Source of the DNA: Candidatus Thorarchaeota archaeon
GTDB lineage: Archaea; Asgardarchaeota; Thorarchaeia; Thorarchaeales; Thorarchaeaceae
Direction of reading: 5' to 3'
NCBI GenBank assembly: GCA_046482545.1
Contig: JAWOEX010000013.1
Coordinates: 32,001 to 96,000, forward strand
DNA: 64,000 bases
Part shown: one piece after another, positions 1 to 64,000 of the stretch
How positions within the stretch are numbered: position 1 is the first letter of the stretch
How the letters are laid out: the number at the start of each line of letters is the position of its first letter
The notes under the pieces: model-generated
The model's input: the letters and a program-made list of their open reading frames with translations, nothing else
Told to the model about the DNA's origin: nothing
The model's database searches: none
Position numbers and translations under genes: made by a program

Positions 1-16
1 CTGCTTCTGTGGACAA
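1..16 (-). CDS. probable start of ribosomal protein uL6 (runs off window)
   Basis: GGAGG RBS then TTG-TCC-ACA-GAA-GCA right after the uS8 stop; assignment by spc operon gene order only. Confidence 0.45.
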
Positions 17-29
17 TTTCGAACCTCCT

Positions 30-422
30 TCAATATACATAGGCCAGCAATCTTCCGCCAATTCCACGTTTTTTGGCTTCTCGGTGTGTCATCACCCCTT
101 GAGGGGTAGTGATTATGAGAACTCCATAGTCATAGGCAGGCAAGTATTCTTTCTCAAAATCTTCGTAGCCATCATGCTTGACAGGGAATCTGGGTTTGAT
201 TACGCCGCACTTGTTTGTACGCCCCATCAATTGTACTCTGAATCTCCCCGCTTTTCCATCGTCAATGCGTTCGAATTCTCCGATGTACCCTGTCATTTGC
301 AAGACTCGCAATACTCGCTCAATCAAACTTGACGCTGGAGCGATGGATATTTCTGGTTTTCCGACTAATTCCGAGTTGTAAATGGTTGACATCGCATTGG
401 CCAATGGATCTAGTAATGTCAT
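30..422 (-). CDS. rps8: 30S ribosomal protein uS8
   Basis: [12 protein letters not shown]...NKCGVIKPR...GGRLLAYVY, archaeal S8 signature. Confidence 0.97.
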
Positions 423-438
423 CTTTCGTCTTACCTCC

Positions 439-606
439 TTAGCTGTATTTGCGGAAACCGAGTTTCTCTGCTACCTCTCTAAAGCAACGTCGGCAAAGAT
501 TCAGATTATATCGACGAATGATGCCCTGATGTGTACCACAGCGCATACATGTCCTGTTTCCTTTGCCCATCGGCTTATTCTCCTTCTCATCATTGTTCGT
601 CATCAT
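439..606 (-). CDS. rps14: 30S ribosomal protein uS14 (zinc-binding, 55 aa; absent from ORF track)
   Basis: Manual translation [55 protein letters not shown]; CxxC...CRRCFRE motif; lies between uL5 and uS8. Confidence 0.95.
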
Positions 607-614
607 CTGTCACC

Positions 615-1190
615 TCAGAAGAGGTATGTTCGCTCCCTTTCCTTTTCAAGAATCTCAACACCAAACTTTTGCTTGATGAAAACCATGCTTTCCTCCGGTG
701 TCAGTCTATGGCGATAGGGTATCTTCTTCTTCCGTTTTCTCCTTCGCTTTATCCTGAAACCTGGTCTCTCTACACATACAGTGATATTCATACCTTGAAT
801 ACCGAGATTTGGGTCGTATTCGATACCTGGGATATCGATATGCTCCTCTATGCCAAACGCGAAGTTACCGCTTTGGTCCCAATTCTTGATTAGAAGTACA
901 TTCTCCTTGGCTTCAAGGGCTCTTTTCAAAAAGCGGATGGCCTTATCATGTCGAAGTGTAACTCTAACCGCTATTGGTTCTCTACGGCGTATACCGAATT
1001 CTCGAACGGTTTGTTTTGCCCGTGAGTATGCGGGTTTTTGATCTGTAAGTTTCTCAAGGACAGTCTCCGCCTTCTCTAGCTCGTCTCCGCCACTGGTGCA
1101 CATGTCCACAACTACTTTGGCTATCTTTGGCTGTCTCATTGGATAAGCTTGCCAATCTTCGATGTACAGTTCTTCATGTGGTATACTCAT
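615..1190 (-). CDS. rpl5: 50S ribosomal protein uL5
   Basis: PMRQPKIAKVVV, FGIRRREPI, GNFAFGIEEHID motifs. Confidence 0.97.
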   Translation of the reverse strand: MSIPHEELYIEDWQAYPMRQPKIAKVVVDMCTSGGDELEKAETVLEKLTDQKPAYSRAKQTVREFGIRRREPIAVRVTLRHDKAIRFLKRALEAKENVLLIKNWDQSGNFAFGIEEHIDIPGIEYDPNLGIQGMNITVCVERPGFRIKRRRKRKKKIPYRHRLTPEESMVFIKQKFGVEILEKERERTYLF

Positions 1191-1933
1191 CTAGAATCGT
1201 CCCCCAAGCTAATCTCGGGCTTGTCTTCCCCTAATGCAAATATGTAATCTAGGGCCGTTTCAAACCTGTCACCTTGCCTGTCCTGGATTGTGACAGTACT
1301 CGCATGAGTACCGAGCTGTTTCTGAATCTTAACGAGGGTTCCTTCCATGCCAACGTTTTTTCCACGAGTAACGAGTGCAACCACTCCCTCCTTAAGCGGA
1401 ATGACCTTGAGTATGTCTTGGTCCGGTACTGAAATTTTGAGTGTATCATAGCGCGAATACTCAGAGGGATCTTCCCCTTCGGGAAGTAAGATGTTCTTTC
1501 CATCGTGGAGTGTAATCTGAACCCTGCCCCCAGGAGCCATCATCTTTTTCTCAATTCTGCAGATTTTCATCTTTCCTTCTTCATCATCAATCGGATGCAG
1601 TCGAAATCCCCCCCTCGAACGGGGCAAGAGGCGGAATATCTCATCTGAACTTTCAATCTGTACAACATCCATAAGGCCAACGGGAAATCGTGGATCTTTG
1701 CGTATAATTCCATCCACTTTTAATTGCTCACTGGACAGTATTGCCTTTACTTCCCGCATGTTCTGAGCATATTCAAGAACCTCTCTTAGTAACAGGGTTA
1801 ACGTAAGACAGTGTTCCTTTGGATGTGGTCCTGGAATCACCCTTGCAACGAATTTGGTTTCCTTCCTAGGAATAGGCCAGTTCTTCGGCGCTGGCAAACG
1901 TTTCTGGTGCTTTTTTTGTCCTCGGCGTACCAT
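1187..1933 (-). CDS. rps4e: 30S ribosomal protein eS4
   Basis: KHQKRLPAPKNW, PGPH, FPVGLMDV, LHDGKN motifs. Confidence 0.97.
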   Translation of the reverse strand: MVRRGQKKHQKRLPAPKNWPIPRKETKFVARVIPGPHPKEHCLTLTLLLREVLEYAQNMREVKAILSSEQLKVDGIIRKDPRFPVGLMDVVQIESSDEIFRLLPRSRGGFRLHPIDDEEGKMKICRIEKKMMAPGGRVQITLHDGKNILLPEGEDPSEYSRYDTLKISVPDQDILKVIPLKEGVVALVTRGKNVGMEGTLVKIQKQLGTHASTVTIQDRQGDRFETALDYIFALGEDKPEISLGDDSR

Positions 1934-1935
1934 AT

Positions 1936-2319
1936 CTATTCACTCTCCATGCTTCGCATCATTCTCTTCTCTATTCGTTCTTCTCTCTCATCGTCCATTT
2001 CGGGTTGTAGAAGCATGAGATTTGACGGATGAATCGGCACGTTTATCTCGGTACCATCCGCCTTCTCAATTGTTGCACTGTCGAGGTATACTCTCACTTC
2101 TTTGTAATCGAGTCGCTCCACAGTACCCTCTGTTTCTCTGAATCGCCCCCGCATGATTTTAACCAAGTCGCCTTTCTTGAGCTTCATGGATCTAAAACCG
2201 TATTCTTCTCTTAGGAATTCATCCAATCTCACATTGAACATATTCTTGTGTGAATGTATACTGCCCTGATGAATGCGTTTCCGCTGCTTGCTCGGAGATT
2301 TTGGACTGTCTTTTGTCAC
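1936..2319 (-). CDS. rpl24: 50S ribosomal protein uL24 (likely GTG start at 2319)
   Basis: PSKQRK, KKGDLVKIMRG (KOW), PIHPSNL; operon position. Confidence 0.93.
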   Translation of the reverse strand: MTKDSPKSPSKQRKRIHQGSIHSHKNMFNVRLDEFLREEYGFRSMKLKKGDLVKIMRGRFRETEGTVERLDYKEVRVYLDSATIEKADGTEINVPIHPSNLMLLQPEMDDEREERIEKRMMRSMESE

Positions 2320-2330
2320 CTGTATCAACC

Positions 2331-2753
2331 TCACACTATCTTGGATGCAATGGCCGCTACTCGGGGCCACTTGAGAGTCACTTCCTTTGCCATAGGTCCT
2401 CGCAACTCTGAACCCTGTGGTTCTCCACCTGGTTTTACGAGAACGGCTGCATTATCTTCAAACTGAATCCACGACCCATCTGGTCTTCGGTAGGGCTTTC
2501 GCTGCCTGATGATTATTGCTTGAAGCACCTGTTTCCTGAGTTCCTGTTTTCCCTTGATAACACCGACATTCACCAAGTCGCCAATGCCTGCCTTGCCAAT
2601 TTTTCTGACGTTGCCTTTGTAACCGAAAACAGTTATGATTTCCAGCTGCCTAGCTCCTGAATTATCGGCACATAGAAGTCGTGCACCGATAGGGAGTCCC
2701 CTAGCTATTCTCGGCATGAATCTCCTGATTCCTCTCCCAACTTTTCTCGACAT
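2331..2753 (-). CDS. rpl14: 50S ribosomal protein uL14
   Basis: CADNSGA, FEDNAAVLV, GPMAKE motifs. Confidence 0.97.
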   Translation of the reverse strand: MSRKVGRGIRRFMPRIARGLPIGARLLCADNSGARQLEIITVFGYKGNVRKIGKAGIGDLVNVGVIKGKQELRKQVLQAIIIRQRKPYRRPDGSWIQFEDNAAVLVKPGGEPQGSELRGPMAKEVTLKWPRVAAIASKIV

Positions 2754-2756
2754 TGT

Positions 2757-3131
2757 CTACTCCTCCTTGGCTGAAATTGACGGTCGTGCTGACACAACAA
2801 CACATGAAACATTCTTACTCAATGGTCTACACTCGACTACTTTCACCATGTCACCTTTCTTGAGCTTGATACAAGGTGGTAGGTGTGCATGTTTCTTTGT
2901 TCGGCGACGCTCATACCGAGAGTACTTTCTGGCAAGAGATAGGTAATCCATCTGGAAGGTAATCGTGTTGTGCATTTCCGTACTTGTTACAACCCCCTCC
3001 ATGATCCTTCCTCTTACGGGCAAGTGCCCATGAAACGGACAGTTTGGATCGTCACAAACGTCCTCTGGAGGTTCTACCCCGGGAATACCAATATTTCTAA
3101 CTACGTTTTCACCCTTTGCCATGTTTACCAT
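2757..3131 (-). CDS. rps17: 30S ribosomal protein uS17
   Basis: CDDPNCPFHG, KYSRYERR, ECRPLSK motifs. Confidence 0.97.
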   Translation of the reverse strand: MVNMAKGENVVRNIGIPGVEPPEDVCDDPNCPFHGHLPVRGRIMEGVVTSTEMHNTITFQMDYLSLARKYSRYERRRTKKHAHLPPCIKLKKGDMVKVVECRPLSKNVSCVVVSARPSISAKEE

Positions 3132-3406
3132 CTCCTGAGCCTCTGCTTCATTCGTTCCTCAGGTCGTCCTTGCAGAATCTTTCCGTTGACCCTGACCACT
3201 CCACCATCTGGAAGTGTAAAATCGAATACTGCGGTCTGCTTTGGAATCTTAACCGTGCCAGCAGTAGTTTTCAGTTCCAGTATATTCTTGCTTTCTGTAA
3301 TGACCTGTCCTTTTCTTGAAACCAGGGTCGAATCCGTTGATTCTGTCACATGAGCATCCAATCCCACCAGCTCGTGTCTCACAATGTTTTCGGGTTGAAT
3401 TCTCAT
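3125..3406 (-). CDS. rnp1: ribonuclease P protein subunit Rpp29 (component 1)
   Basis: NIVRHELVGL...GRPEER; canonical position between uL29 and uS17. Confidence 0.92.
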   Translation of the reverse strand: MRIQPENIVRHELVGLDAHVTESTDSTLVSRKGQVITESKNILELKTTAGTVKIPKQTAVFDFTLPDGGVVRVNGKILQGRPEERMKQRLRRW

Positions 3407-3615
3407 CGGGATACCCCCAGTTCTTCTTCTCTTTGAACAGTGAGAATGCGCGCAATAGTTTTCTTCACTTGTCGGATTTGATAGGGATTCTCAGTTCCGC
3501 CACCTGTTGCGACTTCTATACGAAGACTGGAAAGCTGGTCATACAGGTCTTCTAGTCTTCGTTTGCGTTCCTCAGGTGTGAGGTTTCTGATATCTTGAGT
3601 GGTAAGTCTTGCCAT
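3403..3615 (-). CDS. rpl29: 50S ribosomal protein uL29
   Basis: ENPYQIRQVKKTIARILT motif. Confidence 0.95.
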   Translation of the reverse strand: MARLTTQDIRNLTPEERKRRLEDLYDQLSSLRIEVATGGGTENPYQIRQVKKTIARILTVQREEELGVSR

Positions 3616-3618
3616 ACG

Positions 3619-4530
3619 CTACTCCTCTTCCTCTGTTTCTTCAGTAGATGGATCGAGATCATCCAGTTCCTCGAGCTCCTCTAGAGTGCTCTCGGTATCT
3701 GCTGCTGATTCTTCTTCCGGTTCTTCTTTAGTGACTTCGGTTTCCTTTTCCTCAGGCACTTCTTGGGCTGGTTCTTCTTCTACGAGTTCCAACTCGTCAA
3801 GCTCTTCAAGTTCACGCAATTCCTCAAGATCAGTAATACCCTCGGGCACCTCTTCGCCCTCTTCAGCCTCTTCCTCTTCCTCCTCCTCTTCTTCAGGTTG
3901 AGCAAGAAGACGAGGCTCTTCTCTCTCCCTATCTTTCGGTTCTTTAACGTGAACCGTACCAGGGAGTTTGGCGTCTGCTTTCATGATTCTGACTTTGATT
4001 CCAATCGAACCAGGCTTCAAAATCGCAGTATCATCCGCTTCATCGACGAATGCTCTAGCTGGTTCACCAGTTTTGGTAATCGTACCTTTCCGAAACTTCT
4101 GATAACGACCGCGCCTGCTTGAGAGCTTGCCTTTTACGATGATTTCACAGCCTTCTGCACCAGCCCGCATTATCCTGTTGATGATCCAGTACACCATTCT
4201 TCTGAATCTGACACCGCGCTCCATTTGTCTAGCAATTCTGGAAGCCATCACCTGTGCGTTGAGCCATGGGTTCTCTATTTCACTAACCTCGACTTGCGGG
4301 TTGTCTATCATAAACTGGGTTTCAAGTGTATACGTCAATTCTCTCACATTTGAACCCCGTCGACCGATTACAACACCTGGCCTCGAGGCGTAAATGATGA
4401 TATCTGTTCTCATGGGTCCTTCCTTGATTTCAAGGCCACCATATCCAGCTGTATTCAGCTCACGGCTTAGAAACTCGTCAATGGTGAGTTTCTTCGCATT
4501 CTGCTCGATGAAATGTTTGATAGCCGACAT
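3619..4530 (-). CDS. rps3: 30S ribosomal protein uS3 with long acidic C-terminal tail (start ATG 4530)
   Basis: AGYGG, RPGVVIGRRG (KH domain), GAEGCEIIVKGKL; ~100-aa Glu-rich tail. Confidence 0.96.
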   Translation of the reverse strand: MSAIKHFIEQNAKKLTIDEFLSRELNTAGYGGLEIKEGPMRTDIIIYASRPGVVIGRRGSNVRELTYTLETQFMIDNPQVEVSEIENPWLNAQVMASRIARQMERGVRFRRMVYWIINRIMRAGAEGCEIIVKGKLSSRRGRYQKFRKGTITKTGEPARAFVDEADDTAILKPGSIGIKVRIMKADAKLPGTVHVKEPKDREREEPRLLAQPEEEEEEEEEAEEGEEVPEGITDLEELRELEELDELELVEEEPAQEVPEEKETEVTKEEPEEESAADTESTLEELEELDDLDPSTEETEEEE

Positions 4531-4531
4531 T

Positions 4532-4996
4532 TTAGCCAACCTCTTCAAGCACGATTTCGACATGTGACGTGTGTTCAAAGTACTCAGTACTTCTTCCAAA
4601 TGCCCGTTCGATATAGTTCTTGTAGGTTCGGCCCTTTTGTGTGGCTGCATGCTTGATTCTAAGGCGGTCTATGTCGAGACCCTTATGATCTGCATTTGCC
4701 TCTGCGTTGACTAGGACTTCCCTAATCTTCTTCGACGCCTTTACCGGATGTCCGCCTGTGTGCCATTTTTTCATTCCTGAGTGGTGGGCCCCTTTCTTCT
4801 TGTACTTCTTGTATGGAATCCAGGCCTCTTCGTCTATGACCTTGTCAAGAAGGTCGAGAGCATCATGTAACATCTTCCCCCTGATTTCGTTACATATCTC
4901 CACACAATGTTTGGGGGAGCATCTCATGTTTCGACCACTAGCCACGGCTGTCTTATCCGGGTCTAGGCCTATTATGCTATATCCGTAATTGGGCAT
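4532..4996 (-). CDS. rpl22: 50S ribosomal protein uL22
   Basis: SPKHCVEIC, NAEANA, RAFGR, SHVEIVLEE motifs. Confidence 0.96.
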   Translation of the reverse strand: MPNYGYSIIGLDPDKTAVASGRNMRCSPKHCVEICNEIRGKMLHDALDLLDKVIDEEAWIPYKKYKKKGAHHSGMKKWHTGGHPVKASKKIREVLVNAEANADHKGLDIDRLRIKHAATQKGRTYKNYIERAFGRSTEYFEHTSHVEIVLEEVG

Positions 4997-5279
4997 AACG
5001 GTTCACTTCCCGTGTTTTTGACTCCAAAAGGCACACGTCATGTCAACTCGGTGAGCCGACGAGTCATATGGCGCCCTCAACAAGGCATCCATAACCTATC
5101 CGGCAAACGTATACAGGCGGTTCGCGCACGCAGAACAAGCTGCCTGCACTGCTCCTTCGGTTAGTGAATTCTTGTGTTCTAAGAGCGACATGCAGGTGCG
5201 GCAAGAATCTACTTTTAAAGCTTATCAATTAGCGAAACTGACTAATCATGAAACTCACTATGATTGGAATAGAATGCGT

Positions 5280-5669
5280 CTAGGGATTATCTCCGAATTC
5301 CTCCGTTACTCGTCTTAAACGACCACTGGGAATCGAGCTCTCAACTAAATCAATTCCCTTCTGCGTTAGCGTAGCCCTGATGTAATGTACCCCTGCAGAT
5401 CGGATGTAGATGAGATTCTTTTCTTTCAACCGTTTTAGACTACCCAGAACTATCTGTGTTAGTTCATCATCTGTCAGATTAACCCTGCCTGTAGGACTCT
5501 GAATTGTCTCGGTCATTTTCAATATATTCTTCATACTGCTCAATTGCCTTCTGTTGTTATCGTATGGATTTGTGAATAGCCACAACAACACTATAAGGTC
5601 AACTACACTCAAGCCTATGTTTGGGTTTCGCGTAAGCAATCGTTTTGCTACGAGCTCTACCATCGGCAT
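5280..5669 (-). CDS. hypothetical protein, possible winged-helix (MarR-like C-terminal LTQKG)
   Basis: Clean ORF; SLKRLKEKNLI...ATLTQKG resembles a wHTH wing. Confidence 0.6.
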   Translation of the reverse strand: MPMVELVAKRLLTRNPNIGLSVVDLIVLLWLFTNPYDNNRRQLSSMKNILKMTETIQSPTGRVNLTDDELTQIVLGSLKRLKEKNLIYIRSAGVHYIRATLTQKGIDLVESSIPSGRLRRVTEEFGDNP

Positions 5670-5720
5670 CGGTCTTCGCTCTCCAATCTCGTAAGTTACC
5701 TATTGAATGAATCGTGTTCA

Positions 5721-6431
5721 CTAGACTAAACTGATTTTGCTTCTACTTGGAGCGAAGATGTGTCCATTCCGCATCAGCTTTTCAAGTGACGATTCGACTG
5801 ATGATTCGGATACTCCTTTCTGATGAAAGTATTTGATGATATCATCTAAATTCGCGGACCCATCTCGTTCTCTCAACATCTCTACTATCTCATCTGAAAC
5901 ATCGACGTCTCTCTTTGTTGATTCCTCATCATCTTCAATTCTTCCTACCATCTGAACAGACCACGGTCTGGGAAAGATAAGATTCCCCTCATTAGACATT
6001 TTGCTAATCTGTTCCTCAACCCACGACCATTCCAACTTGTACTCCTCACAGAGTTTCTCAATACGTTCCAACGAACAGGCCTGTCCCTTGGCTTCTTTCG
6101 CCAGCATTTTGAGGAGCCGGCGTCGTTTTCCAGTGCTTGGTGGTGGTTCTTCATCTGTTTCCAGATCCTCTACCGTTAGTCTTTCTGCAGGCATCAGGGC
6201 CTTGACCCGTTTCTTCGACTTCTCAACCGCTGCATGGAATTCCTCATCTCCCCCAGCATTATATTCTCTAACAGCTGCGGATGCCCTATCATGACCGTCA
6301 AACACAGTTTTCAATGCCTTCCTGATGTCAATTATTTTTCCGCAGTAGCTACACCTTCTCTTCTTCTGCCCCACCGGTGCCAGAGTGAAATGATGGCACT
6401 TGGGACATGCGAAAACGAAGTAGGATTTCAC
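5721..6431 (-). CDS. zinc-ribbon (DUF1922-like) protein with C-terminal winged-helix domains
   Basis: CPKC...CSYC at N-terminus; C-terminal VESSLEKLMRNGHIFAP wHTH. Confidence 0.65.
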   Translation of the reverse strand: MKSYFVFACPKCHHFTLAPVGQKKRRCSYCGKIIDIRKALKTVFDGHDRASAAVREYNAGGDEEFHAAVEKSKKRVKALMPAERLTVEDLETDEEPPPSTGKRRRLLKMLAKEAKGQACSLERIEKLCEEYKLEWSWVEEQISKMSNEGNLIFPRPWSVQMVGRIEDDEESTKRDVDVSDEIVEMLRERDGSANLDDIIKYFHQKGVSESSVESSLEKLMRNGHIFAPSRSKISLV

Positions 6432-6476
6432 TGAACCATCTCCTTACTAGTAAGCTCTTGTAATGCTTTCGATTTA

Positions 6477-6526
6477 TAACCTGTTTCTTATAGTTGAGTG
6501 AAACCAACTGAGCCAATCTGTTTTCA
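6477..6526 (-). mobile_element. remnant of dispersed element (copy A, conserved end plus hairpin)
   Basis: TAACCTGTTTCTTATAGTTGAGTGAAACCAACTG matches the end of the 29300-29860 element; 6545-6565 weakly resembles the opposite end. Confidence 0.75.
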
Positions 6527-6683
6527 TATGAAGGTTATCTTAGTCTTACAGCAATTTTGCACTCTGGTACGTCAATCCACTTCTCTCGAGGGAGCTATTA
6601 ATCCTCTTCAATTGTCATCAAATTATCTTACATGAATATCGTTATATCGTAAACGCTCTCCAAGCTACTTGGAGAATTCTTCG

Positions 6684-6905
6684 ATGCCAAAACGCGCAAA
6701 AAGGATAGTCATTGATGAAGAACTGTGCAAAGGCTGTCACATATGCATCTCTGTTTGTCCGCAGAATGTCCTAGAGAAGTCAGATGAGGTGGACAACAGA
6801 GGATTTTTTCTTCCTGAAGTGAAGGATTTCCAATCCTGCATCGTATGCAGGTTATGCGAGATGGAATGTCCCGATTTTGCAATTTCGGTTATAGAAGAGA
6901 AATAG
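6684..6905 (+). CDS. 2x[4Fe-4S] ferredoxin (2-oxoacid oxidoreductase delta-subunit-like)
   Basis: CKGCHICISVCP and CIVCRLCEMECP motifs. Confidence 0.9.
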   Translation: MPKRAKRIVIDEELCKGCHICISVCPQNVLEKSDEVDNRGFFLPEVKDFQSCIVCRLCEMECPDFAISVIEEK

Positions 6906-7020
6906 ACCAATTTTCGTGACTCATAACTTGTTAAGTTCCTTTTAAGGATAGAACTTAACTATAATATTACACCATCTGATATATTCATAACGAGATTGTC
7001 TCTTTTCGTACAATCGGCAG

Positions 7021-7614
7021 GTGCTCAAATTGGCAGAACGCAATGTTCAAGCACTCTTGGATCTCAAAAGTGACCTCAAAGAACAGCTTGAGGAGGCGAG
7101 GGCGACTGTAGAACGGCTTGAGTCATACCTTGACGCTATTGACTCCATTATAGGAAAAGGCAGCTTTACGACTGCAGCCTCCGCATTTGCAGCCAAAGAG
7201 CCACCTTCTGGAACCCTCGAACAGATGGAGTCCACAGCGAAGACTGAAGCCGAAGATGAGGAATTCAGGACTATTGAAGTGATGGATAAGGCGGGAGAGA
7301 AAGATCTTGCAACGATTGAACTGCAAGGTAATACATTGGATATTCTTCCAGCTGAACATGCGCTTTATGATATTAAGAAGGGAGCATTTGCCCGTTTCTT
7401 TGTTGAACGGATTCTGGGCCAGTTTCAGCAGAGCGACAGAAAGAGAGTTGAAGAAGGCGAGATTGATTGGGAACAAGCATTCGATTTCGAAGTGCATGCT
7501 GATGATGGCATCCTTGAAGAGATAATCATTCGTAACTATGGCGATAAGAGTCGCTTGGCGGAAATACAGAATACACTGCGATGGGCGCTTGAGAAAATCT
7601 ATAGACCCCGCTAA
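7021..7614 (+). CDS. hypothetical protein with N-terminal coiled coil
   Basis: 197-aa ORF with typical composition; no recognised family. Confidence 0.65.
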   Translation: MLKLAERNVQALLDLKSDLKEQLEEARATVERLESYLDAIDSIIGKGSFTTAASAFAAKEPPSGTLEQMESTAKTEAEDEEFRTIEVMDKAGEKDLATIELQGNTLDILPAEHALYDIKKGAFARFFVERILGQFQQSDRKRVEEGEIDWEQAFDFEVHADDGILEEIIIRNYGDKSRLAEIQNTLRWALEKIYRPR

Positions 7615-7737
7615 GCGGGAATTCATAGTTTAAAACGCGCCTTCCAACTCACCCTCTGTTTCCTATGCAAAAATGATATAACTCCCAACACTGTCTTTTG
7701 TGGTGAGCAGCTTTGAGAGACGCGGAGTGCCAGAAAT

Positions 7738-8361
7738 ATGTATCATGATGAAGACAGCCAGCTCGTGGTAAAGCCTCAAGAAGTTGTTCAAACCATCCGG
7801 GATGCTCACGAATTTTTCACTGAGGCACGAATTGATGAGCGATATGGAAGCATGGCACTGGATTTGATTCGCCGATACATATCTGAAGAGGGTATGCCGC
7901 GAGAGCTTGACCCTTTCTTCGCTGCAGCACTTTATTTGGTTAGCAGACATCCATGGAGCCATCCAAATCCCTTAACCAAGACTGAATTTGCCAGCAAGTT
8001 TCGCATGAAAGAATCCAGCTTGGAGTGGTATACTGAAAGTATCGTTGAGAAGTTGGATTTCATCATTCTGCATGACAAGAATCACCTCCCTTTTTTCATT
8101 GATTCACAAGGTACCATATCTAGTGTCATGTATTCAGTTGTTAGAATGAGTGTGGGGGAAGCAGTTGTCAACAGTATTGTACGTGGGAGTCCTGTTTCAT
8201 CACATGAGTTGACCGAAAGAATTGTCGATCAGCTCTGTGATGTAGTGAAGATTATTCCTCCAGCATTTCAGCATGAACTTCGAGGCGTAATTAGAAATAG
8301 AATTGAAGCTGAAAGTGAGCGTTTGACTGAGAAGCTGGGTGGGCGGGAAGCAGTCCTCTAA
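7738..8361 (+). CDS. hypothetical protein with a TFIIB/cyclin-box-like repeat
   Basis: FAAALYLVSR...PLTKTEFASKF resembles the TFB AAxLYxxxR...TxxExA helix pattern. Confidence 0.55.
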   Translation: MYHDEDSQLVVKPQEVVQTIRDAHEFFTEARIDERYGSMALDLIRRYISEEGMPRELDPFFAAALYLVSRHPWSHPNPLTKTEFASKFRMKESSLEWYTESIVEKLDFIILHDKNHLPFFIDSQGTISSVMYSVVRMSVGEAVVNSIVRGSPVSSHELTERIVDQLCDVVKIIPPAFQHELRGVIRNRIEAESERLTEKLGGREAVL

Positions 8362-8654
8362 CTGTCTTCCGGTTCAACGGTGACATCCTCGACGACCTGT
8401 TTTCCAGCAACAACTTGATCGATTGAGTGTATCACCGCACCAGCTTGTTCAAGGATTTCCTTGATTGTATCGTAGTCGAGGTCATTTCCTTCAAGCGTTA
8501 TTGATATGCTCTCTGTGTTTTGATCAACTTCCTTAACTGTAATATTAGTCCCATTCACACGCTCTTCGCGAGAAAGCATCATGGCCAAATCAGTAACTCT
8601 GGGCGTGTGAGGTTTCAATACATCTAAGACGATTCTTCGTACACCTTGTGGCAA
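8358..8654 (-). CDS. DUF211 family protein
   Basis: RRIVLDVLKPH...GAVIHSIDQV signature. Confidence 0.88.
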   Translation of the reverse strand: MPQGVRRIVLDVLKPHTPRVTDLAMMLSREERVNGTNITVKEVDQNTESISITLEGNDLDYDTIKEILEQAGAVIHSIDQVVAGKQVVEDVTVEPEDS

Positions 8655-8910
8655 CTAGTCTCAAACCCCGATGATGACCGTTTAAGGTCAATTGTACCGT
8701 TGCGACTAGCACTTGACCATTACTGTTTAAAGCTTACTACAGTTGCATCATTATCAAAATATTATTTCTAGGATGCTTCGGCAACTGAATGCCAGCTGGT
8801 TTTTGGCGCGGAAGTGTTCAGCATGTGCCAATTCTTATAATCGTCTATTCCCCGGCCCCTATTGCAACTTGTACTGAGTTGTACAGGGAAGAATCGAAGA
8901 AGGAACCACG

Positions 8911-9231
8911 ATGAGTCAACAGCACAAATTAACTGACAAATCTATTGATACCCAGAATAAAGGAGAATATTCCAAGTTAAAAGCCGATCTAGAAAGAGAG
9001 GTTGAATCATCTAGGCTCGTCGATATTGACCTCAGCGATTTCAAGAGTCACCCCCTTTGGAAAATTTTGGTAGAGACGGCGCGCAGAAATCCGATGTACG
9101 GTGGACTGTGTGGCTATATCCGCAACAGCATTCTAGAGAATGAACCGAATATTGGCGTTAGGGAGCTGGCAAGTCGCCTGTCAATATCCATCGGTGAAGC
9201 CCTTGTCATACTCGACGAGATTCGCAAGTAG
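8911..9231 (+). CDS. hypothetical protein, C-terminal HTH-like
   Basis: VRELASRLSISIGEALVIL. Confidence 0.6.
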   Translation: MSQQHKLTDKSIDTQNKGEYSKLKADLEREVESSRLVDIDLSDFKSHPLWKILVETARRNPMYGGLCGYIRNSILENEPNIGVRELASRLSISIGEALVILDEIRK

Positions 9232-9313
9232 TCGTTGACTGCTCTTTCTGCATGTAGCCAACAAACGAACTATAAGTATCTGCAAAACAGTCCTTCTATA
9301 GAAGGAAGCTGCC

Positions 9314-10402
9314 ATGTTAGAACAATCTGAGTTCAGAGATCGCAGGTATGCCAATGCCGTTTTGAAACAGATCAAACAGTTGAGCTCGGGAAAGGCTATC
9401 AGAATTGTTCACGTGTGCGGCACCCATGAACACACTATAAGCCACAATGGCATACGTACAATTCTACCAGATGAAATCGAGCTAGTTGCAGGCCCTGGCT
9501 GTCCAGTTTGTGTATGTGCGGCTGAAGATATTGACAAGGCTATAGAACTAGCAAGACGTGACCATATTATTACAACCTTTGGTGACATGATGCGAGTTCC
9601 AGCTACTGACTCAACGCTTGCTGAGGAACGAACAGCTGGTGCTGACGTTAGGGTTGTCTACGGACCGAATGATGCAGTAGAAATTGCAAGAAAGAACCCT
9701 GATAGAAAAACTATCTTCGTCGGTGTTGGTTTCGAAACTACGGCCCCTACAATCGGAGTAGAAATTATGAGAGGCCCTCCTGATAATCTCTCGATACTGA
9801 CATCACTCAAGTTGATACCTCCTGCGATGCATCTGCTGGTCAACTTGGAAGGATTCGACGTGGATGGCTTCATAACTCCGGGTCACGTATCTACTATCAT
9901 TGGAACTGAAGTGTATCAGAGTATCGCCGAGGAACACAATGTCCCCTGTGTTGCAGCCGGTTTCGAACCTTTAGATGTATTAGAATCAATCAGAATGATC
10001 CTGATTCAGATTAGAGAGGGAAGGACGGATTCAGAGAATGAATATTCGCGGGTTGTTCGCCCTCAAGGGAATCCCGCTGCTCGGAAAATCCTTGAAGACG
10101 CTTTCAAGATTGATGATGCTCCTTGGCGAGGCCTTGGTGTCATCGCGGATTCAGGATACTACATTAGAGACGAATTCTCAGAACATGATACAAGAAAACA
10201 GTTCGACTTCCCGCAGAAGGAATCCGTAGACATACTACCTGGTTGTGTCTGTCACGAGGTTATCTTGGGTATGACAGATCCCGTTGAATGCAGACTCTTC
10301 GGAACGCGTTGTACGCCGGATAATCCCTATGGTCCATGCATGGTGGGATATGAAGGGACATGCAGAATCAGGGCCGAAAGCATGGCTCTCCAGCAAGATT
10401 AG
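9314..10402 (+). CDS. hypD: hydrogenase maturation protein HypD
   Basis: VCGTHE, GPGCPVC, GFETTAP, PGHVS, GPCMV motifs. Confidence 0.97.
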   Translation: MLEQSEFRDRRYANAVLKQIKQLSSGKAIRIVHVCGTHEHTISHNGIRTILPDEIELVAGPGCPVCVCAAEDIDKAIELARRDHIITTFGDMMRVPATDSTLAEERTAGADVRVVYGPNDAVEIARKNPDRKTIFVGVGFETTAPTIGVEIMRGPPDNLSILTSLKLIPPAMHLLVNLEGFDVDGFITPGHVSTIIGTEVYQSIAEEHNVPCVAAGFEPLDVLESIRMILIQIREGRTDSENEYSRVVRPQGNPAARKILEDAFKIDDAPWRGLGVIADSGYYIRDEFSEHDTRKQFDFPQKESVDILPGCVCHEVILGMTDPVECRLFGTRCTPDNPYGPCMVGYEGTCRIRAESMALQQD

Positions 10403-10415
10403 TGACATATGGGTG

Positions 10416-11051
10416 TCAAAAACTCTCAAATTGAAGTAGCTCTTCTCTGGTATTCGCATTCTTGAAGCTGTCGAGGCTAGGATCTACCTGTTTTAAGATT
10501 TCCACAGAAACGAATAAGACATCTTCTAGTGCATTCACAAGGTCTCTCATCTTGAGTGATTGACTATCAAGCAACCTCTTGGCCTTGGAAGCTGCTGATG
10601 TAGTCTTGTATATTGAATGGAGCGGTTCAATGTATCCTGAAGGCCATAGCGGTACCACTGCATCATGATTGTTTCGGAGCCCCAGAATCAGTTCAATAAG
10701 AGGGGGTTTCAGCAGAGGTGTGTCGACTGGAAGCAACTGACAGAATTGCTCTTCACAGGATGTGAAGGCAGCCAGTGCCGCAGTGAGTGGACAACCGGGA
10801 TACCCGTCTGAATCGAGGACTACAGGAATATTGTTGATAAGCGGCTGAATCTGCTGTTTTTGTTTGTCGTTTGACACAACAACAAATACCGAGTTGGAAA
10901 TCTTCTGTGCAAGCTCAACCATGTGTGAGATGAGTGGGTTTTGATGGAATCTTGCCAATGATTTGTTGCTATGAAACCTATTTGATTGTCCTCCACTGAG
11001 TATTGCAAGACAAGTATCACTCTCCATTGTAGACTCCCCAGGTTGGAGCAC
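10416..11051 (-). CDS. mobA: molybdenum/tungsten cofactor guanylyltransferase
   Basis: ILSGGQSNRF..K, PVDTP, EPLHSIY, NANTREEL. Confidence 0.85.
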   Translation of the reverse strand: MLQPGESTMESDTCLAILSGGQSNRFHSNKSLARFHQNPLISHMVELAQKISNSVFVVVSNDKQKQQIQPLINNIPVVLDSDGYPGCPLTAALAAFTSCEEQFCQLLPVDTPLLKPPLIELILGLRNNHDAVVPLWPSGYIEPLHSIYKTTSAASKAKRLLDSQSLKMRDLVNALEDVLFVSVEILKQVDPSLDSFKNANTREELLQFESF

Positions 11052-11360
11052 AATCAGTCAATTTGCGTGAATACAACAAGTCAATCTTGCCGCGGCACAT
11101 GGATAGTCATAAGGATTGCTTATCTCCTTATATTTTCCTCTTAGTACCTTGATAAGATACTCATCTATCATGGCCAAAATCTATCCGCCAATATAGTGCT
11201 GTGATGATATAGCGGCGCTTTGGCTAGCCGATATAAAACACAAACAGGCCGCTTTCTTCCCCTTGTCTGAAAAATTTGCTATTGATTACTACCCTCTCAG
11301 TACTCTTTTTACCCACCAAAGAGATAAAAAGAGTAGTTGAGGGCCAAAATCTGAGCTACG

Positions 11361-12134
11361 ATGCCCGGCAAGGTGTGGAACTATATCACAGAAAAGCTGG
11401 ATACTGATGGAGCCCTTCACTTCTCACTGCTCGATCCAGACCCGCTGAAGATGACTGCTGAAAAATGCATTGAACTAGCCACCATAGCTGAGGATGCAGG
11501 TACTGATGCCATAATGGTTGGTGGCAGTACGATATTCGGGGTAGTTGACCCTGTTGTAGAGGCCGTTACCGAAGCCCTAGATATTCCGACTATTCTCTTC
11601 CCTGGTAACATAACCGGCGTGTCAGAGCACGCTGATGCAATGTTCTTCATGAGTCTTCTAAACAGCACCAATCCGTATTGGATTATAGGGGCACAGGCAT
11701 TGGGTGCAGGTAAGGTTAGGCTTTCTGGCATTGAAACCATTCCCATGGGCTATCTCCTTATCGAGCCTGGTAAGACCGCAGCTTGGGTGGGTGACGCGAA
11801 GTGCTTTCCGAGAGACAAACCAAAACTTGTTCTTATGTACGCGCTAGCTGCTCAATTCATGGGTTTTGATCTGGTGTATCTAGAGGCTGGCAGTGGTGCA
11901 GAGGGCGGTGGCGTACCTACTGAAATTATTCAAACGGTGGATCAATATTGTGAACTACCGATAATTACAGGAGGCGGCTGCAACGACCGAGAATCAGCTG
12001 TTAGATTGGTAGAGGCCGGAGCCTCAATTGTGGTGCAGGGCACCTACATTGAAGAAAACTGCCGCGAAGACCGAGGTAAAGGCTTGGCTACCATCATTGA
12101 AGGTCTTAAAGATGCAGCTTCGGACCGTGTATGA
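11361..12134 (+). CDS. geranylgeranylglyceryl phosphate synthase
   Basis: HFSLLDPD, DAIMVGGS, ILFPG, SLLNS, YLEAGSGA motifs. Confidence 0.95.
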   Translation: MPGKVWNYITEKLDTDGALHFSLLDPDPLKMTAEKCIELATIAEDAGTDAIMVGGSTIFGVVDPVVEAVTEALDIPTILFPGNITGVSEHADAMFFMSLLNSTNPYWIIGAQALGAGKVRLSGIETIPMGYLLIEPGKTAAWVGDAKCFPRDKPKLVLMYALAAQFMGFDLVYLEAGSGAEGGGVPTEIIQTVDQYCELPIITGGGCNDRESAVRLVEAGASIVVQGTYIEENCREDRGKGLATIIEGLKDAASDRV

Positions 12135-12196
12135 GGATTGTTTAAATAGTCTGAACATGTGAAACAGTCTCAGATGCATCGGGAGGATTTGGAATC

Positions 12197-12589
12197 TTGT
12201 CAGCTAAGACCGAAATGCTCAGAGAACTGCTTGAGGACTTAAGCCGTGCCTCCCAAGGCAATATTGAGGCCAGTATCATAATATCGCGATCGCAGGGCCT
12301 TCCAATTTACAGCTGGTTTCCGGAAGATTCTTCTGATGATGTACCCACTGAAGATGTGATTGCGGGGCGATCAATGCAGATTCAAATGGAGACAAGGAAG
12401 GTATTCAAAGAGCTGGAACGGGGCTCTATGGTGCGAATGCTTGTCGAAGGGAACAATGGGTACGCTATAATCTGCGGAGCCGGCGATGAGGCGATTCTTG
12501 CGGTATTAACCAACAAGAGAGTTAACCTCGGCTATCTTTTCTTTATGATGTCTCGCATAGCAAAAGGGATTGAATCCGCTCTCGCATAG
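12197..12589 (+). CDS. roadblock/LC7 (MglB-like) domain protein
   Basis: IEASIIISRSQGLPI...ELERG...GAGDEAILAVLT...NLG pattern. Confidence 0.88.
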   Translation: MSAKTEMLRELLEDLSRASQGNIEASIIISRSQGLPIYSWFPEDSSDDVPTEDVIAGRSMQIQMETRKVFKELERGSMVRMLVEGNNGYAIICGAGDEAILAVLTNKRVNLGYLFFMMSRIAKGIESALA

Positions 12590-12594
12590 ATATG

Positions 12595-12655
12595 TAACCT
12601 GTTTCTTAAAGATGAATTCACTCTGTTCTTTGTTGTGAGGGATATTTGTTCCTCG
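12595..12655 (-). mobile_element. short remnant of dispersed element (copy B)
   Basis: TAACCTGTTTCTTAAAG matches the conserved element end; the rest is degenerate. Confidence 0.6.
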
Positions 12656-12693
12656 TGCTTTCAACCGTTCCACAATTCTTTAATTGCCTTTGA

Positions 12694-13668
12694 ATGCATG
12701 CTTTTTGTGAGTCGGCCTCTCAGACGGTGACTGTTGTGTCGGAAGAAGAAAAGAATACTACAAATGAAGAAGAACAGGACGAGGACGAATGGGCCAAGTG
12801 GAAAGAAGCGGGCATTGTAGCTAATGAAGCTCTAGATATTGCACGTGAGATGATTGAACCAGGTACCAAAGTCCTCGATATTGTTGAGGCTGTTGAGAGC
12901 TACATTTTGGAGAATGCCAGTGGGATATCTTTCCCATGCAATGTTGCCATCAACAACGTTGCCGCACACTATACCTCTCCCCTCGGCGATGAAACCGTTA
13001 TAGAAGAAGGCGATCTCGTGACTATCGACTGTGGAGCACACATCGATGGATGTATTTCAGATTCTGCCTTTACTATTGCTCTTAATCCCGATCATGAGGA
13101 TTTGGTTCAGGCGTCAGTGGATGCCACGAATGTTGCTATCAAGATGTTTCGACCTGGTGCTAAGCTCAATACGATTGGGGCTCTGATAGAACAGACAATC
13201 GAGGATGCAGGCTTTAAACCAGTGAAGCAGCTAACCGGACATCAACTGAGAGAATACGAGCTCCACGCAGAGAAGCAAGTGCCATGTGTATCAGGCAAAT
13301 CCGAAGTGAAAATTGAGGAAGGAGAGATCTATGCGGTCGAAACCTTCGCGAGCACTGGGGCAGGGAATGTTACTGATGGTCCCGATGCGTTTATCTATCA
13401 ACTCCTGCCTGTACGCGTGCCTGTACGGTTCAGAGGATCCAAGAAGTTCTTGGCCATTGCTCGAAGTGAATATGGTGAATTCCCTTTTGCGGAGCGCTGG
13501 CTGGCAAAAGAAATGAAGCACGCATCACTCAAAATGGCAATCAGAGAGCTGGAAAAGAATGGCGTGCTTATCGGTCATAATGTTTTGTCTGAGAAAGAAG
13601 GCGAGTTGGTTTCTCAGCACGAACACACCGTCATAGTCACCGAGGACGGTTACCTCCAGACTACCTAG
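12694..13668 (+). CDS. map: type II methionine aminopeptidase
   Basis: AAHYT, DCGAHIDG, LTGH, AVETF, SQHEHT; real start probably GTG near 12736. Confidence 0.96.
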   Translation: MHAFCESASQTVTVVSEEEKNTTNEEEQDEDEWAKWKEAGIVANEALDIAREMIEPGTKVLDIVEAVESYILENASGISFPCNVAINNVAAHYTSPLGDETVIEEGDLVTIDCGAHIDGCISDSAFTIALNPDHEDLVQASVDATNVAIKMFRPGAKLNTIGALIEQTIEDAGFKPVKQLTGHQLREYELHAEKQVPCVSGKSEVKIEEGEIYAVETFASTGAGNVTDGPDAFIYQLLPVRVPVRFRGSKKFLAIARSEYGEFPFAERWLAKEMKHASLKMAIRELEKNGVLIGHNVLSEKEGELVSQHEHTVIVTEDGYLQTT

Positions 13669-13858
13669 TCATCTGTAAAATTCTGAGAGGCCAAAAATAT
13701 ACTCTCCTAGACTAGGTACCGCTACTATTATTCAAAGGTTCAACAGATACCAGTTAGAGACCCATGTTATGGTATATTCTGGCCTATCACTTGTTCGAAA
13801 CATGGACCACTACACAGCTTCAACTGAATCGTTTACGGAAGCTATGAGAAAGACAGCA

Positions 13859-14254
13859 CTATCGTCTTCCCTGTCTATGGCTCCAGTCTATTTTGATTTT
13901 CTCGGGCGGAAAACCTAAATCCGATAGCACATCTTCAATTCTGCCACGATGATCACCCTGTAGTTCAATGTGACCATGTTTGGCAGCACCTCCACATGCT
14001 AGTTTACTCTTCAGCTGTGAAGAAAGATCGTCGAGATCTATGTTCTTATCGAAATTGCTCACAATAGTATACATTCTTCCCCATTTTCGGCGCTCGACGG
14101 TTACTTCTATCTGTGCCTCTTCTTGTGCAATAGTCTCACAAACGCACAAGTCTTTCGGTAATCCGCAGTTTGGACATATGCCACCTTCGTCTTCGCTCAG
14201 TAAAAATTCCACCTTCATTCTTAGGTTCTTATTTGCTTGGGTGTTTACGCGCAA
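13859..14254 (-). CDS. sui1: translation initiation factor aIF1 (SUI1)
   Basis: CPNCGLP.DLCVC, LKSKLACGG, IELQGDH; real start likely downstream. Confidence 0.94.
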   Translation of the reverse strand: MRVNTQANKNLRMKVEFLLSEDEGGICPNCGLPKDLCVCETIAQEEAQIEVTVERRKWGRMYTIVSNFDKNIDLDDLSSQLKSKLACGGAAKHGHIELQGDHRGRIEDVLSDLGFPPEKIKIDWSHRQGRR

Positions 14255-14267
14255 TCATGGCATATAA

Positions 14268-15881
14268 GTGCTACCAACTAATAGATGTACATCCATGACT
14301 CAGAAGACTCTGATTGTTGACGCCTTAGCCGCGGGTTCAGGAAAGCGAACCAGTTCAAGGGACTCCATTGGCTGTGGACCGAGAAGCATTGCAGGCATAT
14401 TTGAGAAAAGCGACATACCGTGCAGAATCAAACGAGCTGAAGAATTACTTCAAAAACCTGCCCGGATGAAGAGGTTCTCCCACATCGCTATTTCAGCCAT
14501 GACCATGGACCTGCCGGCTACCCAATCTCTCATTGGATTATGGCGCTATCGTCAACCATCCGGCAAAGTGATTCTGGGGGGTCCCATCACACAAGCACCG
14601 GAACACATACTTAAATCATTGAAGCCAGATGTGCTTGTTGTGGGTGAAGGGGAAGCTACCCTTGATGAACTACTCTCTGCTGGATTCCTTGAAGGTTCTG
14701 TTTCACTATCCTCCATAGACGGAATCGGTTACTTGGAAGAAGGCAAACCGGTACTTACAGATCCTCGCACACCCCTTTCTGAGCGGGATATTTCCAAAAC
14801 ATACATTCCCTCAACTGTACGAATCGTTGACTACACGACCTACCCTGCAGCGAAGGTGTATGTAGAAACTGTTAGAGGTTGCTCCAACTTCAATCGAACG
14901 AGGATTCAACTACCTGACGGAAGAAAATGTTCAGAGTGTGGAAATTGCGATTCGGATAATCCCCGTGTGCGAATGAATTGCCCTGAAGGAATTCCGCCAG
15001 GTTGCGGGTTCTGCAGCGTGCCCTCTGTATGGGGACCTCCTAGGAGCAGGTCTGCGAATTCGATTGTAGACGAGGTTCAAGAGCTTCTAGAATTGGGTGT
15101 TCATAGGATTGTTTTGGAGGCTCCGGGTTTCTTGGACTATTTTCGTGGAAGATATCCTCTAACGAATCCATGCAATCCGCCACCGAATTTGGATGCTATA
15201 TCCGATCTTCTGGACCGCCTATCCGCATTGCCACAGTTTGCGAATGGAACAGCTCACTTGAGTATCGAGAACATCAAGGCTTGCCTGTTCGATGAGAGTG
15301 TCGCACAGATTCTTTCACAAACGGTTCCAGAGACCTCTCCCAACATAGGTCTTGAAACGGGATCTGAAGAACACCGTCAGAGAATTGGAAAATGTGGTAC
15401 TATATCCGGTGTGCTAGATGCTGTCGAAGTGGCTTCTGAGTACAATCTCAATCCGTATGTCTACTTAATCTATGGGTTGCCGGGTGAAACTAAGGAAACC
15501 GTGGCAGAGTCAATCAAGCTCATGCACAAGCTTCACGAAGCCGGAACAAGGCGCATAATCCTTTATGGTTTTCGTCCGTTACCCAGTTCAGCGTTCGAGT
15601 CCTTTCCACCTCCACAAGTGGGCGAGCCGGTGACAAAGCAATTGAGGAAGGAGGCTGCCCGGATTAACCGATATGAGAAGCAGTCCTATATGGGAAAAAC
15701 AATTCGAGGCGTTGCAGCCGAACCTTCTTGGTCACGTCATGGTTACACTATGGTCTACCCTCTCGGAGAGGGACCAATCATCACCGTTCATGGTGGATTC
15801 ACTCCTGGCACACTACTCGACGTAAAAATCACTGATGTTTTGAGTGAGAATCTTCTTGCGGGTAAAGTTGTACGTTCTTGA
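14268..15881 (+). CDS. B12-binding-domain radical SAM protein with C-terminal TRAM-like domain
   Basis: GEGE, ETVRGC...GCGFC split CxxxCxxC, GLETG, YGLPGE. Confidence 0.85.
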   Translation: MLPTNRCTSMTQKTLIVDALAAGSGKRTSSRDSIGCGPRSIAGIFEKSDIPCRIKRAEELLQKPARMKRFSHIAISAMTMDLPATQSLIGLWRYRQPSGKVILGGPITQAPEHILKSLKPDVLVVGEGEATLDELLSAGFLEGSVSLSSIDGIGYLEEGKPVLTDPRTPLSERDISKTYIPSTVRIVDYTTYPAAKVYVETVRGCSNFNRTRIQLPDGRKCSECGNCDSDNPRVRMNCPEGIPPGCGFCSVPSVWGPPRSRSANSIVDEVQELLELGVHRIVLEAPGFLDYFRGRYPLTNPCNPPPNLDAISDLLDRLSALPQFANGTAHLSIENIKACLFDESVAQILSQTVPETSPNIGLETGSEEHRQRIGKCGTISGVLDAVEVASEYNLNPYVYLIYGLPGETKETVAESIKLMHKLHEAGTRRIILYGFRPLPSSAFESFPPPQVGEPVTKQLRKEAARINRYEKQSYMGKTIRGVAAEPSWSRHGYTMVYPLGEGPIITVHGGFTPGTLLDVKITDVLSENLLAGKVVRS

Positions 15882-16024
15882 CCGTAGTCTCATTCTTTCT
15901 CAGAGTATAGTTTGTGCAACGCTAAGCAAAGCTTCATATGTCCAAAATCAGCTCCTTTGTCTGTGGTTACTATCAGCTAGATGTTGCCACATTTTACATA
16001 ATAGCACAGGATGGTTATCCAATA

Positions 16025-16168
16025 ATGGTCTACGTATGTCGCAAATGCAGGAAAGAAGTCACTACCGAAGGTCTAGAAACCTTGCCGGGTGTCAAATGTC
16101 CATATTGCGGTAGCAGAATCCTATACAAGGTACGCCCTCCAGTAGTTAAGCGAGTCAAGGGAGTCTAA
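16025..16168 (+). CDS. rpo12: DNA-directed RNA polymerase subunit Rpo12 (P)
   Basis: MVYVCRKC...KCPYCGSRILYKVRP. Confidence 0.95.
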   Translation: MVYVCRKCRKEVTTEGLETLPGVKCPYCGSRILYKVRPPVVKRVKGV

Positions 16169-16289
16169 CCCTCCTTTTCCGCCTTCTATGGCTTGAATAT
16201 GAGATAGGCAGCAGCCACAACTGATGCCAAAAACAGTAACACCAATAGAAATGACATTATCTTCCGCTTTAGACTATATCTCATGAACT

Positions 16290-17303
16290 CTATTCCTCCT
16301 TTTCAACAAGAATGTCTCCAACCTTTCTGAGGTCTTCGATTCCTCTGATCTCTTCTTCGTACAAAGGTAGCTCTGTAATGTGCATATCATGAAAGAGATC
16401 TCTAATATCAGCTAGGTTTCTTTGCTGCATTTCACGACGATGACTGCAAAAGGTACAGTCTGGATTGGGGGGGACAATCTGGTTTACTATTATATTGTCC
16501 GAAGGAATGTCCCATGCTGCAAGACTCCCGAGCAGGCGCTGGGTTTCAAATACTGCCATGGCTTCGGGAATCATGACAACAACAAACTGGGTAATATCCG
16601 GATTGGACAATTCATCTCGTGCTAGTTTGATTTTTTCCTTTGTTTGCTGGAGCATTTGCCATGATGTATCTTCTTGTTCTTGATTTCCGAACATGCCTTT
16701 CAAACCAGACATCATTGAGCTAAGCCGTTGCCTGAGTGTCATGATTCTCCCTAACCAACTGTCTAACAAATCTGGCAGTTCCAGAAGCTTCAGGGTGTGG
16801 CCCGTTGGAGCTGTATCGAAAATCACCCGGTCATAGGAAGCATCTTCCACAAATTCCAGAATCTTACCAAATGCCATCGCCTCATCTGATCCTGGCGGCG
16901 ACATTCCCCCCATATCTCCCATAAGCTGAGATGCCATCTGGCCTTCAGCACCAGCAGTTCCAGATCCTAGCATATCCTGAAACTGTTGCATCCCCTTGTC
17001 CGTATCAATTTCCATTCCCCAGAGCTTATCCACACCTTCAATTGGTATGACATCACCCCCAGATAGGTTCTGATTAAAGCTGTCACTGAGACTATGGGCT
17101 GGGTCAGTAGATAACACCAATGTACGGAAACCATGTTCTGCAGAAAGAAGGGCCATTGCTCCCGCGCAGGTTGTCTTTCCGACACCACCTTTACCACCTG
17201 AAAGGATGAATCGCACAGTATCATTGTATACAATGTCATGCAGGGTCATCAGTGGACTCCACTTGGAATCTCCTGTACAGTAGTCTATTAATTCTTTCAT
17301 CAA
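16290..17303 (-). CDS. Get3/TRC40/ArsA family ATPase
   Basis: GGKGGVGKTT, STDPAHSLSD, DTAPTGHTL, CxxC; Met-rich insert typical of Get3. Confidence 0.93.
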   Translation of the reverse strand: MMKELIDYCTGDSKWSPLMTLHDIVYNDTVRFILSGGKGGVGKTTCAGAMALLSAEHGFRTLVLSTDPAHSLSDSFNQNLSGGDVIPIEGVDKLWGMEIDTDKGMQQFQDMLGSGTAGAEGQMASQLMGDMGGMSPPGSDEAMAFGKILEFVEDASYDRVIFDTAPTGHTLKLLELPDLLDSWLGRIMTLRQRLSSMMSGLKGMFGNQEQEDTSWQMLQQTKEKIKLARDELSNPDITQFVVVMIPEAMAVFETQRLLGSLAAWDIPSDNIIVNQIVPPNPDCTFCSHRREMQQRNLADIRDLFHDMHITELPLYEEEIRGIEDLRKVGDILVEKEE

Positions 17304-17423
17304 AGCTATTTTCGAGAAAGACAGTCATCTTGCTCGTATCCGTTTGAGGTAACCTTTAAGCCGGGCCATTTCACGTCAACACCCCGGTAGCAATACCCCC
17401 GAAGACCAAAGAGGAAAAACCTG

Positions 17424-18146
17424 ATGTCATTTCCACAGATTAGAACCTATCCGCAGGAGTTCACGTCTACCCTTCTCAGCCTGCTGAATGTGGAATCACC
17501 GGGTTTTCTACCATCCCCCAATAATGAGTTGATGGAACGGTTTAATCCTAACTCAATTTTCCTTATCATGATTGACAACTTCGGCCTGTTCGAAGCCGTT
17601 GTGTACAAGCCCGAGGCCCTGATTAAGAAGCTCGAGGCCGTAGCCGTCTTGGAGACTGAAGAGCCCTACGCCATACCCCTTATTGACACAATTCTGAATG
17701 GTCCTGAAGAACAGGAATTCAACCTCTTACAGCATGTCTCTGGGAGTGGTAAAGTAGTACAGGCCATCTGTCGAGAGGACGACCAGAAACAGTTCGGTCT
17801 TGACCCGTTGTTCACCATAACTATCAGAAACGATATGTCTGCTTACGTCGAGTCTACGAAACACATCTTCCGAAGCCAGCTACTTTACGTGCACTTCCTT
17901 GATTTTGAAAGCCTATACGCAAAACACGGGCATCGTACACCTCCGAAGAAGCTCTTGAAGAAAATAGTACGACGTACCGATAACTGGATCAAAGTCTTCT
18001 GGAGACAGGCTCGGAAAGACACTCTTTTCGTCGTAGTAGGCAATCACGGTAGGACCAAGATTCCACTTGATTATGATGACAAGTTGGCTGAGTGGCGTAA
18101 TGCCAACGCTCCCATAGCCGTGATGTTCCAGAAGCGAACTAAATAG
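17424..18146 (+). CDS. hypothetical protein, degenerate alkaline-phosphatase-superfamily fold
   Basis: LIMIDNFG and VVVGNHG echo the DGxG and xDHG motifs. Confidence 0.55.
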   Translation: MSFPQIRTYPQEFTSTLLSLLNVESPGFLPSPNNELMERFNPNSIFLIMIDNFGLFEAVVYKPEALIKKLEAVAVLETEEPYAIPLIDTILNGPEEQEFNLLQHVSGSGKVVQAICREDDQKQFGLDPLFTITIRNDMSAYVESTKHIFRSQLLYVHFLDFESLYAKHGHRTPPKKLLKKIVRRTDNWIKVFWRQARKDTLFVVVGNHGRTKIPLDYDDKLAEWRNANAPIAVMFQKRTK

Positions 18147-18936
18147 CCGTCAGAATTCCTGGTAGGCCGAATGCTATAGCAATCGCACCGAGAACGAGAC
18201 ACAATTTCCAGAACTTTATCCGCTTGGTTAGTCTGAGTAGAGATTCCATTGAAGCTAAGCCTACAGTGAACACGATGATTTCAGTGATAGCCAAATCAAT
18301 CGGAGTCATTTGTGGTGGTAGGGAGGCACCCGTAATCATCTCAATAGCAAAGATACCAAGAACTGCAGGAACACTCATAAGAAAACTGAGCTTCATTGCT
18401 GCCTCTTTATCGACCCTCTGCATGAGCAATGAAGAGATAGTAAGGCCAGATCTGCTGAGTCCCGGCAAAATCGCAAATCCTTGTATCAATCCGGCAACAG
18501 CAGCATTTTTGATTGATGTTGCCCTAGTTGTAACGTTCTCAGTACCGCTCCTCGTGGGCAGATAGAGTATGATTGCCGTAAACACTAACAGCATCCCGAC
18601 CATGGTATTCAAGGTCTCACCGTGGAAGGTGGATAGGCTAGACTTGAGTAGTATATACAGGGGGATTGCCGTAACAGCGGTACAACCAGTAGCCACTAGT
18701 AAGAGCTTGAAAAGATTCTTGTCCTGAACTGTTATGATAGACAGTATTTCTCTGGGATATCTAACAAGAACCGCACAAGCAGTTCCAAGATGAAGCCATA
18801 CAATCAGGGTTAGAAGACTTTCAGCTGGAAATGTAGCGAAATTGTAAACGAACAGCATTGTTTGCCCTTCGCTACTGATGGGTAGCCATTCAACAAGTCC
18901 CTGAAGTAATGCCACGACCGCCTGCCATGGTTCCAT
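18139..18936 (-). CDS. uppP: undecaprenyl-diphosphate phosphatase (BacA/UppP family)
   Basis: QGLVEWLPISSEG, HLGT, PGLSRSG, SFLMSVP. Confidence 0.92.
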   Translation of the reverse strand: MEPWQAVVALLQGLVEWLPISSEGQTMLFVYNFATFPAESLLTLIVWLHLGTACAVLVRYPREILSIITVQDKNLFKLLLVATGCTAVTAIPLYILLKSSLSTFHGETLNTMVGMLLVFTAIILYLPTRSGTENVTTRATSIKNAAVAGLIQGFAILPGLSRSGLTISSLLMQRVDKEAAMKLSFLMSVPAVLGIFAIEMITGASLPPQMTPIDLAITEIIVFTVGLASMESLLRLTKRIKFWKLCLVLGAIAIAFGLPGILTAI

Positions 18937-19006
18937 CTAGTTTATCCTCTAGCGCAAACCAGCTGGCGAAGACTTAAAAGCTCCTCTAAACCTGCCGACC
19001 CCGAGA

Positions 19007-19684
19007 GTGTTGGTGCGAAATATGGTTCTTGACAATGGACGATTTCTAACTCAAGAGCTGGCAAATATAACCCAGATGCTTGAGGAACACTTCCGGTTTG
19101 CTCTTTCTGCAAACAAGATAGTAACACAGAGCCTCAATATGTGGCTTGACGAGGGAGAGAAACTTTCTTCAGACAAACTGGAGAAAATCACCTCCATAGA
19201 AGAAAGAGCAGACCAGTTGAAGCGGTCCATTCTCAATGAACTCGCAAAAGCCAACTCACTCATACAGCGCGAAGACCTTCTGCGACTTGTTCATTCTAAC
19301 GACAAGCTGATTGATGGAGCGGAAATAGCCTGTTATCATTTGGCTGCAGTGGCCAGTAAGTGGAATCCCAGTGACAAACTCAAGAGAGTGGTTTCCAAGA
19401 TAGGTGAAAAAATCATTTCCACCGTAACCGAACAGAAGGAAGGAGTGCGGTTTCTCTCCATTAACATGGAGAAGTCAATGGAGAAGGCAAATCAGATTTG
19501 CAGTATTGAGAAGGAAATCGATATCCTCCAACGAGAAGCTATCACCTTATTATATCCTTCAGATGTTGATATAGCTATTGTCCTTAGGTTCAGAGACTTC
19601 CTTAACACACTCGAGGAGATTGCCAATCTGAGTGAAGATGCCGCTATTACTATACGGTCACTTTCTCTCACCTTGCGCACGTAA
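19007..19684 (+). CDS. DUF47 / PhoU-like phosphate transport regulator
   Basis: IEERADQLKR, REDLLRL..D, IEKEID, EEIANLSEDAA. Confidence 0.85.
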   Translation: MLVRNMVLDNGRFLTQELANITQMLEEHFRFALSANKIVTQSLNMWLDEGEKLSSDKLEKITSIEERADQLKRSILNELAKANSLIQREDLLRLVHSNDKLIDGAEIACYHLAAVASKWNPSDKLKRVVSKIGEKIISTVTEQKEGVRFLSINMEKSMEKANQICSIEKEIDILQREAITLLYPSDVDIAIVLRFRDFLNTLEEIANLSEDAAITIRSLSLTLRT

Positions 19685-19708
19685 TCACTACAGGCGAGTG
19701 ATGTCACT

Positions 19709-20272
19709 GTGTCAGAGATATCAAGTGAGATAGAAGGTCAGCTGGTCAATGACCGAACTATAGTATGGAATCCTGACCACAGCAGCATGCTCTATAGAAT
19801 AGGCTATTTTGGACAACCTGTAGGTATCAGGAAACCCAAATCACCTGATTTTGAAAAACCACTTCAACTGTCTTTGCTGGAAAGTATCTACCTTAGTGAA
19901 GAGGGCATATTGGTTATCAAGAATGCAGAAAATGAGCGCATCCTTGAGAAGACTGAACTCATCCAGATAGGATTAGAGAAGACGCCTGATTTCAAAGTTC
20001 GATACCGGGTATATTCAGAGCTTCGTAAGCGCGGCTATGTGGTACGGCCCGGGCTGAAATTCGGTACAGATTTCGCTGTTTATGAAGAAGGACCCGGGGA
20101 AGATCACGCACCCTTCATGGTCCATGTAATCCCGCAGAAGAAAGGTGTTGATCCGCTTGATATTGTACGGGCAAGTCGTCTAGCCACAAGTGTGCGCAAG
20201 AAATTCATCATTGCCACTGTGGAAGACCGCGGTGATATTGGCTATTATTCCTTTGAATGGTTTAGGCCTTAG
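19709..20272 (+). CDS. endA: tRNA-splicing endonuclease
   Basis: LSLLES.YL, GLKFGTDFAVY, H, SVRKK catalytic residues. Confidence 0.94.
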   Translation: MSEISSEIEGQLVNDRTIVWNPDHSSMLYRIGYFGQPVGIRKPKSPDFEKPLQLSLLESIYLSEEGILVIKNAENERILEKTELIQIGLEKTPDFKVRYRVYSELRKRGYVVRPGLKFGTDFAVYEEGPGEDHAPFMVHVIPQKKGVDPLDIVRASRLATSVRKKFIIATVEDRGDIGYYSFEWFRP

Positions 20273-20433
20273 TGTTTGTCAGTGGCAACTTTCTTTACTT
20301 TGATATAGGTACTGAGTTCAATTGATGCTTCTACATCTTCCTTCCTGAGAAGAATCATATTACAATAAGCAAGACAAATAAAGGGTCCGCCCAATCAATT
20401 CCATACGTTCACAGTTCAATAGGGTGAAATTTA

Positions 20434-20751
20434 ATGGCAGACAAAGCGGAAAACGCAAGAACCTTCGGCAAGCTTCTCGCGGATGCTTGGGAAAACACGC
20501 CCAGTTTCATCTGCAGCAATGATGACTATGCATACTGCTTGTATCCCGCCGACAAGAACAAGGAGAAATGGATTGAGGGGTCTCTCACGTTTCCGGATGG
20601 ATTCTTTGATAAGAAGGAAATTACCCCCCAAAAAGCTATTGCCCTGCTGATTGAGGAACTCAAGGTTCTCCCATCTTATGGTGCGGAAACCATAGTCAAC
20701 ACAAAGGCCAAATTCGACAATCTTGTGGCTAGACTTGCAGAGCTCGCCTGA
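20434..20751 (+). CDS. hypothetical protein
   Basis: GGTGA RBS, clean 105-aa ORF. Confidence 0.7.
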   Translation: MADKAENARTFGKLLADAWENTPSFICSNDDYAYCLYPADKNKEKWIEGSLTFPDGFFDKKEITPQKAIALLIEELKVLPSYGAETIVNTKAKFDNLVARLAELA

Positions 20752-20804
20752 TTCCCCATCGGATTTCCTCTTATGCTACCAATCCTCCAGACGGAGGTTC
20801 GTGG

Positions 20805-21431
20805 TTGATTGATTACGTAAAAGTCCTTTCGGGTATGAATGAGAACTCTCGGGAGGCATTGCTTTCTAGGGCTGAGAGGATTGTACTGAATCGTGAGCTT
20901 GATAGATTGACAGAAGAAATTGTGGCGACTAGACAGGCCCTCCAGCTGGAAAATGCTGACAAACAATTCCTTGCTGATAGAGCTAAAGAGCTTGGTGATA
21001 GACTCAAACATATCAAGAACAGGCAAAGAGAATTGGAGCATACGACTGGCGAGATACTTCTTGAAAAGATGATTAAAAGTACGAAACGAATGCATAACAA
21101 TCGACCGAAATTACCCGGTGTATTCTCATCCCTGAAGGATTCTAGCCCGCTGAAGACTAATGGCTTCGGTAAGATGGATCCATCTGAACTTGATGTGGAG
21201 CTAGCCAAAGAAACTGATTGTATGAAGGGCTGCATAGAGTCTCTGAAAGATGCCGCTCAGAAGTTAGCGAAACAAGAAGTACAGCTACGTGCAAAATACG
21301 ACATCGGTGACATCTCACGTTCTCGCTTTCTCACTGCACACTCTGAGATCCGGAGAAATCTCGCAATTCTAAAAATCTCTGAAGAAATACTTGACCAACT
21401 TGCATGCCAAGCCGAGGATGTGCTGGAGTAA
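20805..21431 (+). CDS. hypothetical coiled-coil protein
   Basis: GGAGG RBS, heptad-rich 208-aa ORF. Confidence 0.65.
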   Translation: MIDYVKVLSGMNENSREALLSRAERIVLNRELDRLTEEIVATRQALQLENADKQFLADRAKELGDRLKHIKNRQRELEHTTGEILLEKMIKSTKRMHNNRPKLPGVFSSLKDSSPLKTNGFGKMDPSELDVELAKETDCMKGCIESLKDAAQKLAKQEVQLRAKYDIGDISRSRFLTAHSEIRRNLAILKISEEILDQLACQAEDVLE

Positions 21432-21659
21432 TGCAAGAGATATACCTCTCCTGCCATTGTGGCCAAGGAGAATGATGGCTGATCGCTTACTACCTGTTAT
21501 CACCTGGAATAGATATGGCCAAAAATTAATGCACTTCAAATTTATCAAAGATTGTGACCATTATGCGAACCTAGAACAGAGCTGTTTTCTTTCCGAAGTG
21601 CCAGTCCCACAATGCCTATAAGCACCGTGCTGGAAAGACGACAAAGATGGTGAAGAGAC

Positions 21660-21785
21660 GTGCTGGATAAGGTTCGCCCGGAAATGAGGGCTATAATCTA
21701 TTTCATGGTCGCTCTATCACTCATAGGGATAGGGTTACTACTCGGGCAGAAGGCTTTCGCACTCGAATTCTTAGCCCCTCCGTGA
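21660..21785 (+). CDS. small single-pass membrane protein (41 aa; absent from ORF track)
   Basis: GGTGA RBS, GTG start, MLDKVRPEMRAIIYFMVALSLIGIGLLLGQKAFALEFLAPP. Confidence 0.55.
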   Translation: MLDKVRPEMRAIIYFMVALSLIGIGLLLGQKAFALEFLAPP

Positions 21786-21811
21786 AGTACTAATTCTCCG
21801 AGAGGATTTGA

Positions 21812-22792
21812 TTGTCCCGCCTTGATGATATCGTGGACACGCTACTTTCATTTGATGGTATTTCCCGAAAATTTGTGCTTCCAAGTATAATCAGTCGTCT
21901 TCGAAAATCATCTTACAACGGTGATTTTCCTCATGCTCTAGGTGAGGACTCAGCAGCAATAGAGACTAGTTGTGACGAGTATATTCTCTTAACAACGGAC
22001 GCCATAGTTGAAAAGATGTGCCTCCATCACCCGCGAGCAGCTGGCTTCAACGCTATTCTGGCAAATGTGATGGATATCTATGCAGCGGGAGGTATACCCA
22101 CATCACTCGCTGTAGCCTTGTCTTATTCCGATGAGGAAGTGGGCGAGGAGTTACTTGAGGGGCTTATTGACGGATCCCATAAGTTCAGGATTCCCCTTGT
22201 CCGCGGTCACACGAACTCACAATCTCAGTCAACCTACGTTGTTGGCTCTGCTACGGGAACAGTCGAGAAATCGAATCTGTTGACAGCTGGAGGTGCAAGC
22301 TCCGGAGATTACTTGGTTTTGCTTTTCGATAGGAATGGCAAGATTGGGGAACACTACAAGCTGGGCTGGGATTCAGTAACTGAACAAGATTCGGAAGCGG
22401 TTATTCAGCGTTTATCTACTATGAATGAACTAGCGGAGCTCCGTTTGGTACACGCCTCTAAGGACGTTTCAACTGCTGGACTGATTGGTACTGCAGGCAT
22501 GCTCCTCGAATATTCCGGTAAAGGTGGATACATCGACCTAGATGCAATAGAAGCAGAGATTCCAAATACAGTCTCTCTTGAGGACTGGTTGCGTATGTAC
22601 ATCTCACTAGGCTTTCTAGTAGCAGTACCCCCCGAGAAACATTCCCAGTTATCAAGTATTGGGACGAGACACGGCATGGCGCAGATAGTCGTGGGGCGTG
22701 TTGATGACTCTGAGTCGCTTAGGCTACAATTGGGTGAAGCGGAAAAGCCGATTTTCGATTTCTCACATGGGCCTGTCCTCACTCCAAAATAA
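21812..22792 (+). CDS. AIR synthase-related (PurM/SelD/HypE superfamily; methanogenesis-marker-2-like) protein
   Basis: GEDSAAI, ANVMDIYAAGG, GHT, SKDVS..G. Confidence 0.85.
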   Translation: MSRLDDIVDTLLSFDGISRKFVLPSIISRLRKSSYNGDFPHALGEDSAAIETSCDEYILLTTDAIVEKMCLHHPRAAGFNAILANVMDIYAAGGIPTSLAVALSYSDEEVGEELLEGLIDGSHKFRIPLVRGHTNSQSQSTYVVGSATGTVEKSNLLTAGGASSGDYLVLLFDRNGKIGEHYKLGWDSVTEQDSEAVIQRLSTMNELAELRLVHASKDVSTAGLIGTAGMLLEYSGKGGYIDLDAIEAEIPNTVSLEDWLRMYISLGFLVAVPPEKHSQLSSIGTRHGMAQIVVGRVDDSESLRLQLGEAEKPIFDFSHGPVLTPK

Positions 22793-22900
22793 TCAGCTTT
22801 CAGAGAATGAATCAGTTCTCTATTTCTCAAAGAGCCAATGTCTGCCAAAGCGGAAATCATTATAATATCGCTTGAGTTTCGTCACTCAGATGTGACAAGT

Positions 22901-23113
22901 TTGGCTGATAAGACATGCAGCATTGTGGGTTGCGACAAGCCTGTCAAGCGATCCTTTCCGACTAAGAGGATCGCCAACAGCATAAGGAAGGCAGGCCTAC
23001 AGATGGAGGCCTCGCGCTATAGGCGCACATATCTATGCCGGAAACATTGGAAAATTGTCAAAAAAGAATATAAGAAGAAGCGCGATGTTGAGCGTCTTCG
23101 ATGGGGGCCCTAG
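22901..23113 (+). CDS. small basic zinc-binding protein
   Basis: CSIVGC...YLCRKH motif, Lys/Arg-rich; TTG start at 22901. Confidence 0.7.
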   Translation: MADKTCSIVGCDKPVKRSFPTKRIANSIRKAGLQMEASRYRRTYLCRKHWKIVKKEYKKKRDVERLRWGP

Positions 23114-23177
23114 TTCACAGTAGCTCTATTTAATACCGGTGACATTCCAACATAGGCTGCCCTAGGAGGCGTGTTTC

Positions 23178-23534
23178 TTGCCTGCAAGTGAAGAAGTCCT
23201 TACTAAGGTTTCACCTGAATGGAAGCTCTGGCTGGAATATGATGGAGAATACATATTTGGCCCTGGCGCATACGCGATTCTTGAGAGCATAGACGAAGAA
23301 GGTACGATAACAGCTGGTGCTGCTGCTCTGGATATGTCATACCGGTATGCATGGGGCGTAGTAAGAGACATCGAGAAAAAACTTGGTGTCAAGATACTTG
23401 ATACTTATCGAGGGGGGGCAGTAGGCGGAGGCGGTGCAAAATTAACTCAAGAAGGCCGCAAGCTCATGGATTTATTCGCCACCGTAAGTGGCAAATTGGA
23501 ATCTGCTACTGCGGATTTCCAAAATAACCCGTAA
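23178..23534 (+). CDS. ModE-type winged-helix transcriptional regulator (N-terminal domain only)
   Basis: FGPG...GTI..GA..LDMSYRYAW...GGGAKLT. Confidence 0.9.
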   Translation: MPASEEVLTKVSPEWKLWLEYDGEYIFGPGAYAILESIDEEGTITAGAAALDMSYRYAWGVVRDIEKKLGVKILDTYRGGAVGGGGAKLTQEGRKLMDLFATVSGKLESATADFQNNP

Positions 23535-23636
23535 CTCATTCATCAAAAGATTATGTTCCGCTCCTGTATTCTATTGCATACATACTTGAGCAGAGCCGCT
23601 TGTACTGGCTCTGCCTTTGCAAATACAAGCTAGCTT

Positions 23637-24689
23637 TCACAGGAATCTTATCTGGATTGCATCATTTGGACAATGACTCTTACATTCGAGACACATAATG
23701 CAATCGGGGCTGTGCATGTGTTGATACGGGAAACTGCGAATTCGGATATTCATAGGACAAACATCTTCGCATACGGTACAAGTATCAGGAGTACAGCGTG
23801 CGGGATTTCTTCCTATTCCAATGAGGGCGTCTCTGGAGAAGACACCGTACAGCCATCCTGCTGGGCAGAGCCATCTGCAGAACCAGCGTGGGAACCAGTA
23901 TGAAATCGCAAGAATAATACCTATGAATACAACCTGCAGCCAGAACACAGGTTCCCATGTTAAGAGAAGCCAGAACTCGTCAAATCCAGTTGGCCATGTT
24001 TGTTCTGGGAAAATGACAAACAAGATATATGCCGGATTAAGAGGGTCGAAGGCTGCCTTTGCGAATGGTCCTAGAACTCGGACCAAGTTCTCTTCATTTC
24101 CTTGTATTCTACTGATTCCTACCCACGCGACCAAAAACATCACTATGACAAATATGTACGCCTTAATTTGTCTAAGTTCCTTCTCTGAGCCTTGCGAGGG
24201 TTGAATTTTTGTCCTATTTGGCAAGGTTACGAAATCTTGGATGGTCCCAATTGGGCATATCCATCCGCATGGTGTCCTGCCTATTACTATCAGAACAAGA
24301 ATCATGGCCCCAATTGTGAAGAATGGAAAAGCACCATTTGTAAACACCTTTTGCATAACATCGAATGACCCCGCAATCATTGCAAAAGGCGCCTCAAGAG
24401 GGGCGATTATCGGCAAAGTAGGCAGAATTTCGTGAAAACTGCTCCAGAACTGGACAATCTGGTCTTGCCCAAACCATGCACTGAAAACATAGGCATTGAT
24501 TCCCAGTAGGAACAGAATCTGTACCAGCCGGCGAAGCATTCTGACATTTATGACACGCCCAATTAAGTCGCGGGCATCGAAACCCTTGGAAGAATCATCG
24601 GAGGCGAATTCCTGTTTTGAAGGTGCTCCGTCTTCCTGAGATTCGTCTGGTTTGTCGACCTCATCGGCATTGTCTGCCATGGCATTCAT
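23637..24689 (-). CDS. NapH/FixG/YccM-like membrane 4Fe-4S protein
   Basis: CGWICPIG and CRWLCPAG motifs, TM helices, C-terminal ferredoxin motifs. Confidence 0.88.
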   Translation of the reverse strand: MNAMADNADEVDKPDESQEDGAPSKQEFASDDSSKGFDARDLIGRVINVRMLRRLVQILFLLGINAYVFSAWFGQDQIVQFWSSFHEILPTLPIIAPLEAPFAMIAGSFDVMQKVFTNGAFPFFTIGAMILVLIVIGRTPCGWICPIGTIQDFVTLPNRTKIQPSQGSEKELRQIKAYIFVIVMFLVAWVGISRIQGNEENLVRVLGPFAKAAFDPLNPAYILFVIFPEQTWPTGFDEFWLLLTWEPVFWLQVVFIGIILAISYWFPRWFCRWLCPAGWLYGVFSRDALIGIGRNPARCTPDTCTVCEDVCPMNIRIRSFPYQHMHSPDCIMCLECKSHCPNDAIQIRFL

Positions 24690-24786
24690 TCCTCAACTGG
24701 AACAATCTTGGCGGCGTCAACCTGAGTTGACGTTAAAAGGATTATGTTGAAAACGTCTCCTATACCTGAAGAAGAATGCCACGTGA

Positions 24787-25197
24787 TTACTCTTCAGAAT
24801 TAAAGCTGAGTTGAATTACTTCATCAACAATTCTGATGGTGAGTGTGTAGTATCCTTCCCCTTCCAGACCTGATGATACCAGATTGTGGCTGTAGGTGTC
24901 TGGCCATGAACCAACTACCTCTCCATCTTGTGAATAAGTGATGGTCAGTCTATTCCCGTCAATTTGCATCTCACAACCCTGTGGCACATTTACACCTACC
25001 ACTGTTGTGTTTGCCAAACCTGTATCAACTTGTTCTGTTGCATTATGTATTTGGATGGCGGTCTGTTGTGCTATTTCGAAGTGGGACGCGCTAGCCATAA
25101 GATTAATCGCATGCATCAACAGAGGTACTCCGACAATAACCGCACTTGATAGCCCAACCGCAATGAGCATCATCTTTTCTAGCGATCTGGAAACCAT
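24787..25197 (-). CDS. hypothetical secreted/pilin-like protein
   Basis: N-terminal MVSRSLE followed by a hydrophobic helix and a beta-rich domain. Confidence 0.55.
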   Translation of the reverse strand: MVSRSLEKMMLIAVGLSSAVIVGVPLLMHAINLMASASHFEIAQQTAIQIHNATEQVDTGLANTTVVGVNVPQGCEMQIDGNRLTITYSQDGEVVGSWPDTYSHNLVSSGLEGEGYYTLTIRIVDEVIQLSFNSEE

Positions 25198-25336
25198 ACC
25201 CTGCTGTGTGTATTTTCCCCAATAAACCACCCGCAATAGGGAAATGTAAGAAGCATACCACGGGCATTGGTTCAACTTTCAGCTTTTGTGATAATATTTT
25301 AACGGGGAACACCACTAATTCTTTCGGAGTACGACC

Positions 25337-26731
25337 TTGAAACGCCCGATTCCCGTACATGTGGGACTTATAGGCCACATAGATCATGGCAAGACAGAGC
25401 TGGCGAAACGTCTCAGCGAGAAGGCATTCACGGCCGGGCATGACAAACACCCCCAGTCAAAAGAGAGAGGTATCACGATTGATTTGGGTTTCAGTATGTT
25501 CTCCTCAGACCAATACCTCGTGACCCTTGTGGATGCTCCAGGTCATGCTGATTTGATTCAGAGTGTGGTAGCTGGTGCCAGTATCATGGATGCCGCTATT
25601 CTTACGGTGGCAGCTGATGAGGGCCCTCAGATTCAGACCGTTGAACACATAACGGTTCTCAAGGCGATGGGTATAGAGAAACTGCTCGTTGCTATCACCA
25701 AGGTTGACCTTACTGAGGGCGAAAGACTGAATCTAGTCCTGCAGCGGACCAAAGGTATGGTTGAGAGATTAAAGTTCGATATGGTAGACTACGTATCTGT
25801 ATCTGCTCGGACAGGTTTTGGAATTGAAAAACTACGGGGGAAACTATTGGCTTTCCTCGCTCCGCCTGACCGTCAGGAAGATGGCCCCCTTCGCATACCT
25901 GTAGACCACGCATTCCCTGTTACAGGACACGGGACCGTATTGACCGGTACCATTCTGAGGGGATCACTTTCCATAGGTGATACTGTGCAACTGGTGCCAG
26001 GGGGAGACCAAGGAAAAGTGCGTACGATTCAAACCTTTGGACAGGAACGGGATTCAGCAAGTGCGGGCGACCGAGTAGGTGTCAATATTCCTGCTCTTGA
26101 CCATGAGAACATTCAACGTGGGAACTACTTATGTACTCCCAATAGCTTGGAGACTTCGAACTCATTTCTGACTACGGTCGAGATTAATCCTCAGTACAAA
26201 GGTCGTATTACCTCAAGGATGATTCTGAATGCAACAATCGGGATGTCCAGCGTAACAGCCGAAATTATCCCTTTCCGAAAGGAGGGAGAACATAGAATTC
26301 CAATCGAAGAACCTGAGAAGCGCATATTCGAAGCTGTACTTCTCCTGAAACAGGATGTGCCTGCGGAGGTAGGCAATCGTGTTCTACTCATGCGGACCGA
26401 TATGCCTGTAACAAGCATGCGGATAGTAGGCTGTGGAAATATTGAGAGCCTGTCTACAACGGTAATCCTAGACCGAAAGAAAACAAGAAGCGGAAAAATC
26501 AGCAGAATACGAGAAGATGATGTGCTGGTGGAAGGTTTAGCTACGAACAAGCAGCAAGCAAGGATTCTGAAGGGGCGCATCATCCAAGCTGACAACGGAG
26601 CAAGAGGTGAGCTTGTGGACTCCTTTGGAACTCGTGGTGTACTGGTTGCCAGATTCAATCAAGAAATCGAACTCGGAGAGAAAGTCGTTTTGGAGGACTA
26701 CATTGAGGAGGAATATCATTTTGGCAGATGA
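25337..26731 (+). CDS. selB: selenocysteine-specific elongation factor (archaeal SelB/eEFSec type)
   Basis: GHIDHGKT, ERGITIDLGF, DAPGHA; adjacent to SepSecS and tRNA-Sec. Confidence 0.95.
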   Translation: MKRPIPVHVGLIGHIDHGKTELAKRLSEKAFTAGHDKHPQSKERGITIDLGFSMFSSDQYLVTLVDAPGHADLIQSVVAGASIMDAAILTVAADEGPQIQTVEHITVLKAMGIEKLLVAITKVDLTEGERLNLVLQRTKGMVERLKFDMVDYVSVSARTGFGIEKLRGKLLAFLAPPDRQEDGPLRIPVDHAFPVTGHGTVLTGTILRGSLSIGDTVQLVPGGDQGKVRTIQTFGQERDSASAGDRVGVNIPALDHENIQRGNYLCTPNSLETSNSFLTTVEINPQYKGRITSRMILNATIGMSSVTAEIIPFRKEGEHRIPIEEPEKRIFEAVLLLKQDVPAEVGNRVLLMRTDMPVTSMRIVGCGNIESLSTTVILDRKKTRSGKISRIREDDVLVEGLATNKQQARILKGRIIQADNGARGELVDSFGTRGVLVARFNQEIELGEKVVLEDYIEEEYHFGR

Positions 26732-28052
26732 GCCCATTGACAAATTTGAAGAGCTTATACCTGAGAGCATGAGAGCACGGGGACGCATTACAGTCGATGC
26801 ATTACTTTCGCCTGTTCGTGATGTAATAAATCGCAGAGGATTTCCGAAAGAACCGCTCTCTGACGAACAGGTTGAGTTATTATTACATCTCCTTTCCTCC
26901 ATGGATACGGACAAGGACCCGGAGGCAGCCAGAGTGGGGGAACGGGAGGGGCGAACCGCAAGTCCGTTGATAGAACGGTTAGCGGCAGGTTTCAACCATG
27001 GAATTGGTCGCAGTGGTCATCTGACAGATCCTCAACCAAAGGCTCCAGGAGCTTCCACAATGCAGCGAATAACCAATTCTGTGGCCCTAGACGCTATCCG
27101 CAAGCTGGGTCTACCCAACGTTCGTGCCGGCTTAGTTACGCCTCTTTCGACCGGCATGACATTGGCATTGGTATTTGGAGCGCTGCGAAGGGAAGAAGGG
27201 GTACGAATACTCATCTATCCCCGAATCGACCATACATCACCTGACCGCGCAATCCAGTTTGCCGGACTGACGAAGATTCCAATATCTACTATTCTGGATG
27301 GAGATGCGGTTCTTCCGGATATGAACGAGTTCGAGAAACAGTTGCACGATGTAGAAGATGCCGCTGTTTTGGCAACAACTACCTTCTTTCCCCCACGTGA
27401 ATCAGATCCCGTCAAACCAATAGCAAAGCTTTGCCAAGAAGAGCAGGTTCCATTGGTCATTAACAATGCTTACGGCGTTCAATCTGAACGCATTATGGGT
27501 GAGATACGTTCTGCAATTGATGCTGGGAGGGTGGATGCCGTTGTACAGAGCAGCGATAAGAATTTCTTGGCACCAGTTGGCGGTTCAATTCTGGTATCCC
27601 CTCGAGATGATATGATTGAACAAGCTGCCGAGACTTACGCCGGACGAGCAACAGCCGCACCTGTCGTACAGACATTAGCTGCGCTACTAGTTCTCGGAGT
27701 CAATGGATATACTGAGCTACGTCAGGCACAGGTACAGAATCTTGATTTCCTAGAGGACGAGATGGCTACCATAGCAGATTCTGTTGATGAACGTCTGCTA
27801 TCGGTTTGGAATCCTGTTGCTTGTGCAATGACCCTAGACGGGTTTGATTCAAAAGAGATTGGAGGTCACCTCTATAACAGAAGAGTCACCGGCCCGCGAG
27901 CTGTTCCTAAGAGCGGGAAGGGCTCGTCAATAAATGATTACCCACATAGCTACTTGGTGATGAATGCAGCAATCGGGGCGAGCCGTAGAGACGTTGAGCA
28001 AGCCACCAGCAGACTATATAAGGAATTAACCGAATGGTTAAAGAAGCGTTGA
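26721..28052 (+). CDS. spcS: O-phosphoseryl-tRNA(Sec) selenium transferase (SepSecS); TTG start at 26721
   Basis: GEREGR, HGIGRSG..QPKAPG, NNAYG, VQSSDKN, YAGRA; GAGGAGG RBS. Confidence 0.96.
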   Translation: MADEPIDKFEELIPESMRARGRITVDALLSPVRDVINRRGFPKEPLSDEQVELLLHLLSSMDTDKDPEAARVGEREGRTASPLIERLAAGFNHGIGRSGHLTDPQPKAPGASTMQRITNSVALDAIRKLGLPNVRAGLVTPLSTGMTLALVFGALRREEGVRILIYPRIDHTSPDRAIQFAGLTKIPISTILDGDAVLPDMNEFEKQLHDVEDAAVLATTTFFPPRESDPVKPIAKLCQEEQVPLVINNAYGVQSERIMGEIRSAIDAGRVDAVVQSSDKNFLAPVGGSILVSPRDDMIEQAAETYAGRATAAPVVQTLAALLVLGVNGYTELRQAQVQNLDFLEDEMATIADSVDERLLSVWNPVACAMTLDGFDSKEIGGHLYNRRVTGPRAVPKSGKGSSINDYPHSYLVMNAAIGASRRDVEQATSRLYKELTEWLKKR

Positions 28053-28068
28053 TAGAGGTCTTTTCTGT

Positions 28069-28719
28069 ATGGAAGACTTAGAGAACCAACCCAAGGCCAA
28101 GCGAACCATCAGCTACGACCGCCCACAATCCTCGACGATTTTCCGCATTAGTTGGTACGCTATCGGCCGGAAACCCGGGGTAATGCTGAACGAGTACAGC
28201 GAAGGAGAGGGAAAGATGTTCAAGGGCAAGGCCATGTTTATGGTTCCCTTAGATGACACCAAGACGCAAGTTCGTTTATGGGTCGAGGAGGCCCAGCGGT
28301 CTATCGAACTGACCGCTTGGGGAACAGATGAGGGAATGCTAACGGATTACTTGGATGATGTTGTTTCTAGGCTGGAAACTTACATTGCCAAGTACCTTGA
28401 ATTATCTGACGAAGATCGACAGAAGGTTCGCAGGGCACTGGTTGCAAAGACATGCTGGGACCGCATAATACATCAAATTCTGAATAAGGCCCCACTGAGT
28501 TCCATTTACGTTCAGATAGCGCACGGCCGAGAAATGATGATTAAAGCGACTGAAGGCGAAGAGATTCGTCCGTTAGCTTTGACTACAAGCGGATGGTTGA
28601 CGAAAATCGAAGACCTACCTCATGATGAAGTGCCACCATCGGATATTGCGGAAAACATTGCCAAGAAATCAATAGAATGGAAAAAGGAAACCCATGAGGT
28701 CATAGGTCACTATCTCTAG
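28069..28719 (+). CDS. hypothetical protein within the Sec cluster
   Basis: GAGG RBS, 216-aa ORF between SepSecS and tRNA-Sec. Confidence 0.75.
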   Translation: MEDLENQPKAKRTISYDRPQSSTIFRISWYAIGRKPGVMLNEYSEGEGKMFKGKAMFMVPLDDTKTQVRLWVEEAQRSIELTAWGTDEGMLTDYLDDVVSRLETYIAKYLELSDEDRQKVRRALVAKTCWDRIIHQILNKAPLSSIYVQIAHGREMMIKATEGEEIRPLALTTSGWLTKIEDLPHDEVPPSDIAENIAKKSIEWKKETHEVIGHYL

Positions 28720-28818
28720 ATGTTTCCGTTTACCAACTCAGTGCATTTCAAAGGATGTCTGTTCCTACCCGGAAACTTAAGTCACAAATGTATGTAGATT
28801 TTATATTGTCTTATTCAT

Positions 28819-28909
28819 GGCCTCCTCTAGGGTTGGTGGTCCGACCCCATGGGCTTCAAACCCATGATGGCACAAGCCATAAGTGTTCGATTCACTGAGG
28901 GGGCCGCCA
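28819..28909 (+). tRNA. selC: tRNA-Sec (UCA), 9/4 fold, encoded CCA
   Basis: 9-bp acceptor GGCCTCCTC/GAGGGGGCC; 7-bp D stem GGGTTGG/CCGACCC; 6-bp anticodon stem CATGGG/CCCATG with loop CTTCAAA; variable arm TGGC/GCCA; 4-bp T stem AGTG/CACT; G discriminator. Confidence 0.97.
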
Positions 28910-28946
28910 ATCTCATGCCTGATAGGCGAAGCAGAAGAAGACTATT

Positions 28947-30215
28947 ATGAGATTTGAAGGAAACAAAACCCACCGCGGCAGCTATTCCCCTTTTGATAGA
29001 CTGGCAGAGAGGTATGATGACTGGTTTGAAGACGATGGACGCTTAATCTTCTCTACTGAAGTGAAGGCCTTCTACACCCTGCTTCCAATGTTGCCTGAAC
29101 CATGGCTCGAAATAGGCGTTGGCAGTGGACGTTTCGCTAAGGCATTAGGAATTAGACTCGGTATTGATCCTTCCGGAAAATTGCTGGAAATGGCGAAACA
29201 AAGAGGAATAGATGTCATACTTGCGCGGGGCGAGGATGGGGTATTCAGGAATGAAACTTTAGGTACAGTGTTTATGATTGTTACTATCTGTTTTCTAGAT
29301 AACCTGTTTCTTACAGTTGTAGCAACTGCATGAAACTTCTGTGTTCCACCCCTCCCCTGCCAGCGTCGCCGCTCCCAAGGCTACCCAGTGGCTCCTTGAG
29401 TCAGCAGGGGCTTTGTCCGCGTTCACCGGAATAGGATTCCTCCCGCGGTCCTGGCTTCTTTCTCCTGTCGTTGTCCCGGGTCATCACTCCGGCGACAGCG
29501 AGGTCTTCCACAGTCTTTGCCACGGCGTGGTCATGATCACCCACCTCAGCTTTGTCACCGCCGCTGAGGAGGTCCATTACGGACAAGGTGAACAGCCGCG
29601 GACTCTCCGGAACCTGATGGGTTTCCTTTGGTGGAGAGTGAGGACTTCTGCTTAGTGGAACGAGTCCACCTCACAGCCTTCGGGGCTGAGCGCTTCTCCC
29701 GTTGGGGAGTGGCTCACCGCCCTAGTCCTACTAGACCGGACTCTCGTACCAGGCCTAATAAACTCCCCTCCAAGGCTACAATAGTGCTTGCAGGAAATGT
29801 TACAGTTATTTTACACTTTTCCACTCGCATTTTTTTAGGATTTTGTAAGATTTCTATCCCTCTAGACTCCCCTATGAAGGTTCTACAGGAGGCTAATCGC
29901 ATCCTCTCCCCAGGAGGTAGGCTTGTCCTTGGGCTGGTCTTACGAGAAAGCCCATGGGGCAAATACTATCGAGAAAAGAAGGCGGATGGACACCCTTTCT
30001 ATGATTATGCCACCTTTTCCACTATCAATGATATCACAACTTTGCTTCAAGAAACGGGGTTTATTATTGAGAAGACTGTATCAACACTTTTCCAAAAGCC
30101 AGGGAATGTCAAGCATACGGAAGAGCCCCGCGAAGGGTATTCACCAAAGGCGGGTTTCACCGTTCTCGTTGCAGCAAAGCGGGATAATGATGCTCCTGAC
30201 GGGAAAGAAGAATAA
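28947..30215 (+). pseudogene. class I SAM-dependent methyltransferase interrupted by a 561-bp element
   Basis: LEIGVGSGRF motif; removing 29300-29866 joins TICFL to DSPMKVLQEANRILSPGG, giving an intact 233-aa ORF. Confidence 0.9.
29300..29860 (-). mobile_element. full-length non-autonomous structured element (copy C), TSD TCTAGA
   Basis: TCTAGA at 29294-29299 and 29861-29866; homologous along its length to 51592-52145 and 62043-62595. Confidence 0.93.
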
Positions 30216-30517
30216 GGCCCCGCAGAGTGATAGTAATGCTTACCCACAAGAAGGCTTGCGTTGAACCTCAGCAGCTATCTGGGGCCAAAACCAACTTTTG
30301 CTAGTAGAAGGGATTGCAGTGCTTATTGGTTTCCGAATTGGAAGACTAGTTTCTCGTGATACAGAATCTAAATGAGTGGAAGTGGGACTTTCAGTGCCGT
30401 TATAGGTTTAGGATCAATAACATTGCTGAAAGATTTCTTTGCATTGCTTTCACCAATTCACGTGAAGTCAGAACAACATCTCAGAACTATCCACCGCAAC
30501 TTAGTATTCGTTGGTTC

Positions 30518-31291
30518 TTACCCGTTTATTTTGCCGGAGAGAAGCTTTTCCAACTCCGTTCTCAAGAGGGTCCGGGTGGCTTCCAAGCTCCAGTCTTCAG
30601 TCAAGGCTTGCTGTAATATTCTTCTTCTCGTTATGTGAATACGCTCATCAAATCCAAGATCAGGATTGTTTTCTAAGAACTCAGAAACTACTCTCCTTGT
30701 TGTCACATCAAGTTGGTCGTTGTTTTCATCTGTGACATGTCGGGGTTCTTTCTCAACTTCCAAGTCCTCCAGTTTCCTCAGAATTTCAATGGCCCCTTCC
30801 GAAGCAGCAGTGCTGCTTAAATCAATGGTTACCAACGGTTCATCCCATGCGTATTTCTTCCCTGGGAGGTCCAACCTTTCATCAATTCGCCGGATGACAT
30901 GTTCTGGGATTACGAACTCCCGTGCCCTGTTCCATTTCAAGGCTGTTTCAAGAGGAGTGCTTACAAAAACAGATTCATAGATACAATCGTGCTTGAGGGC
31001 GATATCGCGGATCTCGTGTCTCATGCTTGCATAGTAGTTTGTATCATCGTGCACAACTGACAGTTGCTTCTCAGCTATTGCATTGGCTTTTCTCAGTGCT
31101 TTCTTCCGCACCTCGTTTTCTTTGTTCGGCGTGAAATCTGCATAGAATACATCATCTCGCCAATCGTCTGTACTGATAATCTGTACATTTGATGGCAATG
31201 GATGATGGTGTTTGATTTGCTTGGCCAGGGTAGTCTTTCCAGAGGCGGGTATACCACAGAGTGCGATAAGAAATTGCTTCATGTTACCCAC
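30518..31291 (-). CDS. pstK: L-seryl-tRNA(Sec) kinase
   Basis: CGIPASGKTT P-loop, DDTNYYASMR, WDEP; next to the Sec genes. Confidence 0.9.
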   Translation of the reverse strand: MGNMKQFLIALCGIPASGKTTLAKQIKHHHPLPSNVQIISTDDWRDDVFYADFTPNKENEVRKKALRKANAIAEKQLSVVHDDTNYYASMRHEIRDIALKHDCIYESVFVSTPLETALKWNRAREFVIPEHVIRRIDERLDLPGKKYAWDEPLVTIDLSSTAASEGAIEILRKLEDLEVEKEPRHVTDENNDQLDVTTRRVVSEFLENNPDLGFDERIHITRRRILQQALTEDWSLEATRTLLRTELEKLLSGKING

Positions 31292-31359
31292 TATCGACTA
31301 CTTCACTTACGGACTACAGCATCATCTTATGGCCGTTTCTTTTGATGCTGAGTTAATGG

Positions 31360-32304
31360 CTATCGCCGAATGCGAATATTCAGGTCTTGTGCCAGTTCCT
31401 TGTATCTATTGCGGACTGTAACCTCAGTTACATTGGATGCTTTGGCAATCTCTCTCTGAGTTCGCCGGTCATCCTCAATAATACCGGCAATGTACAACGA
31501 AGCGGCTGCAATACCTCCTGGGTCTTTGCCTGCGGTTATCCCCTTCTTCTTGGCTGCATTGATAATCTTGGTAGCTGTTTGCACTGTCTTGCCGCTCATT
31601 TCCAAGTCTGATGAAATCCGTGGCATCAAATCGTTAGCCGAGGGTATGGGGATATGAACATCGACATGTCTGATGATAAGTCGAACACAATGGGCCAGGG
31701 ATTTCCTGTTAACCCTTGCTTCGCTGACCATCTCATCCAACTGTCGTGGGATTTTATGGATTCGGCAAGACAAGTATATAGCAGCAGATACCATTCCTTC
31801 AATACTTCTTCCCCTAACAAGACGCTTATTCAAGGCTTTTCTATAGATTAGGGCTGCAGTCTCCTTCGTTTCCCGTGGGATACCTAGCTGGGAACAAAGC
31901 CTATCCATCTCACTCATAGCAAGACTCAGATTACGGTGCTGAGAACTATGAGCTAGTGTGCGGATCTGCCATTTACGCATTCTGTAAATTGCAGCTCGCC
32001 TACTGCCTTTGATTGACCGTCCATTAGCGTCCCGGTTGCCCCAACTTATAGTGGTCGCGAGTCCCTTATCAGCCATCGTGAGACTCATTGGAGACCCTGT
32101 TCGAGCTCGTGCGTTTCGCTCTTCTGCTGTGAAAGCTCGCCATTCTGGGCCTGTGTCCATTATATGCTCGGAAAGTACACAGCCGCAGTTGGTACAGATA
32201 CTCTCACCGCGCTTAGAATCTTCATAGAAATCGTGGCCACCACAGTTTGAGCAGACCTTTTGTTTTTCATCGCCTTTCTTCATACTGTGTGCTGGTTTAT
32301 GCAT
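31360..32304 (-). CDS. tfb: transcription initiation factor IIB
   Basis: Zn ribbon CSNC/CTNC, GPEWRAF B-reader, VTEVTVRNRYKEL. Confidence 0.97.
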   Translation of the reverse strand: MHKPAHSMKKGDEKQKVCSNCGGHDFYEDSKRGESICTNCGCVLSEHIMDTGPEWRAFTAEERNARARTGSPMSLTMADKGLATTISWGNRDANGRSIKGSRRAAIYRMRKWQIRTLAHSSQHRNLSLAMSEMDRLCSQLGIPRETKETAALIYRKALNKRLVRGRSIEGMVSAAIYLSCRIHKIPRQLDEMVSEARVNRKSLAHCVRLIIRHVDVHIPIPSANDLMPRISSDLEMSGKTVQTATKIINAAKKKGITAGKDPGGIAAASLYIAGIIEDDRRTQREIAKASNVTEVTVRNRYKELAQDLNIRIRR

Positions 32305-32728
32305 GGTTGACTCCCAATCCTCCTCCTCTCAATTTGTGCCTACATTGCTGCAGCACAAGACCGACACGCGCTTGTCGGCGAGGGAGGCGTGATTTGTTGT
32401 CTCTTTCCTACGCATACCGTCTTTGGTATACGAGGGGTCGTTTGTTGAATAATGTACAGATTTGGTCAATCTGTTCGAATTCCTTCGCACACATCCACAA
32501 ATAAACCCTTGGTCTGCACAGATATTTTGTTAAACAAACTATAATGGTTCCACTCAGTAGGAACCGGTGATTTACTACGAATAGATTATGATTGATAGGA
32601 CTAGAAAAGGTGGTTCTCAGCTAATGGTTTCATTCAATAAATGAGTTGTCAACCAACCCATGCCATCTCACCCGGGATTCATTTATCAATTGAGTTTCGA
32701 TATGCAATTTACATAGTTACAGGGGCTC

Positions 32729-33967
32729 TTGATTGTGGATATGACCGTGGATTCATCAACCCTCTCAAACGAGAAGGTGCTCTTCCTTCTGAACAAAGAT
32801 ACTGGGATGGCTCCCTATTCTCATGAATTTATTATGGGTGATATTGATACTCAGGTGCTATCAGGCTTTGTGTCAGCGATGCTCAGTTTTATGGGTGAAG
32901 TAACCGGAGATGAGTGCTCTCGATGGAAAACTCACTACGGGTCTGACAATGTTTTCATCGTAGAGGGCGGCAAATGGGTTGTTGGGGTCCTCGCTGTGTC
33001 GAGAGAAACCACTGAAGTGAGAAGCAAACTCAGAAGAGTCGTCAAAGAATTTGAAGAAGAATTTCAGTTCTTACAAAGAGCGGAAGGAATCGATGGTAGG
33101 ATTTTCGACGAATTCGATCATTACGTGAGGAGAGTCTTCCTTGGAGATCGGTTATCCGAGCGCTCTATTCTTCTGAAAAGGTCTGATGCTAAGGTAGATT
33201 CTGAAATGTATCGCCTGCCAAGCATTGCTTTCAAAGTGGCGAACATGCTTCAACACATAGGCGAAGGAACCACTCTCGGGGAGGTAGCTGCCCTCATGGA
33301 TATCGACATACACACCGCAAAGGACCTCGCCTCGCGAGCATTGTGGCGACACTCGATTTACATTCTCTATGTTCCGAGCAATGATGACATACTCGTGTTA
33401 TCTGAACGTTCATCAAGTGAACTGCTGCATAAAGAGAACCCTTTTGGCATATCTCAGCGTACAATTCAGGTTGTAGCATCGTTGGATGGACGCACGCCTT
33501 TGCGTTCTCATCTCTCTGATATGGCTCCAGAAGACATAGAACAAGCTCTGGTCGAGCTTGCTGACTTTATCAACAAGGGATACATACAAAGAATCTCACT
33601 GGAACGCAAGCTAGTGTTAATCGAGGAATGTGTGCTAAACAAGCTGGTAGAAACATGTGCTGATATCATAGGTCGAGAATCCACCCTTGCCTACCTGGAA
33701 AATGGGCAGGACCAAGGTGTTGAAATCCACCCGTGGATTGCCCGGATTAAAATCTCCAGTGGTCTGAAAATTGAATGTTGGCTCGATATTACCATGACTC
33801 CTGCGGACTTCGATGAAATGTATGAGGCTCTCCGTTTTCTGATTAAGAATCTACTTGAACAGATAGCCAGTTTGATTGAAACGGAACAGGCTGAAGCCAT
33901 GCTGACATTCGCACGAAAGCAATGCCGTCAAAAGTGGAAGGGATACGTTCAGGATGTAACAATTTAA
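32729..33967 (+). CDS. hypothetical protein with N-terminal longin-like domain
   Basis: LFLLNKDTG..YS...DTQVLSGFVSAMLSFMGEV pattern typical of Asgard longin-like domains. Confidence 0.65.
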   Translation: MIVDMTVDSSTLSNEKVLFLLNKDTGMAPYSHEFIMGDIDTQVLSGFVSAMLSFMGEVTGDECSRWKTHYGSDNVFIVEGGKWVVGVLAVSRETTEVRSKLRRVVKEFEEEFQFLQRAEGIDGRIFDEFDHYVRRVFLGDRLSERSILLKRSDAKVDSEMYRLPSIAFKVANMLQHIGEGTTLGEVAALMDIDIHTAKDLASRALWRHSIYILYVPSNDDILVLSERSSSELLHKENPFGISQRTIQVVASLDGRTPLRSHLSDMAPEDIEQALVELADFINKGYIQRISLERKLVLIEECVLNKLVETCADIIGRESTLAYLENGQDQGVEIHPWIARIKISSGLKIECWLDITMTPADFDEMYEALRFLIKNLLEQIASLIETEQAEAMLTFARKQCRQKWKGYVQDVTI

Positions 33968-34106
33968 TCTCACGAATACCGGCTCCGCATGACAACATGA
34001 GGTCTTAATATCCTATTTCAATTCGATTTGAAGAATGAAATGTGGAGGTTTGAAAATACGTGATCTCCATATCTTACTGCCATGTTATTCTAGCGCTATA
34101 CTGCCA

Positions 34107-34409
34107 TGACCTATTCCTTACAGTTGAGTTATTTTAACCCACTTGAAATCTCTGCGTTTTCCTTCCCCTCCCAGCGTCGCCCCCGAAATCTCCTTCGGTC
34201 TCTGAGTTGGCAGGGCTTTCTCTACGTTCATCGGGATGATATTCCTCCCGCAGTCCAAAATTCCTGCTCCTCACATCATCCCCCGTTCTCAGATCCGGTG
34301 ATAGTGAATTCTTCCACGTCTTCACCACGGCCTACAGATAATCAACATCTCAGCTTTGTCACTATAGCTGAGAAGTCCATTTGGACATAGTGAACAGCCG
34401 CGGACTCTC
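34107..34409 (-). mobile_element. truncated element (copy D)
   Basis: TGACCTATTCCTTACAGTTG end, CTCAGCTTTGTCAC..GCTGAG hairpin, GTGAACAGCCGCGGACTCTC shared with copy C, after which homology stops. Confidence 0.88.
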
Positions 34410-34505
34410 GATAGTCTCAAGGAGGCGATAAAGAACGCAATTTTCATGACTGACCACTAGCCCCCCTGCCTGATCTTGGGGGAAAGATGTTCGGTGGTGC
34501 GACTA

Positions 34506-35105
34506 CTAAGATTCCATGTTGTGTTCAGATTGTTCCAAACAAATCATTTCTCTTACTACAGCTTGCGGGATGATGTTGATGTGCTCATAATAGGCTTCAC
34601 CCGAATCTAGCTGTGTTTTGGAACGACCAATTTTGACAAGACCGTCGCTTTTGCCTAAGAGATAACCTGCTATGTATTGGAGGGGAACTTGGTGCTTGTC
34701 TGCGTCCTCCTTGGTCATCGCGCAGCATTCGACACCAGCACTTTCAAAGACCACTTCGACCATTTCATGCTCTTTGCAGTGGTCAATGCGATCTAGTTCC
34801 CTTATCCTTTTGAGCTGGTCCTCCCCCTGTATTCTCTGAACGAGTGACCTGTCATAATGGAATGGGTCATCTCTCATCTTGTGTATCGAAGGAGCCAAGT
34901 ACACAGTTCGCTCTTTGACCTCCTCAACTTGGTCACCACCCGAGTCCACAAACCGCTTCTCATTGCTTTCACCAATGACATAGCGAACGTGGTGATGTTT
35001 TGCATCTACTGTTTTATCCCCTTTGTCTTCTTCGCCCTTTACACGCAAACGAGTGTCTGTCGTGATTTCTATTGCTGAGAATGGATTTCTGAATATTTTA
35101 CTCAT
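34506..35105 (-). CDS. hypothetical protein
   Basis: GGTGA RBS, 199-aa ORF. Confidence 0.7.
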   Translation of the reverse strand: MSKIFRNPFSAIEITTDTRLRVKGEEDKGDKTVDAKHHHVRYVIGESNEKRFVDSGGDQVEEVKERTVYLAPSIHKMRDDPFHYDRSLVQRIQGEDQLKRIRELDRIDHCKEHEMVEVVFESAGVECCAMTKEDADKHQVPLQYIAGYLLGKSDGLVKIGRSKTQLDSGEAYYEHINIIPQAVVREMICLEQSEHNMES

Positions 35106-35118
35106 CGTTATTCACCAA

Positions 35119-35136
35119 AATTAACTATAGTAAATT
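35119..35136. promoter_or_regulatory. near-perfect palindrome AATTAACTATAGTAAATT, candidate operator
   Basis: 17 bp identical to 41290-41306; both sit just upstream of a start codon. Confidence 0.6.
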
Positions 35137-35252
35137 AACAATAATGTAGTAATAAATTATTCGGTGTACCACATGGAGTACTATTCATGTCAACATCAGA
35201 AGCGCCAATTGTTTGAATCCGACAGGGGGTACGTGAAGGGTTATTATCGTTC

Positions 35253-35870
35253 TTGCATTTCTATCTGGGTGGTTTAATAATGCAAGAGGTGTTGAGAGTT
35301 GGCCTTGGAGTATTGGTCTTTGGTCTACAACACAGTGGGCTCTCAGCTCTGAGGGTGAAATATGCTATTATTGACAGGTTTGGAAAGAGCGGTTATCACA
35401 GTATCTTCACTGCAACTGCAATCTTGGCTTTTCTCTTTTCATTCTTTATGATTGGTTTTTGGGATTGGCTGTATTTCATGCTTCGACCAGACGCCATTCA
35501 CCTACCACTCTTCGTTTCAGGCATCATTTGTGGAGCTATGGGTTTCTGGCTTGCTCACAAAGCTTCAGCAGTAATATCGGTCAGCACAGTTGCTGATATG
35601 CGAAACGATAGAACGGCTGAGCTTGTTACAGCCGGCATCTATGCACACATACGCCATCCCTTGTACCTTGCCACTCTTCTTCTCTTTGCAGGCCTCGGTC
35701 TGCTGTATCCATTTCTACCTGTGGTAGCTTATGTCACTTTCATGTCAGCTTATCTTATTTTCGGGGCATTTTTAGAAGAACGAAAGCTAATCATTTACTA
35801 TGGTAAGGAGTATCAAAAGTACAAAAAGAAAGCTGGTTTTATTCTGCCTCGGCTAGGCGGGAATGAATAA
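35253..35870 (+). CDS. isoprenylcysteine carboxyl methyltransferase / PEMT family membrane protein
   Basis: LVTAGIYAHIRHPLY, EERKL..YG.EY..YK; real start likely ATG 35280. Confidence 0.88.
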   Translation: MHFYLGGLIMQEVLRVGLGVLVFGLQHSGLSALRVKYAIIDRFGKSGYHSIFTATAILAFLFSFFMIGFWDWLYFMLRPDAIHLPLFVSGIICGAMGFWLAHKASAVISVSTVADMRNDRTAELVTAGIYAHIRHPLYLATLLLFAGLGLLYPFLPVVAYVTFMSAYLIFGAFLEERKLIIYYGKEYQKYKKKAGFILPRLGGNE

Positions 35871-35887
35871 TCGTCTCTTCCCAACTA

Positions 35888-36343
35888 TCAATCTTGGTCA
35901 AGCATTTTTTGTATCTTTGAAAGGTGTCGAGCTCGTTTGACCGCCTTTGGGGATATTTGATGGACCTGTCCTTTCTCGACGACAAAATGGTCGGTCTTTA
36001 CGTCAGGTGTAAAATGTCGTTTGATGTCTTCAATCACAAAATGCAGTTGCACACAATGCGGGCTGCCATCAATTGTGAGTGCTACGACTTCTTCCAGATT
36101 GCAATATCGTACAATGGAGCCAATTTTGAAACCTGCTTGATTAACATGTGTTTCTTCTAAGCAAACTTGGAGTACCGCATATCCTCCTTTCCTCTTTGCG
36201 TACTCCTCAACGATTTCCGGATATCGGCTCATCATACACGAACCAACTAATAGAAGTCTGCCTTTCTCACGTATTCTTCGATCCCCGACGTTGATTCGCA
36301 TCAGATGTAGGATGTTCTCACCATCAAATGACACAGCTACCAT
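35888..36343 (-). CDS. Fe-S-associated conserved protein
   Basis: LLLVGSC, CLEE, DGSPHC conserved Cys pattern. Confidence 0.65.
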   Translation of the reverse strand: MVAVSFDGENILHLMRINVGDRRIREKGRLLLVGSCMMSRYPEIVEEYAKRKGGYAVLQVCLEETHVNQAGFKIGSIVRYCNLEEVVALTIDGSPHCVQLHFVIEDIKRHFTPDVKTDHFVVEKGQVHQISPKAVKRARHLSKIQKMLDQD

Positions 36344-37287
36344 TTCCGTCTGTGCTTCGAAGAGCGGTTCCTATTCTTTGTTTCGGACTGGCTCACTAAG
36401 GGCAGAGCTACGCGAGCCACAATGTCTCCGTCAAACACGTAGTCCATTCTGCTAAGTGAAACGATTCTGCCTTCATGGCGAGTTGTTACGTCTCCTTTGT
36501 CTTCAACTTTCCCTATAACATTGCCAAATTCTACAGTATCTCCTAGGCTGCAACTTGGTATGAAGAAACCCTCATCTTCCACATTGACCTGCTGTAATCT
36601 GCCAGTTAATGTGTTTGAGACTTCCATAGAATCTCCGGGTATCATGTCTTTGATTCTAAGCAAGTTGAGAATTGCTTCTCTCACTTCGACGGCTGCCTGA
36701 GGTTCAATTTCTTGGGCATTTCCGCGCATCTCTATGCTTGCCACAGGAATTCCGTCATGTGCGGCTTCTGTGGTGAGCGATCCCCTCTTTCCATCACTCT
36801 GAACCACAATTGGTAGAGAAATCTGTGAAGCTAGATTTCTGACATGTATATACTCTCGGTGCATTGCCTTTACATGACTTAGACAATGTTGGATTCCTGT
36901 CTGCACATTCAATACATACTCAGCCTTCGAGACCCTTCTCCATATCTCCCAAGCTATCTTCTGACTAATCGTACCATGCTCATCTCCAGGAAAAACGGAA
37001 TCAAGCTTCTTGGAATCCAGTGGTGACACTACTGTACCCAACCGAAAGGCTAGTGGATTTGCCACGGGGAGAATCGTTACCGAACCGTCTATTCGCTTCA
37101 AGCCTTCGAGATGTTTTAGCACTAGATATGTTGCATACACGCAGCTTGCAGATGTTCCGTCCATACCTGACAAAATTAGTACATTCGGCCTATCATCACC
37201 AAAACTATAGAATCCAATAGTTGATCCTGTTTTTGGATCTATGTCAATTGCACGAACCTTTGCTTCAACCATTGGCAGACCTCCCAT
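36337..37287 (-). CDS. succinylglutamate desuccinylase/aspartoacylase family protein (degenerate metal site)
   Basis: GSVTILPVANPLAF, FPGD..GT, C-terminal biotinyl-like domain. Confidence 0.8.
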   Translation of the reverse strand: MGGLPMVEAKVRAIDIDPKTGSTIGFYSFGDDRPNVLILSGMDGTSASCVYATYLVLKHLEGLKRIDGSVTILPVANPLAFRLGTVVSPLDSKKLDSVFPGDEHGTISQKIAWEIWRRVSKAEYVLNVQTGIQHCLSHVKAMHREYIHVRNLASQISLPIVVQSDGKRGSLTTEAAHDGIPVASIEMRGNAQEIEPQAAVEVREAILNLLRIKDMIPGDSMEVSNTLTGRLQQVNVEDEGFFIPSCSLGDTVEFGNVIGKVEDKGDVTTRHEGRIVSLSRMDYVFDGDIVARVALPLVSQSETKNRNRSSKHRRKW

Positions 37288-37370
37288 TGACTGCCCTGCT
37301 AAGACATGAGTCAGTCAATATGAATTGCTGTAACACAATAAGGGTTCTGTTGTTCACTTGTGGTCAGTCT

Positions 37371-38084
37371 TCATTTGCAGTTGAAAAGGTAGATGTCCGT
37401 TCTGAATTCTTCCTCAACAAAGCTGTCATGCCGTCCTAAAGCATATTCACAATCGAGTTTTGTATGAGGTTTTTCTAGGATACCTGAATGAACTGCACAA
37501 CTTGCCGGATCACCTATCCACGCCAGAGGACGCCCCTGCTGTACAATTCGAGTGCCGATATCCGAATAGAATGGTTCCCAAGAAACGAGAATAAGCGCAG
37601 GTGCATACTCCTCAATAGCGTCTATTGCATCCATTGTTTTGACCCATTTGGGATGTGCAATATCACTGCGCCTTGTTTTGGCGTCAGTTGCTATTATATC
37701 CCTCTCAATGAAAGACTCCAAGAATTCTGTGAGCTTACCATTCCCAGCCATGATTTCCAGAACAGGTCCGCTGTTTTCCACTCGACCAAGGCAGTCAATT
37801 ATAGCGCCAGCAAGTCTCTTGATGAACTCCTCTGAATAGAATTGGAAAAACCAGCGGCCGTTTCGATTGCCTCCATTGCAGTATTGCTTGAGATTCGATG
37901 CCTGCTCTTCTCTTTGTAGGAAGGAGAGTACTTCATCATATGGCAAAAGCGCATGGTGCAAATCCATTTCTGGTTCGTGTTGTCCTGCATTTTCTGAGCT
38001 TTTGGAGTTCATCTTCTCACTCCACAGTTCATGATTACACGATATCGCAGGGGGACTATTCCCCTTCACGAAGAGACTAGTCAA
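37371..38084 (-). CDS. hypothetical SAM-binding (methyltransferase-like) protein
   Basis: VLEIMAGNGKL, IIATD. Confidence 0.6.
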   Translation of the reverse strand: MTSLFVKGNSPPAISCNHELWSEKMNSKSSENAGQHEPEMDLHHALLPYDEVLSFLQREEQASNLKQYCNGGNRNGRWFFQFYSEEFIKRLAGAIIDCLGRVENSGPVLEIMAGNGKLTEFLESFIERDIIATDAKTRRSDIAHPKWVKTMDAIDAIEEYAPALILVSWEPFYSDIGTRIVQQGRPLAWIGDPASCAVHSGILEKPHTKLDCEYALGRHDSFVEEEFRTDIYLFNCK

Positions 38085-38240
38085 CGACTCTTAACCATAG
38101 CTCTAATAAGCAATCAGTCAACCACTCAAACAGTGAGCCATAATGAGGTATTGCGTTCTCAATTGGTAAATTGAGCTCTTTTTGCGAGTATTTTATAGAC
38201 CATGCCTTCTCTGGCTCTTCACACAAACCAATGACAGTGG

Positions 38241-41156
38241 GTGGTGTCTTTATTGAGTGACTACGCCAACATTGAGACAAAATGGCAGGAACGCTGGGAA
38301 GAAGACGGAATTTTTGAAGCTGACCCCGACCCCTCCAAGCCGAAATTCTTCATGACAGTGCCTTATCCGTATACCAACGGGGCATTGCATATTGGACACG
38401 GTCGAACTTACACTGTAGGCGACCTTATTGCCCGGTACAAGCGGATGCGCGGATACAATGTGTTGTTTCCCATGGCGTCTCACATGACCGGCACCCCGAT
38501 TCTGGGCATGTGTGAGAGAATCAAAGAGGGAGATCCTGATGCTATCGAACAATACAAGCGAGATTTGAGACTCTATTTGGATTCGGAAGAAGAAGTAGAA
38601 GAACAGATTCAGGAGTTCACAGATCCTTGGACCACCGCGAAATTCTTCGCTGATGTGATACACAAGGACTTCAAGCGGTTAGGGTATGGAATAGACTGGC
38701 GACGAAAATTCACCACGGGTGATAATATCTACAATAAATTCGTCTCTTGGCAATATCACAAGCTGATGGATGAAGGCTATATCCGCAAGGGGTCTCATCC
38801 ACTCCTTTACTGTCCGAATTGTGGTAATCCTGTGGGTGAAGATGACCTGCTAGAAGGTGAGACGGCCAAAATCAAAGAATTCACAGCCATCAAGTTTGGA
38901 TTTGAGGATGGCTATCTTGTGCCTGCAACCCTGCGACCAGAGACGGTCTTTGGTGTCACGAATATGTGGATTAATCCGAATGCAACCTATGTCTGGGCGA
39001 AGGTAGATGGCGAGAAGTGGGTTGTATCTAAAGATGCTGCTGAAAAAATGAGACTACAAGATAAGGACATTGAGATAATCAAAACCTTCCCAGGTTCAGA
39101 AATAGTGGGGAAGAACGCGCAAGCAGTTCATGATGACCATGATATTCCAATTCTTCCCGCTGATTTCGTTAATCCAACTAACGCCACCGGTGTTGTGTAT
39201 TCTGTTCCAGGTCACGCTCCTTTCGACTACGTTGCGTTGAAGGATTTGTGGGAGACCCCTTCCAGCTTGGAAGAATATGGGATCAGTGCTGAAGATATCC
39301 GGGCTGTGAAGCCTATCAGCATGATTGAGATAGAGGGTTACAGCAAACTGCCCGCGAAAGATGCCGTTGAGAAACATGGCATAGAATCACAAAAGGAAGC
39401 AGAGCATCTCGAGGAAGTCACTCAAGAGGTATACAAAGCCGAATTCTACGATGGAATCATGAAGGACAACTGTGAGCAGTTCTCAGGTCGCCCTATCAAA
39501 GAAGTAAAAGAAGACGTAATCAACTGGATGAAATCTAACAACAGAGCCGATGCATTCTACGAACCTGACCAACGTCCTGTTGTATGCAAGTGCGGTAGTG
39601 ATGTGCAAGTAGCTGTCCTAGCTGGCCAGTGGTTCCTAGATTATGAGAGCCCTGGGTGGAAAAAGCAGGCTTGGAAAGCTCTGAATGAGATGTGTATCCT
39701 TCCGGAGACTTTCCGTAACCTGTTTGAGGCCACCTTTGACTGGCTTGCTCAACGGCCCTGCGCCAGAAAGCGGGGGATAGGAACTGAACTACCCTTCGAT
39801 GATGAATGGATTATCGAGGCTTTGTCTGACTCTACCATCTATATGGCATTCTATACCATTGTCAATACTATCAAAGAGGAATCTCTCGATGCAGAACAAT
39901 TGACGGTGGGCTTTTTTGACTATGTCTACCTTGGTGAAGGTGACAAGAATGAGATATCCGAGGAAACTGGCGTTCCGGTGCACTTAATGGATGAGATGCG
40001 TGAAGAGTTCCTGTACTGGTATCCAAATGATCAGCGTCACACAGCTCCCTCCCATATTTCTAATCACCTGAGTTTTGCGATTTTCCATCATGTAGCGATA
40101 TTCCCGGAGAAGCATTGGCTTCAATGTATCAGTCTGAATGAACACGTGATCATGGAAGGCTCCAAGATGTCCAAGAGCAAGGGGAATGTCATACCACTGG
40201 TTGAGATTCCAAAGAAATACGGTGCAGATGTATATCGTATTTATGCGATTTCTGCAGCCGAACCTGGAAGTCTGATGGACTGGCGAGAAAGTGATGTTCC
40301 CGCTGTTAAGAACAGACTACGACAATTTCAGGACATAATAGACCGCTTTGGAGGTAGGGGAGCTGTTGAATTTGAGACTACAGAGGATTTGACTACCCCC
40401 ACCCGGTGGCTCCTTTCAAAGGTCAATTCTGCTGTTGCAAATTGCGGAGAATACATCGACAGCTTGAAGCTGAGAGATTATGCTATTCATGTAACATCAG
40501 ATATGATTCGTACCGTTAATGAGTATCTGAATCGCTCGGAGGTACCTACTGAGGAACGGAACAAAGCAATGGAGTACGTAGCTGATCTCTGGGTCCGATT
40601 GATTGCTCCACTGGCTCCTCACGCGGCGGAAGAGATGTGGGAAAAAATGGGTCATGATGATTACGTATCGCTTGCTCTATGGCCAGAAGCGGATAACAAT
40701 CTCATCGATTCATTGGCGGAACAAGCTCACGGAATAGTCAAGCGAGCCATTGATGATGTCAAGGAAATCATGAAACTACTGAAGGATGAAACTCCAGAAC
40801 AGGTTCATCTTTACGTTTCCCCGCAGTGGAAGTTTGATGCTCTTGATAGCGTAGAGAAGGCCGACCTGCCAATTGTTACCGGCAAAATCATGGGACATTT
40901 GATGTCACAAGATCAGTTCCGAAAACACGGTGGGGACGTCAAGAAGCTCGTGGACCGAATCGTAAAAGAGAATGGTTTGTGGGACTATTCCCCTAGTGCT
41001 GAGCAAGAGCTAGCTGTATTCAAAGATACTGAAGATTACATGAGCGCCGCTTTGGACCTAGAAGTTCAGGTCTATGATGCAGGAAATCCTGATTATGACC
41101 CGAAAGGGAAGGCGGAATACGCATTGCCCGGTCGTCCCTCCCTTTACCTAGAATAA
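38241..41156 (+). CDS. leuS: leucyl-tRNA synthetase (archaeal/eukaryal type)
   Basis: PYPYTNGALHIGH, ATLRPET, KMSKS. Confidence 0.97.
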   Translation: MVSLLSDYANIETKWQERWEEDGIFEADPDPSKPKFFMTVPYPYTNGALHIGHGRTYTVGDLIARYKRMRGYNVLFPMASHMTGTPILGMCERIKEGDPDAIEQYKRDLRLYLDSEEEVEEQIQEFTDPWTTAKFFADVIHKDFKRLGYGIDWRRKFTTGDNIYNKFVSWQYHKLMDEGYIRKGSHPLLYCPNCGNPVGEDDLLEGETAKIKEFTAIKFGFEDGYLVPATLRPETVFGVTNMWINPNATYVWAKVDGEKWVVSKDAAEKMRLQDKDIEIIKTFPGSEIVGKNAQAVHDDHDIPILPADFVNPTNATGVVYSVPGHAPFDYVALKDLWETPSSLEEYGISAEDIRAVKPISMIEIEGYSKLPAKDAVEKHGIESQKEAEHLEEVTQEVYKAEFYDGIMKDNCEQFSGRPIKEVKEDVINWMKSNNRADAFYEPDQRPVVCKCGSDVQVAVLAGQWFLDYESPGWKKQAWKALNEMCILPETFRNLFEATFDWLAQRPCARKRGIGTELPFDDEWIIEALSDSTIYMAFYTIVNTIKEESLDAEQLTVGFFDYVYLGEGDKNEISEETGVPVHLMDEMREEFLYWYPNDQRHTAPSHISNHLSFAIFHHVAIFPEKHWLQCISLNEHVIMEGSKMSKSKGNVIPLVEIPKKYGADVYRIYAISAAEPGSLMDWRESDVPAVKNRLRQFQDIIDRFGGRGAVEFETTEDLTTPTRWLLSKVNSAVANCGEYIDSLKLRDYAIHVTSDMIRTVNEYLNRSEVPTEERNKAMEYVADLWVRLIAPLAPHAAEEMWEKMGHDDYVSLALWPEADNNLIDSLAEQAHGIVKRAIDDVKEIMKLLKDETPEQVHLYVSPQWKFDALDSVEKADLPIVTGKIMGHLMSQDQFRKHGGDVKKLVDRIVKENGLWDYSPSAEQELAVFKDTEDYMSAALDLEVQVYDAGNPDYDPKGKAEYALPGRPSLYLE

Positions 41157-41289
41157 CATTGGTTTATCGCGAACATACCAAAGTAGACAGCTCAGCCACT
41201 TTGGAGATGAATACAGCTTCTACAGTACTATCTTCAATTACCCCATGTCTTCGAAAAAATCCATATCACCCGTATATTTTTATGGGACT

Positions 41290-41306
41290 ATTAACTATAG
41301 TAAATT
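41290..41306. promoter_or_regulatory. second copy of palindromic operator candidate
   Basis: ATTAACTATAGTAAATT, 12 nt upstream of the hemerythrin start. Confidence 0.6.
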
Positions 41307-41318
41307 GAGGTAAATGAA

Positions 41319-41864
41319 TTGGTTCAACCTATTGGTCCGCTGATGATAGAACATAGGCTAATCGAACGGATGATTTCAGCGATGAGAAAGGAGAGCAGAC
41401 GACTCGATCAGGGCGAGGAACCCAATCTGTCTTTCATAGATACAGCTGTAGATTTTGTTCAAACGTACGCAGATGCATGTCATCATGGAAAGGAAGAAGA
41501 TATTCTATTCAGGGCATTGGAATCAGTAGCAATGGATGCGGACGATGAGAAGATCAAGAATGAACTCATTGAGGAACATGAGTGGGCAAGGAAAAAGACC
41601 TCCAGTTTGGTCAAAGCAAAGGAAGATTATCTGAACGGGGATAAGAATGCCCCTTCTCGGATGATTACAATTATGGAGGAACTGGTTGATTTCTACCCGA
41701 AGCATATAGAAAAAGAGGACAAGGATTTCTTCCGAGCTGCTATGAAATATCTCGACACGGACCATCAGGAGGAGATACTAGAAGAAGAGTACGAATTCGA
41801 CAGGAAATTCACACATATGCTTTACAAAGACATAGTCTCAGATATCGAGGAGCACTATAAGTAA
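41319..41864 (+). CDS. hemerythrin domain protein
   Basis: EHR, HHGKEE, EEHE, HIEKED motifs. Confidence 0.92.
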   Translation: MVQPIGPLMIEHRLIERMISAMRKESRRLDQGEEPNLSFIDTAVDFVQTYADACHHGKEEDILFRALESVAMDADDEKIKNELIEEHEWARKKTSSLVKAKEDYLNGDKNAPSRMITIMEELVDFYPKHIEKEDKDFFRAAMKYLDTDHQEEILEEEYEFDRKFTHMLYKDIVSDIEEHYK

Positions 41865-41955
41865 TCAATAGGATTACTGACGCCGGCAAAATGAAAGGGG
41901 CGATTCTATCTAGAATATCCTCCTTACCCCTTCCATCTCTCTTGTCAACTTCAGC

Positions 41956-43152
41956 TCAGTCCAAGAGCCGCTTTTGACCTTCTATTTCTTTGACTTTCGT
42001 GATATCTTGGGTTACCTCCAAACAACCCAAGTACTCATCACTCGCGTTTCTCACGGCAAAATACCTAATGTATATGAGTCGCTCTCCAAGATTGATCCAG
42101 AATTTCGCTGAGTCGCGTTCGTTGTTCTTGAAGTCCTCCAGTATCTTGTTAACAACATGAACGCTTTTCTTCGGATGACAGTTCTGTACTTCACGTCCAA
42201 TTACGGCTTTTGATCGTACGAATATTCTCTCTCCTGATTCACTGAAGAAACGGACACGATCATCTTTATCGACAAACGTAATGTCAACCGGCAAAGAATT
42301 GAATATGCCTTGAATTTCTCCGAAAGTAAGGTTACCAGTTTCGAATTTAACCATTCCTTCCGGCGCTTTGGGTTCTTTTTCCACGGTAGGCTTCGGAGCT
42401 GTATAGTCTTCCACTTCCGGAGTGAAGCAGCAATAGCCTATCTCATCGAATTCAGTTCGGATTTCATGCCATTCTGTATCCTCCATAATCTCCATGGCTG
42501 TTGGAAAAAGAATGTTGTTTTCTTTGTCGAAATGCCCTCTAACAAATTCCGACAGTTCATCGCTCAACTCCTTGATTCTATCGCTATTATCAAGCAAGAC
42601 TTGTCGATTCTCAGACACTAGGCCGAAGAGTTCCTTTTCCAAGTCTCGTATATGGTCGTGTTCACTCCACATGATGGCGGGAGGTTCCTTTACACCATGT
42701 TTCTCAAGATATGGAAACAGAACATTTTCTTCTCTGAGGTAGTGCTTCTCCGAATCCTCAAGATGGTGTATCATGTGTAGAAATTCAGACATTTCCTCTT
42801 CGTTAATTGTTCCCTGCACCAATGAGCTTCCAAGATCACCCATCTTAGATAATGTCTCGAGCACCTGTCTATGTTCCTCCATCAGTATGTTGATGGGATG
42901 TCCCGAAGGTGCTAATTCTCTATCCGAATCCAGGGATTCTTTGAAGAGTTCGAGATGTATGTCACAGAGTTTCTGAATTCTTTCTCTAGGTAATCCTTCT
43001 TGAATAAGCTCCTCTTCTGCCATTGCAATCTCTCTGGGTGTGGCCTTTTGCAATAAATCTGAAAACTCAGCCTTTACATCTTCAGGATCATCCCCTTCGT
43101 GCAGTCGTTTGATGACCTTCCCCAGTGTTTTCTTTTTGTCACTTTGTTTCAT
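41956..43152 (-). CDS. DUF438 + hemerythrin + PAS domain protein
   Basis: KLCDIH, HYLREENVLFP, NCHP, YLGCLEVTQDI. Confidence 0.9.
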   Translation of the reverse strand: MKQSDKKKTLGKVIKRLHEGDDPEDVKAEFSDLLQKATPREIAMAEEELIQEGLPRERIQKLCDIHLELFKESLDSDRELAPSGHPINILMEEHRQVLETLSKMGDLGSSLVQGTINEEEMSEFLHMIHHLEDSEKHYLREENVLFPYLEKHGVKEPPAIMWSEHDHIRDLEKELFGLVSENRQVLLDNSDRIKELSDELSEFVRGHFDKENNILFPTAMEIMEDTEWHEIRTEFDEIGYCCFTPEVEDYTAPKPTVEKEPKAPEGMVKFETGNLTFGEIQGIFNSLPVDITFVDKDDRVRFFSESGERIFVRSKAVIGREVQNCHPKKSVHVVNKILEDFKNNERDSAKFWINLGERLIYIRYFAVRNASDEYLGCLEVTQDITKVKEIEGQKRLLD

Positions 43153-43288
43153 AATTTCACCGGGGTGCCAATCTCCTACACTATAATAAGTATAGTAGTT
43201 TCCAAATGTATAGTAAGGTCTATTAGCGACCGTTCCAACATGCTAGTAGATGGTTTGGCAAAAACCCGGGATCAGGGATTGATAGAGA

Positions 43289-43696
43289 TTGCCCCAAAGG
43301 TCACAAGCAGACGTTGAGAAATGTCCCGTATTCATAGCTTCTCGAATCTTAGGAAGAAAGTGGGCAATTGTGATACTCCAAGAGCTCTTGACTCCGGAGG
43401 CCCGTGACGGTCTTCGGTTTAGTGAAATCCAGCGGAGAGTAGAGTGGATTACTCCTAAAGTTCTTACTACACGGCTAAGACAATTTGAGGATGAAGGCAT
43501 AGTTCATCGAGAGGTTGATGCATCCAGTATTCCCCCGAAGGTCTCATACTCACTAACAGAAAAGGGGCAGGGGCTTAGAGAGACAGTCCTCAGTATGCAA
43601 GCTTGGGGGCAAGAATTCGGCAAAAATGCAGTTGTCGAATGCACAGGAAGAGGATTTGCGGATTGTCACGAATGTGGAACGAGAAAAGATGACTGA
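43289..43696 (+). CDS. HxlR-family transcriptional regulator
   Basis: CPV...GRKW, RFSEI, PPKVSYSLT.KG. Confidence 0.92.
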   Translation: MPQRSQADVEKCPVFIASRILGRKWAIVILQELLTPEARDGLRFSEIQRRVEWITPKVLTTRLRQFEDEGIVHREVDASSIPPKVSYSLTEKGQGLRETVLSMQAWGQEFGKNAVVECTGRGFADCHECGTRKDD

Positions 43697-43722
43697 TATC
43701 TGACCATTCGTGATACTAACCT

Positions 43723-45357
43723 CTAATCCAGAATGTTCTCTTCTTGAGTTAGTAGTATGTCAAGAGCTATATTATCCGCATGGTCACTGATTCTCTCAAG
43801 GTTGCGTAATGTTTCAACATAGACAGTATCAGCTTCTGCCCGACATATGCCCTGAGATATCCGCTCATTGTGAGCGTTCCTAAGCCTCTTCTCTAATATG
43901 TCCACCTCGTCCTCCATTTCTATAGTGTTTCTTGCAACAGTTGTATTCTTCGTCTCTAGAGCTTTGATGCCCTGCCGATAGGTCTGGGCAACCAATTGAA
44001 ACATACCGCGAATATCGTCAATGGCCTGCTCTGAAAAAGAGATACTATTGCTCATTCGTTCAAGTGCAAACTCGCCGATGTTTTCACAAAGGTCTCCTAC
44101 CCTCTCTATATCGGTAAGCATTGCTAACAATTTCATTCTCCAGATGGCATCCTCTTCGCTGAGCTCTTCTTCATGTATCTTGTCGAGGAATTCCTCGGTA
44201 GATCTACACCTCTCATCGACATCCTTTTCCATCAGCAAAACTTGTTTTGCATCGTCGTGATTCCTTTCAAGAAGCGCACTTTGTCCAAGCACTATCATTT
44301 CACCAGTGGCTTCAGCGATTCTGTGCACTTCCCTTTCTGCTTCTCGAAGGGCGGCCTGAGGCATATTCAGCATTTCATCATCGAAGTAATGACGGCCGAT
44401 TATCTCACCTTCCTTATCTGGAATCAATCGCTCACAGAGTCTGACTAGAAGTCCGACAAAAGGCACGAAGATTAGGCTGACTAGAATATTGAAGATTGTG
44501 TGTGCATTTGCGATTTGCCTTGGTAGACTCGTTGCAGTAGTAGCCACCAAATGTGTAAAGGGCCTGATAAACGGAAAGAAAATAGCTACCCCAATCACGT
44601 TTATCAGGGCTTGGGCAACAGCAGTTCGCTTTGCAGGTGTTGTAGCACCAATTCCAGCAATCAGCTCAAGGAAACAGGTTCCAATATTCGCTCCCATCAT
44701 TAAAGCTACGCCCATATCAAGCCCTATCAATCCTGCCGCTCCAAGGGCGATAGCAAGACTTGTAGTTGCGGAGCTGCTCTGAGTTGTTCCAGCTATTGCT
44801 GTACCTATGAGAATGCCCACAATTGGGACTGTACTATACGCATTAATCGCGTCCACAAAGAAACTGTTTTCAGGATTCTCAAGGATTGATTTCGCTCCGT
44901 TTTTCATAAATTCCATTGAAAGAAAAATGAGTCCGAGACTGAAAATCACTTTGAATATATGCTTTGATTTATCGCCAGGAGATAACGCCATTCCAAAGAA
45001 GCCAATGGCAAGCAACGGCCAGTAGAGAAAACCGATATCAAAAGAGACAATCTGGGCGGTCAATGTTGTCCCGATTTCTGAGCCCAGCATGACATTCACT
45101 GCCTGTCGAAATGACATCATTCCTGCATTGACGAAACCAATCAGAGTAAGAGCGGTAACGCTAGAGCTCTGTGTCATGAATGTCGTAGCTGCACCTGTTC
45201 CCATTCCTCTAATTGGGTCGTTGCTTACTTTCTCTAGAATACTCGCAACTCTCTTCCCGGATAGCTTTCCCAGAGTTTCCCGGAGCAAGGTAATTGAAAA
45301 CATAAACGTCGCGAGACCACCAAGTATGATAAGCAGATTTTCGATGAGGGTTGACAT
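43723..45357 (-). CDS. Na+/Pi cotransporter family protein with PhoU domains
   Basis: Two QSSS motifs, GANIGT, DIERVGD, NLERISDH. Confidence 0.93.
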   Translation of the reverse strand: MSTLIENLLIILGGLATFMFSITLLRETLGKLSGKRVASILEKVSNDPIRGMGTGAATTFMTQSSSVTALTLIGFVNAGMMSFRQAVNVMLGSEIGTTLTAQIVSFDIGFLYWPLLAIGFFGMALSPGDKSKHIFKVIFSLGLIFLSMEFMKNGAKSILENPENSFFVDAINAYSTVPIVGILIGTAIAGTTQSSSATTSLAIALGAAGLIGLDMGVALMMGANIGTCFLELIAGIGATTPAKRTAVAQALINVIGVAIFFPFIRPFTHLVATTATSLPRQIANAHTIFNILVSLIFVPFVGLLVRLCERLIPDKEGEIIGRHYFDDEMLNMPQAALREAEREVHRIAEATGEMIVLGQSALLERNHDDAKQVLLMEKDVDERCRSTEEFLDKIHEEELSEEDAIWRMKLLAMLTDIERVGDLCENIGEFALERMSNSISFSEQAIDDIRGMFQLVAQTYRQGIKALETKNTTVARNTIEMEDEVDILEKRLRNAHNERISQGICRAEADTVYVETLRNLERISDHADNIALDILLTQEENILD

Positions 45358-45709
45358 TCTGTTTGACTCAGCTATGCCTCCGGTATATGAAGGTTCTCTC
45401 GGTTTTTATATGGAGATGCAATCAATTTTCAAGCTCTTGGGAGAATAAGTACAATTTCCCGTTGCCTGAGTTCAAGGTGGTTGAACAGCGTTCGGCCACC
45501 AAACTCAAGCATACTTTCGTGAACGATGGTTTCTACTCTCTACAGGGAATTTGTAGGCATCGCTCCATAGGAAATGAAGAAAAAATAGTAACTATTGAAT
45601 ACACTCAAGCCCTGCACAATCAAAGAAATTACTTCTCTGACAACTTATGCAGCCTCTTTCGTAATGCTTGCTACAAGAGACTCCACCAGCGAACCCTTGC
45701 AAGGCTCGT

Positions 45710-45745
45710 CGGGTTGGGTCCACACGTTTACGACCCGACCGTCAT
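45710..45745 (-). promoter_or_regulatory. eukaryote-type SECIS element
   Basis: Minus strand AUGA-C-GGUCGGGUC-GUAAACGUGUG-GACCCAACC-C-GA: UGA/GA quartet, 9-bp helix with one mismatch, AAA in the loop; downstream of an in-frame UGA. Confidence 0.8.
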
Positions 45746-45894
45746 CCGCCGCTGGTCTGGAGTTCCTTTCTGGCTAATTCGCGACCCTCATCGTCAACAA
45801 TGACTAAGTGAGCGCCGCATGATAGTCAGCAGTCATAGCACCGCACAACCATCTCGAGGAGGTTGAGCAGGCCTTGATCGATTTCGTCTGTCAT
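45742..45894 (-). CDS. vhuU: [NiFeSe]-hydrogenase small Ni-ligand subunit VhuU, selenoprotein (Sec23, UGA at 45826-45828); absent from ORF track
   Basis: MTDEIDQGLLNLLEMVVRCYDCULSCGAHLVIVDDEGRELARKELQTSGG matches the VhuU RxYD(P)UxSCxxH motif; GGTGA RBS; downstream SECIS. Confidence 0.9.
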
Positions 45895-45909
45895 TGTATC
45901 ACCATATTA

Positions 45910-46060
45910 TGACCTGTTTCTTGCAGTTGAATGAGCTCGTGACTGCATAAAACTTCTGTGTTTCACCCTTCTCCTGCCCAGTGTCACCATCATGCCGAAG
46001 TGCCAACCTCAGTTGAATAAAGGCTTTGTCCACATTCCCGGGAATGCTGTTCGTTCTGCA
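45910..46060 (-). mobile_element. truncated element (copy E) abutting the vhuU RBS
   Basis: TGACCTGTTTCTTGCAGTTG...AAACTTCTGTG...GGCTTTGTCC shared with copy C. Confidence 0.85.
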
Positions 46061-46161
46061 AGATTGTAGCTGACTGTTATTACCATCTTCTTTTCTTTCT
46101 TCCGAAGATAGACAACTGGGATGGCGACTAAAGAAGACAACACTTTATATGTTTCGAGACT

Positions 46162-46443
46162 ATGCTTCTTGCGTTAGGATACCAGCATTATGAAGGGATT
46201 GTTATGATAGTCGCTTTCGTTATGGCCAAGGTTGAATCAGCAAAAACACGTAGTGTGCTTGAAAGTGTGAAGAAATTCGAACAGGTTCAAGAGGCCTATG
46301 TCATTTATGGGGCCTACGATCTCATCATCCAAGGCCAGTTCGAATCACCCGAAGCGCTCAGTTCATTTGTTGTGGATGAACTCCGTAAGATTGATGGTGT
46401 GAAAGATACAGTCACCAACGTTGCGGCCTCTTCTGCATCCTAA
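46162..46443 (+). CDS. Lrp/AsnC ligand-binding-domain-only protein
   Basis: AFVM...YGAYDLI...LRKIDGV..TVT; likely start ATG 46204. Confidence 0.88.
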   Translation: MLLALGYQHYEGIVMIVAFVMAKVESAKTRSVLESVKKFEQVQEAYVIYGAYDLIIQGQFESPEALSSFVVDELRKIDGVKDTVTNVAASSAS

Positions 46444-46563
46444 TACTGGGAATATTCCATAAAGACTGGAGAATCCCTTCAGCTAGAACAGATGAGCCTA
46501 GATTTCAAGAACTTGTATTGCTCCTATGAGACTCATTACCATCTCGTTTGAGAGCAACGACTG

Positions 46564-48450
46564 CTACCAGAGACCTGTTTTCTCCATTTCCTCTTCAAGA
46601 GACAGGCGCTTTAGTGTCTCCTTGGTAGGGAGCCCAGTCTCAGGATTCCAGCCTCTTTCGTGATAATACTCCTCGAGCATATCGTCTAATTCCACAGTTT
46701 GCCCTTTCGACGGACCGGTAGGTGCTGCTTGCTCTGTGAGCCTCTTGGGAAGATTATCATCTGCTCTTCTTATCCCCCGCACGGCATTGAACAGACGATT
46801 GACATTGACTATCCTTTCTCCTATCTCTTTCAAATCATCAACTGAGAGATTCAGTCCGTTGTGAATCCGCAGAGCTTTCGTGATATCGTCATAGAAGAAT
46901 TCTGGCGGTATTTGTGTCCCATATTTGCAGAGGCCTACGCTTTCGACAACGACCATGTAGTCCTCGCACTCTTTGACCATGATGCCTTTGTACTTTGGAT
47001 TGAGTCTATCAGTCATTTCGGGCAGATACTCTTCACCGAAACGTTCTCTGATTTCATCATCGAATCCGGCCTCATCAAGCACAGGGAATGCGTACAGATG
47101 GTCCGCTCCCCTTGCTGCAGTAGCAGCTGCTAAACCCATGGATTTCTGTGCTCGTGGTTCCTGTCCAGCTATTTCCTGTCTCTTAACAGCCATAACAAAT
47201 TTCTCGGTTTCTCTACCAACCTTTTCAGCAGCCTTAGCGCTTCCTTCGGCCAACACATCACCAAATCCTTCTCTATGGGCTATCATCTCTATGAGCCTGA
47301 TTATGGCTTCATGATTGCCCCACGAAAGGTCGATACCTCCTGTGTCTTCTTCTGTTAGCAAACCTTCATCCCATACTTCCATTGCCCATGAGATAGTACC
47401 ACCAAGAGATATTGTGTCCATACCGTATTTGTTAGCAAGGTGATGCCCGAAAAGAACTGACTCTACATTTTCATTTCCACATCTGGATCCCAGCGATGAT
47501 TGGGTCTCAAATTCAGGAGAGCCTCCAGCGAATTTGTATCCCCCTTCCCGAACTGCAGTCACCCGGCCACACCGCTGCAGACAACACCAATCTGCCCTCG
47601 CCTTTACCAGATAGTCATCGTAGATTGTCTGTCCGCTTATCTTTTTGTATCCGTCAAATACACCCTGACGGAAATTGTAGGTTGGCAACCGCCCGATCTC
47701 TTGCATCATCTCGATAAGATTAGTTGTGCCGTACTTTGCACGTTCTGGAGTGAAGGGGTTATCGAGCATTCTTTGATGGAACCGATCCATTTCATCGAGG
47801 TAATTCTCTGGATCTGCCACATCGATTTTGCCTGTTCCTCGCACACTGATTGCTTTGATTTTCTTGAAACCCATCACTGCTCCAAGACCTGATCTGGCTG
47901 ATGCTCGGTCTCTGTCATTCATGATGGCAGCGAACCGAACGAGGTTTTCGCCTGCCGGTCCGATTGACAGTGTCTTGCAGTCCTTTCCGTGTTTTTTATG
48001 AAGCCATTCATCGGTTTCGAAGACGTCCTTACCCCAAATTGGCTTTGCATCAACGAGTGCAACATCATCATCCCGAATGCTGAGGTAAACTGGGTCTGGA
48101 GAGGCACCTGTGAAAATGATGGCATCGTATCCTGCTAATTTCAGCTCTGGACCCCAGAATCCAGCTGCATGGCTTTCACCCCAAATTCCTGTAAGAGGCG
48201 ACTGAGCCGCAACGACGTGCCTTGATGACTGTGGGAACATTGATCCTGTCAAAAGGCCAGTGGCTATCCCCAGTATGTTTTCCGAAGAAAGAGGGTCCGC
48301 ATCAACCGGGATGCGGTCAAACAGTACCTTTGAGAGAAAACCAGCTCCGAAGAGGAATTTTTTGACCATCTTTTCGTCAATCGGGCGAGCATCGACTTCC
48401 TGTTCAGTAAGGTCAATCCACAGTACTTTTCCACCTACACCCTTTATCAT
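46564..48450 (-). CDS. tungsten-dependent aldehyde:ferredoxin oxidoreductase family protein
   Basis: SPLTG, IGPAGE, GAVMG.K, PEFET, GMDTIS, RGADH. Confidence 0.93.
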   Translation of the reverse strand: MIKGVGGKVLWIDLTEQEVDARPIDEKMVKKFLFGAGFLSKVLFDRIPVDADPLSSENILGIATGLLTGSMFPQSSRHVVAAQSPLTGIWGESHAAGFWGPELKLAGYDAIIFTGASPDPVYLSIRDDDVALVDAKPIWGKDVFETDEWLHKKHGKDCKTLSIGPAGENLVRFAAIMNDRDRASARSGLGAVMGFKKIKAISVRGTGKIDVADPENYLDEMDRFHQRMLDNPFTPERAKYGTTNLIEMMQEIGRLPTYNFRQGVFDGYKKISGQTIYDDYLVKARADWCCLQRCGRVTAVREGGYKFAGGSPEFETQSSLGSRCGNENVESVLFGHHLANKYGMDTISLGGTISWAMEVWDEGLLTEEDTGGIDLSWGNHEAIIRLIEMIAHREGFGDVLAEGSAKAAEKVGRETEKFVMAVKRQEIAGQEPRAQKSMGLAAATAARGADHLYAFPVLDEAGFDDEIRERFGEEYLPEMTDRLNPKYKGIMVKECEDYMVVVESVGLCKYGTQIPPEFFYDDITKALRIHNGLNLSVDDLKEIGERIVNVNRLFNAVRGIRRADDNLPKRLTEQAAPTGPSKGQTVELDDMLEEYYHERGWNPETGLPTKETLKRLSLEEEMEKTGLW

Positions 48451-48938
48451 TAGTCATCCTCCTTTTGGTAGAGACTATCGGCATGTCTATCGTGAAGCGC
48501 AAGCATTTCGCCATCAGGATCTGTATGTGCAAGTTTCTCACGCGTGGTGATTTCGAGAGCATCAACGGGACATCGCTCGACGCATTCTCCACACTGAATA
48601 CACTTGATTGCTTTTCCCGTATCAGGATTGATTTTAATTGCAGCATAAGGACAGGCGTCTATACAAATCCCGGTACCTGTGCATTTCGCCTGATTGATGA
48701 TGACTGTCCCCTTCTTCGTACGGTTAATAGCACCCTCGGGACACGCATCGATACAAGGTGCATCCTCGCAATTCCTGCAGAAAAGTGCGAAATCAAGAGC
48801 TGGCTCTACTCGCAAAACTCTCACACGGGACCTCGCTGGGCTGATAGTCTTGAAGAACCGCATACTACACACGTTCACGCAAATCATGCAGCCTGTACAC
48901 ACCCGTGGGTCGCATATCACGAACTCTAGTTCACCCAA
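48450..48938 (-). CDS. 4Fe-4S dicluster (AOR-associated electron-transfer) subunit
   Basis: Four Cys clusters of the HycB/DmsB type. Confidence 0.9.
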   Translation of the reverse strand: MGELEFVICDPRVCTGCMICVNVCSMRFFKTISPARSRVRVLRVEPALDFALFCRNCEDAPCIDACPEGAINRTKKGTVIINQAKCTGTGICIDACPYAAIKINPDTGKAIKCIQCGECVERCPVDALEITTREKLAHTDPDGEMLALHDRHADSLYQKEDD

Positions 48939-50313
48939 TGCCTGTTCCTCCTAGTTGCTTGTTAGAGAGCCCCATCTGCTGAAACTCTCCATGGCCAGGT
49001 TTGATGGTTGTTCTGTCCTCCTTGAAAACCATCTCCCCTCGTACAAAGGTCATCTCTGGGGCTCCTGTCATTTCGAGACCCTCATACAAAGTCCAGCCGC
49101 ACTTGGAGAACATCATGTCTGGACCGATTTTCTCCTTCCTAGTTGGATTGACGATAACCAAGTCTGCATCAGAACCAATCCTCAGTACTCCCTTTTTGGG
49201 GTAGAGCCCGAAGATTCTGGCCGGGTTTCTTGAAGATACATGGAGCAGTTTTGAATAGGAAAGTCTTCCACTATTGATGCCTTCAGACAAGAGCACCCTT
49301 AGAATCATCTGCGTACCATCAACTCCCGCCCATGCTTCCCTGATATCATTCGAACCCGCCTCTTTCTTCTCAATCGGACAGGGTGCATGATCACTGACAG
49401 TGATATCGATTGTGCCTCTGAGCAGGGCTGACCAAAGTGCGGCCTTATCGTGCTTGGTTCTGAGAGGGGGATTCATTTTGCTTTTGACCCCCAGTCTGTT
49501 CATCTGGTCTCGATGAAACATTAGATGGTGGGGGCAAACCTCGGTGGTCACCATCACTCCATCTTTTCTCCCTTGCTCGATTTCTCTCAATCCTCGCCCA
49601 GTAGTCACATGTGCTATGTGCAAGTGACCACCAGTCTTACGTGCGATATCTACAAGCTGGGAGATTGCCAGTTGCTCGGCTATACCTGGTCGCGCAAGTG
49701 AATGGCTTATTGGCGCATCCCATTGCCCTTCCATGTCATCCTCGAATTCTCTGAGCACTCCCGGGTCTTCAGCATGCACAGTAATCTGAGCACCGTATTC
49801 GGATGCTTCGCTTAGGAGCCTCACCATGACACCCGCATCCGCTGGGAATGGCTCCCCAGTAAACGCCTTGAACGCAGCTACCCCCTCCTCGATTATGGGC
49901 TTGATTATCTTCACATTCTCAGAGTACATCATCCCTGCGGTAAATGAGAAATCAATGATGGACATGGACTCGCCAGCTTCAACCTTCTTCTGCAGCGCGT
50001 CAGGTGTGTCAACTTGGCTGACAAGAGGCATATCGATGACCGTAGTAATACCCCCTGCAGCAGCTGCCCGGGAGCCAGTGGTAAAGTCTTCATGACCTAA
50101 CATTTCTGGATCATGAATATGTGCATGAGCATCAATCAGTCCAGGCATCACAATATTACGTTCAGCGTCGATAACTTCCCTGGCCTGTGGAAGATGCTCG
50201 TCTGTTGCTATTGAGGAAATCTTGCCGTTAGTTACTGCAAGACCGCCTTGGGTTAATCCTGATTCCAGAAGAAGTCTGGCGTTCTTGATGACTAAGTCAG
50301 CTTCATTGCTCAA
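48931..50313 (-). CDS. cyclic amidohydrolase (dihydropyrimidinase/allantoinase/dihydroorotase family)
   Basis: PGLIDAHAH, AAAGGITT, HAED, NPPLR, SDHAP. Confidence 0.9.
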   Translation of the reverse strand: MSNEADLVIKNARLLLESGLTQGGLAVTNGKISSIATDEHLPQAREVIDAERNIVMPGLIDAHAHIHDPEMLGHEDFTTGSRAAAAGGITTVIDMPLVSQVDTPDALQKKVEAGESMSIIDFSFTAGMMYSENVKIIKPIIEEGVAAFKAFTGEPFPADAGVMVRLLSEASEYGAQITVHAEDPGVLREFEDDMEGQWDAPISHSLARPGIAEQLAISQLVDIARKTGGHLHIAHVTTGRGLREIEQGRKDGVMVTTEVCPHHLMFHRDQMNRLGVKSKMNPPLRTKHDKAALWSALLRGTIDITVSDHAPCPIEKKEAGSNDIREAWAGVDGTQMILRVLLSEGINSGRLSYSKLLHVSSRNPARIFGLYPKKGVLRIGSDADLVIVNPTRKEKIGPDMMFSKCGWTLYEGLEMTGAPEMTFVRGEMVFKEDRTTIKPGHGEFQQMGLSNKQLGGTGIG

Positions 50314-50630
50314 CTGGTTTTCACTCCATTTTTGCTTATGTGTACGCCTGTTCCGCCGCCAACGGGCGGGAATATTGCAACACGGTCTCCTTCTTCGAGG
50401 TGTGTGTTATACCCATCGAGAAGCTCAATCCGCTTTCCGTTTATCATACATGAGTAAAAACGCTTGAGGCGTCCGCTTTCTTCATCAATTGCAACTTCAA
50501 GGAACGGAGCTCCGAACTTCTGCTTGAGCTTCTGAATCAGGTCATCGATGGTATCAGCTACCAACTCTACAGTTCCCGTGCCTGTTGCTTCTCTGACCGT
50601 AGCAAAGAACTTGACTGTGACTTTAGCCAT
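50310..50630 (-). CDS. MoaD/SAMP ubiquitin-like sulfur carrier with C-terminal extension
   Basis: VKFFAT.RE...INGK...AIFPPVGGG followed by 13 extra residues. Confidence 0.88.
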   Translation of the reverse strand: MAKVTVKFFATVREATGTGTVELVADTIDDLIQKLKQKFGAPFLEVAIDEESGRLKRFYSCMINGKRIELLDGYNTHLEEGDRVAIFPPVGGGTGVHISKNGVKTS

Positions 50631-50727
50631 TGAACACCATCCATCTTCTACATCTCTGAATAAGACATTTTAACCGTTCCTGATTGTCGGTCTATCTGAG
50701 CGGTATTCACCTTAGGAATGACTTTCC

Positions 50728-51651
50728 ATGGATTTGACAGTTGTTGGTCATCTTAGTAGGGACCTCATCATTACGCCAGAGACTCAGAGGGAGGCTATTG
50801 GTGGAGGAACCGCTTATGCTATGCTAGGACCATCGATTGGAGCGAAAACTAGGATAGTCAGCAAGGTGGGTCAAGATTTCGAAGAAGAATATCTGAGCGT
50901 GTTGCGCAATTCAGGTGTGGATTTATCTGCTCTCCACCAAAAATCAGGCAAATCGACCAGATTTGTGAATCGATATGACGAAGAAGGTAATCGTAGTCAG
51001 TACGTGGAGTCAGTAGCACCTGATATAAGTGGCAATGACGTTGATGAGTCAATTCTCTCAGGAGTAATCGTCCATTGCTGCCCTCTTCTACGCGAAATCG
51101 AGACATCACTTCTTAGGCAAGCTGCAGAATCTGCTTCATTAATCTCGCTTGACATACAGGGATACCTTCGCAAGATTCAGGAACAGGAAGTGCGGCTGAC
51201 AGATTGGCGAGACAAGAAGGAAATCCTTCCCCTTGTAGACATCGTAAAGGCTGATGAAAGAGAGCTTGAAGCCGCAACAAGTATCGCTGATGAACAAAAA
51301 GCGGCAGAACACGTCATGGAGTTTGGACCATGCGTGCTTCTTGTAACACGCAACCGTCGAGGATCAACTATCTACACTCCGGCAGAGGCTGTGGATATTC
51401 CAGCGATTCCAGCTGAGGAGATTGTGGATACGACAGGTTGCGGTGATACCTATTCCATTGGCTTTCTTGTGGAATATTCCCGAACCGGTGATTTGTATTA
51501 TTCAGGAATCTTTGCAGCCGCATGTGCATCTTACAATTTGGAGACAATTGGCCCGTACGGGATGCCTTCACGTCAGGATGTAGAATCAAGAGTACGCGAG
51601 TTTTACAAAAATCCTAAAAAATCTTGGTGCAGAAGTGTAAAAGATCTATAA
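50728..51651 (+). CDS. PfkB-family carbohydrate/nucleoside kinase (C-terminus altered by insertion)
   Basis: GGGTAY, DIQG, VDTTGCGD. Confidence 0.92.
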   Translation: MDLTVVGHLSRDLIITPETQREAIGGGTAYAMLGPSIGAKTRIVSKVGQDFEEEYLSVLRNSGVDLSALHQKSGKSTRFVNRYDEEGNRSQYVESVAPDISGNDVDESILSGVIVHCCPLLREIETSLLRQAAESASLISLDIQGYLRKIQEQEVRLTDWRDKKEILPLVDIVKADERELEAATSIADEQKAAEHVMEFGPCVLLVTRNRRGSTIYTPAEAVDIPAIPAEEIVDTTGCGDTYSIGFLVEYSRTGDLYYSGIFAAACASYNLETIGPYGMPSRQDVESRVREFYKNPKKSWCRSVKDL

Positions 51652-52145
51652 GATTTCCTGCAAGCCCGTTTCGGGCAACAAACGAGGGGAGTTTATTAGG
51701 TCTAGTACGGAACCCGGGTCCAGTAGGACTAGGCAAGTGGGCTAGTGCTGTGCACGACGCACGCGGCCGAAAGCTGTGAGGTAGACGCGTTCCACTAAGC
51801 AGAAGTCCTCACTCTCCACACAGGAACTTCATCAGGTTTCGGAGAGTCCGCGGCTGTTCGCTTTGTCCAATTGGACCTGGCCAGCTTTGGTGACAAAGCT
51901 GGGCAGAGTGATAATAACCCCGCCGTGGCAAAAGCTGTGGAAAACCTCGCTGTCCCCGGGAGTGATGTGTCCGGGTCAGGACAGGAGACAGAAGCCGAGA
52001 CCGCAAGAGGGACCGTGTCCTGATGATGGCGGCCAAAGTCCTTGCTTGGCCGGGGGTAGCGCCCTGGTATAGTGGTGACACTGGGCAAGGGAAGGGTGGA
52101 ATACAGGAGTTTCATGCAGTTGCTAAAACTGTAAGAAACGGGTTA
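51592..52145 (+). mobile_element. full-length non-autonomous structured element (copy F), TSD TCAAGA
   Basis: TCAAGA at 51586-51591 and 52146-52151; excision restores pfkB ending ...DVESRIGEYL*. Confidence 0.92.
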
Positions 52146-52218
52146 TCAAGAATTGGAGAGTATCTGTAGGCCAAACAGAAGTTTTTTGATATCTCTTGCC
52201 CGTGGGCGTTACGTACTG

Positions 52219-53415
52219 GTGAGAAGGTTGATCGAAGATTTGGATTCACTAATGGATGAACGAGGTGTTGATGCACTGATAGCTCAAGGGAATGCATTCG
52301 AAACACCTGATATTTTCTGGTTAACTGGTTTTCGTTCTCCCGATTCAATCATCTATTTCAAACAGAGAGATGCGGAACCCGTTGTTGCAGCTGCAGCGAA
52401 CACTTTGGAGCGCATCAAGAAAGAGAGCTTCATTGATTCAACCTATGATCTAACCGATACCTACACCGAGATGAAGAAAGAAGGAAAGAGACCTTCAAGA
52501 GAGCCAAAGCGAATCTATAGCGAAATCTTCGAGCAGCTATTTGACGGGGATGTTGTAGGTGTACCGAATCATTTGCCCAGCAATGTACTTGTAGCGCTCC
52601 AGGAGATAGGGCTTGACATCAAGGTTGTTCCTGATTTACTGAAAGAAGGCCGTGCAACCAAGAATTCTGAGGAAATCAAAGCAATACGGAAAGCCGGTGA
52701 GGCTACAGTTCTAGCTATGAAGCAGATAGTGGAAACAATCAAGAATGCTGAAATTGGTAGAAAAAATGAATTGCTGTCCGGCGGGAAACCGCTTACTGTG
52801 CGTGATATTAAGCTAGAACTTGAACACGCTCTACTAGATCGGCGGGCGGAATTGGCTGAGGATTCGATTGTCGCAGTAGGACAGAAGGGCTTCGATTGGC
52901 ATTATTTGGGGAATCTAGAAGACGTGCTGAAAGCCAATGTGCCAATTATCATTGATGTCTTTCCTAGGCTGAAAGAGGATCGGTATGTTGCGGATGTAAC
53001 GAGGACGATTGTGAAAGGAACCGTTGATGACGAGTTGCAAGCAATGTTCGATGCTGTCTTAGATGCACTACATGCAGTTGAGGATACACTTGCAGCCGGT
53101 GCTATGATTGATGAGGATGTAAACATGGCTTGTTACAAGACACTTGAGCAACATGGCTTCCAATCGTCTCGCCTGAATCCCGAGGCCAAGGAAGGAATGA
53201 CACATGGCTTGGGTCATGGAATAGGGCTTGAAGTACACGAATACCCTTCACTCTACGATAGAGAGAACGCATTCAAATCCGGCAATGTTGTCGCTATAGA
53301 ACCTGGTGTATATGTTGAATCAGTGGGCGGTGTCAGAATCGAAAACGATTACGTTGTTACCGACAGCGGGGCAGAGCGTCTAACAACAGGACTCGATGAT
53401 TTGCTATTCCTGTAG
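52219..53415 (+). CDS. M24 family Xaa-Pro aminopeptidase
   Basis: DVTRT, HGLGHGIGLEVHE, IEPG.Y, GVRIEND; start approximate. Confidence 0.93.
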   Translation: MRRLIEDLDSLMDERGVDALIAQGNAFETPDIFWLTGFRSPDSIIYFKQRDAEPVVAAAANTLERIKKESFIDSTYDLTDTYTEMKKEGKRPSREPKRIYSEIFEQLFDGDVVGVPNHLPSNVLVALQEIGLDIKVVPDLLKEGRATKNSEEIKAIRKAGEATVLAMKQIVETIKNAEIGRKNELLSGGKPLTVRDIKLELEHALLDRRAELAEDSIVAVGQKGFDWHYLGNLEDVLKANVPIIIDVFPRLKEDRYVADVTRTIVKGTVDDELQAMFDAVLDALHAVEDTLAAGAMIDEDVNMACYKTLEQHGFQSSRLNPEAKEGMTHGLGHGIGLEVHEYPSLYDRENAFKSGNVVAIEPGVYVESVGGVRIENDYVVTDSGAERLTTGLDDLLFL

Positions 53416-53422
53416 AAATATT

Positions 53423-54514
53423 CTACCGGAAACTTAGCGCACATACAGGACAGACGGAAACACACATTCCACATTGCTGGCATTTATCCGGCGAAATACG
53501 GACTTCTTGTCCTTCTCGATCAACGGATATTGCATTGTACACACAATTCCTTTCGCATAAGCGGCAGAATGTGCAGGTTTCAATATCTACAAGTGGAGGT
53601 TCTTCTGGAGGTTTTTTCTCTATTTCTCGTAGAGCAATGCCTCGAATCTCAGATACTGAATCATAATCATGTGTTTCCAGCCATTCATCGATTTCCTTTG
53701 CTATCTTCCCGTAGACTTCGGGTCCTCCAAGGATAGCTGCTGAACAGACCTCAATTGCAGAAGCGCCTGCCATGAAGTATTCGATAGCATCTTCACCACT
53801 GCTTATCCCACCGACCCCGATGACCGGAATGTCTACAGCTTGAGCAACATCTGCCACACATCGAAGGGCTATCGGCTTCAGGGCTGCGCCACTCATCCAA
53901 CCATACCCGTCCTCGCTGCCAAGAAACGGCTTACCCCTTTCTATGTCGATACGCAAACAGGGGCCGTACGTGTTAATCGCAACAATTCCATCCACATAGG
54001 GCTCAACCGATTTTGCCACTTTGGCTACATCTACTTTCGGGCTCAGTTTCGCGAAAATTGGGATATCCACAGCTTCACTAAGGGTCTTAGCGATTTCTTG
54101 GTGACCCCCAACGTAATGGGTACTGAATTCCAGTCCGTGAACCCCTACTTCCTCAACTTTCGGTCCAATCTCTGCCACTTCTTCGGGAGTATAGCCAATG
54201 CTTGCTATCAACGGCAACCCCGACTTCAATGCATTCGGATACTCTACTTGCAGCCAGGTATCAAGGGATTTCTCACTCCATAACTCAGCATTCAGCAATC
54301 CCTGTTTTGAACCGCGGGCCCCTCTCTCAAGGGATATTATGTTTGGTCTGGGAACTTCAGCTGGTTTCACGCTTACCGTCTTTGCGACCAGTCCTCCAAC
54401 GCCCCCTCGTGCTGCTTCAAGAAGGATGTCTGCACTCCGGGAATTGGGGCCTGCAGCTGTTAACACTGGATTTCTGAGCTCCAAATCACCTACTGCGGTT
54501 TTTAGAAGAGCCAT
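53423..54514 (-). CDS. dihydropyrimidine dehydrogenase PreA-like / DHOD-family flavoprotein with C-terminal 2x[4Fe-4S]
   Basis: AKTVS, NAELWS, AKLSP, INT, GWMSG.ALKP, GVGGI; C-terminal ferredoxin motifs. Confidence 0.85.
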   Translation of the reverse strand: MALLKTAVGDLELRNPVLTAAGPNSRSADILLEAARGGVGGLVAKTVSVKPAEVPRPNIISLERGARGSKQGLLNAELWSEKSLDTWLQVEYPNALKSGLPLIASIGYTPEEVAEIGPKVEEVGVHGLEFSTHYVGGHQEIAKTLSEAVDIPIFAKLSPKVDVAKVAKSVEPYVDGIVAINTYGPCLRIDIERGKPFLGSEDGYGWMSGAALKPIALRCVADVAQAVDIPVIGVGGISSGEDAIEYFMAGASAIEVCSAAILGGPEVYGKIAKEIDEWLETHDYDSVSEIRGIALREIEKKPPEEPPLVDIETCTFCRLCERNCVYNAISVDREGQEVRISPDKCQQCGMCVSVCPVCALSFR

Positions 54515-54539
54515 AGGAGACCTAGTGCATCAATTGAAA

Positions 54540-54977
54540 TAAGAGTTCTTGCAGCTTGCTGTTGTTTTTTGAAAGACAAAATGCGATTGATAAGAGTTTA
54601 CTGGACTGTGCCGTGGTGGTTGTATGGGGACTTCCTCACACACATGCCGCAGCTTGAACAGAGATCTTCGACTATGGTCGGTAGCTCACCTCATCTGTAT
54701 GGACCTTCTCAGTAGCGACGAGAAGGCTGGGTTCGGTGATCATGACCACGCCGTGACAAGAGCGGCGGAACAGCTCGCTGTCACTGGAGTGATGACCCGG
54801 AGCACGACAGGAGCAGGAAGTCTGGACCGCGGGAGGAATCCTATTCCAGTGAACGCGGACAAAGCCGCTGCTAACTCAAACGCTGAGAAGTACTTTGAGG
54901 GGATTAACGCCAGTAGAGAAGGAGTGGAACACAAGAATTTCCTCGGTTGAATTCACTCAACTGTAAGAAACAGTTTA
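54540..54977 (+). mobile_element. diverged element (copy G)
   Basis: GGTGATCATGACCACGCCGTG, GGACCGCGGGAGGAATCCTATTCC and CAACTGTAAGAAACAGTTTA shared with copy C; left boundary approximate. Confidence 0.88.
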
Positions 54978-54978
54978 T

Positions 54979-55395
54979 ATGGGAAAACATTATCAACACA
55001 CATTTCCCCTCCCTAAACCCGGGGAGTTAAATGCTATGAGAAGAACAGAGAATCCACAAACAATTGGAGAAATCATTAAGAAACTGCTTCAAAGTGACTT
55101 TTCTGAAACTGAAGTAAAACATTGCAGAGATACCATTGATAGAGCGTGGTATCTTTGCGAGGAACGGAATGGCGGCTACCATCCGACAGCACAGGAGTTG
55201 TACGGATTGTTGAATTTCTTGAATGAGAGAATTATTCCCGCCATTAGGAGCCAATCTCATGACAATGAATCTGCACGTAAATGGCTTGAACAATATGTTG
55301 AGAATAACCTTGGAGCGGATACTTCAGGGTACATCATTGAGCGTAGGCAATTCTCAGAGCCTTCCGTAGATATGAATGCAATCCGAACGATGTAG
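54979..55395 (+). CDS. hypothetical protein
   Basis: 138-aa ORF directly after the element end; start may be ATG 55036. Confidence 0.55.
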   Translation: MGKHYQHTFPLPKPGELNAMRRTENPQTIGEIIKKLLQSDFSETEVKHCRDTIDRAWYLCEERNGGYHPTAQELYGLLNFLNERIIPAIRSQSHDNESARKWLEQYVENNLGADTSGYIIERRQFSEPSVDMNAIRTM

Positions 55396-55407
55396 GATGC
55401 GAGTCAT

Positions 55408-57333
55408 TTACATCAATCCTCGCTTGGCGAGATCGTGGTATACATATTCGAGTCCCAATTCAATCAGGGTTTCTTTCTTTGGAAGTCCTGTCTCTTTATG
55501 ACATCCTCTAAGGTTGTAATATTCATCCAGCATGTAGTCCAAATCAGGAAGACCACCTTTTGCAGGACCAGTGGGCATAGGTTCTTTCAATAACCTTCTT
55601 GGCAGAGTTTCCTCTTTGCGTGTAATCCCGAGTCTATGGTTGTAGGCTCTTCTGAGGTGACATATCCTCTCAGCCGCTTTTCTCACAAAGTTGGTATCTC
55701 CCCATTGACTCATACCTGTCAGCGGTGGGATCACATTGATGAACGTGTCGAAGTAATAAATCGGCGGCCACATAGTACCATATTTACATATAACCGCAGA
55801 GTCCACCAAAGCATACAGGTCCTCAATATCCTTGATAACTTCCCCTTTGTAGACAGGGGACATTATCTGGCTGATTTCCTCAAATTTCTCCTCACCGAAT
55901 CGATGGTTGATAACCTCAGGGTATCCGAGTTCCTCTAGACTGGATAAGCTTCTGAGATGGTCAGCTCCTCTGACATTTGTAGCATAGGTAAGCCCGACTG
56001 ACTGATGTGCTCGTGGATCCTGACCCGATGCCTCCAAGCCCTTGACATGAACTGCATATTTCCAGGCGTCATCACCTATTGCCTTTGCAGCTTGGCGAGT
56101 TCCTTTCGACAATATCTCACCGAAGCCTTCACGATTGGCTATCATTTCCACAAGGTCAACCATTGTGTCAACGTTTCCCCATGATAGGTCGATTCCATTG
56201 GTGTCATCTTCGTCAATGATACCCTTTTCCCAGAGCTCCATTGCGAAACCGATTGTCTTGCCTGTGGATATTGTATCCATACCAAGAAGATCACATCTGG
56301 TTCCCAAGTGGAAGATTGATTCTATGTCATTATTCAGACAATTGCTACCAAAGGCCATGAGTGTTTCATACTCTGGTCCTCCCGTCGGCCCACGGGCAAA
56401 TTGTCCCTCATTTACACGGAAGACGTATTTACAGCCTATTCCACAGCCGTAACAAGCTTCTTGATTGATTCTGTACTTATCTGCGATTATTTGTGGTCCG
56501 ATATCATCAGCATCTTCATAGAAACCGGTCCAGTGATTCTTAGTTGGTAATCTCCCGATTTCGTTTATCATTGCTACTAAATCAGTGGTGCCATACTTGC
56601 GTAAGGAATCAATGGAGCTTTCCCACAACTCATCATTGACCTTCGCCAATTCCGCACTGTTGGCTTCAAGATACGCATCCATATCATGGGCATCCAGACC
56701 GAGAGCACCACTGGCTGCGATTGCTTTCACATTCTTGGATCCCATAACTGTTCCTAGACCAGTCCTTCCAGCAGCTCTGTAGTAATCGACAATGATACAC
56801 CCGTACAGCACACCGTTCTCGCCCGCTGGACCTATCACTGCTGTTTCTATCGACGGGTCTTTATGCTTCTCTCGAATCATATCGGTCGTGATGTCTGTTT
56901 CCCTTCCCCATAGATCAGATGCATCTATCAGGTCTGCATCTCCGTCATTGAGATAAAGGTACACCGGGTCGGGCGAACGACCATTCAGTATGACGAAATC
57001 GAAGCCTGCATATTTCATCTCTGGTCCGAAAAACCCTCCGGAATGACTTTCTGCCCAGATTCCAGTTTGTGGGCTCATTCCTGAGAACATAAACCGTCCT
57101 GACGGAGAAAACATAGTTCCTGTCAATGGACCTGTTCCCACAATCAAAATATTCTCAGGTGACAGGGGATGGGTTTCAGGTCCAGTTCTATCCCATAAGA
57201 TTTTTGCGGAAATGCCAGTGCCACCCAGATACAGCAATGCCCATTCTTCTTCCATGTCCTTGATGTGAACTTTGCCTTTGTTCAGGTCCACATCGAGATA
57301 CTGGCCAGCATAACCCTTGTATGGGAAAGTCAT
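55408..57333 (-). CDS. second aldehyde:ferredoxin oxidoreductase family protein
   Basis: IGPAGE, GR.GLGTVMGSK, CYGCGIGC, PEYET, RGADH. Confidence 0.93.
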   Translation of the reverse strand: MTFPYKGYAGQYLDVDLNKGKVHIKDMEEEWALLYLGGTGISAKILWDRTGPETHPLSPENILIVGTGPLTGTMFSPSGRFMFSGMSPQTGIWAESHSGGFFGPEMKYAGFDFVILNGRSPDPVYLYLNDGDADLIDASDLWGRETDITTDMIREKHKDPSIETAVIGPAGENGVLYGCIIVDYYRAAGRTGLGTVMGSKNVKAIAASGALGLDAHDMDAYLEANSAELAKVNDELWESSIDSLRKYGTTDLVAMINEIGRLPTKNHWTGFYEDADDIGPQIIADKYRINQEACYGCGIGCKYVFRVNEGQFARGPTGGPEYETLMAFGSNCLNNDIESIFHLGTRCDLLGMDTISTGKTIGFAMELWEKGIIDEDDTNGIDLSWGNVDTMVDLVEMIANREGFGEILSKGTRQAAKAIGDDAWKYAVHVKGLEASGQDPRAHQSVGLTYATNVRGADHLRSLSSLEELGYPEVINHRFGEEKFEEISQIMSPVYKGEVIKDIEDLYALVDSAVICKYGTMWPPIYYFDTFINVIPPLTGMSQWGDTNFVRKAAERICHLRRAYNHRLGITRKEETLPRRLLKEPMPTGPAKGGLPDLDYMLDEYYNLRGCHKETGLPKKETLIELGLEYVYHDLAKRGLM

Positions 57334-57860
57334 CAGTAGCCCCCCTCCCGAACCAATCCGTACTTCTTGGGAAGATCATCCAATCTTCTTGCTCGTTCTG
57401 TTAGCCCTTCTTTATCCAACTCAATGATGCTGATAGCATCATATTCACAAGCCTTCACGCAGACGGGATCGCCCCCGCACAAATCGCACTTTATCGCTTT
57501 GAAGGTTACAGGATCCATTGCAATACCTCCGTAGATACAGGCAGTCACACAGTTCATGCAACCAATACAGCTGTTGTGTTCTACCGTAAGAATTCCTTCT
57601 GCATCACGATGAATCGCTCCAGTTGGGCATGCCTCCTCACATAGTGGATCCTCACATTGTAGGCAAACTACTGGCATGGTGATGTTGTCTTTCTCCTTGT
57701 TTAGAATCTGTATTCGCGACCTTCGCGGATTGAAGGTTCCAGTATGCTCTACAGAACAGGCAAGTTCACAGTTCCTGCAGCCCGTACAGCGGCTATTGTC
57801 TACAGCTAGAGCTTTCTTCAGTGTTGATGACCCCTTTTTGTGCAGTATTCCCGCCTCCAC
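57333..57860 (-). CDS. 4Fe-4S dicluster subunit
   Basis: CTGCRNCELAC, CLQC..P.C, KCDLC. Confidence 0.9.
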   Translation of the reverse strand: MEAGILHKKGSSTLKKALAVDNSRCTGCRNCELACSVEHTGTFNPRRSRIQILNKEKDNITMPVVCLQCEDPLCEEACPTGAIHRDAEGILTVEHNSCIGCMNCVTACIYGGIAMDPVTFKAIKCDLCGGDPVCVKACEYDAISIIELDKEGLTERARRLDDLPKKYGLVREGGY

Positions 57861-58007
57861 CCTTTTCCCGATGCCTCCTTTAAGTCATTTTATTCGTGAT
57901 AAGTAGACCGTGGATAATCCCAGAATAGCTGGATGTTTGTACATATGGCAAGATATTATTGAGATTGGAGATGCTCAAGATTACCTTTCTTATGTTGAGT
58001 GTTATAG

Positions 58008-59828
58008 ATGGTACCTAAAGATGTAGGCGAACAATCGAATGAGACTCGAGAGCCCAAACAGATTTCCAAAAGGGATATGCTACGCCTGAAAGATATGATG
58101 GAGAATCAGCCTGTTCCCACAGCAGAAATTGACACTGGTCGTACAGTGTTATGGGCAAATGCCTCGGGGAGAAGACTGCTAGGTGTCAGCAAGAATACTT
58201 TAGAGGATGGAATGAAGCTAGATGAGTTCGTCCCTGACGAATATAAGAAGTTGGTAAGTAGGGCACTGGATAGAATAGCTCAAAACAATACTGATTCATC
58301 GCTCTCCTTGAGGATAGTACGTCCAGACGGTATGAACATTCCAGTGGAAGCTTCTGCTCAAAGAATTATCCATCAACACTCTTTGGTTGGGTTTCTTCTG
58401 CACGCAGTAGATGTGTCCCAAAGAAGAAACAGGAATTTCCACACTGCAGAGAACAGTAACCTGCATGAATTTGTCGTTGAGTATTCTCCATCGGGCATAC
58501 TTGTAGTAGATGATGATTTCACCTTCGAGTATGTCAATGCCCGTCTCTGCAATATCCTCGGCCGTACCCGAAGTGAAATCATAGGACACGATTTTAGAGA
58601 TTTCCTCCATCCGGATAGTGTGGATTTTGTTTCTGATAGATACCTTCGAAAACAAAACAGAGAGACTGTACCTACTACCTATGAATTCAAGATAGTGCGC
58701 CGTGACGGGACCGCTAGGGATGTAAGAATTACTTGTACGACGATGAAGAATCAAGATGGATTGGTAAAATCGGTAGCTCAAATGCTAGATATTACTGAGA
58801 AGAAACGTAGTCAACGAGCCTTTCATGAAAGCGAACGCAAATCCCGCACCCTTGTAGAAACGATGAACGATGGGTTGGGTATGGACAACACCGATGGAGA
58901 AATCGTCTATGTTAATCAAGCCCTCGCTTCGATGTTGGGATATTCTCGGGACGAGCTTCTTGGTATGAATGGTGCGGACATTCTGCACGGTCATTCTAGG
59001 GAGGAGGAAAGCGAACGGAAGCGCCGTAGACTGGAAGGTGAAATCGAGCATTACGAATGTAATCTACTGCAATCAAATGGCGAATTGTTACCTGTTCTAC
59101 TTTCTGCTTCTCCCCTTCATTCTCCTGATGGTGAGTATCTCGGGAGCGTTGCCATATTCACCGATGTTTCCGAAATTAAAGACACTGAAGCAGAGGTACG
59201 ATTTCTCTTGGATTTGCTACTTCATGATATAGGCAACCAGCTTCAGTTAATCATCGCCGGTACTGATTTGTGTAACATGGATTTCAATTCAGGCATGGTT
59301 GATACCGGACGGGAATATATCCTCGACGGCGCTCAGAGATGCTTGGAACTGATATCCAAAATTCGGCAGTCTGAAACTGAAAAGGACAGCCCTCCTCATT
59401 CTATCGATATCGCTTCTATCGTTGAAGCAGAGATTAATCTACTATCAAAGCGGTACACAGTGGAGGTCATGCTTAGTGGCTTTGAAAGAGACACTCTTAT
59501 CATGGCTGATAAAGCAATTTCCAGCTTGGTTTGGAATCTCCTTGAGAATGCTGTGAAACACAATCCAAGAAAGAAGAAGAAGGTGTGGGTAGAGGGCCAC
59601 CGAGAAGGTAGGGAATTCGTGCTAAAAGTCGCCGATAATGGAACCGGTCTGAGGGAAGAGGGGAAGAAAGGAGTTTTCGAATCAAGGAGGTCATTCGGGG
59701 GCGTTGGTTTGCATCTTGTCAGGAGGCTGGCAACGAAGTACAGTGCTCCAATTTCTGTTGACGATAGAGTATCTGGAAAACCTTCTCAAGGATTGGAAGT
59801 TACTGTACGGTTCCAATCAGCAGAATAA
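58008..59828 (+). CDS. multi-PAS sensor histidine kinase
   Basis: Three PAS repeats, H-box LLHDIGNQLQ, N-box NLLENA, DNG.G. Confidence 0.92.
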   Translation: MVPKDVGEQSNETREPKQISKRDMLRLKDMMENQPVPTAEIDTGRTVLWANASGRRLLGVSKNTLEDGMKLDEFVPDEYKKLVSRALDRIAQNNTDSSLSLRIVRPDGMNIPVEASAQRIIHQHSLVGFLLHAVDVSQRRNRNFHTAENSNLHEFVVEYSPSGILVVDDDFTFEYVNARLCNILGRTRSEIIGHDFRDFLHPDSVDFVSDRYLRKQNRETVPTTYEFKIVRRDGTARDVRITCTTMKNQDGLVKSVAQMLDITEKKRSQRAFHESERKSRTLVETMNDGLGMDNTDGEIVYVNQALASMLGYSRDELLGMNGADILHGHSREEESERKRRRLEGEIEHYECNLLQSNGELLPVLLSASPLHSPDGEYLGSVAIFTDVSEIKDTEAEVRFLLDLLLHDIGNQLQLIIAGTDLCNMDFNSGMVDTGREYILDGAQRCLELISKIRQSETEKDSPPHSIDIASIVEAEINLLSKRYTVEVMLSGFERDTLIMADKAISSLVWNLLENAVKHNPRKKKKVWVEGHREGREFVLKVADNGTGLREEGKKGVFESRRSFGGVGLHLVRRLATKYSAPISVDDRVSGKPSQGLEVTVRFQSAE

Positions 59829-59896
59829 ATGGTAGATTCCTTTGAGATTACCCTTAAGTTTCCGAGACTCCAAATGATTTTGTCTCTTCGATTGTA

Positions 59897-59979
59897 CGGG
59901 GTAGCGATACTGACTGGATAGCATGAATATCCAAAATTCTACGGAGTTTCGCATCCACTCAACTGTCAGTAATAGGTCA
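59897..59979 (+). mobile_element. highly degenerate element end (copy H)
   Basis: CGGGGTAGCG...GGAGTTTC...CAACTGTCAGTAATAGGTCAT parallels the end of copy F. Confidence 0.55.
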
Positions 59980-60026
59980 TCTCACAAAGAGATATTAGAC
60001 AAGGTGCTTCGCTTTAGGTAAGTCGA

Positions 60027-61853
60027 GTGAAACATCAATCATACTGCCGTTGGACATCAATAATGACAAGTCAGCTATCAAACACCGACCCGCTCACTCT
60101 TAAAGAATTTGAATGCTTTAGGGATATTGCTGATACTCTCCAACTGGCTGTTGTTGCTCTCGATACTGGTTTTAACTTAACATATGCGAACACAGCTGCC
60201 CTGGATCTTCTTGCAGTGGATCATGTTCGCTCCGGAATGCATGTCAGCGATGTTGTTCCGTCCGAGCAAATGGGATTGGTTCGCAGGGGACTTGAAGAGC
60301 TGACAACTGGTGCAAAGCCCACTGGTCTTTCACTTCGGGCCATCAGGAAAGATGGAGTTCATATTCCCATCGAAACCTACGCACAGCCAATTGTTTCGGA
60401 TGAGGGAGCAGAAGGATTCTTGGTTTATGCCATTGATATGACACACAGGGCCAGGGTAGAAGAGAATCTGAGAGAACGACAGCAGTTCTTTGAGCTCATA
60501 GTGGAGCATTCACAATCGGGTATTTTCGTGATCGATGACGACTACAAATTTGAGTATCTTAATGATCAACTGGCTGATATCGTTGGCAGGACCCGTAGCG
60601 AAATGCTTGGCCATGATTTCAGAGATTTCCTTCATCCTGATAGCTTGGAGCTTGTTACTGAGAGATACCTTCGAAGGCAACGAGGGGAGAAAGTGCCACA
60701 AACATACGAATTCAAGGTTCTTCATAGTGATGGCACTCCTAGAGACATTCGGATTACAAGCACAACGATGAAGGGGCGTGACGGGAGTATTAAGACTGTT
60801 GCCCAAATCATAGATATAACAGAAACAAAGGAGAGCAAACGTGCCCTAGAAAGAAGCGAAAGGAAATACAGAACCCTCGTGGAGACCATGGAAGATGGGT
60901 TGGGTATTGATGATGAGAATTCTATAGTAACTTATGCAAATGACAAGCTGCTGAGTATGATGGGGCGGACTTGGGAGGAGGTGGTTGGTCATGGGACTCA
61001 CAAATTGTTCCATAGATGGACCCCCACCATGGCTAAGAAGAAGATTAACGGGCGCAGGAAAGGCGAGACCGAGCATTATGAAGCCAATCTGGTTCACAAA
61101 AGTGGCAAACTCATTCCGGTCATGGTTTCTGCTTCACCCCTCTTTGACGAGAATAATGAATACCAAGGCAGTTTCGCAATTATCACCGATATATCTGATT
61201 TGAAAGAGGCTGAAGGTGAGGCGCGGTTTCTTCTGGACCTTCTCCTGCATGATATTGGTAACCAACTCCAGCTGATACTAGCCGGAGCTGACCTTTGTCG
61301 GGCAGACTCACCTCCTGAACTCATCAGGAAGGCACGAAACTACGTAAATAATGGAGCCAATAGATGCCTTGAGCTAATAACCAAAATTAGAAATGCCGAA
61401 GCCGCTAAATCCGAACCCCTCAAACCTGTGGATTTGATTGATGTTCTAGAGTCAGAAATAAGACTAATTACCCGGGAATATGATGTAGAGGCACAAACCG
61501 ATAATCTGCCGGATGAAGTTATTGTGAAGGCTGATAGCGCTCTTTCCCATCTCTTATGGAATCTCTTAGAGAACGCCGCCAAACACAATCAAGATAGAAA
61601 TAGAAGAATCTGGGTGACGTCCGAACGAACAGAAGATCGTTTTATTTTACACATAATGGATAATGGTCCCGGTCTTGAAGACGAGAAGAAATTTGAATTG
61701 TTTGATTCTGAACGCAGATTCGGTGGTGTCGGCCTCCATCTAGTCAATAGACTGGCTCACAAGTATGATGCTCATCTGAGTGTGGAAGACAGGGTAGAAG
61801 GAGAACCAAGCGAGGGATTGAGGGTGAGTATAGTCTTTGCCCTCCCCAACTAA
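60027..61853 (+). CDS. multi-PAS sensor histidine kinase (tandem paralogue)
   Basis: Same architecture; shares GHDFRDFLHPDS and LLDLLLHDIGNQLQL with 58008-59828. Confidence 0.92.
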   Translation: MKHQSYCRWTSIMTSQLSNTDPLTLKEFECFRDIADTLQLAVVALDTGFNLTYANTAALDLLAVDHVRSGMHVSDVVPSEQMGLVRRGLEELTTGAKPTGLSLRAIRKDGVHIPIETYAQPIVSDEGAEGFLVYAIDMTHRARVEENLRERQQFFELIVEHSQSGIFVIDDDYKFEYLNDQLADIVGRTRSEMLGHDFRDFLHPDSLELVTERYLRRQRGEKVPQTYEFKVLHSDGTPRDIRITSTTMKGRDGSIKTVAQIIDITETKESKRALERSERKYRTLVETMEDGLGIDDENSIVTYANDKLLSMMGRTWEEVVGHGTHKLFHRWTPTMAKKKINGRRKGETEHYEANLVHKSGKLIPVMVSASPLFDENNEYQGSFAIITDISDLKEAEGEARFLLDLLLHDIGNQLQLILAGADLCRADSPPELIRKARNYVNNGANRCLELITKIRNAEAAKSEPLKPVDLIDVLESEIRLITREYDVEAQTDNLPDEVIVKADSALSHLLWNLLENAAKHNQDRNRRIWVTSERTEDRFILHIMDNGPGLEDEKKFELFDSERRFGGVGLHLVNRLAHKYDAHLSVEDRVEGEPSEGLRVSIVFALPN

Positions 61854-62042
61854 CATATTGGCTCATGCCCCGTTTTTACATTTCTTCTTTGCACCGGTAC
61901 TGTGTGAAAAGTCTGCCGCTATGAATATATGTGGTCATAACAACAGGCATAATCATAGAGATTGGACATTTTGAAATTGATATTCCCAATTCTTGCTTCT
62001 TCATTGAATTTTCACACACAATCCGTTGCACCATAATCATTG

Positions 62043-62595
62043 TAACCTGTTTCTTATAATTTCGCCAACTGCTTGAAACCTCTGTGTTACGCCCTTGCCC
62101 TTCCAGTATCACCGCCCCCAAGGCTGGTCAGTACCCCTTGTCAGCAGAGGCTTTGTCTGCGTTCACTGCAATAGCATTTTCCTGCGCTCAGGACTTCCCT
62201 CCCCTGTCATAACCCGGCATATCACTCCCGTGACAGCGAGTTTTTCCACAGTCCTTGCCAGGCGTGGTCATGATTACCCGACTCAGCTTTGTCACCGTAG
62301 CTGAGAAGATTCGTGTGGACTTGGTGAACAGCCGCGGACTCTCCAGAGACCGATGAATCTCTCTTGGTGGAGAGTGAGGACTTTTGCTTAGAATGACGCG
62401 TCCTCCTCACAGATTTCGGCCGCGTGCTTCGTACTACTGCACTAACCCCCTTGCCTAGTCATACTGAAGGCGAGTTCCGCAGTAAGTCTAATAAATTCCT
62501 CTCGTATTAGGATATTGACGGGCCTAGAGGAAATCTTACAAATGTTTTACACTTCTACACCCGGACTATGTAGGATGCTGTTAAATTTTGGTTGA
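62043..62595 (-). mobile_element. near full-length diverged element (copy I)
   Basis: Collinear with copy C from TAACCTGTTTCTTA to AGGAAATCTTACA...TTTTACACTT...TAGGAT; TSD not recoverable. Confidence 0.9.
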
Positions 62596-63988
62596 TCCTG
62601 AATCTATTCTGATACAAAATGGGTATGTGCTGACAGTGAACCCCATGCGGGAGATAATTCCTGATGGTGCTGTCTACATCGAAGGAAACGAAATCAAATG
62701 GGTTGGAAAAACGGATGATTTCTCCGGGTATACTCCTGAGTTGACCATGGATGCTGATAATATGGTGGTCATGCCTGGCCTGATTGACACCCACGTTCAT
62801 CTGGCTCAGGCCATGATACGCGGCACAGCTGATGATGTGTCCCTTGTGGACTGGCTGAAAAAATATGTCTGGGTATTGCAGGGCAACTATACTGAGGAGG
62901 ATGGACGTGCTTCTGCAGAGCTGTGCATGGCTGAGATGATTCGAACCGGCACAACGTCTTTCTTGGAATGTATGATCCATACACGATATGGATTCAACGG
63001 GATTGCAGAAGCCGTTGAAGAAACTGGCATGAGGGCTGCCCTCTCAAAAATTATTATGGATTCTACTGGTTACGCAGACAGCCCCGATATAATGTATCCC
63101 GGTATGGTTGAGGAAAGAGACGATTGTCTTCGCGAGACCGAGGAGATGCTTTCGTGTTGGCATGGTGAGGCCGAGGGCAGAATCCAAGTATGGTATGGTC
63201 TGCGTTCTCTTGGTGCAGTCACTCCCAATTTGTTCAGAGAAGTAGCCCGCCTTGCGGATGAGCATAATACGCGCATGACCATGCATCTCGGAGAAGTGGA
63301 AGATGACGTGCGCTATGTTAGAGATGAGTACGACATGGGGCTTACTGAATTCGCTGAGGAGCAAGGGCTACTTGGTCCCAACATGGTTTTCGCTCACGGA
63401 GTACATCTTTCCGACAAAGATTTGGACAGGCTAGCGAAGACCAAAACCAACATCTCCCACTGTCCCGCAAGCAATATGAAACTGGCTTCTGGATTTGCTA
63501 GAGTACCTGAGATGCTCAATCGGGGTATCCCCATTTCTCTTGGTTGTGATGGTGGTCCAAGCAACAATACGTATGATATGATTCGAGAAATGCGTCTTGC
63601 CGCTCTGGTACACAAAGCGATTGTTGATAATCCTCTGGTGATGAGTGCTGAGGATGTGGTTGAGATCGCTACATTGGGCGGAGCAGCGGCGATGGGAATC
63701 GATGATGAAGTTGGTTCCATTGAAAAGGGCAAGCTCGCAGACATAATCTTGGTAGACATGGATAGTCTGTCTTTCACGCCTAGTGTAAACCCGGTATCGA
63801 ATCTCGTATACTCCGGATGCGGGACAGATGTCGATACAGTTCTGGTAAACGGTAAAATTTTGATGAGAGACAAGGAGCTTTTGACGCTGGATGAAGAATC
63901 TGTGAAGCAAAGGGCACGGCAGCAGGCTGCTGATCTTCTCGATCGAGCTGAAATCGACATCGAGCCGAAGTGGCCAAGAAGAAAGTGA
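62588..63988 (+). CDS. amidohydrolase (MTA/SAH-deaminase/TRZ-ATZ-like nucleobase deaminase family)
   Basis: PGLIDTHVH, HLGE, AHGVH, HCPASN.KL, LGCDG. Confidence 0.9.
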   Translation: MVDPESILIQNGYVLTVNPMREIIPDGAVYIEGNEIKWVGKTDDFSGYTPELTMDADNMVVMPGLIDTHVHLAQAMIRGTADDVSLVDWLKKYVWVLQGNYTEEDGRASAELCMAEMIRTGTTSFLECMIHTRYGFNGIAEAVEETGMRAALSKIIMDSTGYADSPDIMYPGMVEERDDCLRETEEMLSCWHGEAEGRIQVWYGLRSLGAVTPNLFREVARLADEHNTRMTMHLGEVEDDVRYVRDEYDMGLTEFAEEQGLLGPNMVFAHGVHLSDKDLDRLAKTKTNISHCPASNMKLASGFARVPEMLNRGIPISLGCDGGPSNNTYDMIREMRLAALVHKAIVDNPLVMSAEDVVEIATLGGAAAMGIDDEVGSIEKGKLADIILVDMDSLSFTPSVNPVSNLVYSGCGTDVDTVLVNGKILMRDKELLTLDEESVKQRARQQAADLLDRAEIDIEPKWPRRK

Positions 63989-64000
63989 AATTCCGTTGGT

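Follow-up and report, generated by a model that had tools for sequence, protein, structure and literature searches.

The ~560-bp mobile element examined here is made up of its two ends and a guide-RNA scaffold for TnpB, the scaffold accounting for ~430 bp of it. Judged from sequence comparison, it is an internal deletion of 8-kb aCas1-TnpB elements that have the same ends and the same kind of flanking repeats. The giant protein encoded by the 8-kb elements is the aCas1 of the published family, and it is probably the transposase. The fuller reading, that the element is a deletion derivative of the 550-aa TnpB group of Thorarchaeota aCas1-TnpB elements and would be moved in trans by the giant, is the one that we favor with reasonable confidence. 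The repeated movement of aCas1-TnpB loci, until now transposons by proposal only, is shown by dozens of gene-less copies with precisely defined ends, together with empty sites and a target motif.

The pairing of aCas1 with TnpB and its likely transposon nature were published from computation (PMC10691335, Altae-Tran et al. 2023), so that the system is not undescribed, as a sequence-only reading of this DNA had supposed. Two Asgard groups were distinguished (Cas1H-Asgard-1 and Cas1H-Asgard-2), aCas1 was called a likely transposase by inference, and the variable stretch before a GTTCACTCA motif downstream of tnpB was suggested to be the guide (PMC10691335). The published account describes neither the ends nor a target motif, and it covers neither gene-less copies nor the chemistry. 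The exact ends, the target motif, the gene-less copies and the link between the flanking hexamer and the right end are new relative to the published family. In the literature searched, no paper was found that tests aCas1-TnpB chemistry or reports these ends, and nothing turned up on TnpB or Cas1-like transposons in Thorarchaeota. Another source for aCas1-TnpB/Cas1H-Asgard loci is reportedly Makarova et al. 2020 (CRISPR J).

Copies of the element and the guide-RNA scaffold

The window, a stretch of 64,000 nucleotides (contig C34:32001-96000), belongs to a genome of 3.05 Mb that is 98.9% complete. Its genes have their relatives in Thorarchaeota, and the host is a Thorarchaeote. A genome-wide profile search recovered 104 homologous segments of the element, including 74 left ends and 55 right ends, and 38 copies have both ends. 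In the window (Table 1), the two intact copies of 561 and 554 bp, with TCTAGA and TCAAGA as their hexamers, lie exactly where the sequence-only reading had placed them. About nine homologous segments had been claimed; those beginning at 29300, 51592, 62043, 54684, 34107 and 45910 are genuine (the last four of these with E from 2e-116 to 9e-20), the one at 6477 is a mini-copy, and those at 12595 and 59943-59979 are weak matches only. Identity among copies is 95% at most, and because the copies are mosaic, a tree built from their full sequences has poor resolution.

Precise removal had been said to restore the host reading frame at both intact copies. This holds for the methyltransferase gene, the frame of which is unbroken once the copy at 29300-29860 and one hexamer are removed; the case is weak for the 51592-52145 copy, which sits at the very end of a PfkB gene, in its final ~7 codons. 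At 28819-28905 of the window, the Rfam tRNA-Sec model matches a tRNA.

Table 1. Element copies and associated features in the window (positions are those of the window)
Feature	Position	Strand	Remarks
Non-autonomous MITE-like element, 561 bp	29300-29860	- (RNA sense)	Both ends match the ends of the 8-kb elements
Left flanking hexamer TCTAGA (TCNNGA)	29294-29299	+	Read on the minus strand, begins the predicted guide
Right flanking hexamer TCTAGA	29861-29866	+	Identical hexamer at sister-species copies with related right-end subtype
Omega RNA (TnpB guide-RNA) scaffold, ~430 nt, 3' GGTTA	29300-29728	-	Fold z, compensatory changes
Subterminal TCTTACA, left (RNA 3') end	29309-29315	+	
Pair of direct (G/T)TTACA motifs, spacing 11 bp, right end	29799-29815	+	
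Inverted TCTTACA, 10 nt inside right end, then hypervariable 10-12-nt spacer	29844-29850	-	
Host methyltransferase gene split by the element	28947-30215	+	Uninterrupted in sister species
Other intact copy, 554 bp, oriented oppositely to the first	51592-52145	+ (RNA sense)	TCAAGA at 51586-51591 and 52146-52151
Third full-length copy, older	62043-62595	-	Flanking hexamers decayed, match lost
Partial copy, element positions 1-295	54684-54977	+	Profile search
Partial copy, element positions 1-325	34107-34425	-	Profile search
Partial copy, element positions 1-147	45910-46059	-	Profile search
Mini-copy, ~100 bp: left end fused to right-end motif, RNA body gone	6477-6575	-	E 0.007 and 0.05
Left-end remnant, weak	12595-12622	-	Profile search, E 0.18
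Left-end remnant, weak	59943-59979	+	Profile search, E 0.18

The ends had been described as not being inverted repeats. Terminal inverted repeats are indeed absent, but an inverted heptamer, TCTTACA, is found 9-11 nt inside each end. The right end also holds two direct motifs 11 bp apart, and a highly variable spacer of 10-12 nt precedes the right hexamer.

Positions 1-428 of the element fold on the minus strand (z -3.45), and compensatory changes were observed in 48 of 113 scaffold pairs among 22 copies. In long copies this region overlaps the 3' end of tnpB and ends at the element end. The fold, the compensatory changes and the overlap with tnpB together identify positions 1-428 as a guide-RNA scaffold, which no Rfam family matches. 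The supposed subterminal hairpin is in fact the 3' end of this ~430-nt structured minus-strand RNA; that most of the element is scaffold had been overlooked. The whole scaffold is retained in nearly all full copies. The GTTCACTCA motif 3' of tnpB is present in the long copies and in many short ones, and the two window copies have a short loop instead. Unlike in the published suggestion (PMC10691335), the variable stretch before GTTCACTCA here forms one arm of a hairpin, and GGTYA-N marks the point after which the guide begins.

The product of the ~550-aa ORF found in long copies is TnpB/Cas12f-like. Its RuvC-II Glu is replaced by Gly, and a conserved Glu lies further on, in E-x-W-T-S. A dead TnpB was considered and rejected, because the conserved Glu in E-x-W-T-S marks the rearranged RuvC-II type, which is probably active (PMC10691335). 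The 550-aa TnpB thus has a rearranged active site, probably of an active type. The six good TnpB matches in the genome all belong to this family.

The tnpB leader at 16 loci (L001:2833-2930 and 15 others) contains a short crRNA-like unit ending in GGTYA-G, followed by 11-15 nt identical to the locus's own TATA/promoter region ~94 nt upstream. Leader guide and promoter vary together in the 16 loci, always behind TTVAT or ATAAT. This identity sets the guide register at one base after GGTYA and predicts TTVAT as the TnpB motif. It also suggests that TnpB may repress its own promoter via the leader guide; the literature search found no paper on such a self-promoter guide in a tnpB leader. By IS605/IS607 logic, a guide taken from the flank should cut empty sites. 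Empty sites never carry TTVAT, the predicted motif of the 550-aa TnpB, because A is excluded at position +3 (see below).

The 8-kb elements and the giant Cas1-like protein

Several copies in the genome stop at position ~428 and restart at ~480 in the profile search. In long copies, the ~550-aa ORF and a divergent ORF of 1,410-1,655 aa lie between these two breakpoints; across elements, the length of this giant is about 1,400-1,700 aa. Three 8.2-kb elements, two in this genome and one in a sister species (L001, L002 and L226), have both ends and perfect hexamer repeats, and besides tnpB and the giant they contain one small ORF at the most. The long same-ended copies encode no enzyme of the Y1, serine, DDE, tyrosine or RT type. 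The element is therefore mobile, non-autonomous and outside the standard IS classes, with a helper encoded elsewhere, probably in longer, same-ended copies, much as the sequence-only reading had anticipated. Retrotransposition was considered for copies without the 5' side of the RNA and was rejected, as the breaks at 428/480 are the gene insertion point of the long copies. A retroelement or SINE-like origin was likewise set aside, since no RT was found and the remaining truncated copies break off elsewhere than at their hexamer.

At L008:7510-9329, an AbiEi/AbiEii-like gene pair lies directly upstream of a tnpB that lost its giant. A long copy at L004:12090-12350 is without the usual left end and borders directly on a tRNA gene; other genomes have several copies of this kind.

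The giant has no Pfam match, and its N-terminus gave nothing significant in Pfam, ESM Atlas or Foldseek. It is present in 26 of 36 family genomes versus none of the 24 other Asgard genomes searched, and four divergent giants occur in the window's genome. In an AlphaFold model (pLDDT 82.5), residues 8-245 match the Cas1 catalytic domain (Z 13.3, rmsd 3.6, 178 residues), a helical fold for which Z near 13 is reachable by chance. The top 12 rows of the structure search are all Cas1, a casposase included (6opm, Z 10.6), and the next fold has Z 7.8; Foldseek of the giant ranks Cas1 first, though only at E 0.003. HHalign of the giant against Cas1 is not significant (0.8%), yet in this alignment E79 and D184 coincide with catalytic motifs of Cas1. 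E79, H174, D181 and D184 are near-invariant across ~80 relatives of the giant. Weighing against the assignment, the giant lacks the N-terminal domain of Cas1, and the His lies 12 residues off its usual place. The Cas1 domain is followed by a Cas4/RecB-type nuclease-like domain (Z 7.8). A RecA/KaiC fold with a degenerate Walker A was recognized at residues ~598-855 (Z 10.9), and Foldseek gave 67 matches for it at E<=0.001.

The flanking hexamer and the choice of target

A perfect 6-bp repeat flanks 21 of the 38 two-ended copies, compared with 8% when ends of different copies are paired. The 21 repeats represent ten different hexamers, all but one of the form TCNNGA, and nearly all of the variation falls in NN. 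In a sister species, the methyltransferase gene is empty and colinear without a gap, with one CCTAGA at the site of the 29300 copy. Further empty sites likewise indicate a net gain of 6 bp on insertion. This gain agrees with the earlier claim of a true target duplication, but the hexamer tracks the right-end subfamily, so a plain target duplication is not established.

Under plain duplication, the hexamer is expected to be independent of the parent copy. Each right-end subtype instead keeps to its own hexamer, and does so in three species. In a small sample of 26 mosaic copies with perfectly matched hexamers, the nearest neighbor by right end has the same hexamer in 56% of cases versus 18% when shuffled (p 0.0002). 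The figure is 50% when the spacer is left out, and 31% versus 10% without the commonest hexamer, TCTTGA. The nearest neighbor by left (guide) end has the same hexamer in only 15%. In these copies, the hexamer thus tends to pass from parent to daughter copy, unlike in ordinary transposons, and it may be a carried core that needs a match at the target rather than a plain duplication. One right-end subfamily has TCTGTA/TTTGTA at 4/4 right ends, and GTA also closes an empty site of this subfamily; from this slight evidence, the inheritance seems to reach beyond the central two bases.

The target motif is thus TCNNGA, and A is excluded at the third base past the right hexamer (position +3): it was found there in 0/51 sites against a background of 29%, and the element's own left end has A at the corresponding position. 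Beyond the hexamer, the flanks of related copies are no more alike than random ones. Because the hexamer follows the right end and the flanks beyond it are unlike among relatives, guide-directed choice of the target is unlikely.

Three copies with mismatched hexamers have flanks that are not neighbors in the sister species, which marks them as recombinants. A one-strand exchange, with the target supplying the left hexamer and the donor the right, drew on the greater deviation of the left hexamer (11:2). It was dropped, as the three mismatched copies are recombinant and an empty site was found with the sequence of the right hexamer. Similarity between left flank and right spacer gave p 0.12.

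In this genome, the copy at G000:C41:25041-25595 is inverted from an internal TCAAGA to the TCTTGA at its end, and a truncated copy at G000:C2:33141-33450 ends at an internal TCCAGA that equals its own left hexamer. At G000:C20:181322-182439, two copies lie tail to tail with one hexamer in common.

The moving enzyme and related systems

Searches of this genome for serine and tyrosine recombinases, IS110, RT and canonical Cas1 were negative. Tyrosine recombinases (PF00589) were not found in it or its two sister species, a tblastn search of it with 24 serine recombinases gave a best E of 0.03, and eight searched genomes from three copy-rich genera (87-99% complete) yielded no serine recombinase. 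The genome's one Y1 match and its five IS5-like genes lie outside any element copy and have no ends in common with the copies; the IS5-like elements share no sequence with the element either. The giant occurs in 19/19 family genomes with at least three scaffold copies and a serine recombinase in 8/19, a co-occurrence that is partly built in, as giant and scaffold belong to the same element and the genomes are kin. By elimination and conservation, the giant is the best candidate for the moving enzyme. Contigs of public sequencing runs showed no circle junction. Element contigs occur in RNA libraries, where the many copies and possible DNA leave expression unproven.

As a mechanism, we tentatively propose a Cas1-fold transposase with Cas4-like and RecA-like domains that would carry out homology-checked integration via a carried 6-bp core, retargetable by the donor hexamer. 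The giant of the 8-kb copies would act in trans on gene-less copies, binding the TCTTACA motifs, and its Cas4-like domain would cut the flanks. The element would be released with the right hexamer attached, as an overhang or a circle junction, and the Cas1 domain would join the ends to the target by direct transesterification. The carried hexamer would favor a target with the same six bases (TCNNGA), as piggyBac carries TTAA; more speculatively, the RecA-like domain is a candidate for the hexamer check. No Cas1 is known to check homology, which counts against this explanation.

The main rival to the giant as moving enzyme is a trans-acting IS607-type serine recombinase, with a circle junction TC-NN-GA of which NN matches the target, and with the giant as cargo or TnpB partner. 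A second group of elements combines the giant with a ~720-aa TnpB that has an intact D-E-D and a short 3' region (L044-L047, L058-L063, L215-L223; several such loci adjoin tRNA genes), and 11 such aCas1 elements, in other Thorarchaeota genera, have a real IS607 serine TnpA at the left end. The giant can therefore be a passenger, and since copies are at most 95% identical, the moving enzyme could have been lost since; a recombinase lost or unassembled would give inheritance of NN without new chemistry. The concentration of nearly all hexamer variation in NN and the 11-bp-spaced end motifs also look IS607-like, IS607 having short direct end motifs and a 2-bp core exchange (PMC6188088). An altered IS607 donor core returns at the left-end junction (PMC10690162), which corresponds to the end tracked by the hexamer here. 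Against such a recombinase, the TnpA-bearing elements always have the 720-aa TnpB, a GG core at the left end and different motifs, none of the ~15 loci with the 550-aa TnpB has an IS607 TnpA, the searches for serine recombinases described above were negative, and the TCTGTA subfamily points to inheritance of more than two bases. We regard this alternative as rather unlikely.

A casposase-like giant making an ordinary 6-bp staggered duplication at TCNNGA, with the hexamer link due to enzyme variants that differ in NN preference or to recombination among copies, appears less likely again. The net 6-bp gain, the mosaic copies, the unlike-hexamer copies with non-colinear flanks and the four divergent giants would fit it, and casposases make duplications. 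Still, ten hexamers sort by right-end subtype, also across three species, while a single giant type is tied to this right end, and recombination breaks rather than makes matched pairs, the only ones used in the test. Finally, target selection by TnpB with the copy's own RNA through a 5-6-nt seed, with recruitment of the giant, accords with the retained scaffold, a guide that begins within the hexamer and the polar target lacking A at +3, but it is most improbable given that the hexamer follows the right end and not the guide-bearing left end, that flanks past it are no more alike in relatives, and that TTVAT is never found at empty sites.

If the giant is the enzyme, Cas1 transposons would have a second lineage next to casposons, in which a single element unites ancestors of CRISPR spacer integration (Cas1, Cas4) with those of Cas12. 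If the target hexamer is inherited, target choice would follow a rule that neither Cas1 nor DDE enzymes are known to use. With two ends and a hexamer as the minimal substrate and TTVAT as the predicted TnpB motif, the proposed Cas1 transposase becomes directly testable.

The elements resemble the aCas1-TnpB family in their Asgard host, a TnpB with a divergent Cas1-like protein, flanking repeats and GTTCACTCA 3' of tnpB. A tnpB adjoining a highly diverged Cas1 gene is found in the long same-ended copies, the window copy having lost both genes, and L001, L002 and L226 are flanked by repeats, as loci of that family are. Casposons likewise have a Cas1-family integrase, which the putative integrase here resembles by fold (Z 13.3) with no Pfam or profile match, a Cas4-like nuclease and a direct repeat at the site. 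Unlike casposons, the complete L001 and L002 have no family B DNA polymerase (PolB) ORF, terminal inverted repeats are replaced by the subterminal 7-mer, TnpB and a guide RNA are present, and the site is a fixed 6-bp motif; the casposon duplication is ~15 bp.

IS607 and its TnpA-less derivatives share with the element a TnpB with rearranged RuvC-II, a guide RNA at the right end, short subterminal direct motifs and a matching core at both junctions; the 550-aa group differs in having no serine TnpA, a TCNNGA rather than GG core, and exclusion of A at +3. Gene-less copies that keep ends and scaffold recall the guide-RNA-only IS200/IS605 derivatives, from which the element differs by the lack of Y1, the flanking repeat and a scaffold about twice as long. 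DDE IS and MITE elements are unlike it, as no terminal inverted repeats are shared with the genome's IS5-like elements. By analogy only, piggyBac is comparable, since its ends carry a short palindrome, TTAA, that is matched in the target DNA; it differs in its eukaryotic DDD transposase, terminal inverted repeats and invariant site. In another genus, a short copy at L100:1260-1860 has TCTAGAA on either side, with CTGACA taking the place of CTTACA as the motif of its two ends.

Follow-up and report, generated by a model that had tools for sequence, protein, structure and literature searches.

How does a repeat of 560 bp without any protein gene come to be dispersed in dozens of copies over an archaeal genome, and why does its interior look like a structured RNA? 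The question is raised by a locus in a window of 64,000 nt (the whole stretch of DNA analysed here) from Candidatus Thorarchaeota archaeon, assembly GCA_046482545.1, contig JAWOEX010000013.1, positions 32,001-96,000 of the forward strand. The repeat, hereafter the mini element, occupies positions 51586-52151 (+) of that window. The explanation that we favour, with a probability of about 0.6 for the whole, combines a deletion derivative of an 8-kb parent, an RNA served by TnpB, a Cas1-fold mobiliser and core exchange.

The element and its copies

The 3.05-Mb genome holds 103 matches to the element, of which about 37 are near-complete and 75 extend to the right end. In the window, three copies are near-complete and another three are partial (Table 1). 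Homology among copies begins near 51590 and ends at about 52150. The original prediction placed the start at 51660, some 70 nt to the right of the true start at 51586/51592. Intact copies share the layout flank-TCNNGA-N9/10-TYTTACA...TGTAAGA-N9-TCNNGA-flank, the extreme termini being variable over 9-10 nt. Shorter copies of 160-430 bp, devoid of much of the scaffold, are also present, some of them with matching hexamers.

Several copies are peculiar. A class of about 290 bp comprises G000:C10:14852-15144, C22:210907-211207 and L122, the two G000 copies having in common an internal deletion that removed most of the scaffold. At G000:C20:181316-182445 two mini elements stand back to back with a single TCAAGA hexamer common to both, and at C9:359587 another left end lies inside a mini copy. 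Short remnants, reduced to the right end, are found at window positions 6474-6501, 12592-12619 and 59953-59980. The window also encodes a selenocysteine tRNA (28819-28905).

Table 1. Features of the mini element at 51586-52151, of its surroundings and of the other copies in the window.
Feature	Position	Strand	Basis or remark
Left copy of duplicated target hexamer TCAAGA (consensus TCNNGA)	51586-51591	+	single copy left at empty site
Left end, GA-N9-TTTTACA	51592-51674	+	70-79% identity to left ends of 8.2-/8.3-kb parents
TTTTACA, inverted partner of right-end motif	51601-51607	+	within left end
Two more TGTAAGA-like repeats	51636-51642, 51647-51653	+	within left end
Deletion junction and decayed tnpB codons just past RuvC-III	51675-51723	+	weak protein match, 44% over 43 aa, E 0.007
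Predicted omega-RNA scaffold, about 420 nt	51724-52146	+	fourfold third-position identity, fold z, intact pairs
Broken TnpB C-terminal tail remnant, overlapping the RNA	51767-52023	+	protein match
ACTCTCC/GGAGAGT hairpin, inner stem variable in sequence	51811-51847	+	folding across copies
ATAACC, upstream half of long-range pseudoknot-like helix	51914-51919	+	covaries with right-end hexamer in parents
Terminal stem-loop GTTTC/CAGTT...AACTG/GAAAC	52109-52139	+	overlaps right-end DNA motif TGTAAGA, 52130-52136
GGTTAT, downstream half of long-range helix, predicted scaffold 3' end	52141-52146	+	parent covariation
Right copy of target hexamer TCAAGA	52146-52151	+	junction comparison, empty site
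Predicted flank-derived guide, host DNA	52147-52166	+	start inferred from scaffold end, +/-2 nt
Host pfkB-family kinase gene, last five codons replaced through insertion	50728-51651	+	empty-site comparison
Second near-complete copy	29300-29856	-	genome search
Third near-complete copy	62043-62591	-	genome search
Partial copy, 3' half	54679-54977	+	genome search
Partial decayed copy	34108-34517	-	genome search
Partial copy, right end	45911-46059	-	genome search

Parent elements and their TnpB

The same genome contains two complete parents (8.24 and 8.31 kb), which are delimited by the ends of the mini element and by a hexamer that matches on both sides; an intermediate deletion of 1.8 kb is also present. 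They contain a giant gene, tnpB and a small ORF only, in the order left end, giant gene head-to-head with tnpB, right end. Aligned with them, the mini element consists of the parent left end joined to tnpB from just past RuvC-III through the right end (75-89% identity for this latter part). The translation of 51823-52020 aligns at 82% identity with residues 494-559 of the contig C20 TnpB (E 2e-30), a stop and frameshifts lying upstream of this tail remnant. With its 560 bp, the mini element derives by deletion from an 8-kb Thorarchaeota element; it is non-autonomous, and it keeps both DNA ends together with the RNA-constrained 3' part of tnpB. The original prediction, in which internally deleted tnpB elements had retained a left end and an RNA scaffold over the 3' end of the gene, was right on this point. 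The shared protein-like tail that it had spotted is real and follows the RuvC-III NADxNG motif in the intact parents, and full-length genes for the TnpB that it supposed to act in trans are present elsewhere in the genome. The mini copies are mosaics, with about 25% divergence between copies.

Six TnpB-like frames are present in the genome, several of which are full-length tnpB genes. Of the 36 genomes of the family, 29 encode close relatives of the protein, the named ones being from Thorarchaeota. The aspartates of RuvC-I and RuvC-III are conserved. Because the canonical glutamate of RuvC-II is a glycine, cutting would rest on an alternative, conserved glutamate located further on; a similar rearrangement of RuvC-II is predicted to be active in PMC10691335. 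Parentage in IS200/IS605, with its Y1 transposase, was considered and rejected: the sole Y1 (HUH) match in the genome is a broken, truncated fusion away from any tnpB, a Y1-bearing parent is missing, and the hexamer flanks both sides of the element. The family belongs not to IS605 but to the aCas1-TnpB type; its ends have dyad symmetry, and TCNNGA is duplicated.

Variant loci also deserve mention. At L019:8510-10326, at the end of contig C34, a tnpB of the family is preceded by an AbiEi/AbiEii toxin-antitoxin pair and the giant gene is absent. The frame at G000:C28:236401-237306 (L015) is chimeric, with an AsnC/Lrp-like N-terminus, assigned by reading the sequence, followed by the RuvC half of TnpB; it is either a fusion or a misassembly. 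A tandem pair of tnpB genes follows one giant gene at L056:11145-15159.

A tail of tnpB conserved as RNA

Over 23 parent genes, identity at fourfold third positions climbs from 0.30-0.36 in the core of tnpB to 0.66-0.77 from 15 codons past the NAD motif onward, and amino-acid identity drops at the place where it climbs. The onset of this constraint coincides with the start of the well-conserved part of the mini element (about 51724), while the parental counterpart of 51675-51723 displays no RNA constraint. The reading frame of the tail is retained in just four of 43 minis. As judged from sequence comparison, the tnpB tail is conserved as RNA, not as protein.

Folding points the same way for the plus strand of 51724-52146, with a z of -2.99 against shuffled sequences, the minus strand being no better than its shuffles (z -1.14). 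The hairpins listed in the original prediction are present in the copies. That made of ACTCTCC (51811-51817) and GGAGAGT (51841-51847) is found across copies, and its inner stem folds in 58 distinct variants with a mean z of -2.19 against shuffles, 86% of them below -1. The exchange announced for this inner stem holds for the copy at 62 kb (AGAGA/TCTCT); at 29 kb the pair given as GGAAC/GTTTCC reads GGAAAC/GGTTCC. CCAGC/GCTGG alternates with CTCAGC/GCTGAG, and the terminal CAGTT/AACTG stem comes in two loop classes. The arm that follows the stop has a mean fold z of -2.87.

A long-range pairing of 6 bp, ATAACC/GGTTAT, changes on both sides across parents (ATGATC/GATTAT, CCGACC/GGTCGG, AAGACC/GGTCTT); 23 of 43 parents have it without a mismatch, a number that kinship inflates, and shuffling the partners gives 7.9. 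A pseudoknot at the end of the scaffold is a general feature of omega RNAs (PMC10690162). The covariation that the original prediction called for is modest, with five pairs at E<0.05 in a phylogeny-aware all-pairs analysis, two of which belong to the predicted fold; further canonical pairs sit just under the threshold. Since the mini copies are made of mosaic haplotype blocks, the all-pairs approach is limited, and the third-codon-position test together with the 6-bp pairing makes stronger evidence. Pairs supported by the parents are intact at 98% in the copy at 51586-52151 and at 95% across copies.

Three properties of an omega RNA are found together here: overlap with the 3' end of tnpB, extension to the right end and a 3' pseudoknot. 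Conservation stops at the element boundary, with variable flank beyond. Searched against Rfam at gathering scores, the element gives nothing, and only the tRNA-Sec scores in the window. We infer a scaffold of about 420 nt, a guide that would begin at about 52147 and a TAM close to RNWT, a motif that TTAT, at the filled right junction, does not fit.

Mobility, target site and candidate mobiliser

Removing the 560 bp in silico restores a pfkB C-terminus colinear with that of two congeners, and in a strain 97-98% identical the contigs skip exactly 560 bp at this site; the insertion is, for these two reasons, recent and precise. Assemblies break at these repeats. In the same close strain, 93 other bases replace window positions 54558-55035, in the region of a partial copy (54557-55036), and a diverged stretch of 92 bp is found at 60000-60093, near a right-end remnant.

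The target consensus is RNW-TCNNGA. The base three positions before the hexamer (the R of RNW, termed "-2") is a purine in 30 of 33 targets and T in none, and the right end of the element carries a T at that very position; the mirror position, to the right of the hexamer, has no base bias in the 33 targets. The two NN bases are equal across both junctions in 41/57 and 44/57 cases, against 20 and 23 expected, provided that two left spacings (9 and 10 nt) are allowed, a single fixed spacing blurring the signal. When each copy is compared with the one closest to it by left end, NN agrees in 21 of 31 cases (5.5 expected), with 13 agreements when the neighbour is chosen by right end and 9, not significant, by the middle. 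The core thus appears to follow the lineage of the element ends, a pattern that leans on one AA clade and on kin that are not independent; an ordinary duplication would not produce it. In general the duplication does not exceed 6 bp: agreement stays at chance level at position 7 and from position 9 on, with a slight enrichment at position 8, and a few copies show junction matches of 8-12 bp. The duplicated length is 2-6 bp, and as TC and GA are nearly fixed, 2, 4 or 6 duplicated bases are indistinguishable.

Joined element ends would give a dyad around NN. Transposition may then proceed via a circle, with a junction TGTAAGA-N9-TC-NN-GA-N9-TYTTACA set against an RNW-TCNNGA target and a preference for targets having the same NN. 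Core matching through a circular intermediate is what we infer from the NN pattern, and it agrees no less well with a serine recombinase than with Cas1. That the process would be a conservative core exchange on a circle rather than a gap-filled duplication is put forward tentatively, at a little under even odds.

What could catalyse it? The giant gene of the parents (1410-1963 codons) has no significant Pfam match and adjoins tnpB in 27 of 43 relative loci. A model of its first 270 residues (pLDDT 86.5) was compared with known structures, and the top 12 matches were all Cas1, with Z from 13.3 to 9.0: VIA came first (Z 13.3, rmsd 3.5, 176 residues aligned), the casposase reached 10.6 and the next unrelated protein 8.4. 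The likeness is confined to the helical catalytic domain, and the beta domain found at the N-terminus of Cas1 is absent; E68, H163, D170 and D173 are invariant. Further on come PD-(D/E)xK motifs, assigned from invariant motif residues, then a RecA-like fold, the fold search of that model giving only RecA/Rad51/KaiC-like matches. The Cas1 domain was recognised only through predicted structure: it is invisible to Pfam (PF01867 on the genome, all of Pfam on the giants) and missed by NCBIfam and PDB searches with an alignment, and Foldseek alone remained above E 0.02. Searches of the genome itself gave no gene for a resolvase, an IS607 TnpA, a tyrosine integrase, a large serine recombinase or IS110, and in two congeners they likewise gave no resolvase, large serine recombinase and IS110 genes. 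Over the whole of this archaeal genome (G000, 99% complete), no Phage_integrase (PF00589) match and hence no XerA-like gene was found.

The Cas1-fold protein of the parent, acting in trans, would on this evidence be the probable mobiliser of the mini element, if by a narrow measure. A conjunction of two bolder proposals must be considered doubtful: that a Cas1-fold domain without beta domain or polymerase carries out a 2-bp-core exchange, and that a TnpB with an omega RNA of about 420 nt serves dozens of minis in trans.

The main competitor leaves the mini element and its RNA as they are and attributes mobility to an IS607-type serine recombinase working in trans, either unassembled or recently lost, the Cas1-fold giant being a passenger. 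A dyad around a 2-bp core, inheritance of that core and subterminal repeats are traits of serine recombinases. Furthermore, four more Thorarchaeota genomes have an IS607 tnpA adjoining the same giant gene, and complete sister loci pair tnpA with a different TnpB of 720-760 aa and with GG-type ends. Intact aCas1 is therefore no proof of a transposase role, since in this sister lineage the same giant gene, its Cas1 residues intact, stands beside an IS607 recombinase. However, there is no resolvase-family match in G000, G001 and G002 (draft genomes, 96-99% complete), although the mini element moved recently; no tnpA model matches in G000, none is found by tblastn in 43 parent loci, the core is variable and GG in none of 33 concordant junctions, and the ends are unlike those of the tnpA-bearing sister. 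A serine recombinase seems to us possible, and on balance unlikely. In the three-gene elements themselves (L158-L162), which have GG-type ends, IS607 tnpA and the aCas1 giant are accompanied by a TnpB of 720-760 aa whose 3' tail is very short.

What the RNA might do

Under the preferred explanation, transcription of the mini element, possibly as read-through of the host gene, would yield an RNA that is bound by TnpB from a full-size copy. The scaffold would end at GGTTAT, the next 15-20 nt of flank serving as guide. The complex would cut the empty allele left by excision, where a TAM of about RNWT is available that is absent at the filled right junction, and repair from a filled chromosome copy would restore the mini element. 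We lean slightly towards this chain of events, taken jointly.

Contig depth over the element, with sequencing runs of small word share left aside, amounts to 68 and 347 in two metatranscriptomes against 0-7 in most other bins; the same measure in DNA runs gives 198 against about 18 and 65 against about 6, and the contigs give no start, end or strand. The excess above background is weakly larger in RNA than in DNA runs, though contig depth is no measure of expression. A scan with a sigma-70 promoter model, bacterial and unsuited to an archaeon, gave chance counts.

Could DNA ends alone matter, as in a plain MITE, the scaffold being a silent hitch-hiker with a structure inherited or refreshed from parent tnpB loci? 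Mutations private to single copies, compared within the same conservation class, are as frequent at paired as at unpaired sites (2.3% vs 1.8%, p 0.19), and 107 of the 128 that fall at pairs break pairing. To this are added the 160-430-bp copies without much scaffold, some with matching hexamers, the lack of a demonstrated archaeal promoter, and mosaic copies, which may inherit structure from parents by recombination. Against it, the dominant class (37 near-complete copies) retains the RNA-constrained span and 95% of pairs despite about 25% divergence, the -2 target bias fits self/non-self discrimination, and RNA depth shows its weak excess. Pairs that are not protected from private mutation, yet are 95% kept, indicate selection on spreading lineages or recombining parents rather than on resident copies. 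A plain MITE must be regarded as improbable, much on a par with the serine recombinase.

The original prediction went further, seeing in the copies a dispersed library of guides; read strongly, this would be a library that the host keeps for regulation or defence. To be sure, each of the roughly 75 matches reaching the right end has a different flank, the three flank sequences quoted do exist in the genome, and there are several full-length tnpB genes. The guides, however, consist of host flank and have no further exact match in the genome (for 5 of 41 there is one site with a single mismatch), paired sites show no depletion of private mutations, and copies decay neutrally and are polymorphic between close strains. 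The idea of a library useful to the host finds no support in these observations, and we consider it very improbable. Guides that fit only their own empty site, with neutral decay of single copies, speak for selfish retention, of the kind that has been shown for IS200/IS605 (PMC10055086).

Equally remote is mobilisation by a 305-aa DDE transposase (PF01609), with TCNNGA as an ordinary 6-bp target duplication: its genes are intact in all three congeners and its terminal repeats contain CTGTAAAA, like the mini's motif, but its element has perfect terminal repeats and, at one copy, a 9-bp duplication, the mini termini are variable over 9-10 nt, a duplication would not follow lineage, and the parents carry no DDE gene. 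The 985-bp DDE element is found at L170, L173 and L176, and the likeness of CTGTAAAA to the mini's subterminal motif is probably coincidence.

Significance and comparison with known systems

Both gene-less omega-RNA minis and aCas1-TnpB loci are already known and published. The present analysis contributes the connection of the mini element to its parent, together with precise ends, the target, the empty allele, the limits of the scaffold and the inheritance of the core. The aCas1-TnpB loci have been catalogued, and the relevant portions of that literature describe no bench tests. The mini family brings together precise ends and a target motif, an empty allele that occurs in nature and a donor reduced to the minimum, along with a predicted scaffold end and TAM and the sharp prediction that the NN core follows the donor. 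Asgard Cas1 as a transposase, and its chemistry, thereby become directly testable: in the full-size parent a Cas1-like protein stands where an ordinary transposase is expected, and if the reading of Cas1 core exchange is true, the 560-bp mini would be a ready minimal substrate on which Asgard Cas1 could be tested biochemically for the first time. The case has a bearing on the way in which Cas1, of CRISPR adaptation, and TnpB, of type V interference, could have come together in one mobile element.

Loci of TnpB associated with aCas1 are reportedly the subject of work by Makarova and colleagues in 2020. In Altae-Tran et al. (PMC10691335), the section on these loci distinguishes the groups Cas1H-Asgard-1 and -2. 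As far as that section goes, the family shares with them an Asgard host, a Cas1-fold partner of tnpB, flanking repeats and a GTTCACTCA motif downstream of tnpB, seen here in parents and in minis with a long loop; the copy at 51586-52151 has a short loop without GTTCACTCA. The same section describes no gene-less minis, target motif or end structure, and suggests as guide the variable stretch before GTTCACTCA, whereas here this stretch is one arm of the terminal stem, the scaffold continuing to GGTTAT with the predicted guide in the flank.

Gene-less, omega-RNA-encoding PATE-like minis of IS200/IS605 have been published (Meers et al., PMC10055086). Like them, the mini element has no protein gene, keeps both ends, encodes a predicted omega RNA that would need TnpB in trans, and would be retained selfishly through cutting of the empty site. 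Unlike them, its parent is without Y1 and its ends are dyad-symmetric with a duplicated hexamer, those of PATE-like elements being asymmetric hairpins without duplication. Likeness to IS607 lies in a two-base core at both junctions, subterminal repeats and an omega RNA with a 3' pseudoknot at the right end. By contrast, IS607 requires a GG core (PMC10690162), whereas here the core is variable and never GG, lies within a fixed TC..GA, and no serine recombinase was found. At about 420 nt the predicted scaffold is about twice the 221-bp right end used in the Clostridium IS607 IStron (PMC10690162).

Sister aCas1-TnpB elements provide a last point of reference. At L012:10229-10303, L054, L055, L056, L057 and L092 they abut the 3' end of tRNA-Gly(TCC); just past the stop of the giant gene, L054, L057 and L092 have a second 3' half of the tRNA, a duplicate that is partial or diverged (33 bp exact in L054). 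In L067, L065 and L069 the right end is followed by a piece resembling the 5' part of a tRNA, and a 22-bp direct repeat brackets the L067 element. The placement at tRNA-Gly(TCC) can be read as casposon-like or att-like targeting. With respect to casposons (PMC9939771), the differences are a lack of polB and of a conserved terminal inverted repeat at the very ends, the presence of TnpB, 2-6 bp duplicated instead of about 15 bp, and a Cas1 domain without beta domain, fused within a protein of 1400-2000 aa. Yet, as in casposons, a Cas1-family protein is the sole candidate integrase, direct repeats mark the junctions, and sister elements are located at tRNA genes.
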